Virus record (IMG/VR): IMGVR_UViG_3300042561_001378 | Span: 1 to 64,000 of that record | Origin: a virus | Length of the DNA stretch: 64,000 bases | Reading direction: 5' to 3' (one strand) | Shown here: positions 1 through 64,000 of the stretch, one piece after another | Position numbering within the stretch: the first letter of the stretch is position 1 | Layout: every line of letters starts with the position of its first letter | Notes under the pieces: model-generated | Told to the model about the DNA's origin: nothing | The model's database searches: none | The model's input: the letters and a program-made list of their open reading frames with translations, nothing else | Program-made: the position numbers and the translations under genes

Positions 1-180
1 AACGGAGCCGAAGTCACCACGTCGATCGCGGCGGTGGATGCCTGGGTAAAAACTGCTATTCGCTTGGGCAAAATACCCAATCACAAGGCTGAGAGCATCA
101 CTCCGTTTCTGGCAAAACTTGAGGCATTGAAATACCTGAAATCTACTGGCGATAAAGCGTGGATTGTCACCTTGCGCTAA
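1..180 (+). CDS. 3' end of hypothetical protein (truncated by window edge)
   Basis: Frame 1 open from base 1 to TAA at 178-180 (…LKYLKSTGDKAWIVTLR*). Confidence 0.6.
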   Translation, partial: NGAEVTTSIAAVDAWVKTAIRLGKIPNHKAESITPFLAKLEALKYLKSTGDKAWIVTLR

Positions 181-254
181 TCAACACCCAGGGCTCCACG
201 GGGTTCTGGCTGGTGGTTCGCCGCCAATGTAAACCTGATTTTTGGAGACAAGCA

Positions 255-365
255 ATGAGCCAGCAAAAAGACCAAAAAAGCAGCGACGACCGTAGTTTTC
301 CCGACGGCCTGACGAGAGAAGAAGTCCTAGAACGTCAGCAAGAACGACTGAAGGGAAAGAAATAG
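255..365 (+). CDS. 36-aa small protein MSQQKDQK…LKGKK
   Basis: GGAG RBS upstream of ATG 255; follows repeat copy 1. Confidence 0.6.
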   Translation: MSQQKDQKSSDDRSFPDGLTREEVLERQQERLKGKK

Positions 366-449
366 CTCACAAGGAAGCCAACACCCAGGGCTCCACGGAG
401 TTCTGGCTGGTGGTTCGCCGCCGCAATTTACCTGAATGGAAGGAAAATC

Positions 450-563
450 ATGCCAACACAAAAGCCCAAAGATGAAGACTATACCGTGATAGTTCCCACT
501 ACGCCGGGGAAACCGATAAGAACGGCTGAGTGGTGGGAAAGGCCGCAGACCGGAAAGAAATAG
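450..563 (+). CDS. 37-aa small protein MPTQKPKDEDY…PQTGKK (not in ORF track)
   Basis: GGAAGGA RBS, ATG 450, TAG 561-563; same 3' end GGAAAGAAATAGCTCACA as previous ORF. Confidence 0.6.
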   Translation: MPTQKPKDEDYTVIVPTTPGKPIRTAEWWERPQTGKK

Positions 564-644
564 CTCACAGCTAATCAACACCCAGGGGCTCACGGGTCTC
601 TGGCTGGTGGTTCGCCACTCACTGATAATTCCAGGGAGACACCT

Positions 645-1016
645 ATGACCTACCGAAAATTCCCCAAGTACGATGCACGAAAATACGCCTGCGCATTCTT
701 TCCGTTCCTTCAAGCGCGGCATATCCACCACACCAGCTACAAAGGGCCAGAGCGCTTGTACTGGGACATGCTGCCATTGTCGGTGCCTGCCCATTGGCTG
801 ATTCATGGCGTGGCAGGGGGTGTGCTCACGATGCCCAAGGCGGTGACTCGCCAGAACTGGATCGCTCGCCGGTTGCCCCTGACCTGGCTCTGGAAGTACC
901 CCAATCCAGTGCAACGGATACTCCATGCATGGTGCAGAATACCGGGGTTCCTGAGGATTGCCGGGATACTGCTGGGGCTGGTGCTTTATATGGCTCCGGG
1001 ATTGCTAGGGCTGTGA
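645..1016 (+). CDS. Degenerate HNH-like protein with C-terminal hydrophobic segment
   Basis: HIHHTSY…E…DMLPL…AHWLIH resembles HNH pattern; GGAG RBS. Confidence 0.5.
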   Translation: MTYRKFPKYDARKYACAFFPFLQARHIHHTSYKGPERLYWDMLPLSVPAHWLIHGVAGGVLTMPKAVTRQNWIARRLPLTWLWKYPNPVQRILHAWCRIPGFLRIAGILLGLVLYMAPGLLGL

Positions 1017-1058
1017 CCTGGCTGATTGAAATATAGACGACTGACCCACCCACCCCAA

Positions 1059-1094
1059 CAAAAAGCCCCCCGTAGTGGATACCGGGGGGCTTTG
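1059..1094. terminator. Probable bidirectional intrinsic terminator
   Basis: AAAAGCCCCCCG…CGGGGGGCTTT between convergent genes. Confidence 0.7.
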
Positions 1095-1202
1095 ACTATG
1101 AGGACATACCACCTACATAGTGTATCTCGTGGTCAGACTGTGACAAATAGCGGCTCCCTACGGGAACCTCATAGGCTCTGCCTTAACCTATAGTGCCACT
1201 CA

Positions 1203-1796
1203 CTACCCAACCGTGACACCCTCTTTCACAAATACGCCGTCAATCATCGCCCCATTCCGGCCCTCAATCTTTGCCAAGGCCAGGGCAAGACACTCCGGCC
1301 CCGACATTTCCAGCACGATCCGCGCTTCATCTTCGACGCACCGGGCGACGGCCCCGATTTCAGCGGGGATCCTGACGCTGTTTTCTTCCAGACTTTCACC
1401 TAATTCCGCCGCGTGTTGATCCACAAATGGCCAATTCTGCACCGCCCCGTTGGGCTGGCGCAGACACGCCTCAAGAGTTACCCCGTGCATCGCCGCCAGG
1501 ATAGTCAGCGTTACCAGCACATCGCCCATCTCCAGGGCAATGCGGGCAAGGCGGCGATCAAGTACCGCCTCACCTTCGACAATCAGGCCATGATCAGCGA
1601 GCAACCGCAACCGGGTGACTTTACTCACAATCAATTTCCGCCGCTCTAATTGGGCCTCCCCAATCTCCTCCAAGGTCTTCCGATACTGGCCCTGGGTAGT
1701 GCCCAGCAAGGGTCGGCCATCAGTGTGGGTGATCCGGCGATGGGTGGCCCAGGCCCGGATCTTGGGCTCAAGGTCGGCGTAGGTGGGGAGGGTCAT
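1203..1796 (-). CDS. MazG-like nucleotide pyrophosphohydrolase
   Basis: KTLEEIGE…EMGDVLVTL and C-terminal KIEGRNGAMIDGVFVKE typical of phage MazG-like proteins. Confidence 0.75.
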   Translation of the reverse strand: MTLPTYADLEPKIRAWATHRRITHTDGRPLLGTTQGQYRKTLEEIGEAQLERRKLIVSKVTRLRLLADHGLIVEGEAVLDRRLARIALEMGDVLVTLTILAAMHGVTLEACLRQPNGAVQNWPFVDQHAAELGESLEENSVRIPAEIGAVARCVEDEARIVLEMSGPECLALALAKIEGRNGAMIDGVFVKEGVTVG

Positions 1797-1809
1797 AGGG
1801 CTACCGTGA

Positions 1810-1992
1810 TTATTTACTATCATTCCTCTCCAAAAATTCTACTATTGCTTGCTCAATCACCGCCCGCAATGGACGGCCCGACTCTTGGCAGTACACCTGC
1901 AACGGCTGGTAGACTGCCCGCGCAATCGCAGTGGGCCGCACGGTATCACCGTCCAGCCCCTCAACCCGCTGCACCCCCTTGGGCCATGGCAT
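1810..1992 (-). CDS. Small ribbon-helix-helix-like DNA-binding protein
   Basis: …LQVYCQESGRPLRAVIEQAIVEFL pattern. Confidence 0.5.
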   Translation of the reverse strand: MPWPKGVQRVEGLDGDTVRPTAIARAVYQPLQVYCQESGRPLRAVIEQAIVEFLERNDSK

Positions 1993-2149
1993 AAACTTAC
2001 CTCGTAGACTCCCCCCAGAATAGCAGAAACCAGCACCCATTGACTAACAATATACAGTTTGTGCAATATACAGGGAATAGGTTGACAATCAATACAGGGT
2101 GAGGCTACAGTAGGCATGTTGAGATTCGCAGTTTTTTAGGAGAGTGGAT

Positions 2150-2290
2150 ATGTGGGTATATCAAGAGACCGAGCCGTTCCTCTACACCGTGGGGTTTTAT
2201 TCTCCAGATGGAACATGGCACACTGACAGCGACCACGCTGACCGGGACAAGGCCAGGGAGCGGGTGCATTACCTCAACGGCAACGATTAA
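2150..2290 (+). CDS. 46-aa phage protein MWVYQETEPFLYTVGFYSPDGTWHTDSDH…VHYLNG (not in ORF track)
   Basis: AGGAG RBS; TTGACA-N17-TACAGT-like promoter near 2082-2111. Confidence 0.7.
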   Translation: MWVYQETEPFLYTVGFYSPDGTWHTDSDHADRDKARERVHYLNGND

Positions 2291-2338
2291 CACCAGCGCA
2301 TCGCCGGGAGTAGCGCCCCGGCATTTTGGGAGATATCT

Positions 2339-2851
2339 ATGCCCAACTACGACGACCTAACCCGCGATGAGCTGATTGCAGCCCTGGCCGCCGCCAATGC
2401 CCGCGTAGAGGCCATGCGGATTGACCCTACCTATGGTGTACTGACCCGCGTGGCCCTTGACGCGGAGCCACCCCAGCACGGCGCAATCGTGTTCTGGGAT
2501 GTTGACCACATGCACGATCTAAACGAGCGATGGGGATACGAAGACGTAGACCGTCGCATCCGACTGGTTTGCAAGTCAATCAGAGAACGTGAAGATTGCA
2601 TCCTGGTGGCCCGGTGGTACTCCGGGGACGAACTTATCTACTGCTGCCCCATTGCCGATGCCGCCGCCGCCGCCGATCGCATTGTTGAGCTATTCAGGGC
2701 TCAGGGCATTGGCATTACCGCTGGGGTAGCCGAGATTGGACTCAATGGGTGGAAGGCTGCGGTCAGCGTGGCCTCCGGGCTGGTGCAAGCGGCGAAGAAG
2801 GCGGGTGACCGGGGCCGGGTGCATTTTATACTTAAAGCCCCAAAAGTATAA
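2339..2851 (+). CDS. Stand-alone GGDEF-domain (diguanylate cyclase-like) protein
   Basis: DPTYGVLTR, FWDVDHMHDLNERWGY..VD, ARWYSGDEL, TAGVA, AK..G.GR motifs; signature reads SGDEL. Confidence 0.8.
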   Translation: MPNYDDLTRDELIAALAAANARVEAMRIDPTYGVLTRVALDAEPPQHGAIVFWDVDHMHDLNERWGYEDVDRRIRLVCKSIREREDCILVARWYSGDELIYCCPIADAAAAADRIVELFRAQGIGITAGVAEIGLNGWKAAVSVASGLVQAAKKAGDRGRVHFILKAPKV

Positions 2852-2893
2852 TTCTGGAAATGCAAATTGTACTTGAGTAGAACACGCTGAGGC

Positions 2894-3097
2894 TCACGGC
2901 ATAGCCACCCACGCCGCCGGGTAAAACACCTGCACCAGGTCAGCGCCCCGCCATACCCTGAGGTTGCCGCTGCTGTTGCGATCGATGCTGTATCCTGGCC
3001 AATCCTCAAGGGGCAAAGGCAGGATAGAGGGGTCAGGCGGGGCCAGCCGTAGGCGGTCGAAGACGTAGCTAACAACAGCGCGATCGGTGTTTTCCAT
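2894..3097 (-). CDS. Hypothetical protein
   Basis: ATG ORF, 67 aa. Confidence 0.4.
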   Translation of the reverse strand: MENTDRAVVSYVFDRLRLAPPDPSILPLPLEDWPGYSIDRNSSGNLRVWRGADLVQVFYPAAWVAMP

Positions 3098-3103
3098 GGC
3101 GGT

Positions 3104-3331
3104 GTGGCGGAGAGTATAATTACGATTCTACCGCGAGAGGTCGCCGTGACAAATGCCGTAGTCCGTCGTTTACTTTACTGGATATTCCATTTCACCTTTG
3201 CAGTGTTTTGGATGGCCGTAGGTGCTCTGTGGGAATGGTCTCCGCTGGGGACAGCGCTATGGGTTGGGCTAATGGCCTTTATCTGCGACATGCCAATCTA
3301 CTCTTTGGCCAAAGCCATGGCTGGGCGGTGA
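3104..3331 (+). CDS. Small two-TM membrane protein
   Basis: Two hydrophobic segments. Confidence 0.5.
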   Translation: MAESIITILPREVAVTNAVVRRLLYWIFHFTFAVFWMAVGALWEWSPLGTALWVGLMAFICDMPIYSLAKAMAGR

Positions 3332-3466
3332 CACTCGTGACAAACCCGTGGTAGAATCGGGGTAGCTTATCGGTTGGTTGGTTGTGTGCTCCCTTGCGCG
3401 AATCTCCTAGGCCCCCAGCACCATTGCAGGCTCCATGCCTCGTGTGCTGGGGGTTTTGTTTTGGGC

Positions 3467-4732
3467 CTACAACAATCCCTTCCGCTGAAACCATTCTAAA
3501 ATCTGCCGCACCTTATAGCCTCGCTTCAGTAGCGCCTCCATCACCTGTTCGTCGGTGAGTAGATAGGCAACCCTAGTGATTGCGCTCCAATTTATTGTCC
3601 CCGCCGAAGCGTATGCCGTTGTGTTGGCAAGATCGATGATGTTGAAATAACTAATATTTGATATATCACTGGATAGCGGGGAAAGCTGGAATGCCTTCCA
3701 GTTGCCGACACTGCTTTGGAATACTACAACCCAGCCCTTACTCCCAAGCGTCCCGCCACTACTACCACGGCCCCACTCGATTGCGAAAACTTTATTACTC
3801 AAATTAGTTGAAGTTACAGCGTGGGATGCTCCCGTCCAACGGCCTGCGGAATCTATAGCCGATCCATCGGTTGTTACAGCAGTCATACTGCCCCATCTAT
3901 CAACGCCTAGGGGCGAATCCACGATTGTTAGCGTAAGGTCAATAGTGGAAACCCCATCAACCACCGATGCGCTAATACTTGATAAGGGATCCCAAGTTAT
4001 ACCATCATGCCTTGTGAATGCTGCTGTTGCAGCAGCAGCGGCAGGTGTCCCACCGTACCGCTTAAAAATCGAATAAGTTGTGGTACACCTAGGCGCTAAT
4101 TGGGCAGTACTTGGGGCGACATCTGAAATGCCAATTACTAGAGCGGTTCCACCCTCAGAGGCAACCGCTGAAAGTGCCCTGACGACTTGGCTTGTACCGG
4201 CTGTTATCTGGTTCCTGTAACCAACGATTTGGCACGCACCTAAAGATACTGTCTTACCTAGTTCGGTAAGGTGATCGGGGTTCTCAGGGATTAACTGAAA
4301 TGCGCCGTCAAAGCCCCAAGCATAAATCAGTAAAACATTTGGTTCGGTCGTTGTTACTGTACCAGAATCCAAAAAAGCTGTGGTTGAGTTAGCGCTATCC
4401 GTAACGTTACTTACGTGGATTGGCGTTGTAGTATTTGCGGATCTAACAACCACAATGGTAACGTTCCAATCATCACTAGCCCCTGTAGCTGAGAAATCAG
4501 CCTCAGCACTACTAGCCGCCAGTTTCCGAAATGCTGTAGTTCTCTGCCCCTGGGCTGCTGCCTGAGTACCAATTTGAGTCCACCCGGTTGCCGCAATCGT
4601 TGTACCACCACCATCCTGAGTGACAATAGCCAGCAGAATATCATTGGCCTGATGCCCTACTGGAATGGGTTGAGTGTAGGAAGCTGATGCTGCTTCCGAA
4701 ACAGTAGATTCAGAGAGAATTGGATACGCCAT
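3467..4732 (-). CDS. Virion/tail-associated beta-rich protein
   Basis: 421 aa, Ser/Thr/Ala-rich, last gene of tail-tip cluster. Confidence 0.6.
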   Translation of the reverse strand: MAYPILSESTVSEAASASYTQPIPVGHQANDILLAIVTQDGGGTTIAATGWTQIGTQAAAQGQRTTAFRKLAASSAEADFSATGASDDWNVTIVVVRSANTTTPIHVSNVTDSANSTTAFLDSGTVTTTEPNVLLIYAWGFDGAFQLIPENPDHLTELGKTVSLGACQIVGYRNQITAGTSQVVRALSAVASEGGTALVIGISDVAPSTAQLAPRCTTTYSIFKRYGGTPAAAAATAAFTRHDGITWDPLSSISASVVDGVSTIDLTLTIVDSPLGVDRWGSMTAVTTDGSAIDSAGRWTGASHAVTSTNLSNKVFAIEWGRGSSGGTLGSKGWVVVFQSSVGNWKAFQLSPLSSDISNISYFNIIDLANTTAYASAGTINWSAITRVAYLLTDEQVMEALLKRGYKVRQILEWFQRKGLL

Positions 4733-5022
4733 CTACCGCGCCCCCAACCATTGCACCGCCCGATCGCACCAGGCCAGTGCCCGCGCTACCGCCAGCGCTA
4801 GGTGCCACCGCCAGCCAGTGAGGGGGCGGAGTCGGGCTTCTTCGTCGGGGGTGGGTGGGCCTGGGGTATAGCTCATGTCCCTAGGCTAGGGTGGCCCAGC
4901 CCATAGCCTAAGAAATTCGGCTCTTTTGGCAGGCAGATTTAGCAAATAATCAGCGCATGTCAGGGGTGGTGAGCCTGGGGTGTAGCTCATGGCATTACCG
5001 CGCTATCCCCATGCTCTAGCCC

Positions 5023-5352
5023 ATGGTAAATTTATTGAAAGAATGGTATGGAGCGAGTATGGACGTTAACCTAGCCATCTATGGCGGTGCAGTCTGCACG
5101 GGAGCCCTGGCGGCAGTGACCGCGCAATGGGTCTACAACGAATGGTTGTGGCGGCTCGATCGCAGTACAGTGACGACGCCCAGCATCAAAGACCCATCGG
5201 CCCAGGTGGCTGCGCTCAATGCCTTGCTGTCGATAATCCGAGATGAGGATGCGCGGGAGGCTGGGCCTGTGCGTCAACCACCGATGCCCTATCCAGAACT
5301 GGATGAGTGGGGAGTGATGCAGGACTATGAGGGGGATGAGGTGGTTAGCTAG
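5023..5352 (+). CDS. Hypothetical membrane-anchored protein
   Basis: N-terminal hydrophobic segment. Confidence 0.45.
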   Translation: MVNLLKEWYGASMDVNLAIYGGAVCTGALAAVTAQWVYNEWLWRLDRSTVTTPSIKDPSAQVAALNALLSIIRDEDAREAGPVRQPPMPYPELDEWGVMQDYEGDEVVS

Positions 5353-6037
5353 GGTAGGTAGGTGATGCCCTCGATGGTGCGATCAGGTCGTAGTGAATAG
5401 CCGCCTTGCAAGGGTGGGTAGCGGCGTAGATGTAAGGTGGCCCGCTCTGTTTTTGGGTAACATTGCCCCCCATTATTCGATTCTCAGGCCAGGGCATAGG
5501 AGCAAATCCCAGATTGCTTAACGCCCATCCAATCACATAATCTTCTGCTGGCACCTCGCACCCTGCCAAGTCTGGCCTATAGATAGGGGCTTGATTCACT
5601 ATGGCATCCTCTTCTAGCAGCTTGCTATTCATCAGAGCTTCGAGCACCTCGCGGCTATACCCGGCGCAGGCTCCCACCACAACGGGCAATCCCTGGAACG
5701 GATCGACAAAACTTTTATTGCACTGCCCGAACCAATCAGCATCTGGGATTTGCTCAAAGGGTTTCCATACAAAAGTATCAGGGTCTAGGCCGATAAATAA
5801 ATCTGCATCCTGTTGCAAGCACAGCCGAAAATTTCTAGCTATGAATTGACCTAGCGATCCCTGCCTCTTTAACCGATCCCCCTCATAAACGACGGTGTCT
5901 GCTGATGGAGTTAAGGTGCTTGGCCCGTCAGTTATGGCTAGTGCTCTGTATCCGGGGTAATGCCTATCTAGCTGAGACATAAGCCGCAAAGCTAATGGCT
6001 CATCCCTATAAACATTGAAAAAAAAGCAAAGTTTCAT
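5345..6037 (-). CDS. Putative GT-A glycosyltransferase
   Basis: FIGLDPDTFV (DxD), G..G.SR..L and EDY.IG motifs. Confidence 0.6.
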   Translation of the reverse strand: MKLCFFFNVYRDEPLALRLMSQLDRHYPGYRALAITDGPSTLTPSADTVVYEGDRLKRQGSLGQFIARNFRLCLQQDADLFIGLDPDTFVWKPFEQIPDADWFGQCNKSFVDPFQGLPVVVGACAGYSREVLEALMNSKLLEEDAIVNQAPIYRPDLAGCEVPAEDYVIGWALSNLGFAPMPWPENRIMGGNVTQKQSGPPYIYAATHPCKAAIHYDLIAPSRASPTYPS

Positions 6038-6774
6038 AGGTCACCAAATGCGGGCAATAGATTATATCCTAGCGCTGCAAAATAGATGTTCAAATAGTCC
6101 CTCATAACGGTGTATGAATATTCAACAGTAAATAAGTTCCTAGCGATTAATACTTCGTAGTCAAGCATTTGTGTCTCTAGCTCCGACTGGAAGCTATCAA
6201 GTCGGGGCTCTGGGTATCCCCCTGCGGTCGGGTCAAGAAAAACATATTCCAAGTGGGTATCGATAGGCGCTGTTAAATTAATAAAAAATTCTTGCGTCTC
6301 GACAGGGCTGCTGCCTCCGCTGCCGGGGTCTGCTGAGATGATTTGAGGAACGAACAACTTTGCGCCTAATATGCTTTTTGTGCCAGCAGATAAAAAGGAT
6401 TGAAAATTAATAAAATCTGAATTGTAAAAAACATTGCTATTCACTCCAGAATCACCACGATGATAATTAGGATCAGCTTCATCCTGAAAGTTCAAAATAA
6501 CTACTTTATTCCCAGCGGCTTGTAAAGAAAAATCCCGATACCATCTAAGATACCTTTCGTCGTCTTCTTCTGTTTTGGTAACGATAAATTCATCTACCTG
6601 TTCAGAAGATGTAAATGTACCGATATTTGTTAACTCCGTTTTGATTAAACCAAGGGCCGTAAACAAGCTAGGCACTTGATCAGGGCTTAACGAACCGGAA
6701 TCATCCACAATTAAAACGACCGAAAACGGTAACGGACTGCCCCCATACCAAATAAAACTCCCTAGCCCCATCAC
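6034..6774 (-). CDS. VWA-domain protein
   Basis: VVLIVDDSGSL MIDAS motif. Confidence 0.6.
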   Translation of the reverse strand: MMGLGSFIWYGGSPLPFSVVLIVDDSGSLSPDQVPSLFTALGLIKTELTNIGTFTSSEQVDEFIVTKTEEDDERYLRWYRDFSLQAAGNKVVILNFQDEADPNYHRGDSGVNSNVFYNSDFINFQSFLSAGTKSILGAKLFVPQIISADPGSGGSSPVETQEFFINLTAPIDTHLEYVFLDPTAGGYPEPRLDSFQSELETQMLDYEVLIARNLFTVEYSYTVMRDYLNIYFAALGYNLLPAFGDL

Positions 6775-7331
6775 CCACCCCTGACCACGACAGTGGCGTA
6801 ATAGATCCCCGTCCCTACGGCATCGACTCGGACTCCTACAAAGTCAGCAGGCTCAATCACCGTCACCCCGAGAGTCACAGCATTACCATTCACTAACAGC
6901 GTCCCGGTGCCCGCCGTCGCACTGCCCCCCGTCTCTGTGCGGTTTGAGACGGTGAAGCTCACGACCACATACTGAGCTTCGGCCCGAGGGATGATGCCGT
7001 AAACATTGTTGACCACTGGATCCGGTATCCCGATCGCCCGTTCGGTGGTCTCCGCTGCAATATCAGGCAACCGCCCTTGTATCGGTGGCACAGACGCGAT
7101 AGTGATAATGCCGATGGGGTTACCGGGGATAAACGCAACCGCCGCATCCAGCCGAGGTTGAGAATCCCCAATCACCCGGCCCTGCGCTCGTCGGCCCTGG
7201 GGGTCTTCCACGTTGCCGACCTGGCCCTCTTGCCCCTTGACCCAGCCCTTCCAATACCAAACTGCACCCTCGGGCTTTAGCGGGGCGATACGTTGGGCGG
7301 CGGCGGTATTGTACTGGCTAGGGGAGGGCAT
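6771..7331 (-). CDS. Tail-associated protein
   Basis: Translationally coupled within tail-tip operon. Confidence 0.55.
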   Translation of the reverse strand: MPSPSQYNTAAAQRIAPLKPEGAVWYWKGWVKGQEGQVGNVEDPQGRRAQGRVIGDSQPRLDAAVAFIPGNPIGIITIASVPPIQGRLPDIAAETTERAIGIPDPVVNNVYGIIPRAEAQYVVVSFTVSNRTETGGSATAGTGTLLVNGNAVTLGVTVIEPADFVGVRVDAVGTGIYYATVVVRGG

Positions 7332-7333
7332 GG

Positions 7334-8113
7334 CTAGGCGGCAGGGTCATCGGCGGCATAGAGCGGATAGTTGAGCTGCCCGGTAGCGCTGGCAGCAACG
7401 ATGGTCTGGGTGCTATCAAACCTAAAGAACTGGGCCACGGTGCCTGTGGTGTTCCCCGGCGTGGCACTGCCCCCCCTGATGATGGCACAGCCGCTATAGG
7501 TGATGTTGGCCCCATTGGTATTGTCGAGCAGAATAGGCACCGTCAGGACGGCATAGTGCGATCGAGTAGCCAGGGCCGCGTCTGGCTCTACCAGGATAGA
7601 GGGGCTGGCCATGTTGATGGTGGGCCGGTTGCTGGTACTGCCTGCGGTGGTAGGGTAGGCCGCGATTTCGTAGCGCTCTAGGTTTGCCACGTTGAGGAAT
7701 AGGTTGTACTGGCTCCCGGTGATGATTGCGCCGGGGGTGACTTCGACGGCAGTATGGGTGCCACTACCCTGGGTGGTAAGGTCGATCGCACTACCGATCG
7801 CCCCCGCTGTGGTCAGGGTCGCTACGGTGATCTGAGTAGTGCTCGCCACTGAGGCCACATAGTAGGCGGTCTCTGCAACCAAGGGGGCCGGGAGTACCCC
7901 GGTGGTTTCAAACCGGAGACAGGTGCCCACGGCATAGTCACTGCTGGGCACCGTGACTACATTGGTGCTGGTGTTGACGTCCGTTGTGGCAAAGGTGCGG
8001 ATGGCCCCGGTTGCGGCCATGTTCATCAACATCAGGTGGAAGCTATCGCCATTGCTTTTGTAGAGCAGGTTGAGGTGACGGGTTAGCTCGGATAGGGGTG
8101 TGATTGAGGCCAT
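7334..8113 (-). CDS. Tail-associated structural protein
   Basis: TTGVLPAPLVAETAYYV…GSAIDLTTQGSGTH motif common in phage tail proteins. Confidence 0.6.
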   Translation of the reverse strand: MASITPLSELTRHLNLLYKSNGDSFHLMLMNMAATGAIRTFATTDVNTSTNVVTVPSSDYAVGTCLRFETTGVLPAPLVAETAYYVASVASTTQITVATLTTAGAIGSAIDLTTQGSGTHTAVEVTPGAIITGSQYNLFLNVANLERYEIAAYPTTAGSTSNRPTINMASPSILVEPDAALATRSHYAVLTVPILLDNTNGANITYSGCAIIRGGSATPGNTTGTVAQFFRFDSTQTIVAASATGQLNYPLYAADDPAA

Positions 8114-8153
8114 GGGTTACGCCCTCCTTATGATTTCTGCGGTGGCGATCGGG

Positions 8154-8399
8154 TTAAACTTTGCGTGGGTAAGCAAGTCCTGATGCAGGTCGAACCGATC
8201 CGCCAGAATCCACAGGACGGCCTGACGCCATGGTTTTGATAAACACAGCCGTTAACGGGTTGTTTAAGGCGGCTTGAATATCCCCAATGTCTGTAACCGT
8301 CTCAAAAAATACCTGCGGACGAGCATCCATCAACTGCGTTGAGAATGTCCCCGCTGGCGTAGAAATGTTGGGATTGCTTGCTGCTGAGATCCAAGTCAT
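8154..8399 (-). CDS. Hypothetical protein
   Basis: Coupled to neighbours; ends YPRKV. Confidence 0.5.
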   Translation of the reverse strand: MTWISAASNPNISTPAGTFSTQLMDARPQVFFETVTDIGDIQAALNNPLTAVFIKTMASGRPVDSGGSVRPASGLAYPRKV

Positions 8400-9234
8400 T
8401 ATGTTGTCTCCACTACCCAGTCGTTTTGTGAAATACCAAAGAACTGCCTACTGTTGGCGGCATAGGAAGTACCAAACCCAAAAGCCGTTGCTGATGCCAT
8501 CCACAATTTTGGATGCGCTGGATAGACCAATCTACCACTAGCGTCTGTGCCTCCTGAATAAGTGCCAGCAGCAATAAAAGCTAGCTTACACAAATGGCCC
8601 GAAATTGGAGTAGCTTGAATACTTGTTATAGCCTGCAAAGATCCAAGTTGAACATTTTGCACAATTCCGTATCTTCCCCCTCCGTCATCGCCCTCAACGG
8701 CCCAGTTGCCGTTAGTATCCTTGAAGATGGCTATAACATCTCTATACGCGGCGTTGTTTGCCATGTTCCAGCCAAGAATAAAAAATTCCTGACCTGAATC
8801 AGCCGAAGATGCAATTATAAACTCGGCCTGACCCCCTGAAATATACCACCCAATAGTAATATCCGAAGAAACAACGCTAGCGATTGCGCCGTATCCATCA
8901 TTTGTTGTATTGTCCGTCCAGCCAGATATCGGGAAAAGTTCAGCCCTTGCTCCAGACGTAGTATTTCCAGAAGCAATGGTGCTTGCAAAATGCAGCATGA
9001 AACCGGGTTGTGTTCCGTCAGTAAAACGGATAACCCACCCTACCCTAGTTCCTATTGAGTCAAGCGGATCCCGTAGAACGGTCACTTGCTTAGATGCATT
9101 GACACCATTAGCGTTGACAGCAGCAACCCAGGTGTCTAGCTTACTATTGATCTGCAACGGAGCATTAGCAGCATTCGTTGACTTCCAGTCGTATGTCCCT
9201 GATGCGAAGTTTTGGTATTCTACTGATACAGGCA

Positions 9235-9235
<1 letters not shown>
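8399..9235 (-). CDS. Tail-associated protein
   Basis: 278 aa, coupled ORF in operon. Confidence 0.55.
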
Positions 9236-10990
<1,755 letters not shown>

Positions 10991-10998
<8 letters not shown>

Positions 10999-11410
10999 CG
11001 CTTTCCAGTATCAATAAATCGCCGGACTCTATTAAGAAACTGCCTTCAGATTCTAAGTCTAAAACATCTACAAGTTGCTGTTCAAAAGATGGTATCCCGC
11101 CCATCAACATCCCCCCCAGCACCCTAGGCACAAATTGATAATGGGGCGGGGCCAGGGGCACCGCCGCTACCGTCACCAAAAACGAATCAGTGGAGGTTGC
11201 CGGGGTCGGACTAGCGCTATCCTGAACGCCCCAGACCAAGGCCGTAGCCGTCTGTAGCGTCGTCGGGGTGCCTGTGATTAACCCAGTGCTGGCGTTCAGG
11301 CTAAGCCCAGCCGGGAGCCCTGAGGCAATGCTGTAGATGTAGGGCGGTGTGCCCCCGCTGGCGATTAGCTGGATTGAGACAGGCAGGCCAGTGATGAGGG
11401 ATGAGGTCAT
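10991..11410 (-). CDS. Putative Ig (He_PIG-like) domain protein
   Basis: ASGGTPPY…[20 protein letters not shown]. Confidence 0.75.
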
Positions 11411-13380
11411 ACCAAATCCCCCATCGGCCCAGCTTGCAGACCGCCGGTTGTGTTAATGGGCCGTTTGGGCACCGTCACCGCAGACCCTAGCCTGCCAGCC
11501 TCCCGCCCGGTGTAGCCGAAGACTATGCGCCGGGGGGCGAACTCTAGGTACTCGGCATCACGGATCAAGGCCCGATCGCCGACGTGCTCCATCCTGGCTG
11601 GGGTCAAAGATTCGCCCGACACTACGGCCCTCTCCACATCAAACGAGAGCTGCCCAGTCTGCTTCAGGGCCAGTATCATCCGGGCGATCGCTGTCGCGTG
11701 TTGCCCGTCGGTGCCCCAGGCCCGTTGTATTGTCACACTGCGGCGTTTGCCGAGGTTGCTGGTTACAGCCTCATCCCGGCTCCTCACGTCGAGGGCGATG
11801 GGTTCTTTGGCAGGGCGAATGCTGGGGGGCTTCGGCGCGGCGTCAATGGTTCTGGCAACGGGTTTTTGGTTAGGGTCACGGACTAGGCCAGTATCGTCAC
11901 TCTTGCCAGTAATGGCCATCTCTGCGATCGAGTAGCCTACAATCTGCTGATACCGCCCGTCGGGCTTATAGGTGTTGCGCTCTAGCTCACGGCTGAGCAA
12001 CCGCACCGCTGTCACACTGGTTTCGACTTGGCCTGGTTCATCCGTCAGAGATAAGCTGACCAACGTCCCGTAGGTATCCAGCACCCGTTCAATCGGTACG
12101 CCCCTGGTGTCGTAGACAAACCGCTCCCGAGTGCCCTGCCCGCCGACCAGTGTAGTATCTCCGTAGTACGTTGAGGTTTTGGAGAACCGGGTTTTTGGCA
12201 CCCCGTTGTCTATTTCAATCCCACGGGATACTGCCATCACATCATTATTCGTCAGAGGCAGTCCCAGGCCATTGAAGGTTCGGGAAATCGTACCCTGACA
12301 GACCGTTACAAAAGCCGTGTTATTGGCTTGAGTTGCCGGGAATAGCCAAAATTGTCGAGCCCTAATTCTGTAGTCTTGACTCCATGATGTGCTCCCATCC
12401 CTGGGCTCATCTTCAATCCGCTCACAGACTAGAATGTCTGCCCCCGTCCCCGGCGATGGCGCGGCGGCTAGGGCGGTGGTCATAGGGTAAGTCTGCATGT
12501 CCTCCTCGTCTCCGCCGTCCTCTGTTGGCCGAGCGATGGTCGTTGAGAACACGGTCGCCGTCACCGACTCTACTGCCTCGTCCAGGGGCTGCACAGAGGG
12601 CTCAATCTGGGCTAATTGCTCCAAGGCCCACCGGCATGCAAGGGTCGCTTCGTCGGGGAGTGTCGGGTACTTCTGCACCTTGATGATTTCGTTGGCTGGG
12701 TCGCAGTAGAGCAGGTAACCTCGGGCAGCGGCAATGCTGGCGGCGTTGATGTAGGGGTTGCTGCCACGCTTTTGAGCCGCGATGAACCCATCAGGGCGAA
12801 GACTGCCGCCGTAGAATGTCGCGGTCAAGTCGGTGCTCACCCCCGAGAAGTCAATGTCTGCATCAACCAGGTAGGCTACGTTGCTGGCATCTTTGGGGGC
12901 CGTGAGTTCTGATTTTATCTGGTCAGTCCAGACTGAAAAACTGACGCTAATTAAGGTGGAGGTTCGAGTATTGGTTCGGCTCCGGGTAGTGCTGATCCGT
13001 CGCGTCGGCTGGGCTGGGAAGTCCCGATTCACCATGCCCAACTTGCAGGTCACCTCGATCTCAGTCTGCGCTGCGGCCAGGGCCGAATCCCATTGACTCA
13101 CTACGGCCTTGGCTACCCGCCAATACCAGGTATTCCCATTGGCCTGCACCTCGATCTGATTGCCGGGGTTAAAGTCTGCGTTGGTGGTGGGGTCGAGGTC
13201 AACCGGGGTAAGGCCATCGATGGCCAGCGTAAAGCCACCCTGCCAGAGTTTACCAAGGGGGTTATCGCTGTCGATGAGGGTTGACTCGATGCGGCCCTGG
13301 GTTAGGTAGGCAGTGTAGTCTGTGCCGTCGATGAGGACGGTAACGTCAGCGGTGAGATCGACAAAGCCTTTCCATACCAT
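11407..13380 (-). CDS. Tail tip/hub protein
   Basis: 657 aa, first gene of tail-tip operon; VLIDGTDYT start. Confidence 0.6.
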
Positions 13381-13465
13381 GGGCCTATTCTACCCTGGGT
13401 ATCCGGCTATGCAGCGGGCATAGCTCACGGTACTTTCATGGGCTGTAGTGCTAACTTCTTAGCGC

Positions 13466-13597
13466 CTGTGCAGGGTGTGCAGGCCATGCAGGCCTCCGTT
13501 CAAATTATTTGGCTGTGTGTGCGGCGGAATTTTTTAGGAAACACACAGCACTTTCACGCTAGAAAACAGGGGTGTTTGCCCTGCATGGCCTGCACAG
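13466..13597 (+). repeat. 132-bp inverted-iteron element, copy A
   Basis: Ends CTGTGCAGG…CCTGCACAG; similar copies at 27409, 57976 (rc), 61571 (rc). Confidence 0.9.
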
Positions 13598-13607
13598 TGC
13601 TAATAAG

Positions 13608-13648
13608 TTAGCGCCCCTGGTAGATGGCGAATCTACCAGGGGCGCTAA
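13608..13648. repeat. Perfect 18-bp inverted repeat
   Basis: TTAGCGCCCCTGGTAGAT-GGCGA-ATCTACCAGGGGCGCTAA. Confidence 0.9.
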
Positions 13649-13665
13649 TCCATCATTGAATCCCC

Positions 13666-13724
13666 GGCCTAACCGCTGGGGCAACTACCGAGGAATCCTT
13701 GGTAGTTGCCCCAGCGGTTAGGCC
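13666..13724. repeat. 59-bp palindrome (29-bp arms, one mismatch)
   Basis: GGCCTAACCGCTGGGGCAACTACCGAGGA-A-TCCTTGGTAGTTGCCCCAGCGGTTAGGCC. Confidence 0.9.
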
Positions 13725-13736
13725 AGCCTCTTACGG

Positions 13737-13934
13737 TCATGGCGTGGCTTCACTGATTACCTTTAATTGCTCTATGGGCCAGTGGGCTGTATGCGTGGCA
13801 GGCGGCGGCGGTTGCAGCCTAGACCATTGGCATTCGTAGGGGGTGCCCTCATTGTGAGTGCTGATCTCAATCACGGTGTAGGTGCGATCGCTTCCTTTCA
13901 GTTGCACGGTATCACCGGGGTTTATTCGTGGCAT
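13737..13934 (-). CDS. Small SH3/KOW-like protein
   Basis: INPGDTVQLKG…YTV pattern. Confidence 0.5.
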   Translation of the reverse strand: MPRINPGDTVQLKGSDRTYTVIEISTHNEGTPYECQWSRLQPPPPATHTAHWPIEQLKVISEATP

Positions 13935-14020
13935 GACTCATGGGAGTATCATGGCGGTAGCCCATCGCGGCGTTGACGCGCCCATGGGCAGTACCCTAAC
14001 CGAGTAGGCACTAGATCATT

Positions 14021-15052
14021 ATGGGCATTTATTTTGTCTCAAATGGCGAGTTCGTCAAGATTGGCTACACCAGCCGCAGCGCAGAATCAAGGATAAGAGC
14101 GCTTCAGACCGGGAATCATACTCCATTGCAACTACTAGCGTTTAATGACCAATGGGGCAAAGACAAGGAAACTGAGCTTCATTCAAAGTTTGCTAAATTC
14201 CGGCAAGGTGGGGAATGGTTCGCCCTGGCCGATGAACTAAGATTTTTTATTGAATCTATCAATCCTAAAGCGTTTGGAAAGACCAGAGCTAAGAGCATGA
14301 GGGCTAATCAATTGGCTATGCCATCAACCCCAGAAGCTAACGACAACTCAACCGAAGCTTGCTTTAATTGGTACAGAAGATTGTGGGATGAGTGCAACTC
14401 AGCCAAATTATTTAGAATATTGCACTGTAATGAAAAGTTTCTTGATGATGCAAAAGAACAACAAAAATGGATTAATGATGCTATTGAATTAGGGTATGAC
14501 GAGATAAGATGGCGGATCCCAGGTGAATCTGACGTTTATCCTGAGATGTACTTAGAAACCAATGGGATAGCGTTTCTGTTAATAGACGCATTAGCCAGCA
14601 TCCACGGCATTAATATGTCAAAACATCGGTATGCTAGCAGCGCAGAACTCTATCCATTGTTTAGACGCTATTTTGAAGCGACATTTTACAATGATAGGAA
14701 TTGGAAAGCCTACTCAAAATATGTTAAAGAATGTAGAGGAGAGGAGTCTGTTAACCAACGCTCAGATACATTCTGGTGTTTTGTTGACTGCGTAGTAGCT
14801 TGGTCATGGCTTAATAATGATCAACCCATTGTTAATTTGCAAGGGTTTTCTGACAAGGTTAAATTCTTTTGTGCAATTATGCCTACTCCGTACAGGGTAA
14901 AGCACATTGTAGAAAAAGACGTTGGGTTCTATTGCCATAGGGATGACTCAATCGCAGGCTTTATGAAATTTTGTGACTTTTATGGCTTTGAGCCGATTTA
15001 CGACTCAGAAGAAAGAACTGTGTCTATCAAGCAACAAAAGGATGCAGCATGA
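14021..15052 (+). CDS. T5orf172/GIY-YIG-like domain protein
   Basis: IYF…VKIGYT…RI..LQTG…E..LH..F…GEWF; AT-rich relative to neighbours. Confidence 0.75.
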   Translation: MGIYFVSNGEFVKIGYTSRSAESRIRALQTGNHTPLQLLAFNDQWGKDKETELHSKFAKFRQGGEWFALADELRFFIESINPKAFGKTRAKSMRANQLAMPSTPEANDNSTEACFNWYRRLWDECNSAKLFRILHCNEKFLDDAKEQQKWINDAIELGYDEIRWRIPGESDVYPEMYLETNGIAFLLIDALASIHGINMSKHRYASSAELYPLFRRYFEATFYNDRNWKAYSKYVKECRGEESVNQRSDTFWCFVDCVVAWSWLNNDQPIVNLQGFSDKVKFFCAIMPTPYRVKHIVEKDVGFYCHRDDSIAGFMKFCDFYGFEPIYDSEERTVSIKQQKDAA

Positions 15053-15279
15053 AACCTAGCCGATGGGCCTTGTATGCCGAAAGCTCAGACATATTCTGGA
15101 AAGCTTGCATCCGTGGGCAATCTGCCTACTACGAATGGCTCCTAACTCCCATCTGGAATATCCCACGGCGGCTATACCTGCGATCGGTGTGCCGCCGTTG
15201 TCAGGTCATTGCGGATAGAATATCGCCATCACATATCACTGACCCCATCGCCACTTCATGCCGCAGGGCCTATCGTTGA
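15049..15279 (+). CDS. Hypothetical protein
   Basis: ATGA overlap with previous gene. Confidence 0.4.
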   Translation: MKPSRWALYAESSDIFWKACIRGQSAYYEWLLTPIWNIPRRLYLRSVCRRCQVIADRISPSHITDPIATSCRRAYR

Positions 15280-15395
15280 TGCTACAGAACTCTATGGGCT
15301 GTAGCTTTGCCCCCTGCCACGCCTGCCAGCCCATCACCGACGCGATCGCCACCAATGCCGCTACCCCAACCACAGCCGCTACTTTGTAAAACATA

Positions 15396-16148
15396 ATGGA
15401 TATCTCTAAAATTACTGCCCAGGCTACCCGCTACCGGGCCAGCATCGGGGCTAACTACCGGGCGGTGCGGTACAACGGCACCCAACTTAACGTTAACCCA
15501 ACGATTGATCATATGGGGCTAGACGTAGCCTTCCTCGCCACCGATGCAGTTCGCAACTCGATTGAGAAGTGGAAGTGCTACTTGTCCAAAGAAATCTTAG
15601 CCGAGTCCAAGATCCCCGCTACTGCCCTGGCTGACTACGACTTTGGAGCCTGGGAGATTTTTGAGGATGGAGCCTGGCTCAAAGTATTCATCCAGGATGT
15701 ACCCAAGCAACAAACCGGGCGATGGGAGCTCACCTTTGCCCGTGGCCTGGTCGAGGTGACAATGACCGTAACCTACCGAGTGGGCTCTGGCACCTTTACG
15801 ACAGACCCTGCCACAGGCAACCCCATCGAGGCCAGCACCGCCGCTACCTATTACGCCGTGGTATCCCAGGGCAGGGGCAGGGCTGCCGCCGTGGAGGTCG
15901 CAGGGCTACCAGCGGGGCGGCTATTCCTCGAAGGCCATTTCAGCACCGCTACCGGGGAACCAGCGTTGATGCCCGCTAACCTACAAATCCAAAAGCCCTG
16001 GCCTGCTGTGCTAGCGGTCGGCAATGGCCTAGAGGTCGAGGGTACATTCTCCGCAGCCCTGTCCGGGGCCAGCCCCTGGAATGCTACCGAACTAGGGCGC
16101 GGTGGTAAGCTGCAAGGGAACTTTATTAGCGCTGGGAGTGGCCGGTAA
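15396..16148 (+). CDS. Putative head-tail joining protein
   Basis: Position at start of tail operon. Confidence 0.45.
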   Translation: MDISKITAQATRYRASIGANYRAVRYNGTQLNVNPTIDHMGLDVAFLATDAVRNSIEKWKCYLSKEILAESKIPATALADYDFGAWEIFEDGAWLKVFIQDVPKQQTGRWELTFARGLVEVTMTVTYRVGSGTFTTDPATGNPIEASTAATYYAVVSQGRGRAAAVEVAGLPAGRLFLEGHFSTATGEPALMPANLQIQKPWPAVLAVGNGLEVEGTFSAALSGASPWNATELGRGGKLQGNFISAGSGR

Positions 16149-16432
16149 TGGATGCCGAAATAAATAAGTTAGTCGAAGCTGGCGACGTTGAAGCCATTGA
16201 AGCGATCGCCGAAACCCATTATGCAAACGAAGCGATCGCCGCTAAATTCCGCGAAGTAGAAATGCTAGAGCCTGAGTTTACCCCGGCTGAAATCTCGGTA
16301 AATTCTCAGGGGTGGAAGTATTTTGTCGGGCTTACCCCTGGCCAATGTGTCTCCGTCGAGGGGGCTACCTACCAGGGCATCCCGATCGTCATTGATAGGG
16401 CTCAGATTGAGCCTGTGGTGATTGTGCCTTAG
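16148..16432 (+). CDS. Hypothetical protein
   Basis: TAATG coupling. Confidence 0.5.
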   Translation: MDAEINKLVEAGDVEAIEAIAETHYANEAIAAKFREVEMLEPEFTPAEISVNSQGWKYFVGLTPGQCVSVEGATYQGIPIVIDRAQIEPVVIVP

Positions 16433-16854
16433 AGCGTCACCTGATCCCCCATTACCAGTAGATAGAGTTGCTGAAAACTGAGCCCCAATGCAGCCCGCCG
16501 CGCTTCGAACCGTCGGCGGGTTTCTGCTATGGTCAGCCCTGTCTTTTCAGCCAGGGGTGCAAAGGTACTCCCGTCAAATTCTTCGGCCCACAGGCAAAAC
16601 AACTGCGCCGGTGGAATCTGCCAATCATGGGCCAGGGCGATGAGGTCATCGACGGCCCATGCGACTAGCCCCGATTCTCGCTTTGAATATTGGTGCAGGG
16701 TCAGGGCTGTTTGGGCTCGGTACGCGGCATCGACTGTTGGGTAGCCGAGCGATCGCCGGACTTCCCTAAACGCTGCCACCATCCGCCGCCGATTATTTGC
16801 CAAATCTGCCTGCCAAAAGAGCGTAATCCCCGCCCCTATAGTAGCCCAGCCCAT
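16429..16854 (-). CDS. Hypothetical protein, antisense insert in tail operon
   Basis: 141-aa ORF filling the gap between plus-strand genes. Confidence 0.45.
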   Translation of the reverse strand: MGWATIGAGITLFWQADLANNRRRMVAAFREVRRSLGYPTVDAAYRAQTALTLHQYSKRESGLVAWAVDDLIALAHDWQIPPAQLFCLWAEEFDGSTFAPLAEKTGLTIAETRRRFEARRAALGLSFQQLYLLVMGDQVTL

Positions 16855-16865
16855 AGTCTAGGGGC

Positions 16866-17258
16866 ATGGCTACACTCCGATGGAATCCCCCTAAACTCAC
16901 CGCCGCCACTGCCGTCTATACCTGGGGAGTGCCCTATGCTGCGGCCCAGCATGAGGGGGCAACCCTACGCAATGGTGGCACTATCCCGCCCCGTCCCTGG
17001 ACTGAGTACCCGTTAGAGAATGGTCTGAAACTCGATGAGGATTTGGCCAACAACTATCGACGTTCTCAAAACCTAGGTACAGCGTTCAAGGCTACGGCCA
17101 CCACCTACAACCGGGCCATGCAGGAAGCGATCGCGGCTTCGGTGTGGAACTGGCCCAGGCGTACTGTGCGGCGGTCGGGGGAGGTCGCTGGGTCACCGCG
17201 CAACATCGTGGATACAGGCGACTTGCTCAATTCCCAAAAACTGAGTTTTGAGCGATGA
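16866..17258 (+). CDS. Tail completion / virion morphogenesis protein
   Basis: PYAAAQHEG…PRPW, RNIVDTGDLLNS motifs. Confidence 0.7.
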   Translation: MATLRWNPPKLTAATAVYTWGVPYAAAQHEGATLRNGGTIPPRPWTEYPLENGLKLDEDLANNYRRSQNLGTAFKATATTYNRAMQEAIAASVWNWPRRTVRRSGEVAGSPRNIVDTGDLLNSQKLSFER

Positions 17259-17641
17259 CCAAGTTTGCCACCGTCTCAGACCTACGCGGTTCTTTGGCTA
17301 CCTTGCTCAATGCTGAGCTAGGCACCTTTGAGAATGGGATCAAGCGCATCTGGGTACGGCCCCCTGACCCACCAGCGGGGGCGGCTGAGGGGCTAGAGTG
17401 CATCATCCAGCGCATCCCCGCAGGTGCTGTCCGGGGTAGCAGTGGGGGGCAGCGAAAAGACCTCCGGCGCTGGGTGGTGACCCTCACCAACTACGCCGAG
17501 GATGGGGCCATGGCCACCGCCACTGACAAGATCAAAGCCACCTATACCCTAGCCACGGCCCCCCGCTATGTGCCCCCCACTGACAAAAACTACGAAAGCA
17601 TAAGCTTCCAAATTTTCGATCCCACCCTCATTAATCCTTAG
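17255..17641 (+). CDS. Putative tail terminator
   Basis: Size and position immediately before tail tube. Confidence 0.55.
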   Translation: MTKFATVSDLRGSLATLLNAELGTFENGIKRIWVRPPDPPAGAAEGLECIIQRIPAGAVRGSSGGQRKDLRRWVVTLTNYAEDGAMATATDKIKATYTLATAPRYVPPTDKNYESISFQIFDPTLINP

Positions 17642-17650
17642 GAGTCAACC

Positions 17651-18604
17651 ATGGGTTTCCCCACTGCGCTATCTGCCTCAACTAATCCCCGGGTCTACGT
17701 TGCCCGCATCCCAACCGGCAACAGCCTGCCGACCTTGTACGGCTTCGCCAGCACCGATGCTGAAGCGGCGGGTAGCACCACTATCACCCTCGACCTAACC
17801 ACCGTTGACGGCGGCGCCGCATCGGGCACCGTTGAACTAGAACACGATCAACCCATCCTATTCCCCGCCGACGCTGTAGCGAACCCCGTACTCGTCAAGG
17901 GTGCTGGCACCTTAGGCAGCCACACGATCATTGTGGATAACGGTACTGCACTGCCCACCAATAGCGTAGCCGTCGGAGACTACATCACCTTCGCTGGCGA
18001 TGCCCAGCTATACCGCATCACAGCCCGTACCGCCGCCTCTACTGATTACACCATCCGGGTATTCCCTGCCCTCAAGTCTGCTCCCGCCGACAATGCCGTA
18101 GTGACGGTCTACAACCTGCTACGCCTCAACCTGGCCTCCGGCGTCCAGTTCGTGACCATCACCACCGCTGGCGTATCGGTGCCTGTGACCGGCTGTACCT
18201 ACAGCATGGCTGCCACTGCCGCCTCGCTAGCCACCCCTGCCTACAAGCAACTCCTGGGCATCGAGTCGTCTAGCCCAACCACTTCAGTCGAAACCGCTGA
18301 CGTAACCACCAACACCCTAGTCACGACCCTACGAGGCACCGTCGGCTTTGAGCTGGCCGTGGAGGGCATCGGTATCCCTGGCGATGCAGCCTTCCGTGAG
18401 ATTATCCAGCCATTCCTGCTAGACAAAGATCGGGCCGCTGAGTCCCTCTACACCCGCTATGAATCTTCAAGCGGCGCAAAGGTCTACCAAGGGCCAGGCT
18501 CATTGACCGAGGCCGACGCCGGGGAAACCGTCAACGAAGCCGACACCTACTCGGTCACCATGTCAATCTCAATAGGTTCTGACTTTGGTTACTGGATCCG
18601 TTAA
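17651..18604 (+). CDS. Major tail (tube) protein
   Basis: AGGAG RBS; tube-like C-terminal half; precedes chaperones and TMP. Confidence 0.7.
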   Translation: MGFPTALSASTNPRVYVARIPTGNSLPTLYGFASTDAEAAGSTTITLDLTTVDGGAASGTVELEHDQPILFPADAVANPVLVKGAGTLGSHTIIVDNGTALPTNSVAVGDYITFAGDAQLYRITARTAASTDYTIRVFPALKSAPADNAVVTVYNLLRLNLASGVQFVTITTAGVSVPVTGCTYSMAATAASLATPAYKQLLGIESSSPTTSVETADVTTNTLVTTLRGTVGFELAVEGIGIPGDAAFREIIQPFLLDKDRAAESLYTRYESSSGAKVYQGPGSLTEADAGETVNEADTYSVTMSISIGSDFGYWIR

Positions 18605-18825
18605 GTACCTCAGCTCTAGCCGCCTACACTGCATCGACTGTCAGGTCGTGGGTGGGCGGCTAGAGGCTGGCTGGGTCTACAGCGATGGCTATTTGATGCC
18701 CGTCGAAACCCTGACCGATGGCCATGGCTTTGAGGTAAGGGTCGCCATCCCTGAAGACATCCAAGCCCTACAGCAACCCTCTACTTTCTCATTCGCTAAC
18801 GAACCCGTGGAGTTCTATCTTGCCC

Positions 18826-19533
18826 ATGAAAGCACTTGATTTAGTGGCTGCTCTGCCCAAACTGGGGGGCTTTAATCGCCTAGAGAAGGAAGAATATTAC
18901 CGCCTATTCCTGCAATCCAGTGAAGATACCGTGGCCCTGCTGACCATCGCCGCCGAGATTGCTGCCGACAAGGGCTGGAGTCAGGAAGAAGCAATCACCC
19001 GGCTCCAAAATATGGAGACTGGCAACCCTGAAGATTTATTGGCCCTATCCGACCATCTCCCCCGCATCCTGGAATTTGACCAAGCTAAGAAGCGGGCCAA
19101 AATCATGGAAGGGTTTGCCCTCGCCCAACTCATACTCATTTCGCGTTTGCCCGTGGCCTGGATTCGGGGCCAGTCTAAAGTCCTCGCCGCCTACGGCATA
19201 GAGATTGACTGCGATGCCCTAGGCGAGATTCCCCGCCGCGATTGGCTATCCAGTGACGTGCGCCGGGGGGCGATCGCCCAAATCGTTGACCTACTGCCCG
19301 AGCAATTTATCCGGCCCCTCGAAGACTTTGCCATTGCAGAATTGAACGAAGGCCGCACCGACTATGTTTCAGCAGAGGATAGGGACGAAACCCCTTTAGT
19401 CGTGCCCAGCGAATCCTTAGCGAATGCCGCACCGCCTTCGAAAGAGAGCGTGAGTTCTGGGATAAATGCTACTTCCGAATCCAGAGCGCTGGTGTTCAAG
19501 ACCCCTGTTACCACTGGCAAGAAATCGGCCTAA
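18826..19533 (+). CDS. Tail assembly chaperone (gpG-like)
   Basis: Between tube and TMP; contains slippery C CCT TTA. Confidence 0.7.
   Translation: MKALDLVAALPKLGGFNRLEKEEYYRLFLQSSEDTVALLTIAAEIAADKGWSQEEAITRLQNMETGNPEDLLALSDHLPRILEFDQAKKRAKIMEGFALAQLILISRLPVAWIRGQSKVLAAYGIEIDCDALGEIPRRDWLSSDVRRGAIAQIVDLLPEQFIRPLEDFAIAELNEGRTDYVSAEDRDETPLVVPSESLANAAPPSKESVSSGINATSESRALVFKTPVTTGKKSA
19392..19398 (+). other. -1 programmed frameshift slippery site
   Basis: C CCT TTA in XXXYYYZ register; -1 frame open into ORF 19557-19832. Confidence 0.75.
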
Positions 19534-19832
19534 CCCCTATCTGGCGAGTTCGGCAAATGGTATCGACGCTGATTGAGCAAGACGAACTCAAGGCCAGGGC
19601 TAGCAGCTATGCGATCGCCCGCTTTGCCCTGACTCAAATCAGCCGCAAGGGCACCAAAATATCCATCGAAGACTTCATGCCCTACGCCGATCCCAACGCC
19701 GCGCAGAAGCAGGGTGAGGGTATCCCGGCCAAGACCGTGGCGATCATGCGGCAATTGGTCAAGGGGCGAGCGTTACCAGCTCGGGTGGAGGCAGCAGCAA
19801 TACGGGCATTAGGGGGAATGGGCGATGGCTGA
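19395..19832 (+). CDS. Frameshifted chaperone extension (gpT-like)
   Basis: -1 frame has no stop from 19395 to 19832. Confidence 0.7.
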   Translation, partial: FSRAQRILSECRTAFEREREFWDKCYFRIQSAGVQDPCYHWQEIGLTPIWRVRQMVSTLIEQDELKARASSYAIARFALTQISRKGTKISIEDFMPYADPNAAQKQGEGIPAKTVAIMRQLVKGRALPARVEAAAIRALGGMGDG

Positions 19833-22800
19833 TTTAGGTGAACTCGTACTCAGGCTTAGGGTTGACAGTAGTCAGTACACCCGCGACCTACTCAGGGCCA
19901 GGGCCCAGGCTGCTGCGCTCAAAGATATCCGGGTTGGCCTCCGGCTTGACAATAGCCAGTACACCCGTGACTTACTCAAAGCCAGGACACAGGCTCAGTC
20001 GCTGAAAGATATCCGGGTTGGTCTACAGCTTGACAGTAGCCAATACACCCGCGACCTACTCAGTGCCAGAGCCCAGGCTGAAGCGCTCAAAGATATCCGG
20101 GTTAATCTCCGGGCTGAGGGCCTCGGGGGCGTTGATGCTGGCCTACAGAGAGTCGGAGCCGGTACCCGTGATGTGAGAACATCGTTTTCTGTCTTGCAGG
20201 GGGCCATCCAGGGCGCAGCCCAGGCCATCACCCAAAGCCTGATTCAGATCGGCGGGTCATTGCTAAAGCTCCCTCTCAATATTGTGGGTGGGTCGCTTAA
20301 TAGCTTTGCGGGATTAGAGACAGAGCTAGTAAAATTAGGCGCATTGTCCACCCTGGGCCGAGAGGGCATACAACCCATAGCCGATGAAATCCAGAGGCTT
20401 GGCCAAGTTTCTACGAAAACGCAGGTAGAAGTCGCCCAGGCCGCAAATACTTTGTCTACGCTAGGCGTATCGCCTGATGAGATTCAAAAACGATTGCCTG
20501 GTATAGTTGCGCTCTCAGAAGCAACTGGAGCCGGTTTAGTTGAAGCGGCTAAGCTTAGTACATCCGCAGCTACCATTTTTGGGTTTTCATCTGATGAAAT
20601 CGCAGATCGATTAGCATCTTTAGCGATTGACAGCGCTGCGGATGTTGGAGACGTTCAACAGCTTTTACAACAAACTAGCGGTATCTTTAATCAGTTAGGA
20701 GATTCAGCAGATCCGGACGAACTATTAGCTTTTTTTGCTACACTCCGCGATGCAGACATAAGCGCAGACGTGGGGGCTACAGGTTTAGCGTCAGTAATTG
20801 AAACATTAGTAGACCCCAAAAAAGCTGACGAATTAAAAGAGCTAGGAGTTAGCGCATTCGACGCAGAAGGCAATTTCCTGGGGTTTGAAACTGTACTCAG
20901 GCAATTGGCAGCAACGCAAAAAACCTTGAACCCTAAAGATTTCACAGGTAAACTTATTGGTACTTTTGGGGCTGGAGGTATTGAAGCAATTGCAGGAGGA
21001 CTAGGCGGTTTAGATACAAGCTTTAATAAAGTATTTAATGGACTAAAAAATTCTGCTGGCAAAACTGATGTAATTACAGAAGAGCTACAAAAAGGACTTC
21101 CAGCCGCTATAGAACAATTTGGCGGATCCCTAGATACGCTTGATGTTGCATTTGGTGCATCTATTGCATCTATTCAAGAAGGGTTATTACGACTAGGGAC
21201 AACGTTGCTTAATACCTTAAGCGAGTCCGACATTTTTGAACAGCTTACTACCGCGTCCAATGGTTTCTTTGAGGCACTATCAAGCAACGAAGGGTTTGTT
21301 GCAGAGCTAGGCAAAACCCTCGTTGCCACATTGGGATCAGTCCTTAACGCCATTGCATCCGTCGTCACTCGAATCACAAACGAATTTGTAGCTAACCCTG
21401 AAGAGATCCTGGCCCGTGTTCAAGGTTTTGTGACTCAAGCTGGAGTCGTGATCACTAACGCCATTCTCGGGGCCGGTGCTGCCTTTCAGTTTATCGTCCA
21501 AAACTTTGACGCCATCGTCGCCGGGGTGCAGGCCCTGGGGGTTGTCATTGCCGCCGCGATCGCAGGCAATGTCATTGCCGGGGTAGTCTCGTTTGGGACG
21601 ACCCTAGTCACCATCGCTACCACCATCATCCCCCTAGTTTCAGGGGCATTTACCGCGCTATCAGGCATCGTCTCCGGGCTATTGCTGGCATTCAAAGCGG
21701 GGGGCATTGCCGGGGTAGTGTCTAGCCTTGGCGCTACCTTCTCCCTGTTCGCGGCATCGTTGGCCCCTCTACTGCCCATCATTGCCGCCGTGGCTGGGGC
21801 GATCGCATTAATCGTCGTCGCGTTCAAGGCATTGCGGTCGGAGCGGGGCCAGGAAATTCTAGGTGCGATCGGGGCCAAGGCCACAGAATTGTTTGACTCA
21901 TTCCGCAACAGCGAACCCGTAAAGGCGTTCTTAAATCTGCTGGATTCAATCAGGGATCTAGGAGTCGCGCTCATCCCAGTTATCAAAAATGTAGCCGGAG
22001 AAATAATTCGACTTACTGGGGTTGGGATTGAAAATATAAAGTCAGCTTTTGCCTCAACGGGGATCAGCGTCAATGATATTTACAAAACATTGTTACTCAT
22101 AAATCCTATTGCTGCCGGTACAATTGCTCTTGCCAAAACATTGCTTTCAATCGTTACCGACATTCTAAATAAGACCGCCACTGTCATTGACAACCTCACC
22201 GCTGCTATCAGTGGGCCGAAGAAATTTGAAGTATCAGGAGCTGATGAACGGGCAGATACGATAAGGGAACAGGGCGTCAATCAGTTGACAGTAGCAGAGA
22301 AAACCGCTGCTGCTGCTAAACCCGATGCCGATAAACCCGATGCCGATAAAGCTGCTGCCGATAAAGCTGCTGCCGATAAAGCTGCCGCCGATAAAGCTGC
22401 CGCCGATAAAGCCGCTGCCGATAAAGCTGCTGCCAATAAAGCTGCTGCCAATAAAGCCGCCGCCGATGCCCTCGCCGCTGCTGAGAAAAAGGCTGAGGAC
22501 GACAAGAACGCCCGCCAGACCGCCTTTGACAATGCCCGCATTGCCCGTGACATTGCCGCCGAAGATGCCAAACTAGCCCGTCAACGCGCGTTTGACGATA
22601 CCAAACGCGCCAATGCGATTGCCCTAGAAGTCGAGATTGAGCGGCGCAAGATAGCGACTGAGCAGGCGATCGAGGACATCAAGGAAGAAGGGCGTATTCG
22701 GGAAGAGGCATTCAACAAAAAGCAAAATGAAGACAAACTAGCCTTCGAGGATGACCTGGCTGCTCGTCGCACTGCCGCTGAACGCCAGTTTGCTCTAGAC

Positions 22801-23574
22801 GAAGCTGGGTCACTAGACGAGCGGAACAAGCTAGTCGAGGGCTTTGCCGCCGAAGATCGCAAGGCTGCGGTACTGGCCCCCTTTGAGCAAGAACAGCGCG
22901 ACTTTGAGGCACAGCAACTAGAAGAACGCCGCATCTTTGAAGAACAGCAACGCGCCCTTGATGCCGAAGCTGAAGAACTTAAGCGCCAGTCTGAGCTAGA
23001 AATCAACGCCCTCAACCTTGATGCCAAAAATCAAGAGATTGCCCTAGAGCGTGACTTCCAAAACAATGAACGCACCCTTGAGCGCCAAGCCAAAGAACAG
23101 GAGCGGGCTAGGGAGGCATCTTTTAACGCCACCGAGCGCAGGCTAGATGAAGAATCTGCCCGCAGGATTGAGGCACTCAAGTCCGGCAACGACGCCGCCG
23201 CCGTCACTGCCTTCCGTCGGGGTGGCACCTTCGCCGCTGGCCAAAACATTCTCGCGGGTGAGGCTGGCCCAGAGCTACTCAAGGTCGGCGGTAAGCAAGC
23301 CCTGGTCACCGAACCCAGCCTCATGCGCTTCGACTCCCCTGGCCGCGTCACCAGCGCACCCTCCACCCGGCGTAAACTATCCCAGGGGCAACTGAGTAGG
23401 GCCGGGGCTGGGGGTGAGCTCAAGGCCATGCGGAAGGCCCTGGAGCGATCGCTAGCTAGACCCCCCGCCGACATCAACACCACTGTGCAGGTGCAAGGGC
23501 TCAGTGCTGACCAGGTACGGCGGCAATTGGCCATGCACCAGTCAGACCTATACCGCAGCCTAGGGGGCCTCTGA
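19825..23574 (+). CDS. Tape measure protein
   Basis: 1249 aa; TP901-like core, hydrophobic middle, coiled coil, FRRGG…GEAGPEL C-terminal motif. Confidence 0.92.
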   Translation: MADLGELVLRLRVDSSQYTRDLLRARAQAAALKDIRVGLRLDNSQYTRDLLKARTQAQSLKDIRVGLQLDSSQYTRDLLSARAQAEALKDIRVNLRAEGLGGVDAGLQRVGAGTRDVRTSFSVLQGAIQGAAQAITQSLIQIGGSLLKLPLNIVGGSLNSFAGLETELVKLGALSTLGREGIQPIADEIQRLGQVSTKTQVEVAQAANTLSTLGVSPDEIQKRLPGIVALSEATGAGLVEAAKLSTSAATIFGFSSDEIADRLASLAIDSAADVGDVQQLLQQTSGIFNQLGDSADPDELLAFFATLRDADISADVGATGLASVIETLVDPKKADELKELGVSAFDAEGNFLGFETVLRQLAATQKTLNPKDFTGKLIGTFGAGGIEAIAGGLGGLDTSFNKVFNGLKNSAGKTDVITEELQKGLPAAIEQFGGSLDTLDVAFGASIASIQEGLLRLGTTLLNTLSESDIFEQLTTASNGFFEALSSNEGFVAELGKTLVATLGSVLNAIASVVTRITNEFVANPEEILARVQGFVTQAGVVITNAILGAGAAFQFIVQNFDAIVAGVQALGVVIAAAIAGNVIAGVVSFGTTLVTIATTIIPLVSGAFTALSGIVSGLLLAFKAGGIAGVVSSLGATFSLFAASLAPLLPIIAAVAGAIALIVVAFKALRSERGQEILGAIGAKATELFDSFRNSEPVKAFLNLLDSIRDLGVALIPVIKNVAGEIIRLTGVGIENIKSAFASTGISVNDIYKTLLLINPIAAGTIALAKTLLSIVTDILNKTATVIDNLTAAISGPKKFEVSGADERADTIREQGVNQLTVAEKTAAAAKPDADKPDADKAAADKAAADKAAADKAAADKAAADKAAANKAAANKAAADALAAAEKKAEDDKNARQTAFDNARIARDIAAEDAKLARQRAFDDTKRANAIALEVEIERRKIATEQAIEDIKEEGRIREEAFNKKQNEDKLAFEDDLAARRTAAERQFALDEAGSLDERNKLVEGFAAEDRKAAVLAPFEQEQRDFEAQQLEERRIFEEQQRALDAEAEELKRQSELEINALNLDAKNQEIALERDFQNNERTLERQAKEQERAREASFNATERRLDEESARRIEALKSGNDAAAVTAFRRGGTFAAGQNILAGEAGPELLKVGGKQALVTEPSLMRFDSPGRVTSAPSTRRKLSQGQLSRAGAGGELKAMRKALERSLARPPADINTTVQVQGLSADQVRRQLAMHQSDLYRSLGGL

Positions 23575-24050
23575 TGTCCAACAAATTCACGCTGATTCTT
23601 GCAGGGCAGACGAGCATTGTCCTTACCCATTCCGCCGGTCAACTGTTTGCCCCCGCGCAGCTAGGGTTCACCAGCGTGGGCGACACCAATCTTCGAGGCA
23701 TCTCACTGGTCGGCGCTACCCCGGTTCAACCCCTCGACCTGGTTTTCGACGCGGCCTTGACCAATGCGCAATTCTGCACCTTCCAGCAGTTTGCGTACCA
23801 GCAGGAGGTGGGGGGCCAGAAGGGGGATATCGTGCTTAGGAATGAATGGTATCGAATCAACGCCAACTGGGCTGCTGTCAATAACCGATCGACCGTGGGC
23901 AGCGCTGTCACCACCGCTGGCATATCTCAGAGTTACGTCCAGTATCCTGTGCTTCTGCTATTGCCAGAGGATTGGTTTGAGCCCCTGGGCCAGAACAGCG
24001 GGGGGCAGTGGTGGTCGGTGAAGTTTACGGCGAAGGAGCTGACGGCTTAG
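23574..24050 (+). CDS. Putative distal tail protein
   Basis: Coupled to TMP, 158 aa. Confidence 0.55.
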   Translation: MSNKFTLILAGQTSIVLTHSAGQLFAPAQLGFTSVGDTNLRGISLVGATPVQPLDLVFDAALTNAQFCTFQQFAYQQEVGGQKGDIVLRNEWYRINANWAAVNNRSTVGSAVTTAGISQSYVQYPVLLLLPEDWFEPLGQNSGGQWWSVKFTAKELTA

Positions 24051-24251
24051 CTTCCCATTCATCGGGCATGGGGTGAGGGGCTATGGGAGAGGCGGCAACA
24101 ATCGCGGTAGTACCACGGTTGAAAAATGCTGTAAAGTAGGGGTGGATTCCGTTGCAAGATTCCCCCCTACTTATGGTGCCTGTGCACATCTCTACTTTAA
24201 GGGATGTGCTTGGTAGCTAGGAAGGGATTGTCCTCTTACCACAGCAAAACC

Positions 24252-24866
24252 ATGAAAACTGCCCAAGTTAAAATCACAGGCCAAGCACCCTACACTCAGT
24301 CTCGGTTCCACGGTGAAGCCAAGCTACCCCGTGAAGGTAGCGAAGATTACGAAAACCGGACATGGCCAGGGAAGGCCCACCTGAATGAGGCTGAACAGGT
24401 CACGATACCTGCGCTGGCTTTCAAAAAGTGCCTTGCAGAAGCTGCAAAGTATCTATCTGAACAGATCCCAGGCAAGGGCAAGGCCACCTATACCAAGCAC
24501 TTCCAGAGCGGGGTGATCGTGCTGACTGATAGCGTTGTCTCTTACAAGGGCCAGCCGGTCACCAAAGCCTTGCTTGACGTTCCCAAAAGCGGATATTACG
24601 GAAACAGAATGTTTGTCCCCTCTGACGGGGTGGCAGGTTCTGGTAAACGGGTGTTTCGCACATTCCCGACCGTTGCTGACGGCTGGGAATGTGTTGTTGA
24701 ATTCTTGATTATGGATGACATCATTACCCAGCCTGTCTTCCAGAAACACCTAACAATGGCTGGGATGTTGATTGGAGTCGGTGCCTTCCGGGTTCGTAAT
24801 GGCGGGGTGATGGGCCGGTTTAAGTCTGAAATTCTGAGTTGGACAGAAGACAAAGAGGTAGCATGA
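24252..24866 (+). CDS. Solitary RAMP/Cas7-like RNA-binding protein (Vipr-like effector)
   Basis: VKITGQAPY first strand, IPALAFKKCL helix, C-terminal Gly-rich loop GMLIGVGAFRVRNGGVMGRF; no other cas genes recognised in the window. Confidence 0.75.
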   Translation: MKTAQVKITGQAPYTQSRFHGEAKLPREGSEDYENRTWPGKAHLNEAEQVTIPALAFKKCLAEAAKYLSEQIPGKGKATYTKHFQSGVIVLTDSVVSYKGQPVTKALLDVPKSGYYGNRMFVPSDGVAGSGKRVFRTFPTVADGWECVVEFLIMDDIITQPVFQKHLTMAGMLIGVGAFRVRNGGVMGRFKSEILSWTEDKEVA

Positions 24867-25387
24867 TGGACGTTTTGACAGACAGCACCCCCGCCTTTGT
24901 GGGGAAACGCTCAATCTACACCCAGCTATTGATCCAGGCCATGCGGGATGTACCAGACGGGGAAACCTTCACCTACACCCAAGCCATGACCATCACTGGA
25001 CTGAGTGCAACCAAGACAAAAACCTATCTCCTTTCAGCGATCCAGTCGCTGTTGAGAGATTACGGCATTGTCTATAACTGTTGCCGAAACGTGGGATATA
25101 CCCGCTTAACGCCTGAAGAAGTGCCCACTGTAGCGAACACCAAAAACCTCACCAAGATGAGGGGAACCACTGGACGTTACAGGGATACCCTTGAAGCTGT
25201 AGACCCTGGCACCCTATCCCAAGAGGCCCAGACTAAGCACACCCTGGGAATGCTCAATGTCCACCTTATGGAGGGCGTCATTAGCCGCAAATCCCAGCGG
25301 GCGATTGGGAAACAGGTAGTGCAGTCAAAACCTGAACTGCCAGACAGAGACAGGATGATCGCCCTGTATAAAGGGCTGTTCTCCTAG
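24863..25387 (+). CDS. Unknown accessory protein coupled to RAMP gene
   Basis: GAGG RBS, ATGA overlap; possible winged-helix N-terminus. Confidence 0.7.
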   Translation: MMDVLTDSTPAFVGKRSIYTQLLIQAMRDVPDGETFTYTQAMTITGLSATKTKTYLLSAIQSLLRDYGIVYNCCRNVGYTRLTPEEVPTVANTKNLTKMRGTTGRYRDTLEAVDPGTLSQEAQTKHTLGMLNVHLMEGVISRKSQRAIGKQVVQSKPELPDRDRMIALYKGLFS

Positions 25388-25496
25388 GGGCAGATCAACT
25401 CAACTCATCTCGCATCTTCTCGTCTCCCCTCGACTCCTCTCATCTCTTCTCTCCTCTCCTCTGCTCGACTCTACTCCACTCTTCTCGACTCAACCG

Positions 25497-25523
25497 AACC
25501 CCGTCAGCGATGGCGGGGTTTCT
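25497..25523 (+). terminator. Repeated terminator hairpin (first of ten)
   Basis: AACCCCGTCA-GCGA-TGGCGGGGTTTCT; GNRA loop in 9 of 10 copies; same stem follows the gene ending at 61501. Confidence 0.75.
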
Positions 25524-25704
25524 CATGGGCGGGGGTGGGGGTATAATGAGGGGCAGATCAACTCGCATCGACTCTGCTCCCCTCATCTCAACTCGCCTCG
25601 CCTCGTCTCATCTCATCTCGACTCTTCTCGTCTCGCCTCAGCTCAGCACAAGGCAACTCAACCGAACCCCGTCAGCGATGGCGGGGTTTCTCATTGCGGG
25701 GGTA

Positions 25705-25713
25705 TGGCATAAT
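25705..25713 (+). promoter_or_regulatory. Extended -10 promoter repeated before array units 3-10 (TATAAT before unit 2)
   Basis: TGGCATAAT 5 nt upstream of the first pentamer. Confidence 0.7.
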
Positions 25714-27408
25714 GGGGGGACAGCTCATCTCCACTCAACTCACCTCCTCTTAACTCGGCTCTTCTCGTCTCCGCTCTCCTCGTCTCCTCTCGACTCTTCT
25801 CGTCTCGCCTCAGCTCAGCACAAGGCGGCTCAACCAAACCCCGCCAGCGATGGCGGGGTTTCTCATTGCGGGGGTATGGCATAATGGGGGGACAACTCAA
25901 CTCTCCTCTCCTCCACTCGGCTCTGCTCCCCTCGCCTCTTCTCGACTCGACTCAACCGAACCCCGTCAGCGATGGCGGGGTTTCTCATGGCGGGGGGTGT
26001 GGCATAATGAGGGGACAACTCGTCTCAACTCCTCTCACCTCGGCTCGCATCTGCTCGTCTCTACTCATCTCTTCTCCCCTCATCTCGGCTCATCTCGACT
26101 CGACTCAACTCAGCTCATCTCTTCTCGTCTCGCCTCAGCTCAGCACAAGGCAGCTCAACCAAACCCCGTCAGCGATGGCGGGGTTTCTCATTACAGGGGT
26201 ATGGCATAATGGGGGGACATCTCAGCTCCGCTCATCTCCCCTCGACTCATCTCGTCTCGACTCGTTTCCTCTCCCCTCGACTCGACTCGACCAAACCCCG
26301 TCATTGCTGGCGGGGTTTCTCATTGCGGGGGTATGGCATAATGGGGGGACAACTCGCCTCGGATCGCCTCACCTCGGCTCAACTCGGCTCGTCTCAACTC
26401 CCCTCGACTCGACTCAACCGAACCCCGTCAGCGATGGCGGGGTTTCTCATGGCAGGGGTGTGGCATAATGGGGGGACAGCTCAGCTCATCTCAACTCCCC
26501 TCGCCTCTACTCACCTCGACTCACATCTGCTCGGCTCATCTCGTCTCGCCTCAGCTCAGCACAAGGCAGCTCAACCAAACCCCGTCAGCGATGGCGGGGT
26601 TTCTCATGGGCAGGGTATGGCATAATGAGGGGACATCTCAGCTCCGCTCGGCTCTGCTCTGCTCGGCTCGCCTCGGCTCATCTCGCCTCACCTCGCCTCT
26701 GCTCATCTCGACTCAACCGAACCCCGTCAGCAATGGCGGGGTTTCTCGTGGGCGGGGTATGGCATAATGGGGGGACAGCTCATCTCGACTCGTCTCGGCT
26801 CAGCTCGTCTCCACTCGACTCCGCTCGCCTCCTCTCGACTCATCTCGACTCCTCTCCGCTCTTCTCGACTCAACCAAACCCCGTCAGTGATGGCGGGGTT
26901 TCTCATTGCGCCACTGCCACACCACCCCAGGCCGTCGCGGGCTTTCCCCTGTCCCCAGATCCAGCACCTCGACCTCGACCCCGCCCGACCTCAGCACTAC
27001 AGCATCGACACACCACCGCCCCACCAGCAGGCTCATCCCCGGTGGGTACAGATAAACCCAGGGGCACCATACCGCCAGCCCCCAGCGATCGCACCGCAGT
27101 CCCCATCGTTCGGCCTGGCCCTTTTCCATACTCATCCCTCGTCCATCCACAGCACCCCCACCCACGGGGTATTAATCTCAGCCTCGCGCCGTACCCAGTC
27201 CAGCGCCACACAGGGCCGCGCATCCTCGCCCCACCACTGACACACCGGGCGAAACGTGATCGACACATCGCCAAACTGCCAGCAGTCCGCCACCTTTACC
27301 CCGCAAGTGTAGTAGCGGAGCCAGGGGTAAAAAGTTCGCAGTAGGGGTGACATGGCGTGGGGCTTGTAGGGCTACCGTGATTCTACCGCAGGCCACCCGG
27401 TCGCAACC

Positions 27409-27540
27409 CTGTACAGGGTGTGCAGGCCATGCAGGCCTCCGTTGAAATTATTTTGCTGTGTGTGCGGCGGAATTTTTTCGGAAACACACAGCACTTTCAC
27501 GCTAGAAACCGGGGGTGTTTGCCCTACACGGCCTGCACAG
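27409..27540 (+). repeat. 132-bp element, copy B
   Basis: Colinear with 13466-13597. Confidence 0.9.
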
Positions 27541-27730
27541 CCCTAGTGCGATCGCCCTAAAACCCCTGTTCTCTCGTTGCGGCCCATCATTCCCGGCGCA
27601 TCAGTACAGGAGGTACAGGGCACTATTCCCCAACCTTTTCTTATATACTTTTACTGTGCATAGACAGCACAAAACAGACCACGTTGCCGGGGTCTTTTTG
27701 AAATTGTAGCACCTTGCACGGCCCTGAACC

Positions 27731-27916
27731 ATGACCCTAGACCCCGGCGATCGCTGTTACTACTGCACCGGCAAAACCCTGGACCCTGCCGTTGTGGTGG
27801 GGTGCCCCATGGACGTGCTGGTGTTGCGGGTAGATTGGGGCGATCGCTGCACCGACATGGGCCTAGAGTGGGCACCGGGTAGCGAGGAGTGGGACAGGAT
27901 TGCGCCGCCGTTCTGA
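27731..27916 (+). CDS. Small hypothetical protein
   Basis: LDPGDRC.Y KOW-like start. Confidence 0.45.
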   Translation: MTLDPGDRCYYCTGKTLDPAVVVGCPMDVLVLRVDWGDRCTDMGLEWAPGSEEWDRIAPPF

Positions 27917-28418
27917 GGCGGGGCAGAGTGTTAGGCCGCTAATCCTGACCAGCCCGGTAAAATAAAAAAGCCGTTTGCTAGGTGGCATGATGCCTGAAAA
28001 TAATTTGTTGGTAAAAACCGATGGCGGCTGGGTGTGGGCCGACAACCCTTTAGCGACTCAGGCCAGGAAAGAATTTGAGACTTCCGTGTTTGCTCTAGAT
28101 AACGAGAACACGTCTAAGGTACTCGCGGAGATGCTGGTTGCGGCGATCGGGGCTGGTGCCGTGGGGGAAGATTTTCAGGATCTGATAATAAAAGTGGTCA
28201 CCGGGGCCATTACCAAGATCCAAGAAGATGCCCGGAGTGCCTGGGCATTTGTTCACGAGAATACTGGCCTTGATTCTCTTGACGAGACGGATCTTACATA
28301 CAACTGGCCAAAGGGCGAGTTTTCCCTAGCTGAGCCTGTGACTGAAAATGCACCGACCTGGGCCTAGAGTGGGCACCGGGTAGCGAGGAGTGGGACAGGA
28401 TTGTACCGCCGTTCTGAG
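27848..28418 (+). repeat. 70-bp direct repeat (27848-27917 and 28349-28418) flanking one gene
   Basis: TGCACCGAC.TGGGCCTAGAGTGGGCACCGGGTAGCGAGGAGTGGGACAGGATTG..CCGCCGTTCTGAG. Confidence 0.85.
27975..28367 (+). CDS. Hypothetical protein
   Basis: 130-aa acidic ORF. Confidence 0.55.
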   Translation: MLGGMMPENNLLVKTDGGWVWADNPLATQARKEFETSVFALDNENTSKVLAEMLVAAIGAGAVGEDFQDLIIKVVTGAITKIQEDARSAWAFVHENTGLDSLDETDLTYNWPKGEFSLAEPVTENAPTWA

Positions 28419-28594
28419 TGGTGAAAAGGCGCGACCTGGGCCATAGCAATTCGCCAGAGGTCTTCCCGTCCACGCCAACTGTACCGGGGTTGTGATTGAC
28501 AAGGCCATGGTTGGCAGCCCTACCCTGCGGTATTACAAAGGCTATGGCCCAGGTCGCCCTGCCATTCTACCAAGCGACCCTCCAGCAGTTAGGG

Positions 28595-28624
28595 TTGACA
28601 GTCACGAAAGGTGTTTGTTATAGT
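28595..28624 (+). promoter_or_regulatory. Conserved sigma70 promoter, copy 1
   Basis: TTGACA-GTCACGAAAGGTGTTTGT-TATAGT. Confidence 0.8.
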
Positions 28625-28753
28625 GATTGTATCCGCAACTGAGGACGCCCACCGATGACTGCCCAATGGGCAAGTACAGCATGGCCCGGTTATCCGCGCC
28701 GCCTAGCCCCACCCGCCCATCCCTGATGGGCTATCCACCACTGAACAACCGCC

Positions 28754-28954
28754 ATGAAAATCTATCAATCAAATGTTTCAAAGTTGGTCGAGTCACTTAC
28801 GCCCGCCCAAGTTTTAGCCCTAGGCGGGGTGCTCTTAGAGCATCCTGAATTACTATCAAGCGCTTTGACTCAGGCATACACAGCCATGCCTGAGTCAAAG
28901 CAGATTGAAGCCCGTCAACAAATGAACAGGCTATTTTGTGACCGCATCGAATAA
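28754..28954 (+). CDS. Hypothetical protein
   Basis: Downstream of conserved promoter. Confidence 0.5.
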   Translation: MKIYQSNVSKLVESLTPAQVLALGGVLLEHPELLSSALTQAYTAMPESKQIEARQQMNRLFCDRIE

Positions 28955-29204
28955 TGACCGCCGCGCCAAGTTCATATCACCGCAACCGAGACTAACCATG
29001 CAATACCCTGAATCGCCCGAGTGGCAGGCCCTAGCGCTTGCCTTTGAAGAGTGTATGCAGCTAGAAGGGCAGGGCCTCCCAATGGCTGCTCATATCCAAC
29101 GGCTCAGGGCAGCGAGTGAGGCCAACACCACCCACTGGGGTGATCAATGGCAAAAACACAATGCCATCCGCAACTACCTGAAATCGTGGGACGTTACCCT
29201 ATGA
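28938..29204 (+). CDS. Hypothetical protein
   Basis: In run of small plus-strand genes. Confidence 0.5.
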   Translation: MTASNNDRRAKFISPQPRLTMQYPESPEWQALALAFEECMQLEGQGLPMAAHIQRLRAASEANTTHWGDQWQKHNAIRNYLKSWDVTL

Positions 29205-29458
29205 CCACCTACATCCTTGAGCGTGGCAGCTACCAGGCCGCGTCCCTGGGCTACTCCTACGCCCGTCGGGCTCAGTCCGTGGCTCAGACGCTGCGGTGGC
29301 ACCAGGTAGCCATCATTGACGCGGAGAACATCACTGAGGCCGTAGAAGAAGCTACCCTGGCGATCGCTCAATGGAGCGGCCAGGGCTTTACCGGGCCACG
29401 TTGGCGGGTGGAGGGCCGTGGCGCTGCAATCCACGAAAACCAAGAAATATACCCATGA
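29201..29458 (+). CDS. Hypothetical protein
   Basis: ATGA coupling at 29201. Confidence 0.5.
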   Translation: MTTYILERGSYQAASLGYSYARRAQSVAQTLRWHQVAIIDAENITEAVEEATLAIAQWSGQGFTGPRWRVEGRGAAIHENQEIYP

Positions 29459-29482
29459 TCCCGCCCTTTCTGCGATCGCCCC

Positions 29483-29674
29483 ATGGCCCGCAACGGCACC
29501 ACCAACGACCACCAGCGCTGGCGCTGCCGTGCTTGCGGCCATGGCCTCACCAATGGCCCCAATACCCACGGAGGCTACCGCCACGGCCAGCAGGGGCGCA
29601 CTGGGGCAGATAGGGTGAGGGATTGCAGGGAGAGGCAGCGATCGAGCGACGGTGAGCCTAGCAGTACCCTCTGA
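29483..29674 (+). CDS. InsA-like zinc-ribbon protein (possibly decayed)
   Basis: RNG…QRWRCRACG; TGADRVRDCR tail. Confidence 0.5.
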   Translation: MARNGTTNDHQRWRCRACGHGLTNGPNTHGGYRHGQQGRTGADRVRDCRERQRSSDGEPSSTL

Positions 29675-29684
29675 GGACAGGCAC

Positions 29685-29720
29685 TAAAAAACCCCCAGCG
29701 TGTGCCGGGGGTTTTGTTTT
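29685..29720. terminator. Intrinsic terminator between convergent genes
   Basis: AAAAAACCCC…GGGGGTTTTGTTTT. Confidence 0.65.
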
Positions 29721-29731
29721 GGCCTCGTGGC

Positions 29732-29932
29732 CTAGCGCTTTAGCGCTGTAGCTGCAATCTGTAGCGCGGCGGCTACGTTTGCGTCGAAGTCCATCTCGCG
29801 TAGCCTGGCTTCGTTGTGCCGCTCACGGATGGCGGCCATCCGTGAGCGGTGCGCTCTCAGTGCCCCCTGCATCCGCTCCTGAATGAACTGGGCATCGGTG
29901 GCCATTTCCTGAATCATTGTTTGGTTTTCCAT
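29732..29932 (-). CDS. Hypothetical protein
   Basis: 66-aa helical ORF. Confidence 0.45.
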   Translation of the reverse strand: MENQTMIQEMATDAQFIQERMQGALRAHRSRMAAIRERHNEARLREMDFDANVAAALQIAATALKR

Positions 29933-30435
29933 GGTCGTTTGCGTCCTTGCGTGCGTACCTCTCTACTGTACCCTCACAATCGCCCACAACAAAGCCCTTG
30001 CAGTATGGGCGTTTCAGCGATCAGGCTGGCAAAACTCCCCTAAATCTGGCCCTGGGATCGCTGTTTTTGAGGCTACTTAGTACATGCGCTCATAAAGATT
30101 CCGTGAAGCGATCGGTGTTTCTTTATAAAGCTAAATTAAAGCATCGCTACAAATGTACTACTCTTGTCAGAATGCCCGCCTAGTATGGCTTTTGGGTGTC
30201 AATAGGGTTTACGCAGTCTTCATATAAAGATTGGGAATTGGCCTCAAAGCCTTATAGTGTGGGCCCTTGAGAACTTTACAGCATGGCGAGCTTCACAATT
30301 GGGTTGTCCCGATGGCACAGAAAAACCCCAGGATGCACAGCGACGGCCCCCACCGCTGGGAGTGCTTTGCTTGTAGCAAGGGTGCCTCAATCGACGGCGG
30401 GCCAGGCTGGGGCGCGTCGAGGGGCTGGGTGGAGG

Positions 30436-30789
30436 TTACTCTGCCGCCATAGCTGCAATAACAGCTTCCCAATCAACTGAGTCACCAGGGGCAAACGCGG
30501 CCCAGTTTGATGCCACCACAATGTCCACAGCTTCAGGCGGCGTATCGGGGTGGTGAGGGTTGGCACAGCGCACCCACAGGATAGGGCTAAGGGCTGAGCT
30601 TGCACCTAAGGCTACCCCTAAGGCTTCTCTACTGGGGACACCTTCAGAGGCCAGCTCACAGGCCACGAAATCAGCGTAATAGTGCGTAGGCTCATCCTCG
30701 GGAAATGGCCGGAAAGTGGCGACAATGCCATCAGGGTTGGCAAAGGCAGGGCTACGGCATCGAGAGGCACGACTAGCCAGTATTGCCAA
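30436..30789 (-). CDS. Hypothetical protein
   Basis: Follows LRR gene on same strand. Confidence 0.5.
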   Translation of the reverse strand: MAILASRASRCRSPAFANPDGIVATFRPFPEDEPTHYYADFVACELASEGVPSREALGVALGASSALSPILWVRCANPHHPDTPPEAVDIVVASNWAAFAPGDSVDWEAVIAAMAAE

Positions 30790-30805
30790 ATTGATTTACT
30801 TAGCA

Positions 30806-32065
30806 TTAGTAACCTCCTGTAACGGTGATCGTCCAGCCCCGCCCCCGCATGGCATTAATAGCCGCATTACCTGTAGCAGATGGGGCACTGCCACCGCTCT
30901 GGTTAAAGGTGCCGTTGCTGGTGTTGTTGGAGTTAATCGATACCAGGATGTTGTCAATGCTGCCTTGAGTTAGGGCTGTATTTGTGAATGAGTTGGTAAA
31001 GTTGGTGGCTGAGCAACCATTGAAAAAGCTTGCCGGAAATGTAGTTAGCCCTGTGCAACCACGCCAAGCCTCACTAAAGGTTGTTCCGGCTGCTGTATTG
31101 ATTAATGGGAATGAAGTTAGCCCTGTGCAACCTTGCCAAGTAGCAAAAAAGGTTGTTCCGGCTGCTGTATTGATTAATGGAAATGTAGTTAGCCCTGAGC
31201 AAACACGCCAAGCCTCACTAAAGGTTGTTCCGGCTGCTGTATTGATTAATGGGAATGAAGTTAGCCCTGAGCAGCCATTCCAAGCACTAAAAAAGCTTGT
31301 TCCGGCTGCTGTATTGATCAATGGAAATGAAGTTAGCCCTGAGCAATTTCGCCAAGCATTACTAAAGTTTGTTGCGGCTGCTGTATTGATCAATGGAAAT
31401 GAAGTTAGCCCTGAGCAGCCATTCCAAGCACTAAAAAAGCTTGTTCCGGCTGCTGTATTGATTAATGGAAATGAAGTTAGAAAACTAAAATCTCTGAAGT
31501 AGTTTAAAAAGCTCGTAATGCTTGCGAAGTCATTATCTACGGCTCCTTCTGCCACCACAAACGCTTTAATCCGGCCAATGTCTGCGCTGTCAAACGCGCC
31601 CGAAACCCAGTGGATCATCCCTGGGATATTCCGCACAGTTAGCGATGCTGGGATATTGCCGATAGAATTTAATATTCCGGCATTGGTAGCTATTACAATA
31701 TTCGCCCCAGTAGCAGCGGTAGGGCTACCCTGTAGTGTTTTGGTGTAGTCTCCCACTAACCTGGTAGGGCTCGCAGCCAAGGTAGGACGGTTTACAGAAT
31801 TGCTCTGAGTCCAGGTTCGTGCCACCGCATTATCTTTAATCGCCGCTACAGCATCGCCTGTGAGTGCTGGTACGGTTGCCGCAGTATCGCTAAAGGCGGC
31901 AAAGGCATCTAGCCAAATATTAGCTTTGGCAAAGCTGGCGATCGTGGCTTGATCTATCCAGCCCGCAGACGATCTCCGCCCCGCAGGCAGGGCCGTGAGA
32001 GCGGAGAAGTTGAGGCCCGCCGCCCCCGATCGCACCAACCCCAACCCGAGTCCCATGCTTGGCAT
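30806..32065 (-). CDS. BspA/DUF285-like leucine-rich-repeat virion protein
   Basis: Six 24-aa repeats FPLINTAAGTxFxxAWxGCSGLTS (72-bp period). Confidence 0.8.
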   Translation of the reverse strand: MPSMGLGLGLVRSGAAGLNFSALTALPAGRRSSAGWIDQATIASFAKANIWLDAFAAFSDTAATVPALTGDAVAAIKDNAVARTWTQSNSVNRPTLAASPTRLVGDYTKTLQGSPTAATGANIVIATNAGILNSIGNIPASLTVRNIPGMIHWVSGAFDSADIGRIKAFVVAEGAVDNDFASITSFLNYFRDFSFLTSFPLINTAAGTSFFSAWNGCSGLTSFPLINTAAATNFSNAWRNCSGLTSFPLINTAAGTSFFSAWNGCSGLTSFPLINTAAGTTFSEAWRVCSGLTTFPLINTAAGTTFFATWQGCTGLTSFPLINTAAGTTFSEAWRGCTGLTTFPASFFNGCSATNFTNSFTNTALTQGSIDNILVSINSNNTSNGTFNQSGGSAPSATGNAAINAMRGRGWTITVTGGY

Positions 32066-32322
32066 TAGCCCACCCTATAGCCAGTACATTGTCCAGCCGA
32101 TAGCGTCACCGTTGCGGCCAATTTATCGCCAAAGGTCTGGACTTGCCCCGCCGCCAGCGCATAGCCGCTGTAGTTGGAGGGCAGGCCAGTGGTGCTAAAT
32201 GTGCAACCGTTAGCGCTTGCCTGGATAGCGCTGAACGGCCCGGTCGTCGATGCCGTGGTTGTGATCGGGATTGGTGTTCCCCCGATTAATTTTTGATCGG
32301 CATTGGTGATAGTATTTTTCAC
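32065..32322 (-). CDS. Small structural protein
   Basis: Coupled ORF. Confidence 0.55.
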   Translation of the reverse strand: MKNTITNADQKLIGGTPIPITTTASTTGPFSAIQASANGCTFSTTGLPSNYSGYALAAGQVQTFGDKLAATVTLSAGQCTGYRVG

Positions 32323-32324
32323 AA

Positions 32325-32546
32325 CTATTTGGCCCCTTTCAACTCGCTACTCAGCTTTACAATGCGATTGGTTTTGCCGTCTTGTTTGATGACAACAGCG
32401 GGGTTTTCTTTGCTGCCATTGCGAACGATGGTAGAGTCTCCAGACTTGATTTCAACGCGCCCGGTGCTCACTCGGGTAACGGTGCCAGTGCCAGTGCCAG
32501 TGCCATAGTTCCAGGTAACGGTACTGCCTTTTTTAGGGGTTGCCAT
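32325..32546 (-). CDS. DUF2945/HVA1 Tudor-like protein
   Basis: KKGSTVTWNYG.G…G.V…NGSKENPA..IK. Confidence 0.7.
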   Translation of the reverse strand: MATPKKGSTVTWNYGTGTGTGTVTRVSTGRVEIKSGDSTIVRNGSKENPAVVIKQDGKTNRIVKLSSELKGAK

Positions 32547-32875
32547 TACTTTTTCTCCTGTCGCTTTACAAAAGCGGCGGCTGACTTGATTGCAGCCTTG
32601 CCACCCCAGCCCATCACGGCCTGGATAGCTTTGGAGTCGGCGGCAGTCTTGCCCTGGGCGGCTGCTTTATCAGCGGCGGGGACATGGCGGGCAAATGCGG
32701 CAACACGCTTGGCAGTCTCTAGGGTCATCGGCTCCCCGCTGGCGAATTGAGCAGCCCGCTTAACCCCGGTTGGAGTCATGGCGCGGCGGCTAGGCGGTAG
32801 CTCTTGCCGGAGCTCCAGCACCCGCTTGGCCTGGGTCTGTGCTGATTTCGGGGGTATCCATTTAGGGGTTGCCAT
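32546..32875 (-). CDS. Conserved phage head-region protein
   Basis: T..G..RA.Q…ET.KR…F.RH…WGG motif. Confidence 0.6.
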   Translation of the reverse strand: MATPKWIPPKSAQTQAKRVLELRQELPPSRRAMTPTGVKRAAQFASGEPMTLETAKRVAAFARHVPAADKAAAQGKTAADSKAIQAVMGWGGKAAIKSAAAFVKRQEKK

Positions 32876-32877
32876 TG

Positions 32878-33273
32878 CTATTCCTCTGGGCTAGTGTAAA
32901 TTTCCTCAGCCTCGCTTTGCCCGTACTCGGCAACCAGGATAGGCAGCACCGCTTCATCCCATCCGTTAGCAGGACGGGCAATGCCGTGGCCTTCTGCGAT
33001 CGCTTTCAGGGTACGCCAGTTACCATCCTCGGCTAGTCCCTGGAGTTCGGCTAGGCGGGCATCGATGGAGGGCCGGTCTACTTGCCCTTGGGTGGCTTCT
33101 TCGGCTTGCTCTTGGGCTTCATTTTGTATGGCATTGTTTTCAATGGGTAAAGGGGTCAGTGCATGGGCGGCAGCATCTTCCCACGGTGCATCTACACCAG
33201 GGCGATAGTCTGATTGGTTAATGATCAGTCGATGGCCGCCGCGATTGATTTCGATGGTGGGAAGAGTCGCCAT
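32878..33273 (-). CDS. Hypothetical head-region protein
   Basis: IINQSDY motif; downstream of capsid. Confidence 0.55.
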   Translation of the reverse strand: MATLPTIEINRGGHRLIINQSDYRPGVDAPWEDAAAHALTPLPIENNAIQNEAQEQAEEATQGQVDRPSIDARLAELQGLAEDGNWRTLKAIAEGHGIARPANGWDEAVLPILVAEYGQSEAEEIYTSPEE

Positions 33274-33275
33274 AA

Positions 33276-33674
33276 TTATGCCGCGTGAGTAATTGCGCCA
33301 GAAATCGCCAGTTGTCCGGATTGCATCACCAGCACCAGATGGCTAGTCAATGCCCCAGCTTCGGTGATGCTGATATCCGCCCTACCGCTGGAGTTGGTCA
33401 CCAGGTAACCTGCCAGTTTGGTCACTGAGGCGATTAGCAAACCCCTGGAGTTAGCGATCGCCACGGCTCCACTAGCCGCTGTACCGATGGTTAATCCAGT
33501 GGCCGTCCCTGCAATGTACCAAGGCACCATTACTGATTTAGTCAGCGGGGTGCCTTCGCGGTCGAGGAGTTGGATTTCGGTGATGATTGCGTTAGTAGCT
33601 TCAGCGCCTACGGTGAACCGTGCCCCATAGGGTTGGGCCTCAAGCTCTGCCCAGTTTGTGATGATTTCAGCCAT
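33276..33674 (-). CDS. Putative capsid decoration protein
   Basis: Beta-rich, directly after capsid gene. Confidence 0.5.
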   Translation of the reverse strand: MAEIITNWAELEAQPYGARFTVGAEATNAIITEIQLLDREGTPLTKSVMVPWYIAGTATGLTIGTAASGAVAIANSRGLLIASVTKLAGYLVTNSSGRADISITEAGALTSHLVLVMQSGQLAISGAITHAA

Positions 33675-33736
33675 GGTATTTCACCAGATAAAGAAAAGGA
33701 TAGGGGCCATTGCTGACCCCATCAAACTAGGCAGGT

Positions 33737-34882
33737 TTAGCCTGCGATCCTACAGGCCAAGGCCGGACGAACGGCCTTAACCCCGTACAAACAATCAATC
33801 GAAAACACAGTGCGTTTCCATTCCCGTTGGATTTCAAACCGCATTGCCAGTCCCGAGACATCATCCACCAAGGGCTGAATCAGTGAACCTGGAGTTTCCA
33901 AGTCCATCATTGGGCGGCTCGCAAACGCAAACGCTTCCCGATGAAAGGCCAGGTTCGTACTATGGGAGCCGACAAACGTTACCACAGCACCATCCGTCAC
34001 GTTAGCAACTAGGGGAGGCTGAATGCCCACTGTGGTCTCGTTGGCGGTAGGCGCATCGGCAGTCACGCTGGTGACTACATACTGCTGGGTATTGCCTGCG
34101 ACCGTGAACACATCGCCCACCACAGGCAGGGTAGCTAGGTCAGCGCCAGAGGCGTTGTCCAGCACCAGGGAGACGGCCCCGGCGGTAGCGTTGGCGTCGA
34201 TCGCAGCCGTCGCGGGAGCCCCCAGGGTATGGGTCGGGACTTGCTGATCTTGATACCAGTCAAAGCCCAGGGCTCGGGTAATGGTGCCATCGCGCAGCGC
34301 TTCAGAATCGCCAGACTCATTGACCTTTTGCAACACCGAAAGGCCGAGGGCGTTGGCATAGCCAAATGGGTCTAGAACCATGCGCCGCTCGTCCATGGGG
34401 GCCAAGGCACTGTTGAGGACTCGGGCAGCTTGCTGGGCCTCTAGGGTGGAGGTACCGAAGGGGTTAACGCCAGCGGTGCCCACAACGTTGTAGACCTCTT
34501 TGTAGAGAGCAAAGATTTCAGAGTTGATCTTATTGGCCAGGGCCTTAACAGCTTTCTCAATGGCTCGGGGCCGGGTGCCTTCTTGCACCTCTTTGATTTC
34601 CTTGTCGGTCATCACAAAAGTAGCAGCCTGGAATTTGTTTAGGACTAGCTGCTTTTTGGTGTTGGCTACATCAGAGATGATGTTGCTCGCTGGGGTAGCG
34701 CCAGGGGTGACATCAAACGCCGTCATATCGTTGAGGTCGTTAATGTCAATGGTGCTGCCCTGGGCCGCTGCATCGGAGCTGTAGCTATTGTTGATTAGGT
34801 TGGGGAGCACACAAGTTTCTCGCAATACTGAAAGGATATTGGCGAGAATTTGAGGAGTGAGATTTGTAATATCGTTAGCCAT
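33737..34882 (-). CDS. Major capsid protein (P22 gp5-like)
   Basis: GSTIDI, AVKALANKIN, NLAFHREAFAFASRP, DCLYGVKAVRP. Confidence 0.9.
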   Translation of the reverse strand: MANDITNLTPQILANILSVLRETCVLPNLINNSYSSDAAAQGSTIDINDLNDMTAFDVTPGATPASNIISDVANTKKQLVLNKFQAATFVMTDKEIKEVQEGTRPRAIEKAVKALANKINSEIFALYKEVYNVVGTAGVNPFGTSTLEAQQAARVLNSALAPMDERRMVLDPFGYANALGLSVLQKVNESGDSEALRDGTITRALGFDWYQDQQVPTHTLGAPATAAIDANATAGAVSLVLDNASGADLATLPVVGDVFTVAGNTQQYVVTSVTADAPTANETTVGIQPPLVANVTDGAVVTFVGSHSTNLAFHREAFAFASRPMMDLETPGSLIQPLVDDVSGLAMRFEIQREWKRTVFSIDCLYGVKAVRPALACRIAG

Positions 34883-35070
34883 GATCGTTCCACATTGAAT
34901 AGGGCAAAGAGGTTTGTAGCGTCTCTACCTGCATCGCAGTGGATACCCATCGGGTGTCCGGCGCTGAAAAGGGGGCAATGGTCATCGACCATCACCCCCC
35001 AATAGTACCCAATTTTTCGCAGTTGTGCTAAGGGATTACCGCAAGAGTATCATGGGCGAACGTTGACGTG

Positions 35071-35937
35071 CTAGCGAATGTTGACGCGCTGCTTCCCGCT
35101 TGCGATCGCCTTGAGCTCTGCGGGGGACATGCTGCCCATATGGGTCAGGTCGTCCCGTGACATGATTATGTCACCGCCTCGGCCATTGCCTCCGACCACG
35201 CCAGCGCCCGAGGATTTATTGTAGGCGGCGACCATGGTCTGCAAGACAGATCCATACCGGCCTTGCTGGATTTGCCGAATAAAGTCTCGCAAGTCGGCCT
35301 TCTTCACCTCGCCTGGTGCGCTGGGATCATCGACAAACCCCAGGGGCTTTCCATCGGGGCCAGTGATCGACTTCACCTCAGACCGATAACTCACCACAGT
35401 TTCACCACGCATGATAGGAATATACTCAAACTCGACGTGGGACGTGATAAAAGATTCAAACATACCGGACTCTGCCTCGTTGGCGGGTGAGAATCCAGCC
35501 TGCTGGCCGATGGCGGTAATAGTCTGCGATCGCGCTGTTTCCTGAAGGCTTTGGGTGAGTAGGTTGATCCGTTGGTCGTAGGCCTGTTTTAATTCAGCCT
35601 TTTCCCGCTCCGTCTGCAATCGCACTTCAGCTTCTTTCTTTTGCCGTTGCTCTTCCTCAACTTCTTGCCGCTCCAACTGAGCTAACTTTTGGCGCAATTC
35701 GGCAGGGTCAGCACCGCCCAAAAGTTCGTCAAATAAATCTGCCTTCTTAGCCTTACTCTTGAGATCTTGATTATCTGCCTTGATCCGTTCGAGGGCAGAT
35801 TTCAGCGCAGCCACGTCGCTAGCTGGAATCATCCCAGACTCATCAGGGATATCACGGATCCCTACAGAATCAGGGATCACTGTACTGGCATCGCCAGCCG
35901 CCGCCACGTCGGGGGCGTTTGTGAGGTCATCAGCCAT
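35071..35937 (-). CDS. Capsid scaffolding protein
   Basis: Coiled coil, upstream of capsid gene. Confidence 0.7.
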   Translation of the reverse strand: MADDLTNAPDVAAAGDASTVIPDSVGIRDIPDESGMIPASDVAALKSALERIKADNQDLKSKAKKADLFDELLGGADPAELRQKLAQLERQEVEEEQRQKKEAEVRLQTEREKAELKQAYDQRINLLTQSLQETARSQTITAIGQQAGFSPANEAESGMFESFITSHVEFEYIPIMRGETVVSYRSEVKSITGPDGKPLGFVDDPSAPGEVKKADLRDFIRQIQQGRYGSVLQTMVAAYNKSSGAGVVGGNGRGGDIIMSRDDLTHMGSMSPAELKAIASGKQRVNIR

Positions 35938-36005
35938 TTGTAATACTCGTAATCGGTACGACTACAAGTTTAGCTCAAACCCAAAAACTAATTCCCCCAA
36001 AGTTC

Positions 36006-36035
36006 TTGACAGTCACGAAAGGTGTTTGGTAGTAT
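36006..36035 (+). promoter_or_regulatory. Conserved sigma70 promoter, copy 2
   Basis: TTGACA-GTCACGAAAGGTGTTTGG-TAGTAT. Confidence 0.8.
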
Positions 36036-36065
36036 GGATGCATACACCGCAAAGGACACCAATCC

Positions 36066-36215
36066 ATGACCGACATTCGCAGCACCTTCTACTCTGCTAC
36101 CGGCCTCGTCAACACCCAGGAATGGGACGCCGCTGGCCCCGAGGACACCATCACAGTGCACGAGGGTAAACGCCGCGACACCTACCAAAAGAAATTCTGG
36201 AGTGTCGCCTACTAG
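36066..36215 (+). CDS. 49-aa moron protein MTDIRSTFYSATG…KKFWSVAY (not in ORF track)
   Basis: Own promoter, AAGGA RBS and terminator CCCCTCACCCGAGGGGTTTTTT. Confidence 0.7.
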   Translation: MTDIRSTFYSATGLVNTQEWDAAGPEDTITVHEGKRRDTYQKKFWSVAY

Positions 36216-36248
36216 CCCACCGCCCCTCACCCGAGGGGTTTTTTTTGA

Positions 36249-37493
36249 CTACTTCTCGACCCATGCCCGGATTGTTCTAAAGCCCAATTCGTAGAAAGCC
36301 ACCAGCCTGTGACGGCCATCTGTGATGTCATAGCCAGGGGGTATGTTGAACTCGTTCCCCGGCTCCGCAAACGATAGCCTAGGCGCTGTGAACGGTTCGC
36401 CAGATTCAGACGATCGCAGAATGTCCGTTTTTAGCCGGTCAATCCTGGCCCGTTCGTTGGGGTTGCTCAGGTCAATCGGTAGGCCATTGCGCCGCCAATC
36501 TTCGTAGATAGTTCCTACCTCAACCGTTCGCAGTCGTTCATTAGATGGCATCGACGTTGGCTTAGCCCATTTGAGCGCGGCTGCGGTACGTTCTGATGGG
36601 GGCGTCTGCTGCTCAGGCCCAGTCTGTAGTGTTGCGGTAGGTTGTGCCTGTGGCGGCGCTGTAGCTGGCATCGGTAGGCGATCGCTCAAAGTAGCCATGC
36701 GATACTCAACCCGACAACGGCAACGGCCCCTACACCGGCAGGCCACACCCACCGGGGTAACCTCAGCAGCCGGTATCCAATCAGGACGGGCAAGGCCTGG
36801 GCAATCAGGGCAGTGGTCGGCGGCAGGGTCAAGCATCCGCCGCGCCATCCACCGACCATCGAGGTGGCTTTGGTGCTGGGCATCAAAAAAACTAACCCCA
36901 GCGCTGTAGCCATACCGCCCCGCCCGGTATCGTGCCATTTTCTCCGAGACTTCGCCGTCGGCAATACCCTGGGCCAGATTAGCTAGTCCATCAAGGTCAG
37001 CCACTATCTGCTGTCGCAATCGTTCTAGGTGTTCTGGAGTGAGCTGCCCCGCTGTACCGGCCCCAGCCTGGGCCATCCTAAAATGCGATCGCACAATATC
37101 CCGGCCCATGGCCCGTTGCCATTGCTCCAGGCTCACGTCTCCGGCCACCATGCGATCGGTGAGGCGTTGCATCCGGGCTTGGTTCTGGGCCTGCTCAGCC
37201 AGTACCCGGCGTTGAAGGTCGGTGGTCCTCAGCGGCGATCGCCCTTGGTAGTATCGCCCATCCCGCGCACTGTAGGCCAAGCCCCTAGGCGCAATATTGG
37301 CCAGCAGGGCCAGCAACAGGGTGGCTACCAATAGCTCCTCGAGGGCGTTGCTAGATTCCCGGTTAGCATCATCGATGAGGGTCTGTAGCTCTGCCGTATC
37401 GTAGGGCGGCTCAAGGGCGTCTGTTCCTACCAGGGCCTCAAGTTCAGCTAGGGGGTAGGCAGTGCCGTTGATGGTGAGGGTTTCTACGGCCAT
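36249..37493 (-). CDS. Minor head (MuF-like) protein with C-terminal ParB-like domain
   Basis: HCPDC…CRCRGRCRC and ITDGRHRL.A. Confidence 0.7.
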   Translation of the reverse strand: MAVETLTINGTAYPLAELEALVGTDALEPPYDTAELQTLIDDANRESSNALEELLVATLLLALLANIAPRGLAYSARDGRYYQGRSPLRTTDLQRRVLAEQAQNQARMQRLTDRMVAGDVSLEQWQRAMGRDIVRSHFRMAQAGAGTAGQLTPEHLERLRQQIVADLDGLANLAQGIADGEVSEKMARYRAGRYGYSAGVSFFDAQHQSHLDGRWMARRMLDPAADHCPDCPGLARPDWIPAAEVTPVGVACRCRGRCRCRVEYRMATLSDRLPMPATAPPQAQPTATLQTGPEQQTPPSERTAAALKWAKPTSMPSNERLRTVEVGTIYEDWRRNGLPIDLSNPNERARIDRLKTDILRSSESGEPFTAPRLSFAEPGNEFNIPPGYDITDGRHRLVAFYELGFRTIRAWVEK

Positions 37494-37909
37494 CAGAACA
37501 AAATATTCCCGCCCTCGGTCACCGCCCCCAGTACATCCTGCGGGTCGATCAAGTCTTTCAGCTTGGCCTTAAGCGCTGCCAGCTTGTTGGTGTAGGCGGT
37601 ACTCTCTTGCACTCCAGAGGGCGATCGAGTAATAGACAACTCCCCAGGGATTGACACACTGGAGATCCCATCGTTAGCCGTCAACCCCAGGTCTAAATCT
37701 TCATCGGGGTCGCCGTACAGGGCCACCTGTAGCGCCTCAATCCGTTCCAGCAACCGCTGCACCTGGGCCACCACAGCATCACCATACTGTGCGTCAAAAA
37801 CCTCGACATCGCGCAGCAACGTTTGGAGCCGGGATGACTCAGTGCGCTGGTGTCGCTCCAGGTTCAAGGCTTCGGCGATGGCGCGGCGGTTCGCGGCGGT
37901 GAATGGCAT
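37493..37909 (-). CDS. Putative head completion protein
   Basis: Coupled downstream of portal. Confidence 0.5.
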   Translation of the reverse strand: MPFTAANRRAIAEALNLERHQRTESSRLQTLLRDVEVFDAQYGDAVVAQVQRLLERIEALQVALYGDPDEDLDLGLTANDGISSVSIPGELSITRSPSGVQESTAYTNKLAALKAKLKDLIDPQDVLGAVTEGGNILF

Positions 37910-39435
37910 TACTGCACCCCCACGGTAGGTTGACCAGGTGTAGCCGCAGATAGACCCAGTGTACCACCAACCAACGGCTCACCCTGGCCTGCCACTGCTT
38001 CCATTTCTTCAGTATAAACGCCCAATTCTTTGCGTTTCACGTCGTATTCAGCTTTGTTCAAGGCTCCGGCCAAGAACTCACTCTGCCAGAACATCAACTC
38101 TTGGGCCGTCGGCGGGGTTGAGAGCACTGATTCAGATATGGTGATGCCACCCACAGGATTTTCAGGGCTCCAGTCAGGGTTACTAAATCGTTCCCACAGG
38201 TCAAAAACTGACTGCACTGCTGATTCCTTACGGCGGGCGATATTGCGTAGACCCAACCGGGATTGGATAGTTTCGATCTCAGCCTCCGTCGCAGTTCTGG
38301 CGATCGTGCCATTGCTCAAAAAAGCCTGGGCCATATCATCCATCGCCGCTAACCGATCCCGTTGCCCTTCCCGAGTGGAGGCGATCGCAGTCCCAGCGGG
38401 CTCCAGTAGGTTGAGCGATGCCCCACCCGCTAACGTAATCACCCGACCACTCCCGGCTAGGTCTGGCTCCTTCTCCGGGGCCGCGCCAGGGTACGATTTC
38501 ACTAGCATGGCGTAGTTGCAACGGTCTTCAGCCGTGTTGAGGCTGCTGTGCTTGTTAAAAAACTCTAGGTTGAAATCAACCAGGGGCATGTACTCAGGAG
38601 TCCCGCCCCGGTCATTGTCATTGTCCACGCCAGCAAATAACAGCGGATCCCCATAGGGCGAATACCATACCAGGGGCACTCGGGGCAGGGGACGGCCAGA
38701 AGCGTCGAAGATGGGGCTAGGAGGCTTAGTCTGCATCAACTCACTGCCCAGCCCCTTTGCAGCCCTGGGAACATCTTCCCATTCTTCATACAGGCATTGG
38801 TAGCGCTGTTCAGCCCCACCGGGTAGCCGGATAGGGGTGCCTAGCTGCTCCAGCGAAAAGACCCAGTACCGATTCCGCACGGTGTACCCAAACCGGCCCT
38901 CTGGCACCGACACAGACCGCCGGATACTGATGAGCGATATCTCTAGGTGGCCATCAACCAGCATAGTCTGAGGGGCACACACATCCCGCAGGTTGATCGG
39001 GATAAACCGGGGGCGTCGTGCCTGGCGTTGCTCGTCGCGGCTCTCCGCTGGGGGAGTATCGACCAGGCCCAGAACGCCGTTGTAAAGCAAGGCCTCAATG
39101 TCCCAATCCAACAACACCGACTCCAGACTATTCCCCTGGCCGTCGAAGTCGTCTCGGGCATCTAGCACCGCCTGGGGTACATCGTCGTCGAGGACAAATT
39201 CACTGAGCAAACCAGAGTGGGCCTTGACGGCGGGGCTCAGTTTATTGGCAAAGGCCACTGATTCAATCCGGGCCTCATAAACCTTGTCGTGCTCGCCCAA
39301 CTGCTGCCGTAGGTAACGACGCTTCAGCTCGTCAGTGTGAAGACCATGGTAAACGTCCCCCAGTCGGAGCCATAGGGGGCTCAAATATGTTTGCCAATAC
39401 GAGGGCCGCCAGTCTGGTTGGTCTGTTTTTGCCAT
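37909..39435 (-). CDS. Portal protein (DUF4055-like)
   Basis: YL.Q..GE…YEAR, D.DGQG.SL, LVD.P, RTATEA; follows TerL. Confidence 0.85.
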   Translation of the reverse strand: MAKTDQPDWRPSYWQTYLSPLWLRLGDVYHGLHTDELKRRYLRQQLGEHDKVYEARIESVAFANKLSPAVKAHSGLLSEFVLDDDVPQAVLDARDDFDGQGNSLESVLLDWDIEALLYNGVLGLVDTPPAESRDEQRQARRPRFIPINLRDVCAPQTMLVDGHLEISLISIRRSVSVPEGRFGYTVRNRYWVFSLEQLGTPIRLPGGAEQRYQCLYEEWEDVPRAAKGLGSELMQTKPPSPIFDASGRPLPRVPLVWYSPYGDPLLFAGVDNDNDRGGTPEYMPLVDFNLEFFNKHSSLNTAEDRCNYAMLVKSYPGAAPEKEPDLAGSGRVITLAGGASLNLLEPAGTAIASTREGQRDRLAAMDDMAQAFLSNGTIARTATEAEIETIQSRLGLRNIARRKESAVQSVFDLWERFSNPDWSPENPVGGITISESVLSTPPTAQELMFWQSEFLAGALNKAEYDVKRKELGVYTEEMEAVAGQGEPLVGGTLGLSAATPGQPTVGVQ

Positions 39436-39452
39436 GGCCGTATTCTAGCCCA

Positions 39453-40910
39453 TCACCACATCGCGGAAGCACCGAGAGAGATCCGGCCCTCAACGATAGA
39501 ATCCATCACTGCAAATGCCATCGCCATCGCCATCACTCGGTCATCATGGCCTGTTTCTGCCTTCCGTTCTCGCAATGAGAATGCCTTCATCTCCCGAATC
39601 CCTTCCCAGTCTTTCGGGTAGATGGCCTCGCCCCGTTCCACAGCGATCGCAATGCGGTCAGTGTTAGTCACCTTAGAGACTGGGCTAGTGTTGATGTTCT
39701 CAAACCGGGTCAAGGGTCGCTGTTTACTCAGGTTCTCCAGCACTACCTTTCCGCCGCTGTTGCCCTCCACCGCTACCAGCAAGGGTTTGTAGCGATCGCA
39801 GTAGTCCATGGTAGCAGTCATGCTCAACTCCACCGACCGCTGGCCCTCGGCGTACTCTGCCACCAGACTAGGTACTCCATGGGTAATGTCCCAGACCTGC
39901 GCCACAAACCTATCATCGCCGCCGAAGTTAGGGTCTACGCCCATCACATACCGGTGCCCTGACACTGGCCCCGCCCAGGCTCCCATGGCCTGCGCGTCAA
40001 CCGCCGCCGTGTTGAACAATTTCCCGCCAGTGCTGTCGTCAAAGGATATGTTAAATTCTCGTTGGGTCTGGGCTTCGGTGATCCGCTGTTTCTCCCGAAC
40101 CTCAATCAAGTAGTTGTCATTTTTCCCATGCAGCGGGTGAGCACGCCAATGGATGATCGCCTTACCCCAGCCCTGTTCATCAACCCATTCTTGGTAGGGC
40201 TCAATCAGTTCTTCCCGCATCTGGCGGCAAATATCTAGGGCATCCACGTCCCCGTTATTTTCAGTAAATGTCTCATAGTAAAGCCCTGTTTTGGCGTTAG
40301 GGGTGCTCAGCAAAATAGTGTGAGCCTGGCCTTGTTGCTCCGGCACCGACTGCGCCGGAGTGCTAGCCCCAAACAGCTCCTCAAACCCCGACACAAAGGC
40401 GCACTCGTCAAATAAAATATCCCAGATTGATTCCAGGCCCCGCCCACTGTTCTGGCTAGCGGTGCGAAACACAATCCGCCCCCCGCCCTCCACGGCGATG
40501 TCCTTCACGTTGTTGCTAGATAGCGGGATTCCAGCACTCGCTGCCATCAACCGTACCCGTCGGGCAATGTTGGCCGTATCGTCCTGGCCCTTACTGAATA
40601 CCGCTGCAAAGTAGGTCGGGTACATGCAGGCTTTATGCAAAAACTTACTGGCGACCATCTCAGTCAAACCATGCTGTCTCGGCTTGACGATGACCACACC
40701 CCGGCATCGGTCTATCAGGTCACTAATGCTCGCCTGGAATGAGTACGGGTCAAACGGCACCATCCTTGTTCCCGACCGAATACGGGTCAGTCGGGCAAAG
40801 CTGGGCCAGTCTTTTGGGATGTGGGCCAGGTGGGAGGGCACAGTTTGCAGCGATCGCCGTCGTCGCAGTTCAAGCTCAGCCCTTGCCCTGGTCGCTAAAT
40901 CAGCCACCAT
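39453..40910 (-). CDS. terL: Terminase large subunit
   Basis: KPRQHGLT Walker A, ILFDECAF Walker B, STP, GVDP and HDDRVMA nuclease motifs. Confidence 0.95.
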   Translation of the reverse strand: MVADLATRARAELELRRRRSLQTVPSHLAHIPKDWPSFARLTRIRSGTRMVPFDPYSFQASISDLIDRCRGVVIVKPRQHGLTEMVASKFLHKACMYPTYFAAVFSKGQDDTANIARRVRLMAASAGIPLSSNNVKDIAVEGGGRIVFRTASQNSGRGLESIWDILFDECAFVSGFEELFGASTPAQSVPEQQGQAHTILLSTPNAKTGLYYETFTENNGDVDALDICRQMREELIEPYQEWVDEQGWGKAIIHWRAHPLHGKNDNYLIEVREKQRITEAQTQREFNISFDDSTGGKLFNTAAVDAQAMGAWAGPVSGHRYVMGVDPNFGGDDRFVAQVWDITHGVPSLVAEYAEGQRSVELSMTATMDYCDRYKPLLVAVEGNSGGKVVLENLSKQRPLTRFENINTSPVSKVTNTDRIAIAVERGEAIYPKDWEGIREMKAFSLRERKAETGHDDRVMAMAMAFAVMDSIVEGRISLGASAMW

Positions 40911-41397
40911 TGGCTAACTTCTCCAGTGCAGCGTCTGGCAGGTTGCTGATGTCGATAACTTCCTGTCGTTCGGTGGCCAGGCCCTCGGTCATGCGTTCAA
41001 TATCGATCGCAACCTTGGCCAGGCTCAGAACGTCCCCTGGCTTAAGCCCTGTTGGGGTATCAGCTTCCTGCTTCTTCCGTATCAACACCAGCTCCCGTTG
41101 GGCGATCGCGCCCATCAACTTAGCGAGGCCAGCATGGCGGGTGAGCATCTCGGCAGCGTCGATGATTTTCTGGGCCTGAGCAACGGTAGCCTGAACGTTA
41201 GGTACAGTCCCTGCCAGTGTACCTAGATTCTCTCTGTAGCGCTTCCGCTGATCTGGCCAATCCTCTTGACTGGCACGGTTTCTAAGGCTTGAGTACGCAG
41301 GTGCTCCGGTGTACTTTGACAGCCGTTTATAGTCCAGGTCATCAGGCCCCTGAACAAACTGATCGCGCCAAATCTTCCAGTTAACTTTTGCTGCCAT
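40900..41397 (-). CDS. terS: Terminase small subunit
   Basis: N-terminal HTH-like region, overlaps terL start. Confidence 0.7.
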   Translation of the reverse strand: MAAKVNWKIWRDQFVQGPDDLDYKRLSKYTGAPAYSSLRNRASQEDWPDQRKRYRENLGTLAGTVPNVQATVAQAQKIIDAAEMLTRHAGLAKLMGAIAQRELVLIRKKQEADTPTGLKPGDVLSLAKVAIDIERMTEGLATERQEVIDISNLPDAALEKLANGG

Positions 41398-41630
41398 CGC
41401 TCAATAATAACAACCCTCCACCCGGTAGCGTATCGTGGGGGATACCTAATCCGCCATAGAAACACGAAACCCCCGGCACTATTGCAGCCGGGGGTCGGTG
41501 CCTGAGCTCGCGTCACTGGCCGGAGGACTGTGTGGTTGGTGGAGCGGGGCAGCCTCGCCGCTTGTGTTCTTATTATGGCATTCCTGGCCCACCAATAGGT
41601 AAAGCCAGGATAAAGTTTCTGTAAAGATAA

Positions 41631-41813
41631 TTAGCTCCTGAACCGGTCAATGTTTCGGAACGATCGGCCTGTAGCTGGGTCGATTCTACGCGCTGCCGCC
41701 GTTTGTGCCCTACGGCCCGCCGCTGTTGATGTGATAGTTTCTCTGGCACTACCGCCACCGCTGCCTCTTCTCCCGCCGCCGCTTCTACCGCCGCCTCCGC
41801 CGCCTCCAGCCAT
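41631..41813 (-). CDS. 60-aa Gly/Arg-rich basic peptide
   Basis: MAGGGGGGGRSGGGRRGSGGG…; starts 2 nt after rSAM stop, AAGGA upstream. Confidence 0.65.
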   Translation of the reverse strand: MAGGGGGGGRSGGGRRGSGGGSARETITSTAAGRRAQTAAARRIDPATGRSFRNIDRFRS

Positions 41814-41815
41814 GA

Positions 41816-43045
41816 TCATAAGTCCTTTACGATTTTGTTCCATTCTAAGCTAGGGTTCCCATTCCAGACCAGCACCGGATACCCATTCTCGTCTACCCAG
41901 TCCTCACCCTCTGGCGTTACCGCATACTGTAGTCCAAGGTTGCGACCGGGGCTAAACTTTATCCGTGAATCTTGCCATGCCATTCTCAGGATATCGGCGT
42001 AGGTTTTCTTATGATCCCACTTCTCCCCGTCCTCATTAGCGATCGTCATGCATAGGTTGTAGTTCGTGCTGCAAATATAGTGCCCAGTTTGGTGCGCGCC
42101 GGCTGGCATACTAGGCGATAGCCAGTCTACAAAGTCGTCAACGGTCAGGATAGCCCCAGGCTCAAGGTAGTCGCAACAGGCATTAACAAAATCCTGCATG
42201 GTGGGAAATGTTTTTTCGTAGCATTCATGAAATGGAGCAAAAAAGTCTGAGCGTCGGCATTGATTCATCACGAACGGGTTAAGGCCACGCTCGCAGGCTT
42301 CGTCAGCTACCCAGTTCACGTAATCTACATCGGTCGGGTCTGCCTTTTTGCCAGAGGCCCGCTTGATGAGTTTGGGGTCTAGGGCTTCTATTTCCTTGGG
42401 CTTTAGCTTGCGGGTTTGGTTGCTGTTGAGGTGTAGTTCTTGCAGCCAAACACCATGCACGCCAGCGGCCTTAAGCCGGTCTAGCTGGGCCTCCTCATCC
42501 TTGCACCATTCAGGAACGCATGGGTTCCAACCCACCACCACCTGATGGCCCTTGCTGCGGAGTAGGGCGATTAGTTCAAGCCGCTCAGTGATGCTGGGAG
42601 CCCCAGGGGCGATCTTTTTCACCAATTCGTCTTGATCGCTCTCGATGGTGATGTAGAAAACGGTGGGGGTTTTCAGTAAGTCAAGGGCTTTATCAATGCC
42701 CCGCCCGCCCTTAGTCTGGATAGCCACGGGTACCCCTAGCTCACACATCACCTCGAGTACTGGCAAGAATTGGCGATAGTTGCTGACAGCGAAGGGGTCT
42801 ACCCGATTGCTCACTAACACGGGGTAACCCTGTTGCAGCAACGTGGCGGTTAAGGTAGATCGCTCCCGGTACGTGGCCAGCATATTCATGGTGGCGGGGA
42901 TGTCTGCGCGGCGATTGCGCTTGTTGAGGTTTGCGAAACAGTAGGCACAGGCGGCGGAGCAATAGTTAAAACTCAGCTCTAAAGGGATTGGTGAGACTAG
43001 AAACTCACCATAGAAGGGGGTGAATGTATCGCCAGTTTGGGCCAT
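41816..43045 (-). CDS. Radical SAM protein (SPL-like)
   Basis: CSAACAYCFA CxxxCxxC, DPF, IQTKG, APS..ERL. Confidence 0.88.
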   Translation of the reverse strand: MAQTGDTFTPFYGEFLVSPIPLELSFNYCSAACAYCFANLNKRNRRADIPATMNMLATYRERSTLTATLLQQGYPVLVSNRVDPFAVSNYRQFLPVLEVMCELGVPVAIQTKGGRGIDKALDLLKTPTVFYITIESDQDELVKKIAPGAPSITERLELIALLRSKGHQVVVGWNPCVPEWCKDEEAQLDRLKAAGVHGVWLQELHLNSNQTRKLKPKEIEALDPKLIKRASGKKADPTDVDYVNWVADEACERGLNPFVMNQCRRSDFFAPFHECYEKTFPTMQDFVNACCDYLEPGAILTVDDFVDWLSPSMPAGAHQTGHYICSTNYNLCMTIANEDGEKWDHKKTYADILRMAWQDSRIKFSPGRNLGLQYAVTPEGEDWVDENGYPVLVWNGNPSLEWNKIVKDL

Positions 43046-43656
43046 TACACCTCACCCCGCATAAGCTTAAGAAATGCCGCCTTGTCAGAACCTGCCCCGA
43101 TTGATTCTTTAATGATATTCCACTCTTTGATCTCGCTGCTACTGAGCACGATCGCCAGTGGAGTCCCACCCTCGCTGATGGCAAAAACATCCTCATCGTC
43201 CGGGGTGAATCGGGATGTAGATGTATCGGCATCTACGCCCCACCCCTCGATCTCATCCGACGTGAACCATGGCGTCAGGTCAAGTTCTTCGCCAATTTCA
43301 GCCAGGGCATCGGTATCCCAATCGCTCAAATCAGACGCCCGGTTATCGGCGATCGCATAGCTCTTCCAGTCCTTCTCATCCAGGTCATCGGCCACCACTA
43401 CCACCAGCTCATCGGCGCGGCGTTCGATGATTCGCACTTTGTCAATACCAATCTGCCCAGCCTCCTCCAGGGTGCCGTTGCCTGCCCGGACGATGATCCG
43501 CCCATCGGGTAGGCGCTGACCTACCAGGCTCCGCAATGGGCCAAACTTTTGCAGCGACTCCTTAATCATGTAACTGCTGCGCTCAGTCCGTACCCTGGCG
43601 TTTTGCGGGTCAAACTCTACTGCGGAGATGGGGAGAACATTGTCAGAGTCAGCCAT
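43045..43656 (-). CDS. ParB-like N-terminal domain protein
   Basis: DPQNAR…SLQKFG…AGNGTLEEA…IADNR..D.S.WD. Confidence 0.8.
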   Translation of the reverse strand: MADSDNVLPISAVEFDPQNARVRTERSSYMIKESLQKFGPLRSLVGQRLPDGRIIVRAGNGTLEEAGQIGIDKVRIIERRADELVVVVADDLDEKDWKSYAIADNRASDLSDWDTDALAEIGEELDLTPWFTSDEIEGWGVDADTSTSRFTPDDEDVFAISEGGTPLAIVLSSSEIKEWNIIKESIGAGSDKAAFLKLMRGEV

Positions 43657-43811
43657 GGGCTACCTAAGAATAAAGGCCCTGAGTACGCAGGGCCGGAGTG
43701 CTCTTGTCCGTCGCTCTGGGGTCTGCTCCAGAAACAACGACTCCATTCTATCAGCCAGGATCTCGCGGGACTACTGTAATGACACCAGTACAAAGTAGTA
43801 CAGAATGGTTC

Positions 43812-43841
43812 TTGACAGTTACGAAAGGTGTTTGTTATAGT
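43812..43841 (+). promoter_or_regulatory. Conserved sigma70 promoter, copy 3
   Basis: TTGACA-GTTACGAAAGGTGTTTGT-TATAGT. Confidence 0.8.
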
Positions 43842-43872
43842 GGTTACATACCACCGCAAAGGACACCGACCG

Positions 43873-44070
43873 ATGACTACTGCAATGCGCCAAACCATTT
43901 CTAATAACAGCAGCGCCACCATAACTACCGCTGCATCAACCAATAAATTCAGCATTCGCCTAGAAGACCGGCTAGACAATGAAACCCACACCGTCACTAT
44001 ATTTCACGCAGAAGAAGCCCGCCGCCTAGCCGCTGCCTTGCTGCTATGGGCTGACAACGCTGACGCCTAA
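43873..44070 (+). CDS. Small hypothetical protein
   Basis: AAGGA RBS after promoter. Confidence 0.6.
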   Translation: MTTAMRQTISNNSSATITTAASTNKFSIRLEDRLDNETHTVTIFHAEEARRLAAALLLWADNADA

Positions 44071-44078
44071 CCCACCCC

Positions 44079-44118
44079 GCCAGTTGGAGTAGAGGGGGTT
44101 CGATTCCCCCTCCTGGCA
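44079..44118 (+). other. tRNA 3'-half-like element (T-arm plus acceptor strand)
   Basis: GGGGG-TTCGATT-CCCCC-TCCTGGCA; no D or anticodon arm. Confidence 0.5.
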
Positions 44119-44167
44119 TCGCCCCACCCACTACACGGGGCCATTCACCACACTGAGGATTCACACC

Positions 44168-44530
44168 ATGACCGCATTTGAGATTTTCATGTACGCCGCT
44201 GCAATCCTGACCGTGCTGTGGCTCCGTGCTGAGCCCCAGACACCCACCCCGATCGCCGCCGCAATGGTGCTGCCAGTTGACGACCTTCCCACCCTGCCAA
44301 AGTTGCTGGCCCAGACCGAGGTGTTGACTGCCCGCTCGGTGCCAGCCGCCGCCGCTGAGATGGCTGCGCCGGTTGCGATCGTCCGGGTCGAGGTACCCAC
44401 ACCTGACTGGGCCAAGATGAGCGGCGCAGAGTTGCGCCGCGAATGCGCCAAAAGGAATATCGCATGGCGCAATGCCCACGGCACAGGTAAGCACTTGCTG
44501 AAAGGAGAAATGATCAAGGCCCTGTGCTAA
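44168..44530 (+). CDS. Membrane-anchored protein with SAP/HeH-like C-terminus
   Basis: N-terminal TM; DWAKMSGAELRRECAKRNI…KGEMIKAL. Confidence 0.6.
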   Translation: MTAFEIFMYAAAILTVLWLRAEPQTPTPIAAAMVLPVDDLPTLPKLLAQTEVLTARSVPAAAAEMAAPVAIVRVEVPTPDWAKMSGAELRRECAKRNIAWRNAHGTGKHLLKGEMIKALC

Positions 44531-44615
44531 GTCAAAACCTGGGGAGGTGACTAACCCAGGCTCACCCCGACCCTCACCCGAGGGGCACCCACCACCCCTA
44601 CTAGGACACCAACCG

Positions 44616-44894
44616 ATGACTAACGCAACCGCCCCGATCCAAACTGCAAGAGATTTCTACGCCCTCAATATTCCCACAACCAAGATTGCCAATATTAACC
44701 GTCAGCTAGAAGGCTACCCAATTGTCATAAGCCCATACATCTCCCAAGACGGCGGCGTGTGGAAGCTGTACGGATACGAGGCCAACAACCTGGGGAACAA
44801 GCAAGTCGCGTTTGCTAAGACCGTCAATGAATTAATGGAAACTGTCAACGACATGATCAACGCCAACGAAATTAGAATGCGGCCCTACGCCTAA
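44616..44894 (+). CDS. Hypothetical protein
   Basis: AGGA RBS; flanked by CCCTCACCCGAGGGGCACCCACCACCC repeats. Confidence 0.55.
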   Translation: MTNATAPIQTARDFYALNIPTTKIANINRQLEGYPIVISPYISQDGGVWKLYGYEANNLGNKQVAFAKTVNELMETVNDMINANEIRMRPYA

Positions 44895-44946
44895 CCCCCC
44901 GACCCTCACCCGAGGGGCACCCACCACCCACTACCAGGCCCACACC

Positions 44947-45168
44947 ATGATCGTTATCTGCCCCCATTGCCACTACAGCCCCTGCCACCGCCACGACAAG
45001 ACCAGGGCGGGCACCCAGCGGTGGATGTGCCCACAATGCCTCAAAGCCCACAGTGAGAGCTACAGGAAGGGGCGGCCTAGCCTTGGCGATCGAGCCATGA
45101 CTGCCGCTGAACGAATGCGGCGAAGTAGGGCCAACAGGGCCAAAAAGAAAGGTACTGAGGGGGGTTGA
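44947..45168 (+). CDS. InsA-like zinc-ribbon protein
   Basis: CPHC…GTQRWMCPQC; GRP..GDRAMTAAERMRRSR. Confidence 0.65.
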   Translation: MIVICPHCHYSPCHRHDKTRAGTQRWMCPQCLKAHSESYRKGRPSLGDRAMTAAERMRRSRANRAKKKGTEGG

Positions 45169-45194
45169 CAGTCACAAAAGGTGTGGGTTATTAT
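45165..45194 (+). promoter_or_regulatory. Conserved sigma70 promoter, copy 4
   Basis: TTGACA-GTCACAAAAGGTGTGGGT-TATTAT. Confidence 0.75.
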
Positions 45195-45223
45195 GGATGC
45201 ATACACCGCCTGGGAGGGCCTTT

Positions 45224-45484
45224 ATGACTACTGCAATCGCCGCCGCCAATTCTTACGACGATATCTGCCTCTGGATTAATCAGAAATGTGGCCTACAAAC
45301 CCTTTCTGATTACGTCAACCTTTCGCTGGCGGTCGTCCACGCTGGCCAAGGAGGCACCCCGGTACAAGACCTGATTGACCATGTATCAATCATGGCTGAA
45401 TGGCTGCCCGCCGAAGACCAGGCAATTTTCTCTATCGGGATTCTTGATCGATACCGGGATGGAATCCGGTCAATAGAATTTTAG
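45224..45484 (+). CDS. Hypothetical protein
   Basis: GGAGG RBS; terminator at 45510-45542. Confidence 0.6.
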   Translation: MTTAIAAANSYDDICLWINQKCGLQTLSDYVNLSLAVVHAGQGGTPVQDLIDHVSIMAEWLPAEDQAIFSIGILDRYRDGIRSIEF

Positions 45485-45542
45485 GGAAACCCGCAGCCCA
45501 TTAACTGACCACCCTCACCACCCCGGCGAGGGTGGTTTTTTA

Positions 45543-46427
45543 TTGCACATCAGGGGAGGGTCAGGGCCAGAATCTCACAGTAGAATCATAGGAGCATCTA
45601 CGCCCTACCCTTGCCCTGCCCTGAGATGCCCTGTGAGTCAGCCTACTCCATTATCTTTGGTCTTCGGCCCTGACTTTGGGGCCTCACACCGCCATCCTGA
45701 TGGAGCGGTACGGTATTGGCGCGATCGGCTGGCAGGCCATATCCGAGTTTTTAAGCCAGTAGTTGGCGGGGTGGAGCGCAATATGTTTGAGCTGGGCCGT
45801 CACCCTAGCTGCTGGCTGCGGATTGGCTGGGAGTCTGTGTCGGGCCACGAGCGGCAACGCACCAATGAGGAGGGCTACCCACTATTTGGCGCAATCAGCC
45901 GGGTGATGGTGACCATTGCCTGGGCCAGCGAAACAGACTACCCCTGGATTAGCCATAGTAAATGGCTCGTGATGCCGGGGGGCGTGTACGTGGGCAAAGA
46001 CGGCCACCGCGAATCTAGCACCGCCCGCAATGGGGTTTATCTCAATGGGCACAGGCTCAGCGATGGCGACAATCCTGAATCACTATTTGAGCCAGGGCAA
46101 CACGAAGCCTATCTGTCCCTGGGCAAAACCGGGCGGATCATTGTTGTGGATGGCCCCCTCGACGAACATAGCACCGGCTGGCCCGCGCAGATCTGGACTG
46201 GTGCCAATTGGCCTGATGGTGAGGCCGAAGAACCCAGCACCGACCTTACCCCGCAACGCATCCAAGTAGAGGGCCAGGTAGCAGCCGCGAAAGCTGACGT
46301 AACCGGGCGCACCATGGCAGACCTAGCCGCGATTGTGCTTTACGGCCCTGAAGGCGTGGATGCTCGCCTGTGGTGGGTATTCTGCGGAGTAGTCGGGGCT
46401 GTGGTGTTGTGGATCTTGGAGCGATAA
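45543..46427 (+). CDS. Hypothetical protein with C-terminal TM (start uncertain)
   Basis: Long ORF coupled (TAATG) to EAL gene. Confidence 0.55.
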   Translation: MHIRGGSGPESHSRIIGASTPYPCPALRCPVSQPTPLSLVFGPDFGASHRHPDGAVRYWRDRLAGHIRVFKPVVGGVERNMFELGRHPSCWLRIGWESVSGHERQRTNEEGYPLFGAISRVMVTIAWASETDYPWISHSKWLVMPGGVYVGKDGHRESSTARNGVYLNGHRLSDGDNPESLFEPGQHEAYLSLGKTGRIIVVDGPLDEHSTGWPAQIWTGANWPDGEAEEPSTDLTPQRIQVEGQVAAAKADVTGRTMADLAAIVLYGPEGVDARLWWVFCGVVGAVVLWILER

Positions 46428-47152
46428 TGCCTCACTCTTATAGATCCGTAAAAACAGCGATCCTCACTGGGGCAATCGGGCTGCATTATCAACCAATCCA
46501 CAGGCTGAGCGATGGGCAATTGCTAGGCTATGAGGCCCTGGCCCGGTGGGGTAATGTGCCGCCGCCACAAATCGCGGCCCTGGTTGAGGAGCACAGCTTA
46601 GAACTGCTCTGGGTACGTCGCCAGCTCCACGATATTGATAAAATCCTCACTGAAATTTATCCACCAATATGGATCAGCTTTAACTTAGATCAAAAGGTTT
46701 TAGCGATTGAATCGCTGCCCTACTTGCTCAACACCAGCCCTCACCAACTGGGCATCCACGTTGAGGTGTTGGAGTCCGTAAAACTGCACCCCCAGGCCGT
46801 CGCGGCCCTGAAAAAAATATCGCACAAGCATATCCTCAAAGCCGACGATATTGGCAGCCTAGATCATGCCTGGATTGATCGACTAATCGGGGAACACGCG
46901 GCCATTTTCCACGGCATCAAACTATGCCAAGGCTTGACCCGCAACATCCTGACCAACCCCCGGACGGCCATTGCGTGCAGAGTGTTTCTTGACCTGGCGC
47001 AATCGTGCCAACTGGAAACCATCGCAGAATGGGTTGAGTCTGAGGAACAAGCCCAGCAGCTTTTAGCCTGGGGCTGCGATGCGGGCCAGGGCAGCTTGTT
47101 TGGCCTAGCAAAACCCTGGGAGTATTGGCGGGAAAAGTACCACGGCCATTAA
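46427..47152 (+). CDS. Stand-alone EAL-domain c-di-GMP phosphodiesterase
   Basis: HYQPI, YEALARW, SFNL, VEVLE, ADDIG, IKL, AEWVE, GQG motifs. Confidence 0.9.
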   Translation: MPHSYRSVKTAILTGAIGLHYQPIHRLSDGQLLGYEALARWGNVPPPQIAALVEEHSLELLWVRRQLHDIDKILTEIYPPIWISFNLDQKVLAIESLPYLLNTSPHQLGIHVEVLESVKLHPQAVAALKKISHKHILKADDIGSLDHAWIDRLIGEHAAIFHGIKLCQGLTRNILTNPRTAIACRVFLDLAQSCQLETIAEWVESEEQAQQLLAWGCDAGQGSLFGLAKPWEYWREKYHGH

Positions 47153-47196
47153 AAAACCCCAGCCTCGGGGCCGGGGGTGCGCTCTTGGAGGGTGGC

Positions 47197-47460
47197 CTAG
47201 ACCTCGACGCCGGGGCCGTCGGGGGTGGGTTCGACGGCAGGGGCCGCGATGGGCTCAACGTAGATAGTTGGGATGGCGTCAACCAACCCTTGCAGCTCAA
47301 GCATAGCCGCGCTGTAGTCGGGTTCAGCCGGGGGGAGATCGATCAACTCTTGGATCTTCGCCTTTAACTCAGACACAGCGGCGTCAACTTGTTGCTGTTC
47401 TTGTGCAATCCGCTCAAACCCGGATTGCACAAGGGCCTTGTAGTCATCTAGAGTTGCCAT
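47197..47460 (-). CDS. Small coiled-coil protein
   Basis: MATLDDYKAL…. Confidence 0.5.
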   Translation of the reverse strand: MATLDDYKALVQSGFERIAQEQQQVDAAVSELKAKIQELIDLPPAEPDYSAAMLELQGLVDAIPTIYVEPIAAPAVEPTPDGPGVEV

Positions 47461-47553
47461 AATTTTTCTCAAAATTCCAGGGATTTGCCAGGGCCAAATA
47501 GGCATGGATCGTTACCAATGCCGACGCCCCTATTCTACGGTACTCCCACGAGA

Positions 47554-47811
47554 TTACGTTGGCTGTACTGTCTCCTCGGGGAAACATTCACGGCTACCCT
47601 TCTCGCATTCTGCAAGAAACACCCACCCCCCTGCGGGGGACTGCCGACCCTCGCGGGAGCAGTCTTTGTGATCCTCATCCTCGCTGCCACATTGCAGCAA
47701 CTGAGCAAGGATCCGGCCTGTACCCAGGTCTGCGTTGGCGGGCTGCGACACATCCCCGCAAGCGGGGGCGATCAACAGGGCAAATAGGGCGATGGTCAAA
47801 AATTGAGTCAT
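47554..47811 (-). CDS. Putative lipoprotein
   Basis: Signal-like N-terminus with PAC lipobox-like site; GGAG RBS. Confidence 0.5.
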   Translation of the reverse strand: MTQFLTIALFALLIAPACGDVSQPANADLGTGRILAQLLQCGSEDEDHKDCSREGRQSPAGGWVFLAECEKGSRECFPEETVQPT

Positions 47812-47887
47812 GTTGTCTCCTAGTGATTTTCCAAAATACCCCCCGGAGGTTAGCCGGGGGGTGTGCGATTACGGGAGTGCTATGAGA

Positions 47888-48337
47888 TTAAGCGGGCACA
47901 CAAAAGGCGGCGACCTGCATTGCAATCAGTCGCTGGCTTTTTTGATGCTCGTCAATAATCCCCAACATAGCCTTGACGGGACTATGAGCGGTCAATCGGG
48001 ACTTGCCCACCGATACACTCTGGCCCCGAGTGTAGAAAGTTCCCACGCATTCACGGCCCCAATACACCCGGCTCACTACCTCAAATGCTTCGGTGCGGTG
48101 CTCAACCGTATAACCGTCAACCCCTGCGGGCATAAGGCACGGCATAACTTGGCCTGGGTAAACCAGGCCAAACCATTTACTGTCGTTCTCAGGCCATACC
48201 CGGCCAACCCTGGAACCTGGTTTCTGCCGACCCGCCATATTAAATGCAAGGTCTGCATCGCCAGGGCCAACCTCAACCGCTCCCAGAACCCGAGTCACAA
48301 CCCCGTCAATCTCAGCCAGCCAATTGCGTGTATCCAT
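47888..48337 (-). CDS. Hypothetical protein
   Basis: AGGAG upstream. Confidence 0.5.
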   Translation of the reverse strand: MDTRNWLAEIDGVVTRVLGAVEVGPGDADLAFNMAGRQKPGSRVGRVWPENDSKWFGLVYPGQVMPCLMPAGVDGYTVEHRTEAFEVVSRVYWGRECVGTFYTRGQSVSVGKSRLTAHSPVKAMLGIIDEHQKSQRLIAMQVAAFCVPA

Positions 48338-48418
48338 CTGCTCAAATCTCCTAAATCCTTAACTATCACGATAGTACCGTGCTATCCTCAACTAGGCAAG
48401 TACCTAGTTGAGGGATTT

Positions 48419-48616
48419 ATGGAATCATTGCAAAAGCTCCGAAAAGCCAAGAACCTAACCCAGCTTGGCCTAGCCGAATCGCTGGGCGTAGACGTTGCGA
48501 CGATTAGTGGGTGGGAGAGGGGCAAGCACCAGCCCACCCCCTCAATACGAGAGCGCTACGCTGAGGCCCTGGGCATTACCGTGAAAGCACTACAGGAGAT
48601 CATAAAACTGCCGTGA
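48419..48616 (+). CDS. XRE-family HTH regulator
   Basis: LRKAKNLTQ..LAE.LGV…ISGWERG..P. Confidence 0.85.
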   Translation: MESLQKLRKAKNLTQLGLAESLGVDVATISGWERGKHQPTPSIRERYAEALGITVKALQEIIKLP

Positions 48617-48693
48617 AATAAAGCGGCATTGATCACAGTATGGCTGGGCGCGGCGGGGTATATTAATGAATAATTTTAGGCAATTACCCTGAT

Positions 48694-48918
48694 ATGTCCC
48701 TGGCCCTGGAGCAAGCCAAATACGAAGCGCGGTTCCTAGAGCGGCAGCCGCTAGTCTTTGAAAAACTGCGGCTCCAATACGCCTTAGATATTGAGACTGA
48801 CGCGGCTAACCAGGTGTACCGGATCCAGTGCCATGGGGACTCCGAGGCAGCGGCCCTCGTTGATCGAATCAAGGGCCAGTTAAACGTGCGTCGTGGATGG
48901 GGCGTTGAGGTTATTTAA
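48694..48918 (+). CDS. Hypothetical protein
   Basis: 74-aa ORF. Confidence 0.4.
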   Translation: MSLALEQAKYEARFLERQPLVFEKLRLQYALDIETDAANQVYRIQCHGDSEAAALVDRIKGQLNVRRGWGVEVI

Positions 48919-49875
48919 GTTTGGGGCTGCTGCCATATAGATATTGACCATCCCCTCCACCAGCCCCGCCGCGCCATTGAGCAATTCTCCCTCGTTGTGG
49001 TTTGGGATATCCCATCCACACAGCAGCGCCTGCACCCGGCTGGGGTCGATCTTAGTGGCCGCTGCAACCTTGGCAATATCAGCCTCAGTTGGCGGGATGC
49101 TGAGGCCCATAGGCTTAAGCAACATCAACAGCAAAGGATTCGCCGGATCACACGGCAGATCTGGCTCTGGCTCCACCTCTGGCGCGGCATCATCTACCGC
49201 CTGGGCCAGTTCCATCAACCTATCTAGTACCGCATTGCCGAGGGTTTGGAGCTGTTCAGCGTCATCAAGGGCATCAACTGTATTGAGGATAGCGCCCATA
49301 GTGAGCCCCCCCGGCACTGGCATATCGCCGCCGAGTATTGTGGCAGCATTGGGCCACTCCAAGGCATCATGCCGCCCAGGGCCTACGCCTGGGGGTGGGG
49401 CTACTCCAGGGCCGTACAGTAGCCAATCGTAGCCAGCCGACAATGCTGACTGCGGGGTATCGCCCCAGATCCGATGCCGGTCTTTGGGTGCCCTGGGGCC
49501 GGGTTTGGCAAAATTGTCATAGGCGCTGATCAGTTGCTTGTCCCGATCGCTGCCCTCTGCTACCTCGTTGGTGATGGCCTGCAAATAGAGTGCAATCTTG
49601 AGCACTGAGCGAGGCTCAAATGCCGTGGCACCCTTAAGCCAGCGAGTAATTGAGGTAGCCGTGATTCGGCCCCGCACGCCAGCCCCGACCGTGATGTCGC
49701 TCATGTCCCTCGACATTGCAGCATCGGTGTACTCCCAGCCGCGCACGGCGATCGAGGCATCAATGGCATAGCGCATCATGCCCGCCAGGTTGGGCGCGAA
49801 TTTTTGGGCAATATGCGACGATTTCGGGGCCATACAGCACCAGGGTAGATTTAGGCATACAGTACACAGTACCAC
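48880..49875 (-). CDS. Putative repressor-like protein (start uncertain)
   Basis: HTH-like ITATSITRWLKG; divergent from Cro-like gene. Confidence 0.5.
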   Translation of the reverse strand: MVLCTVCLNLPWCCMAPKSSHIAQKFAPNLAGMMRYAIDASIAVRGWEYTDAAMSRDMSDITVGAGVRGRITATSITRWLKGATAFEPRSVLKIALYLQAITNEVAEGSDRDKQLISAYDNFAKPGPRAPKDRHRIWGDTPQSALSAGYDWLLYGPGVAPPPGVGPGRHDALEWPNAATILGGDMPVPGGLTMGAILNTVDALDDAEQLQTLGNAVLDRLMELAQAVDDAAPEVEPEPDLPCDPANPLLLMLLKPMGLSIPPTEADIAKVAAATKIDPSRVQALLCGWDIPNHNEGELLNGAAGLVEGMVNIYMAAAPNLNNLNAPSTTHV

Positions 49876-50002
49876 GTAGGAGTACTACAGCAATCAGTAC
49901 CAACCCCACACCCCGGTATAAAGCCTGCGTAAAGCTCTAGAATCTTGCAGTACTGCCATGATATTGTGTAGGAGTCCTACACCAAGGGAAGGGCTGAAAC
50001 CT

Positions 50003-50278
50003 ATGCCCAAGGCGAGATTAAAGGAAACGCGGCGGGATGATATTGTTCCTGCCACGCTGCGAAAGTGGCGAAAAAATCATGGCAAGGTGCTCGGGATTGA
50101 GTACACCCAGGGCCATGTGGCGCTTGCTTGCAGCGTGACACTGCGAACGGTGCAGAGTTGGGAACAGGGCTGGCGCAGACCGGGGCCGACGGTAGACCCG
50201 GAAAGCCTAGCCCATGCCTACGGGGTGACGGTGGCTGCTGTTGACATTTTGCTAGGAGGTGCTCATCGTGGCCAATAA
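50003..50278 (+). CDS. Cro-like XRE HTH protein
   Basis: TQGHVALACSVTLRTVQSWEQG..RP. Confidence 0.75.
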   Translation: MPKARLKETRRDDIVPATLRKWRKNHGKVLGIEYTQGHVALACSVTLRTVQSWEQGWRRPGPTVDPESLAHAYGVTVAAVDILLGGAHRGQ

Positions 50279-50864
50279 GCCAAATTGGGCACCAATCAAA
50301 GACCCAGCGGCCATCCTGGCCCACAACATTGCAATCTTGCGGGAAAACGGTGTCCCGCCAATGGAGATTGCAATCAGCCTAAAGTGTTCCTTCGAGGATG
50401 CTGGGGTAACTGATCAACCCATCCGCCCTAAGCACGATCGCCGGTCGCAACCGGTATCAGAGGCCCAGGTGTTATCGGCCATAGCCGAGGTTGCGGCTAG
50501 GCCACTGGGGCCAACCCGGCGATGCCGCCAAATAATGCTCCTGTTAGGAGTTGGTGAAAAGCGATTCGCCGCGTTTCGCCAACAATGGCCAGCGGTTGAG
50601 GCCGCTTGCCAAGAGCTCTACAAAACAAACCAAACAACCTCACCAACTGAGCAGTCGGCTAGATCCCAGGCGACCCTAACTGCCGTTATTGAATGGGCCG
50701 ATGCCCAAATGGCGGCGGGGGAGGGCGTTAGTCTCCACGCCGCCTGCCGGAGTGCTCAGAAGGGCAATGGATGGCTCAGTGTGCTCTGCTGCAAGGGTGA
50801 TGCCAGGGCAATTGAGTTGCGGGAACGGATCCGCAAATACAACAAGGAAAAGGACAACGCATGA
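50259..50864 (+). CDS. Hypothetical protein
   Basis: In early operon. Confidence 0.55.
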   Translation: MLIVANKPNWAPIKDPAAILAHNIAILRENGVPPMEIAISLKCSFEDAGVTDQPIRPKHDRRSQPVSEAQVLSAIAEVAARPLGPTRRCRQIMLLLGVGEKRFAAFRQQWPAVEAACQELYKTNQTTSPTEQSARSQATLTAVIEWADAQMAAGEGVSLHAACRSAQKGNGWLSVLCCKGDARAIELRERIRKYNKEKDNA

Positions 50865-51172
50865 ACATTTGGAAATGGACAACGCCTAATGGCCAATGGG
50901 GTCTTGTGAAAGCCGACGATGATGACATCGCATGGTTTGCAGTGATTTGTTTGACAGGGCAAGCGCCTGAAGCAGTGGAGTGGGTGCGGGAGGTGACCGC
51001 GCCATGACCATTTACTTAGACGATGTATTGCAGCGCTACCCTCGGGGCCGTGCAATTGACTTGCCTGTGGATGTGCTGACAGCAGTCGCCAGCAGGGCTC
51101 GGATCACAATCGGATCTCAGGATTGGAAGGCACGAGCCGCCAAGGTAGTAGATCAGTACAGGAGACAACGCA

Positions 51173-51517
51173 ATGACGACCCCAACCACAACGATTAAGA
51201 TCATCACCCCCCAGGGTGAGGTCAAAGACAAGCAGGTCGCCTTAGTGGTGGCCTACACAAACAGCCCGCTGGCGATCACAGCCAGCGCCCACGACCCAAA
51301 CTCATACTCCATCACGCATCTGCCCAGCGGGCATAGGCTAGGGCCAAGCCACCCAGACCAGGGCGAATTGACCCAGTTACTTGAGCGGCTGATTGCACTG
51401 CCCTGGAGCAATGATCCAGCTAAAGCAATTGACCCCACGTTGCTTGCCTCAGCAATTGCCATTAGCCAGGATTGGATTAAATGTTTTGGCCTACCTACCA
51501 GCAAGACAACACCATGA
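51173..51517 (+). CDS. Hypothetical protein
   Basis: YSITHLPSG motif; GGAG RBS. Confidence 0.55.
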   Translation: MTTPTTTIKIITPQGEVKDKQVALVVAYTNSPLAITASAHDPNSYSITHLPSGHRLGPSHPDQGELTQLLERLIALPWSNDPAKAIDPTLLASAIAISQDWIKCFGLPTSKTTP

Positions 51518-51718
51518 TCCAGCCGCACCTGGCCGCGCATGTGCCGGGGCTATAGCATGATCACCGCTATGGCCCACGCCATCATCACCACCGCAGTCCT
51601 GGCCCAGGCCGCGATCGCACTGACAGTTATGCTCCGGGCCTGGGGGCACAACCCAGAAAAAAAAAATCTCACAGTAATCGTATAAGATGCTATAATCATG
51701 TAAACACCAGGGGGATGT

Positions 51719-51955
51719 ATGAAATTTCGCTTTTTGCTGGCCGAGCTAATGGCCCAGCGCCAGCTAACTCAGCAGGCGTTAGGCGAAGCAACGGGGCTTA
51801 GCCCTGTGACTATCGGCAGTTGGTATCATGGCCGCGCTACTAGGGCCGACCTGGGCACGGCTGCAACGCTGATGCAATACTTTGGGCTTTCCTCCCTGGA
51901 GCAGTTGATCCAGGCGGAACCTGATTCTTCAGGGTGTGACAATCTCGCGGCGTGA
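51719..51955 (+). CDS. XRE (HTH_26-like) regulator
   Basis: LMAQRQLTQQALGEATGLSPVTIGSWY; TATAAT upstream. Confidence 0.85.
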   Translation: MKFRFLLAELMAQRQLTQQALGEATGLSPVTIGSWYHGRATRADLGTAATLMQYFGLSSLEQLIQAEPDSSGCDNLAA

Positions 51956-52011
51956 CCGTGAGCGGGCAGTCCTGGAACCCCGTTCAAAGCTAGGAGCCAT
52001 AACCTTTATCA

Positions 52012-53352
52012 ATGGATGGATTCACTATGTTTTTCACCAACCAATCCGTAGAACTCAGCGCAGACGATCTGGCCTTTATTGAGGGACATGAATCAGTTGG
52101 CGGTGGTTTGCCGTACCTGCAATCGCTGACTCATCCCAATGAGGATGCGGTCGATGTTAAAGACGCCCGACCCTGGGGGTTCTACATCAACAAAGAACAG
52201 GCCGAAGGAATTAACTTTGTCCCTGATACCAACTGGAAGCCCATCACCTTCTACACCGTAGAGGGCAGCGGGTTTGATAAGGCCGTGCTTGAGATGAAGC
52301 CCGCCAAGCGCACCGCCTACGAAAAAGAAGGCAAGACCATCACTGAGCATAAAGGGTTTACTTCTACTACTCTAATGTTTCACCTCATCTACCAATCAGA
52401 TACGGAGGTGGAGCGTAAGGACGAATACCAGGGCAAGCCCTATTACAAGTTTGTGGGGTTGCGGTTTGGTGATGAAGACTACAACGCCACGATGGAGGCG
52501 CTATTAGCCGAGCGTGATGGCGATGGCAACGCCACCCACCGCTGGAGCCAGCGGTATATGTTCATCCTGGTTGATGCTGATGGCAAGCCACTGCATGATG
52601 GCGTCATTACCTGGCGGGCCAAGGGCGGGGCTGGGGGTGCCTTCTCCATGGAAATGCGGGAGGTATTCAAAGACCTCATTGATGCATGGGCAAAAGGCAA
52701 GGGCAATAGCCGATTACGCATGTTCCCTTCCAACAATCGCCACGCTGGAGACATGCGTTCCCTAGTACGGTTAGGGATGCAGTTCGACCTATATAAATCG
52801 GGGGCAGACCGTGCTCCTTACCTGAGCCCCATTAGCCGAGTCCTACCTACGGGTGACCCTGCCGAGACCAAACCAAAGGATGCAAAGCGGGGTAAGGATG
52901 GCGATCGCACTATCAAGCTCTACCCGTCGCTGCTAGTCCATGGCAATTTAACACCGATGATGGTGGCCCCAACCTCTGAGCTAGGCCAGCGGATCAATGC
53001 CGCGATTGAGGAGTATGCCTCATTCCCATTGCCGAACCAAGGCAAGGACGGCGAGGCTGAAACCGTCGCACCGTCCGGCCCTATTGCCTGGCATGGGTCG
53101 GGTATCGTTGACGCCGCCAGCGTCACATACCGCACTGATGGGTGGGCCGTTATGCAGCTCTTAACTGAATCTGCGGCCATCACCCTGATGGTTGAGGATC
53201 AGGAACTGGCAGACACATTGGTAGGGGCCGTGGGTAACGTTACGGTTGAGGGTGCCCGCTATCCAGACGGCACTGTTCACGTCGCCAGCGCATTAGTATC
53301 GGCACCTACGGCTGTTACTACTGAGCAAACGGCCCTAGTCGCTGGGTTCTAA
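52012..53352 (+). CDS. Putative ssDNA-binding/recombination protein
   Basis: 446 aa ahead of helicase; function inferred from position only. Confidence 0.45.
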   Translation: MDGFTMFFTNQSVELSADDLAFIEGHESVGGGLPYLQSLTHPNEDAVDVKDARPWGFYINKEQAEGINFVPDTNWKPITFYTVEGSGFDKAVLEMKPAKRTAYEKEGKTITEHKGFTSTTLMFHLIYQSDTEVERKDEYQGKPYYKFVGLRFGDEDYNATMEALLAERDGDGNATHRWSQRYMFILVDADGKPLHDGVITWRAKGGAGGAFSMEMREVFKDLIDAWAKGKGNSRLRMFPSNNRHAGDMRSLVRLGMQFDLYKSGADRAPYLSPISRVLPTGDPAETKPKDAKRGKDGDRTIKLYPSLLVHGNLTPMMVAPTSELGQRINAAIEEYASFPLPNQGKDGEAETVAPSGPIAWHGSGIVDAASVTYRTDGWAVMQLLTESAAITLMVEDQELADTLVGAVGNVTVEGARYPDGTVHVASALVSAPTAVTTEQTALVAGF

Positions 53353-53432
53353 TCGCCAAAAAATAGCCGTGGTGCGACCAACACCACGGCTATTTGATTT
53401 ACAGTCCAGAGTAGGGAGATACAACTAAAAAT

Positions 53433-55223
53433 ATGATTACTACAGATTGTAGCACAGAGACTACACAGCACGAACAGATCGCCGCTGCCCTTGCCACTGC
53501 GATTGAGCATGGGATGGTGGTGTGGGATCCCCGTGTTGAATGGGATAGCGAGGATCCAGACTATGAGGCACTGACCGAGTTATCGCCACACCGCGCTGCG
53601 TTGAGGCGGTTGGGCATCGTATTCCCCACTAAGGCCCGCTACCGCGATCGCCTTGAGGTAGTGCCCCAGGGTGCTGAGACTTGGGCGGTGCACAACCTCA
53701 CCAAGGGCACGGAGTACACCGTTACCACCAAAGGCCTACGGCTGGACTGCACCTGCGATCAGTACGGCAATGGATTCTGTAAGCACCGGGAGGCGGTGGA
53801 GGATTGGCGGGACGAGCATGGCCGTGCGGTGGTTCCCCCGGCATGGGTTGACGACACAGACCCCCAGTCCGCAATGCTTGAGGTGATGGGCGTCATTGCA
53901 ACACCCCCCGCCCGAACCTACGACTTCACCCCACACTGGACGGTGCCATTCCCGCCCAGTGATGAGCAATCGGCAGCGCTCCAGGCCATGGCGGCATGGT
54001 ACGACAGCCAAGACCCTATCTTTAGGCTCACGGGCTATGCAGGCACCGGCAAAAGCACAGCTATCCAGGCCTTTATCAAATACCTGCAAGCCCTTACCCT
54101 GCCCCCTCGGATTGCCGTCGCGGCCCCCATCAACAAGGCCGTAAAGGTACAGCAACGAATCCTAAGGGCTTGGGGCCTTGGCTCTATTCCCACCCACACC
54201 TGCGCTCAACTCTTTGGGGTCAAGCGCAAGGTAATTGACGGGGTGGAGGAGTTTAGCGTAGACCCTGATGCCTACCCCTATTACAAGGACTACAACATCA
54301 TTGCCATTGACGAAGCCAGCACGATCAACGCTGAGCTTTGGGGCATCCTCTTAGACGCGGCCCACAGTGGGTTAATGGCCCCCCGATTCATCGTCATGGG
54401 TGACCCGGCGCAGCTACCCCCGATCAACGAAGGCGAGTCCCTGGCCTTCCGCCACGCCTGCCCCAGTGCCCACCTAGCCACCGTACAGCGCTACGATGGC
54501 CCGGTCGCTGAGCTAGCCGACAACTTCAGACAGCACCTCGATCGCGCCATATTCCCCACCTTCACTACAGCCTTCGACCCTGAGACCAGGAAAGGGGTCT
54601 ATGCCTGCGACCGCCCTACCTGGGAGGCGTTGATCAAAAAGGTGTTCACCTCTGACGAGGCCCGCCGCGATCCAGACATGGCTAAGATTCTGGCTTACCG
54701 CAACGTCCGGGTCGATGCCCTCAACGTGATGGTACGCAATGCCCTGGGCTACCGTACCCCGTGGGTGGTGGGTGAGCGGATTATTGCCCTGGCCCCCTAT
54801 GCAATCCCTGGACAAATGGTGCTGAGTACCTCGGACGAGGCAGCCATCCTCAGCATTTATGAAATTACTCTCATGGGACTACCGTGCTGGCAACTCACCC
54901 TAGATAATGGGGGAGCCATCCCGGTGCCCAAAGACCCCGCCGCATTCAAGGCCCAACTTGATGAGCTAAAAAAGACAAAGCAGCACGGTAAGTATTGGCT
55001 CCTAAAGGAGTCAGTTGCTGATGTGACCTACGCCTACGCTCTCACAGGCCACCGGGCGCAGGGCAGTACCTACCGCTATGCCTTCGTCGATGTGGCAGAC
55101 CTGGCCCGCTGCAAGGGCATGGCGAGGACGGTTGACGGCGATCGGGTTTATGAAAAAAACCAATTGGCCTATGTTGCCTTTTCGAGGCCCACTGAACGGT
55201 TGATTTTGAATACAGGTAAATAG
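53433..55223 (+). CDS. RecD/Dda-like SF1B helicase with N-terminal SWIM zinc finger
   Basis: CTC…CKH; GYAGTGKS, DEAS, GDPAQLPP, YALTGHRAQGST, YVAFSR. Confidence 0.92.
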   Translation: MITTDCSTETTQHEQIAAALATAIEHGMVVWDPRVEWDSEDPDYEALTELSPHRAALRRLGIVFPTKARYRDRLEVVPQGAETWAVHNLTKGTEYTVTTKGLRLDCTCDQYGNGFCKHREAVEDWRDEHGRAVVPPAWVDDTDPQSAMLEVMGVIATPPARTYDFTPHWTVPFPPSDEQSAALQAMAAWYDSQDPIFRLTGYAGTGKSTAIQAFIKYLQALTLPPRIAVAAPINKAVKVQQRILRAWGLGSIPTHTCAQLFGVKRKVIDGVEEFSVDPDAYPYYKDYNIIAIDEASTINAELWGILLDAAHSGLMAPRFIVMGDPAQLPPINEGESLAFRHACPSAHLATVQRYDGPVAELADNFRQHLDRAIFPTFTTAFDPETRKGVYACDRPTWEALIKKVFTSDEARRDPDMAKILAYRNVRVDALNVMVRNALGYRTPWVVGERIIALAPYAIPGQMVLSTSDEAAILSIYEITLMGLPCWQLTLDNGGAIPVPKDPAAFKAQLDELKKTKQHGKYWLLKESVADVTYAYALTGHRAQGSTYRYAFVDVADLARCKGMARTVDGDRVYEKNQLAYVAFSRPTERLILNTGK

Positions 55224-55232
55224 GAACACCCC

Positions 55233-56135
55233 ATGGTTGCTAGCCCCATAGTTTCACGGGAGACTCACGATAATTTGTCTCCCGACCACTTCCCCTACTT
55301 CCTCGAACGCGGATTCAACTTTGACCACATCCAGCTAATCCAGTCCTGGGGTGTTCGCTCGATCAACCTACAGGAGTCCCTACGGCTAGGGATCAAAAAG
55401 TACGACCCTGGCACCAAAAGACACCTCAGTGATGGGGGTATCTGGTTCCCCTTCACCAGCACCTATGGCCAGGTCAGGTTCAACACCCCCCTAACCCTCA
55501 AGTCAGGGGAGACATTCAAATACCTCAGCCCTCGACAACCAGCAAAGGCCTGGATACCGCCAGGGGGCCATGGGTTTGGGTCAGTGGAGGCCATCACCGA
55601 GGGCTGGGCCGATGCCGCTGCGCCGACGGTAAGGGGCGTGCGCACCGCCGCGATCGTGGGAACCTACAACGTAATCTACAGCATCGACAAAGACTGTGGT
55701 GTGCCCCTTATCTACGACTCTGATGGGTGGATGAAACCCCAGGTAATGAGGGCTTTGATCCTGGGAGCACTCTGGACGAATGGCCGGGTAAATCTTTTCC
55801 CGCAAATGGAGGCTTACCCCAGCGGTGGGGGCAGTGAGTTTTTTAGGTCGGGCCGTACCATTGCCGACTACCAACAGCTCATCAATGAGGCCCTGACCCC
55901 TCACCAGTTGATCAAAAAATGGATCGGGTTCTGGCCCCAGATGGATAGGGCCACTCAGACCAAGGCGATCGGAGTAGCGGCTGAGGCCGCTTACTGGATT
56001 CGCAACCCTGACCAGGTGCTGAAATACCTGGAGCAATGCCGAGAGGAAAAGATCCCGGTTGAAGTTGGCACCAGTATTTACCACGAAGAAACCCACATTG
56101 ACTTCCTATCCCAGGCCATCGAGGAACCAACATGA
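55233..56135 (+). CDS. TOPRIM-type (DUF3854-like) primase domain protein
   Basis: KYLSP, ITEG, YDSD motifs. Confidence 0.75.
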   Translation: MVASPIVSRETHDNLSPDHFPYFLERGFNFDHIQLIQSWGVRSINLQESLRLGIKKYDPGTKRHLSDGGIWFPFTSTYGQVRFNTPLTLKSGETFKYLSPRQPAKAWIPPGGHGFGSVEAITEGWADAAAPTVRGVRTAAIVGTYNVIYSIDKDCGVPLIYDSDGWMKPQVMRALILGALWTNGRVNLFPQMEAYPSGGGSEFFRSGRTIADYQQLINEALTPHQLIKKWIGFWPQMDRATQTKAIGVAAEAAYWIRNPDQVLKYLEQCREEKIPVEVGTSIYHEETHIDFLSQAIEEPT

Positions 56136-58414
56136 GCCGCCTAGCCCAGATCGCTGATACTGACCTTGATGCCCTGCTATACGACATCCGCACAGCTACC
56201 AAAATTTACGACAAACGAGACTTTAATAAAAAAGTAGTGGGCAAGGCTGAGCAAAAAATGCTCAAACTGGTTCAGGCCGTCGCCGTCAAAGAACGCCAGG
56301 ACATTGAAGACGAAGACCGCTACACCCTGCCCAGCGGTATCACTATTGAGCAGCACCTATTTAACTTGACATTTTGCGACAAAGAACGGCCCATCAAGGT
56401 GATTGACCACGCCTTTAGGCAGTACGACCCAGAGTATGGGTACTGGGCCAGCATTCCAGACGAAGAACTAGAACAGCGGGTGCTCCAAAACGCTGAGCTA
56501 TCCCATTACCCACCGACCAAGACCGGGCCAGGGCGATCGCTGGCAACGGCGGCGAATGTGGAAAAGGCGATGAAGTTTGCGGGTAAGAAGTTATTCGCTT
56601 CGACCCACAAGACCAACAGCAAACACCTGATCGCATTTCGGAACTATACCGTTTGCACCAAGACAGGCGACACCAGAGACCACAATCCTGATTACCACAT
56701 CACCACATGCCTACCCTATGACTATGCCCCTGGGGCTGCCTGCCCCCCGGCGATGCTGGGCTACATTGCCAGTAGCTTTGGTGACTCCCAGGTTGAATAC
56801 GTCCGGGCTGCGCTAGGGCTGATCCTCGACCTGACGGCCCCTGACCGGTTTATCCATCTAACGGGTTCAAGTGGTTCTGGCAAGGGGGTTTTTACCCGGC
56901 TGATTATGAAGTTCTTTGGGTCTGAGTCGGTAGGTTCACCCAACAATTTCAAGATTTTTGCCAACCCCGACCAGGTGCACCAATACCTATCCGGGAAAAG
57001 ACTACTGGCCATTGATGACATCGTAGGGTTTATTGGTGAAGAGATTGGCCGGTTTTACACCGCCGTCGAGCGCACCGCGATGAATGCCCGGTGTTTATTC
57101 CAACCCAAGGGCTATACCCAGCAGTTTGATTGCCGGTATACCGTGGCTAGCGTGGGTCAGCTATCGGCCAAATACAGCAACTCTAAAGGCTGGGAACGGC
57201 GGGTTTTCCCATTGCCGACGGTTAGGGCATCCAGGCAAGAGGAGGACGAACGGCTAGAAATTGAACTAGAGAACTGCATAGCCGACATCGTGAGCTGGGC
57301 TTTGGGTCAGGATAAATCCCTGAGAAACGATATCCTACGCCACCCCGCCAAATACAATCCCGCCGCCGCCGAGTACTTCAGAGATGCCGCATTCAGCAGC
57401 AGCAGCGCCTGGGCCTTTATTGACGAATGCCTAGAGCCTAGAATCCCCAGCGTTACCGATGCCTTTGACGACCAGGGCGTCAACGAGACTGAACTTTACC
57501 TGGCCTACAAGGCCTATACCGCTGCCGTGGGTAAGCCGCCGATGAGCCGTGATGGGTTTGTCCATGAGCTGCGCCAGGTGCTGCCCCTGAACTGGGTCGA
57601 TCGCCGGTCGGGTGGCAAGGTCAAGCGGCGGTTTGTTTATATCCGATTGCGCCCTGCCTTTGAGTTTGGTGAGTTTGGGGCGACCTGCAACATGGAGGCC
57701 CGAGGTTATGACGGGGTGCTCCAGTTTAGGGAATGGTCAGCCAAGTATGGGTTTATGCATCCATACGACCCCGGTGATCTTCTTGAGCTTCTTTATGGTT
57801 GCCGCCTCAAGTGGAATGATCACCCACGCCCATGGATAGCTGAGTCAAACGATGGTGAATCGCTAGTGTGCATCCATTCAGATGATGAAATTGGCTCAAG
57901 GCTATTCGCCGAAGTCCCAGCATCCGAGCTAAGTCGATGGCCAAACGACCCACCTCAGCCACCCCCATCAGAGCCTTGTGCAGACCATGCAGGGCAAACA
58001 GGCCTGCTTTCTAGCGTAGAACCCGTGTGTGTTTCCGAAAAAATTCCGCCGCACACACAGCCAAATAATTTCAACGAAGGCCTGCATGGCCTGCACACCC
58101 CGCACAGCACAGACCCAGAGCCCGTTAGCCCGTCACAAGGTTGTTTTGATGGCGATGGGCAAGTGGTGACGCCATGGCTTACCCCTGGCAAACCAGCGTG
58201 GTGGACGGATTTTGAGCAGCGATTGATCGAGGCCACCACCTGGGAGCAATTGCAGCAGGCTAAGACCAAGACCTCAGCGAGCAGGCGCAGCCAGATTATG
58301 AACACCTGGGACAGGGATGGGCGCTACGAATGGCTCAAGGGCAAGGCCGCACGGTTAGAGACTGAGGCTCAGGGCCAGCAACAGCAGGGGCTCAACGTGG
58401 GGGGTATGGAATGA
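56132..58414 (+). CDS. D5/P4-like SF3 helicase
   Basis: IAFRN…HNPDY.IT, GSSGSGKG Walker A, AIDD, W.RR. Confidence 0.88.
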   Translation: MSRLAQIADTDLDALLYDIRTATKIYDKRDFNKKVVGKAEQKMLKLVQAVAVKERQDIEDEDRYTLPSGITIEQHLFNLTFCDKERPIKVIDHAFRQYDPEYGYWASIPDEELEQRVLQNAELSHYPPTKTGPGRSLATAANVEKAMKFAGKKLFASTHKTNSKHLIAFRNYTVCTKTGDTRDHNPDYHITTCLPYDYAPGAACPPAMLGYIASSFGDSQVEYVRAALGLILDLTAPDRFIHLTGSSGSGKGVFTRLIMKFFGSESVGSPNNFKIFANPDQVHQYLSGKRLLAIDDIVGFIGEEIGRFYTAVERTAMNARCLFQPKGYTQQFDCRYTVASVGQLSAKYSNSKGWERRVFPLPTVRASRQEEDERLEIELENCIADIVSWALGQDKSLRNDILRHPAKYNPAAAEYFRDAAFSSSSAWAFIDECLEPRIPSVTDAFDDQGVNETELYLAYKAYTAAVGKPPMSRDGFVHELRQVLPLNWVDRRSGGKVKRRFVYIRLRPAFEFGEFGATCNMEARGYDGVLQFREWSAKYGFMHPYDPGDLLELLYGCRLKWNDHPRPWIAESNDGESLVCIHSDDEIGSRLFAEVPASELSRWPNDPPQPPPSEPCADHAGQTGLLSSVEPVCVSEKIPPHTQPNNFNEGLHGLHTPHSTDPEPVSPSQGCFDGDGQVVTPWLTPGKPAWWTDFEQRLIEATTWEQLQQAKTKTSASRRSQIMNTWDRDGRYEWLKGKAARLETEAQGQQQQGLNVGGME
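57976..58107 (-). repeat. 132-bp element, copy D (in-frame inside helicase)
   Basis: Reverse-complement copy, 44 codons. Confidence 0.85.
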
Positions 58415-60147
58415 TGGCCGCCTATTACAACGAGATCGACCCAAACGCAGCGCAGTGGTTGAGGGAATTAATCAAGATGGGCGCGATCGCCCCTGGTGAC
58501 GTAGACGAACGGAGTATTGAAGATGTCTTTCCAGATGACCTTAGAACTTACAGTCAATGCCACTTCTTCGCCGGAGTCGGGGGATGGTCACTCGCCCTCA
58601 GGCTTGCAGGATGGCCAGACGATCGCCCCGTGTGGACAGGTAGCGCCCCCTGCCAACCGTTCAGCGCGGCAGGCAAAGGAGGCGGGATTGCTGACGAGCG
58701 GCACCTATGGCCAGCGCTCTTTTGGCTCATCAGCCAGTGTCGCCCTGAGACAGTCTTTGGTGAGCAAGTTGCATCAAAGGATGGCCTCGGATGGTGGGAT
58801 ATTGTTTCGGCTGACCTGGAAGGAGCGGGTTACGCCTGCGGGGCAAACGATCTATGCGCTCCGGGGCTCGCCGCAGTCGCCAAAATCCCAGTTGACTTTG
58901 TTGATGAATTTACTGGAAAACCATTTACGGTCTTACTCCGAGATGTACCCAGCAGTGCGCCCCATCTTCGTCAACGCCTTTACTGGGTGGCAAACACCGA
59001 CAGTCCAGGACGGCAATGGCAGGGACAGACACAATCAGCGGGGCGGGGGCATAACCCTATCGCTATTGGGGGAGAGCAGGTTAGCCCCCTGGCCAACGCC
59101 CAATGTCCCGAACGGGGGGCGATCGCCGAAGGATGGGGCAGTGAGCAGCACGGGGCAGTCGGAGAACGGCAAGCGCCAAGTGGATCTACAAATGGCAGCA
59201 CGGTTAGCACCCTGGCCCACCCCGAAAGTGCAGAATGCGAATGCACCAGGGGAACACGGGCAGGGCGGGCAGGATCTACAGACCGTCGCCCTTGGGACAA
59301 CCCCATCTGGCTCCCCTGCGCCGACGGAAAAGCGCGGCCAGCTCAATCCAGCATTTTCAAGATGGTTGATGGGATATCCTGTAGAATGGGATATAGCGGC
59401 TATCAATGCGTATCGCTTAAGGAAGAAGAGGAAATAGAAGATGGGCCGACCACGAAAGCTAGATCCAGAGAAGTACTGCGAAATGTGCGGGATTCTGTTG
59501 ATCCGGAAGGTTTACGGGGGTGTGAGGTTGGAAGATCTTTCGACTTTCAAGAAGCGGAAGTATTGCAACCAGAAATGCATGGGCGAAGCGATGGAGGGGA
59601 CGATCAAGGTAGAGAACCCCAAGAATTACCGCCGTCAATCTGTGAAGACCCGCAAGGGGAATTGCGAGAAATGCGGCAGGGGGGATTCTTTGCTGCATGT
59701 CCATCACAAAGACCACAATCCCATGAACAACGACCCGTTGAACTTGACGACGTTGTGCGGTTCCTGTCACCGTCTTTGTCATTCGCCCAACTACACGGAG
59801 ATGGGCGAACCGAATCAGCCTTGCAGAATTTGTGGCAAACAATCGGCGAGGCAGCAGCTTTGCAATACCCACTTAACCAGGCTGAAGAAGCATGGCGATC
59901 CCTTGCTGAAGAAGGTAAAGCAAGGCTCAGAATGGGTTTTGACCCGTGTAGATGGGTAGAAATTCAGCAATACACCAATCCGTTGGTTAATGGGCTACCC
60001 CGTGGAGTGGGATATAGCGGCGATATTAGCCCACAGACAGCGCAAAACACGGCAGAAGGGCGGGGAATGAGACTAAAGGGGTATGGCAACGCCATAGTCC
60101 CTCAACTGGCCGCTGAGTTTGTTGCAGCAACTATGGAGTGTCTGTAA
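58411..60147 (+). CDS. C5-cytosine DNA methyltransferase, alpha chain
   Basis: FFAGVGG, PCQPFS, EQV, HLRQRLYW, KGYGNAI motifs I, IV, VI, VIII, X. Confidence 0.9.
   Translation: MMAAYYNEIDPNAAQWLRELIKMGAIAPGDVDERSIEDVFPDDLRTYSQCHFFAGVGGWSLALRLAGWPDDRPVWTGSAPCQPFSAAGKGGGIADERHLWPALFWLISQCRPETVFGEQVASKDGLGWWDIVSADLEGAGYACGANDLCAPGLAAVAKIPVDFVDEFTGKPFTVLLRDVPSSAPHLRQRLYWVANTDSPGRQWQGQTQSAGRGHNPIAIGGEQVSPLANAQCPERGAIAEGWGSEQHGAVGERQAPSGSTNGSTVSTLAHPESAECECTRGTRAGRAGSTDRRPWDNPIWLPCADGKARPAQSSIFKMVDGISCRMGYSGYQCVSLKEEEEIEDGPTTKARSREVLRNVRDSVDPEGLRGCEVGRSFDFQEAEVLQPEMHGRSDGGDDQGREPQELPPSICEDPQGELREMRQGGFFAACPSQRPQSHEQRPVELDDVVRFLSPSLSFAQLHGDGRTESALQNLWQTIGEAAALQYPLNQAEEAWRSLAEEGKARLRMGFDPCRWVEIQQYTNPLVNGLPRGVGYSGDISPQTAQNTAEGRGMRLKGYGNAIVPQLAAEFVAATMECL
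58517..59437 (+). CDS. Alternate-frame methyltransferase beta chain
   Basis: W(P/Q)TP repeats and LNPAFSRWLMGYP motif IX-like sequence. Confidence 0.7.
   Translation: MKMSFQMTLELTVNATSSPESGDGHSPSGLQDGQTIAPCGQVAPPANRSARQAKEAGLLTSGTYGQRSFGSSASVALRQSLVSKLHQRMASDGGILFRLTWKERVTPAGQTIYALRGSPQSPKSQLTLLMNLLENHLRSYSEMYPAVRPIFVNAFTGWQTPTVQDGNGRDRHNQRGGGITLSLLGESRLAPWPTPNVPNGGRSPKDGAVSSTGQSENGKRQVDLQMAARLAPWPTPKVQNANAPGEHGQGGQDLQTVALGTTPSGSPAPTEKRGQLNPAFSRWLMGYPVEWDIAAINAYRLRKKRK
59441..59959 (+). CDS. HNH endonuclease nested in the methyltransferase gene
   Basis: CEKC…HVHHKDHNPMNNDPLNLTTLCGSCHRLCH. Confidence 0.85.
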   Translation: MGRPRKLDPEKYCEMCGILLIRKVYGGVRLEDLSTFKKRKYCNQKCMGEAMEGTIKVENPKNYRRQSVKTRKGNCEKCGRGDSLLHVHHKDHNPMNNDPLNLTTLCGSCHRLCHSPNYTEMGEPNQPCRICGKQSARQQLCNTHLTRLKKHGDPLLKKVKQGSEWVLTRVDG

Positions 60148-60320
60148 TGTTCTTCCCAAAATCTCATAGTCTTCCCGTGATGGGAGACACGGTACGCATC
60201 GACCACAACCCCGAACCCTACACCTGGGACAGTGATGGCCGCTACGAATGGCTCAAGGGCAAGGCAGACAGGTTGGAGACTGAAGCAAATAACGCAACAC
60301 AAGGGAGCTTAGGGCAATGA
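60147..60320 (+). pseudogene. Chimeric duplication ORF
   Basis: 60145-60224 copies 60449-60528; 60220-60286 copies 58302-58368. Confidence 0.65.
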
Positions 60321-60450
60321 CATTTCTAATCAGCATTGGGCAGTGGAGCGGGATTTATTTTTATAACGGGTTTACCACTAGGCTGTGCCTTGGGTGGGTA
60401 GCTTTCACGTTCATTCCATTAGACGACACGGAAATAATGCAGCACAAATA

Positions 60451-60954
60451 ATGTTCTTCCCAAAATCTCATAGTCTTCCCGTGATGGGAGACACGGTACG
60501 CCTCGACCACAACCCCGAACCCTACACCGTGGGCATGGTGACACCCGATCGCACCTGGTATCACCTCATAGAGCTAGATGAGCCGGTGCGGGTGGAGTGT
60601 TTGGCCTGGTATCCACGGGTGGGGGACAGGGTAGAGGTGCTGTTTTGCCCCTACTTCAAATGGCTACGAAGCCGCTTTGACCATCACTGGTCGAGGTGGT
60701 GGGCGGAACCGGGGGAGCGGCGGGCGATCGAGGCGACCCTAGACCGGATCAAAGCCGCGATGAAAGAGGGTGTTCGCTACCGGGTGGGTGACCTGATGAA
60801 GGTTGAGGGCGACTTAGCAGAGGTGCAGTTTGGCAGCACCGCCGAAGTGTTGCCGATGAATTGTGTAGCAGTAGCGAGGGTTTTGATAGATGCAACAGTT
60901 AAAGGCAACACCGGGGACGACACAGCGGATCGGACTGGTCGAGAAGCCGCCTAA
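60451..60954 (+). CDS. Hypothetical protein with KOW-like motifs
   Basis: GDTV, VGDRV motifs. Confidence 0.55.
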   Translation: MFFPKSHSLPVMGDTVRLDHNPEPYTVGMVTPDRTWYHLIELDEPVRVECLAWYPRVGDRVEVLFCPYFKWLRSRFDHHWSRWWAEPGERRAIEATLDRIKAAMKEGVRYRVGDLMKVEGDLAEVQFGSTAEVLPMNCVAVARVLIDATVKGNTGDDTADRTGREAA

Positions 60955-61501
60955 TGTGAAGCTCAAACCCATCTCCGAAGATGAACTACGGGAGGGGGCC
61001 GAATGGATGGCGATGCTATCTAAAGACTATGGATTTAAACCAGGGGCTATTAAATCCAAGAGCACCCAGAGCTACACCAGGGGCCTCACCACTGCCTGCA
61101 TACGGGCGATGAACCGTTACCACGACCGAGAGACATGTTTCCCCGCCAGCGAAACCTACAACGCCGCCACTGGGCGGAGCGGGGATATTCTGGGCATCGT
61201 TGACGCGATTGTGATGGAGGTGGCCCCAGTACCCCGGAACCGATGGGTGCAGGCGTGCGGTCGAGACTGGCAAAGCCACATCACCAAAATGGCCGACTAT
61301 GACCACGTCAATCGGGTGCGGCAAATCCTGGCGAACGAAACCCACACACTCGAACTCTGGGGATGGGTACAGTTCCCTGGATTCACCAAAGGGGGCGGCA
61401 GGGCCAAAACCATGTTCTGGTATCCCAGGGTGCAGGTGATTACCCTTGACTTCATCCTAGGCCAGGAGCCGCCGCGATTCGTGCGGTTCTGGGAGGCGTA
61501 A
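60890..61501 (+). CDS. Putative PD-(D/E)XK-like nuclease/resolvase
   Basis: DILGIVDAI…WVQ…ELWGW. Confidence 0.55.
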   Translation: MQQLKATPGTTQRIGLVEKPPNVKLKPISEDELREGAEWMAMLSKDYGFKPGAIKSKSTQSYTRGLTTACIRAMNRYHDRETCFPASETYNAATGRSGDILGIVDAIVMEVAPVPRNRWVQACGRDWQSHITKMADYDHVNRVRQILANETHTLELWGWVQFPGFTKGGGRAKTMFWYPRVQVITLDFILGQEPPRFVRFWEA

Positions 61502-61529
61502 CCTGTAACCCTTGCCCCGTAACGCATAC

Positions 61530-61558
61530 AACCCCGTCATGGTGGCGGGGTTTTTCTT
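61530..61558 (+). terminator. Intrinsic terminator with same stem as array hairpin
   Basis: AACCCCGTCA-TGG-TGGCGGGGTTTTTC. Confidence 0.75.
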
Positions 61559-61570
61559 TGTTCGATCGCC

Positions 61571-61702
61571 CTGTGCAGGCCGTGCACCCCAAACACCCCC
61601 GGTTTCTAGCGCAGAAGTCGTGTGTGTTTCCTAAAAAATTCCGCCGCACACACACCCAAATAATTTCAACGGAGGCCTGCATGGCCTGCACACCCTGCAC
61701 AG
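61571..61702 (-). repeat. 132-bp element, copy C
   Basis: Reverse-complement copy. Confidence 0.9.
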
Positions 61703-61923
61703 GGCGACCAGGATTGCGACCCAGAACCCTTGACGCTATCATGGCGCTGTCGTACAATTGTCGTGCAAGTCTTAGGAGATTATGGACGCAATGACTAAGG
61801 CAGGATTGTTTGCAATGCTTGATGCCTTGCAGGAAGAAAACAGACATCTGCAAACAAGTCTTTGTTATTGCAAAGACTTGTTGGTGATTTACCAAACAGG
61901 TTTTTTAGACATTTGCCGCCAAG

Positions 61924-62163
61924 ATGGACGCATTGGAGAGGCTAAGCATAATGGCTAGTTACAGGTTACAAGTCAGGCTTTGTGAGCCTGATTTGCTCAG
62001 ACGGATAAATGCCGCTGCTGCCAGGGAGAGGCTGTTTAGGCCGGAATGGGTGCGGCGAAAATTGCGGGCTGCCGTAGAGCAGTCTGAGGCTGCCCAACAA
62101 AAGGCCGAAGCTGCTGCCGACTATGCAGCGGCGTTAGCCAGGGGGGAGGGTGCGCCGTTATGA
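61924..62163 (+). CDS. Arc/RHH-like protein
   Basis: LQVRL…L..RI.AAA…EWVR..L. Confidence 0.55.
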   Translation: MDALERLSIMASYRLQVRLCEPDLLRRINAAAARERLFRPEWVRRKLRAAVEQSEAAQQKAEAAADYAAALARGEGAPL

Positions 62164-62513
62164 TTCTTTCTTTTGGTTGGACAGCCCAATACCTCCCGCC
62201 CGCTGGGGCTAAAGACACCACCCGGCGCATTTGGAAGCCCAAAACCCTAGCCATTTGGCATCGGGCCTGGGACGAAGGGCGGCTAGAGCACGTTGCTGTA
62301 GACAAGTGCTTAGCTTATGGAGGCAAGCGGATTGGGCGGATCAAGCTCACAGCCCGGCCTGAGTTAGAGCCGCTGTACAAGATGCCGGAGTCAGACTTGA
62401 TCCGCGAGGGCGGCATGTGTTCTACAGTGCCTGGGTTTATTGATGCCTATTTTGGCGGCAATGCGGATCAAGAGGTAGCGGTAGTGCGGTTCAAGTTTGA
62501 GGCGATTGTATGA
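62160..62513 (+). CDS. ASCH-domain protein
   Basis: ILSF…KDTTRR…D..REG…V.F. Confidence 0.7.
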   Translation: MILSFGWTAQYLPPAGAKDTTRRIWKPKTLAIWHRAWDEGRLEHVAVDKCLAYGGKRIGRIKLTARPELEPLYKMPESDLIREGGMCSTVPGFIDAYFGGNADQEVAVVRFKFEAIV

Positions 62514-62764
62514 AAACCACAATTGACCTCGATCGCCTTGCCGCCTTGACCGCCTCATTGGAATCAGGGCACCCCATTGAGGCGGTGTTGCGTAAACATG
62601 GGATCTACGAGCGTTGGAGTGCCTACGACGTGGTAATTCGGCAACAAAAGAACTGGCGTTTTTTGATGTCGGCGACCAATAATGCTTACCAAAAACAATG
62701 GGCAGAGGCGGTGAAGGAATTGGAGCCGTGCATTAGGGCAATGGCTAAGGAGTTGGGGCTATGA
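62510..62764 (+). CDS. Hypothetical protein
   Basis: ATGA coupled. Confidence 0.5.
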   Translation: MKTTIDLDRLAALTASLESGHPIEAVLRKHGIYERWSAYDVVIRQQKNWRFLMSATNNAYQKQWAEAVKELEPCIRAMAKELGL

Positions 62765-63366
62765 CAACCATGACCGCTCTTGACTACACCCCGACCATTG
62801 CACCCCGCCGCAAGGCCCGTAAGTACACCAGCGAGGAACGGCAGTGCTGGAGAACGCCCAACACGCCAGATCAGCCTGTGCTGCACTTGGTAGCCCGTGC
62901 CCTTGGTGGTGAGATTGGAATTGACGTTACCGCCGACGCCGATCGCAGCGTACCCGCCCAGCACCACATTACAAAGGCTATGGACTGCACCAGCTTATTA
63001 AGCTGGCCCATGACAACGCGAAATTTTACAGCGTTTATGAATCCACCCTTTGAAAATCCGCATGTTTACCTAGACATGCTTCGACGATCAATGGATCCTG
63101 AGTTTGGCGTGGTCACCCAATCAATCGCGCTGCTTAAAACAGGCACTTTGCACAACCAAAAGTCAGGGGCCATCATCAAGGCTAACGCTAGCGCCGTCTG
63201 CCATTGGGGCGCGGGCAAAGTCGGGCGAATGGGGTTTATTGACTGCGACGGCTACCAGGTCACCGGGGCCGATTTTGACACAGTGCTGGTTTACTTTGGC
63301 AAGGATCCGTTTTTGTTTTGCCAGGTCTTTGAGCATTACGGGCTGGTGTCAAAGGTGGTGCTATGA
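62761..63366 (+). CDS. Phage-type N6-adenine DNA methyltransferase
   Basis: WRTP, IDV, FMNPPF motifs. Confidence 0.82.
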   Translation: MTTMTALDYTPTIAPRRKARKYTSEERQCWRTPNTPDQPVLHLVARALGGEIGIDVTADADRSVPAQHHITKAMDCTSLLSWPMTTRNFTAFMNPPFENPHVYLDMLRRSMDPEFGVVTQSIALLKTGTLHNQKSGAIIKANASAVCHWGAGKVGRMGFIDCDGYQVTGADFDTVLVYFGKDPFLFCQVFEHYGLVSKVVL

Positions 63367-64000
63367 GGCTGGCAGCTATGAAAGACATCACCTGCACCTA
63401 CTGCACCAAGCCATTTACCGCCAAGCGGCTGCGAGAATGCTGCGATCGCTCTTGTGCGGCTAGGCTAGCGCAGACCCGTCGAGGGCTTACCCCGTGGGAA
63501 CCCGAGGCTGAAATGTGGCTAGAGGAAAAGGCAGGAACATTGCCATTTTTTACCCTGTGCCGCCGGTTTAATACCATGGCCCGACGTAAGGGCTGGGGAG
63601 AGCGCAGTGAGAATGCAATGCACGTCAAGGTGCAACGGCTCAATCTGAGCAAAAAATGCACCGAAGACAATATGACCCGCAGGGAATTGGCCAGGGTATT
63701 GGCCATCAAACCTGATCGGGTTAGGGCATGGACTAGGGCCGGGTTACCGTGGCAAAAAGTCGCCCGCAATCAGGCGGCAATCCGTGTTGCTGACCTACGG
63801 GAGTTCCTACTGGCTAACCCGGAGCGAGCAACAGGTGTCCCTCAGCAAGAACTAGGGTGGCTGATTGGGGAGAGCGCAGCTGCGATTATTGCCAATGCTG
63901 AGCACTCCCAACGAGGTTACCCACGCCCAGTTATATGCATTGATACTGGGGAAAAATACCCTGGCATTAAGGCCGCAGCCCGCGCAAAGTTCGTGGTGCA
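63363..64000 (+). CDS. Zn-finger/HTH/NUMOD1-like DNA-binding protein (runs off window)
   Basis: CTYC…CDRSC, TRRELARVL, RPVICIDTGEKYPGIKAAAR. Confidence 0.65.
   Translation, partial: MRLAAMKDITCTYCTKPFTAKRLRECCDRSCAARLAQTRRGLTPWEPEAEMWLEEKAGTLPFFTLCRRFNTMARRKGWGERSENAMHVKVQRLNLSKKCTEDNMTRRELARVLAIKPDRVRAWTRAGLPWQKVARNQAAIRVADLREFLLANPERATGVPQQELGWLIGESAAAIIANAEHSQRGYPRPVICIDTGEKYPGIKAAARAKFVV

Follow-up and report, generated by a model that had tools for sequence, protein, structure and literature searches.

VIPR systems were first described in 2026 (bioRxiv 10.64898/2026.04.26.720920, 10.64898/2026.04.26.720927). Type II VIPR is represented by Escherichia phage SUSP1 and a Pseudomonas fulva prophage (10.64898/2026.04.26.720920), and structures are available for the SUSP1 system (10.64898/2026.04.26.720927). 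The pentamer arrays of SUSP1 were identified experimentally as RNAs bound by Vipr (10.64898/2026.04.26.720920). The mechanism was solved structurally on a GGY scaffold, of which both guanines are specifically read (10.64898/2026.04.26.720927), and the canonical GGY/NN types are printed as YNNGG, NNNGG, YNNNG and NNNNG. A preprint of October 2026 surveyed divergent VIPR (21 clusters, 6,318 sequences) and gives the non-canonical fixed trinucleotides GAC/NN, CAC/NN, WGT/NN and TGH/NN; neither CTC nor CUC is named in its main text (10.64898/2026.10.21.760802).

Here we describe a locus in a viral stretch of 64,000 nucleotides (the window; positions 1 to 64,000 of IMG/VR record IMGVR_UViG_3300042561_001378). 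We consider it a phage-borne VIPR system made up of a vipr-vap operon and ten small guide-RNA genes, with a probability of about 0.82. A preliminary description, made from the letters alone, had likened it to VIPR systems; these are real and match the outline given there, a RAMP protein (Vipr) being combined with a vap gene and with GGY/NN vrRNAs that address a gapped target (10.64898/2026.04.26.720920, 10.64898/2026.04.26.720927).

Organisation of the locus

The vipr-vap operon (24252-25387, + strand) is followed by ten vrRNA cassettes (25388-26908, + strand). The two reading frames, 24252-24866 and 24863-25387, have the lengths and the coupling given in the preliminary description, and share an ATGA start/stop overlap. 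The features are as follows.

24252..24866, + strand, vipr: stand-alone RAMP of 204 aa with an RRM core, a thumb hairpin (~115-141) and a G-rich loop GVGAFRVRNGGVMGRF (~175-190)
24863..25387, + strand, vap (vap1-like): 174 aa, winged-helix-like N-terminal part and helical bundle
25388..25528, + strand, vrRNA cassette 1: tract 25392-25491, 20 units, short tail; starts right after the vap stop
25529..25696, + strand, vrRNA cassette 2: tract 25555-25659, 21 units, long tail class; TATAAT -10 box at 25542
25697..25868, + strand, vrRNA cassette 3: tract 25722-25831, 22 units, long tail; extended -10 box TGGCATAAT
25869..25990, + strand, vrRNA cassette 4: tract 25894-25953, 12 units, short tail
25991..26193, + strand, vrRNA cassette 5: tract 26017-26156, 28 units, long tail
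26194..26325, + strand, vrRNA cassette 6: tract 26219-26288, 14 units, short tail
26326..26452, + strand, vrRNA cassette 7: tract 26351-26415, 13 units, short tail
26453..26609, + strand, vrRNA cassette 8: tract 26478-26572, 19 units, long tail
26610..26751, + strand, vrRNA cassette 9: tract 26635-26714, 16 units, short tail
26752..26908, + strand, vrRNA cassette 10: tract 26777-26871, 19 units, short tail

Between leader and tail the ten tracts hold 184 NNCTC pentamers, a whole number in each, and the triplet is CTC in 167. Tandem pentamers with a fixed trinucleotide and a hypervariable NN, which define a VIPR array, are present here as 184 units in register. The 167 CTC units had been counted correctly before; the earlier total of 194 pentamers included one extra per unit, which is the start of the tail (AACCG, AACCA or GACCA). 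That the 5-nt register is unbroken by any indel in the ten units, and that nearly all variation falls on NN, was borne out: over the 184 units the information content was 0.16 and 0.01 bits at N1 and N2 against 1.57, 1.70 and 1.95 bits at C, T and C. Period-5 runs of at least five units, with any triplet, were found nowhere else in the 78-kb contig.

The 78-kb contig is HIP1-rich and that of a tailed cyanophage, carrying genes for TerL, portal, tape measure, a D5-like primase and an XisF-like recombinase; these genes place the locus in a virus. In a host search of 401 cyanobacterial genomes, terminase relatives were found in three, at just 36-37% identity. Identical pieces of the locus were recovered in contigs of four independent lake or freshwater runs; the contigs break inside the array and are therefore uninformative on NN turnover. 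The nearest relatives have 61-94% identity and were not found in the metagenome collection.

Vipr and Vap

The 204-aa protein had been called RAMP-like. The RAMP fold was confirmed, and homology to the experimentally characterised Vipr of SUSP1 was found over the full length, by family profile (hmmsearch, 40 bits) and by HHalign (97.6%, E 3e-12, 168 columns). The SUSP1 vipr ORF itself was recognised because it has nine of the ten contact residues published for it, with GGY/NN arrays on the same strand. In the window Vipr the G1- and G2-reading residues of SUSP1 are replaced (D177 by Ala, W178 by Phe, R138 by Phe); the alignment around H17 is ambiguous. The closest viral relative of the window Vipr in the tree belongs to a CAC-type system.

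The accessory gene is probably, from sequence comparison, a vap1 homologue. Starting from the window Vap, jackhmmer reached vap1 of SUSP1 (E 9e-18) as well as the LESphi2 neighbour, and HHalign against SUSP1 vap1 gave 70.7% (E 4e-5). A vap homologue is present in most related loci (99 hits), nearly always directly 3' of vipr. The AF2 model (pLDDT 92) gave weak fold matches to winged-helix regulators.

Neither vipr nor vap was assigned to a family in Pfam, NCBIfam or PADLOC, and hence neither to a cas family. PHROGs returned families of unknown function only, and an Rfam search with the cassette RNAs gave no match.

Fixed triplets among relatives

Of 166 distinct relatives, 97, from many phyla, have pentamer arrays of fixed triplet and variable NN next to vipr, a feature that the preliminary description had proposed to look for; the constant triplets are GGC, GAC, CGC, CTC, GTC and CAC. 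Twelve distinct relatives are of the CTC type, among them three cyanobacterial genomes (Microcoleus, Allocoleopsis and Pantanalinema), and GAC is common in the Vipr subfamily of the window protein. Within this subfamily the triplet varies, and the CUC scaffold is the one customary among relatives associated with cyanobacteria. Read on the vipr strand, the variant triplets nearly all end in C, as the published pyrimidine pocket would lead one to expect.

The residue after the GxG of the G-loop is Arg in all 50 GGC, CGC and GTC systems, and non-Arg in 21 of 23 GAC and in both CAC systems; the window Vipr has Ala there. A test of this covariation by phylogenetically independent pairs had only 2-4 supported pairs to draw on (p 0.5), so that the link of residue and triplet may reflect ancestry. 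We tentatively suggest, as a possibility that we would not favour over its negation, that CUC-type Vipr holds its G-less scaffold by a recognition unlike the syn-guanine pockets of SUSP1, and that the triplet is a clade-specific "address", set in part by the post-GxG residue, by which co-infecting VIPR phages are insulated from each other's guides.

Guide code and target searches

The predicted product of each cassette is a vrRNA of about 95-175 nt, read from the + strand and composed of CUC-NN pentamers; a search for RNA runs containing the stretch found none. By homology with SUSP1, Vipr protomers would polymerise along this RNA, one per pentamer, burying the fixed CUC and presenting the NN dinucleotides, and the NN, strung together, would read double-stranded DNA while leaving out one base per unit (NNxNNx). 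On a coding sequence, codon positions 1-2 would then be read and the wobble base passed over. Again by homology, the bound complex may silence a rival mobile element or a host gene at the level of transcription, assisted by the winged-helix vap.

The 140 variable-core dinucleotides scored +14.3 bits for a sense codon-position-1-2 model over bulk; the expectation is 14.4±6.4 for dinucleotides of codon-position-1-2 origin and -15.1±6.6 for bulk ones. Of the phases, only sense codon positions 1-2 agree with the composition, as the published wobble-skipping rule (a 1-nt skip) predicts. Composition and homology together suggest a 1-nt skip (NNxNNx) for CUC-type guides.

With skips of 0-3, none of the ten guides scored above the shuffled-guide null in the 78-kb contig or in 1.5 Mb of related loci. 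The lack of a self-target in the phage contig agrees with published VIPR; SUSP1 has the codon-position-1-2-like NN composition as well. IMG/VR was scanned with exact 1-nt-skip windows of 9-10 dinucleotides from guides 1, 3, 5 (two windows), 6, 9 and 10, and the metagenome collection with that of guide 10 as well. Each scan gave 0-3 hits, all of them chance on full-guide extension, with 1-14 matches outside the core, near the chance level of one in four. No target was found at up to 3 mismatches for guide 9 in three cyanobacterial genomes, for guide 10 in the 401 cyanobacterial genomes, or for two Microcoleus-provirus guides in 79 Microcoleus genomes. These searches were exact-window or small-sample and of low power, and their outcome means not found in what was searched rather than absent.

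The best of the chance hits, L201 (guide 6, 20/20 core bases), runs antisense to the long ORF, and its skipped base falls on codon position 1. The two distinct hit sequences, that of L201 and the one shared by L200 and L202, encode unrelated peptides. The reading of guide 9 as a C5-methyltransferase motif was not supported.

It is unlikely, though the most credible of the alternatives, that the locus encodes a VIPR-type RNP whose reading rule or substrate differs from that of type II, be it by another skip, an RNA target, or regulation of own or host genes instead of inter-phage conflict. The G-less scaffold, the replaced G-contact residues and the failure of the 1-nt-skip rule to find a DNA target would suit such a difference; the last comes from the low-power searches above. 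The pentamer period and the fold are unchanged, the homology runs full-length, and the NN composition is the one that a 1-nt skip predicts, all of which argue for the type II rule.

Promoters, tails and strand

An extended -10 promoter of its own precedes nine of the ten cassettes, as TGGCATAAT or, in unit 2, as TATAAT; cassette 1 is without a recognisable -10 box or promoter of its own. The -10 boxes with their upstream TG are on the + strand. All ten units end in a common tail of AAC, an 11-bp hairpin and a U-run, the invariant structured 3' tail that follows the repeat tract in VIPR, and four of the ten carry an extra conserved tail module with a small hairpin. A simple promoter and terminator scan flagged only the unit 2 promoter and 0 terminators. 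The layout of vipr, vap, array, hairpin and T-run recurs in relatives of the CAC and CTC types.

Transcription from the - strand would give GAG-NN repeats, nearer to published G-containing forms such as NNNNG, and the tail hairpin is near-palindromic, folding on both strands in unit 3, where a compensating C-G stands in place of U•G. This reading is very improbable. In the other nine units the U•G wobble turns into A·C on the - strand and weakens the hairpin there (-12.8 kcal/mol, z -0.6, against -18.5 kcal/mol, z -2.9, on the + strand); the extended -10 boxes and the T-run lie on the + strand; GGY is on the vipr strand in SUSP1, LESphi2 and 32 GGC-type relatives; and the C-ending triplets match the pyrimidine pocket when read on that strand.

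That the tracts are no guide RNAs at all, and represent DNA-level repeats (a protein-binding array or a recombination-prone microsatellite) or low-complexity coding sequence beside a RAMP gene, is less probable still: long ORFs do cross the array (e.g. 25866-26468), but only because CTC-rich sequence is free of stop codons, coding constraint cannot give a 5-nt period, each unit has a terminator-like hairpin and, cassette 1 excepted, its own promoter-like box, arrays of the same design adjoin vipr in the many relatives counted above, and those of SUSP1 are Vipr-bound RNAs by experiment (10.64898/2026.04.26.720920).

Comparison with known systems

As a phage-borne VIPR system, the locus shares with SUSP1 a two-gene vipr-vap1 operon, the RAMP fold, sequence homology and an array of separately transcribed RNAs of ~100 nt (predicted in the window) with tandem pentamers and an invariant 3' tail. 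It differs in the fixed triplet, CUC in place of GGY, with the G-contact residues replaced; in having ten cassettes rather than four, and 12-28 units per RNA rather than 9-16; and in its tail, a terminator-like hairpin of two classes where SUSP1 has a pseudoknot. The host of the window phage is a cyanobacterium, and protein identity to the LESphi2/SUSP1 branch is ~25%.

Canonical arrays have GGY or keep a G in the triplet. The window has CTC on the predicted transcribed strand, and therefore belongs not with canonical GGY/NN but with the non-canonical-triplet arrays of 10.64898/2026.10.21.760802, with which, as these are presented there, it shares a 5-nt period and a non-GGY triplet beside a Vipr-like fold. 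The main text of that preprint is computational only and without strand, tail, vap or host analysis.

Class 1 CRISPR Cas7 proteins (Csm3, Cmr4, type VII Cas7) have a 6-nt period, in contrast to 5 nt in the window, and 8-16% identity to the window Vipr. A class 1 effector combines Cas7 with a repeat-spacer crRNA and Cas5, Cas8 or Cas6; the neighbours here are vap and pentamer cassettes, with no adjacent repeat-spacer array or cas genes. The locus is a minimal VIPR locus, vipr and one vap without an adjacent CRISPR array or adaptation genes. The earlier statement that cas1/2/3/6 and a repeat-spacer array are missing holds beside vipr, vap and the cassettes; an array-less type IV-B module (Csf1-Csf2-CysH-Csf3) lies ~44 kb away on the same contig. 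Both systems are RAMP-based, on mobile elements and without a CRISPR array, but the module is a separate locus with different proteins, and nothing ties it to the pentamer RNAs.

Implications

The proposal that this is a system of the VIPR kind is upheld by the RAMP fold, the Vipr homology, the probable vap1 homologue and the arrays beside the genes of relatives. It had also been proposed as a distinct variant. The CUC scaffold is a genuine and well-formed scaffold variant of VIPR. The claim of distinctness is toned down, as the second gene is the usual vap and the October 2026 preprint had already described scaffolds other than GGY (10.64898/2026.10.21.760802); the locus is a known system rather than a new kind.

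RNA-guided DNA-binding systems of the VIPR class have been known for only months, and the window locus provides a natural example with a G-less scaffold, ten guides and clear promoters and terminators. Its relatives, with at least six fixed triplets, form a comparison set for scaffold recognition, for the insulation of competing systems and for orthogonal Vipr-guide pairs. Should the address suggestion be true, they would offer Vipr-vrRNA pairs that are orthogonal by nature, along with a rule by which these could be re-addressed. The range of VIPR is extended to the cyanophages of lakes, and the picture of what VIPR is stays the same.

Vipr, vap and the pentamer array

The locus was annotated as follows.

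24252-24866 (+): vipr, 204-aa ORF, directly upstream of the array together with vap
24863-25387 (+): vap, 174-aa ORF, its start overlapping the vipr stop codon (ATGA)
25388-26908 (+): ten-unit array, with a common terminator-like motif delimiting every unit

Between leader and tail, units 1-10 contained 20, 21, 22, 12, 28, 14, 13, 19, 16 and 19 pentamers (register NN-CTC). This was a whole number in all ten units, bearing out the unbroken 5-nt register of the preliminary description. CTC was carried by 167 of 184 pentamers across the ten units; the preliminary CTC count was exact, and its pentamer totals were one too many per unit because the first tail pentamer had been counted in. The three fixed positions (C, T, C) had an information content of 1.57, 1.70 and 1.95 bits and the two variable ones (N, N) of 0.16 and 0.01 bits, confirming that the variation lies almost entirely at NN, where all 16 dinucleotides were present. 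No period-5 run of at least five units, with any triplet, was found elsewhere in the 78-kb contig.

Homology to published VIPR systems

The 204-aa protein had no match in Pfam, NCBIfam or PADLOC, matched only a family of unknown function in PHROGs, and had more than 460 relatives in a large protein collection, nearly all without a name. Published VIPR loci are phage-borne and combine vipr and vap genes with vrRNAs about 100 nt long, in which 9-16 YNNGG repeats are followed by an invariant 3′ tail; these vrRNAs skip one base per unit in reading dsDNA and silence competing mobile elements (10.64898/2026.04.26.720920). The Vipr ORF of Escherichia phage SUSP1 was found in GenBank KT454805.2 at 28474-29061 (−), flanked on both sides by GGY/NN arrays on the same strand. 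It contained nine of ten published contact residues (H17, K33, E71, M72, R138, C173, D177, W178 and R179); position 175 was V, given as T in the paper. A profile of the window protein family scored 40 bits against SUSP1 Vipr and 54 bits against the homologue of Pseudomonas phage LESphi2, which has GGC/NN arrays upstream. HHalign aligned the window protein with SUSP1 Vipr over 168 columns (probability 97.6%, E 3e-12). The two proteins are homologous, and the earlier interpretation of the locus as VIPR was right.

Iterative searches with vap recovered both the gene next to vipr in LESphi2 and SUSP1 vap1 (E 9e-18), and HHalign against vap1 gave moderate support (70.7%, E 4e-5). Most related loci yielded a detectable vap homologue (99 hits), almost always immediately 3′ of vipr. 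The predicted structure of vap (pLDDT 92) comprised a winged-helix-like unit and a helical bundle. Its fold matches were weak and were all winged-helix DNA-binding regulators, in agreement with the vap genes of type II VIPR, published as predicted DNA binders.

Strand, promoters and tails of the predicted RNAs

A −10 box was located 26-27 nt 5′ of the first CTC in nine units: TATAAT in unit 2, and CATAAT with TG one base upstream (extended −10) in units 3-10. A closely similar box and leader were present in the related locus L117 (55% protein identity). Cassette 1 had no promoter of its own, and its RNA may come from the operon transcript. The tail closing every unit consisted of AAC, then an 11-bp hairpin, then a U-run. 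On the + strand this hairpin had a folding energy of −18.5 kcal/mol (z −2.9), versus −12.8 kcal/mol (z −0.6) on the − strand, where a U•G pair turns into A·C; in unit 3 a compensating C-G lets both strands fold equally well. Canonical GGY lay on the vipr strand in SUSP1, LESphi2 and GGC-type relatives, and nearly all variant triplets had C last on that strand, matching the published pyrimidine pocket for position 3. Based on the −10 boxes, the hairpin asymmetry, vipr-strand GGY and the C-final triplets, the predicted RNA is CUC-NN, read from the + strand. RNA lengths of about 94-174 nt were predicted from the −10 and terminator positions. Units 2, 3, 5 and 8 carried an extra conserved 3′ module with a small hairpin, defining two tail classes. 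An Rfam search of the array RNAs returned no match.

Fixed triplets in related loci

Related loci were fetched from viral (80), genomic (30) and metagenomic (80) sources, and an array was counted if at least nine pentamers lay within a few kb of vipr. Whether homologues carry arrays, and with which triplet, had been raised in the preliminary description: 97 of 166 distinct Vipr proteins had one, with GGC in 32, GAC in 24, CGC in 17, CTC in 12, GTC in 4, CAC in 2, AGT in 2 and singletons in 4. One vap1-linked Vipr subfamily among the fetched loci (L001-L196; 42-58% identical to the window protein) was seen with GGC, GAC, CGC, CTC, GTC, CAC, AGT, GTT, AAT and AAC, almost all pyrimidine-final on the vipr strand.

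The three closest genomic relatives were Microcoleus, Allocoleopsis and Pantanalinema, all with CTC. CTC- and CAC-type loci were organised alike, with vipr and vap, then cassettes with a hairpin and T-run, and in several of them (CTC-type loci L003, L052 and L084 included) the cyanobacterial HIP1 palindrome formed the stem of the vrRNA terminator hairpin. In a quick tree, a CAC-type viral protein was the partner of the window protein (SH-aLRT 96), and five viral contigs formed a separate, CTC-type clade.

The residue following the G-loop GxG, equivalent to SUSP1 D177, which is published to read G1, was scored in each system. It was Arg in 50 of 50 GGC, CGC and GTC systems, non-Arg in 21 of 23 scorable GAC and both CAC systems, and Ser, Thr or Ala in 8 of 12 CTC systems (Ala in the window protein). 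These alignments are suggestive of a residue that tracks the scaffold triplet and no more, since only 2-4 phylogenetically independent pairs were supported (p 0.5); shared ancestry could account for the association.

Phage and host

The virus record is a single contig of 78,143 bp (55% GC) whose first 64 kb make up the window; it encodes TerL, portal, a 1249-aa tape measure, a D5-like primase and an SF1 helicase. The HIP1 palindrome GCGATCGC occurred at 50 sites in 78 kb versus about 1 expected, an excess indicating that the host is probably a cyanobacterium. Contigs from four independent lake and freshwater metagenome studies carried identical stretches of the locus, and it was found in no RNA run. 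Other features were as follows; L197 is the same record past the window end.

L197:421-1785 (−): large serine recombinase, match to the model of the XisF excision recombinase of cyanobacteria (E 2e-73, under the curated cut-off)
L197:5738-9567 (contig 69738-73567): array-less type IV-B-like module
L197:6406-7824: Csf2 ORF, 472 aa, type IV Cas7 profiles covering residues 222-455 only
13466-13597, 27409-27540, 57977-58107 (−), 61571-61702 (−): 132-bp element (blastn)
30806-32065 (−): 419-aa ORF, about six tandem ~27-aa repeats (…GLTSFPLINTAAGT…)
9235-10998 (−): 587-aa ORF, collagen triple-helix repeat

The XisF-like recombinase suggests a temperate phage that integrates into a cyanobacterium. 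The type IV-B-like module encodes Csf1 (PADLOC typeIV_Cas8, 5e-8), Csf2 (typeIV_Cas7, 9e-25; about 220 residues lie outside the profile match), Csf3 (typeIV_Cas5, 6e-28), a CysH/PAPS-reductase-like protein and a small cupin. The same phage thus has two RAMP-based systems; no link between this module and the pentamer RNAs was observed. The four copies of the 132-bp element (89-100% identity), one of them some 500 bp past the 3′ end of the vrRNA array, look like a miniature mobile element. The 419-aa and 587-aa ORFs are probably tail-fibre or receptor-binding proteins.

Guide composition and target searches

A codon-position model was trained on the phage's own genes, and 140 variable-core dinucleotides were scored against bulk composition. 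They scored +14.3 bits for sense codon positions 1-2 over bulk. Expected scores were 14.4±6.4 for draws from codon positions 1-2, −15.1±6.6 under bulk composition, −11.8±6.5 under a uniform one, and −11 to −28 with antisense or other phases. As a compositional argument, this fits the published wobble-skipping rule with most guides mRNA-sense; an N1 purine preference imposed by the protein could imitate part of the signal. No guide matches above shuffled-guide nulls were found in the contig itself or in any fetched locus at skip 0-3; published VIPR systems likewise lack self-targeting. Exact-window scans (seven in IMG/VR and one in a metagenome collection) gave chance matches only. Mismatch-tolerant searches found no target for guide 9 in three genomes, guide 10 in 401 cyanobacterial genomes, or two Microcoleus-provirus guides in 79 Microcoleus genomes.

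Relation to known VIPR systems

VIPR has been described in three preprints (April to October 2026). Repeats in the discovery paper are YNNGG, NNNGG, YNNNG and NNNNG (10.64898/2026.04.26.720920). Period-5 arrays with non-canonical fixed trinucleotides beside Vipr-like folds, such as GAC/NN, CAC/NN, WGT/NN and TGH/NN, have been reported in a fourth preprint, in 21 clusters totalling 6,318 sequences (10.64898/2026.10.21.760802). CTC or CUC is not named in the running text of these two papers, and the published VIPR preprints make no mention of cyanobacteria. The window system is a scaffold variant of VIPR and not a new class. The 'distinct variant' first proposed is too strong: the accessory gene is the usual vap, and non-canonical fixed trinucleotides as such were already published (10.64898/2026.10.21.760802). 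What the locus contributes is a scaffold that lacks G and goes with cyanobacterial relatives, an array of ten guides that is large, cleanly punctuated and of two tail classes, a hint of scaffold-tracking by the post-G-loop residue, and compositional support for a wobble-skipping code in a non-GGY system.
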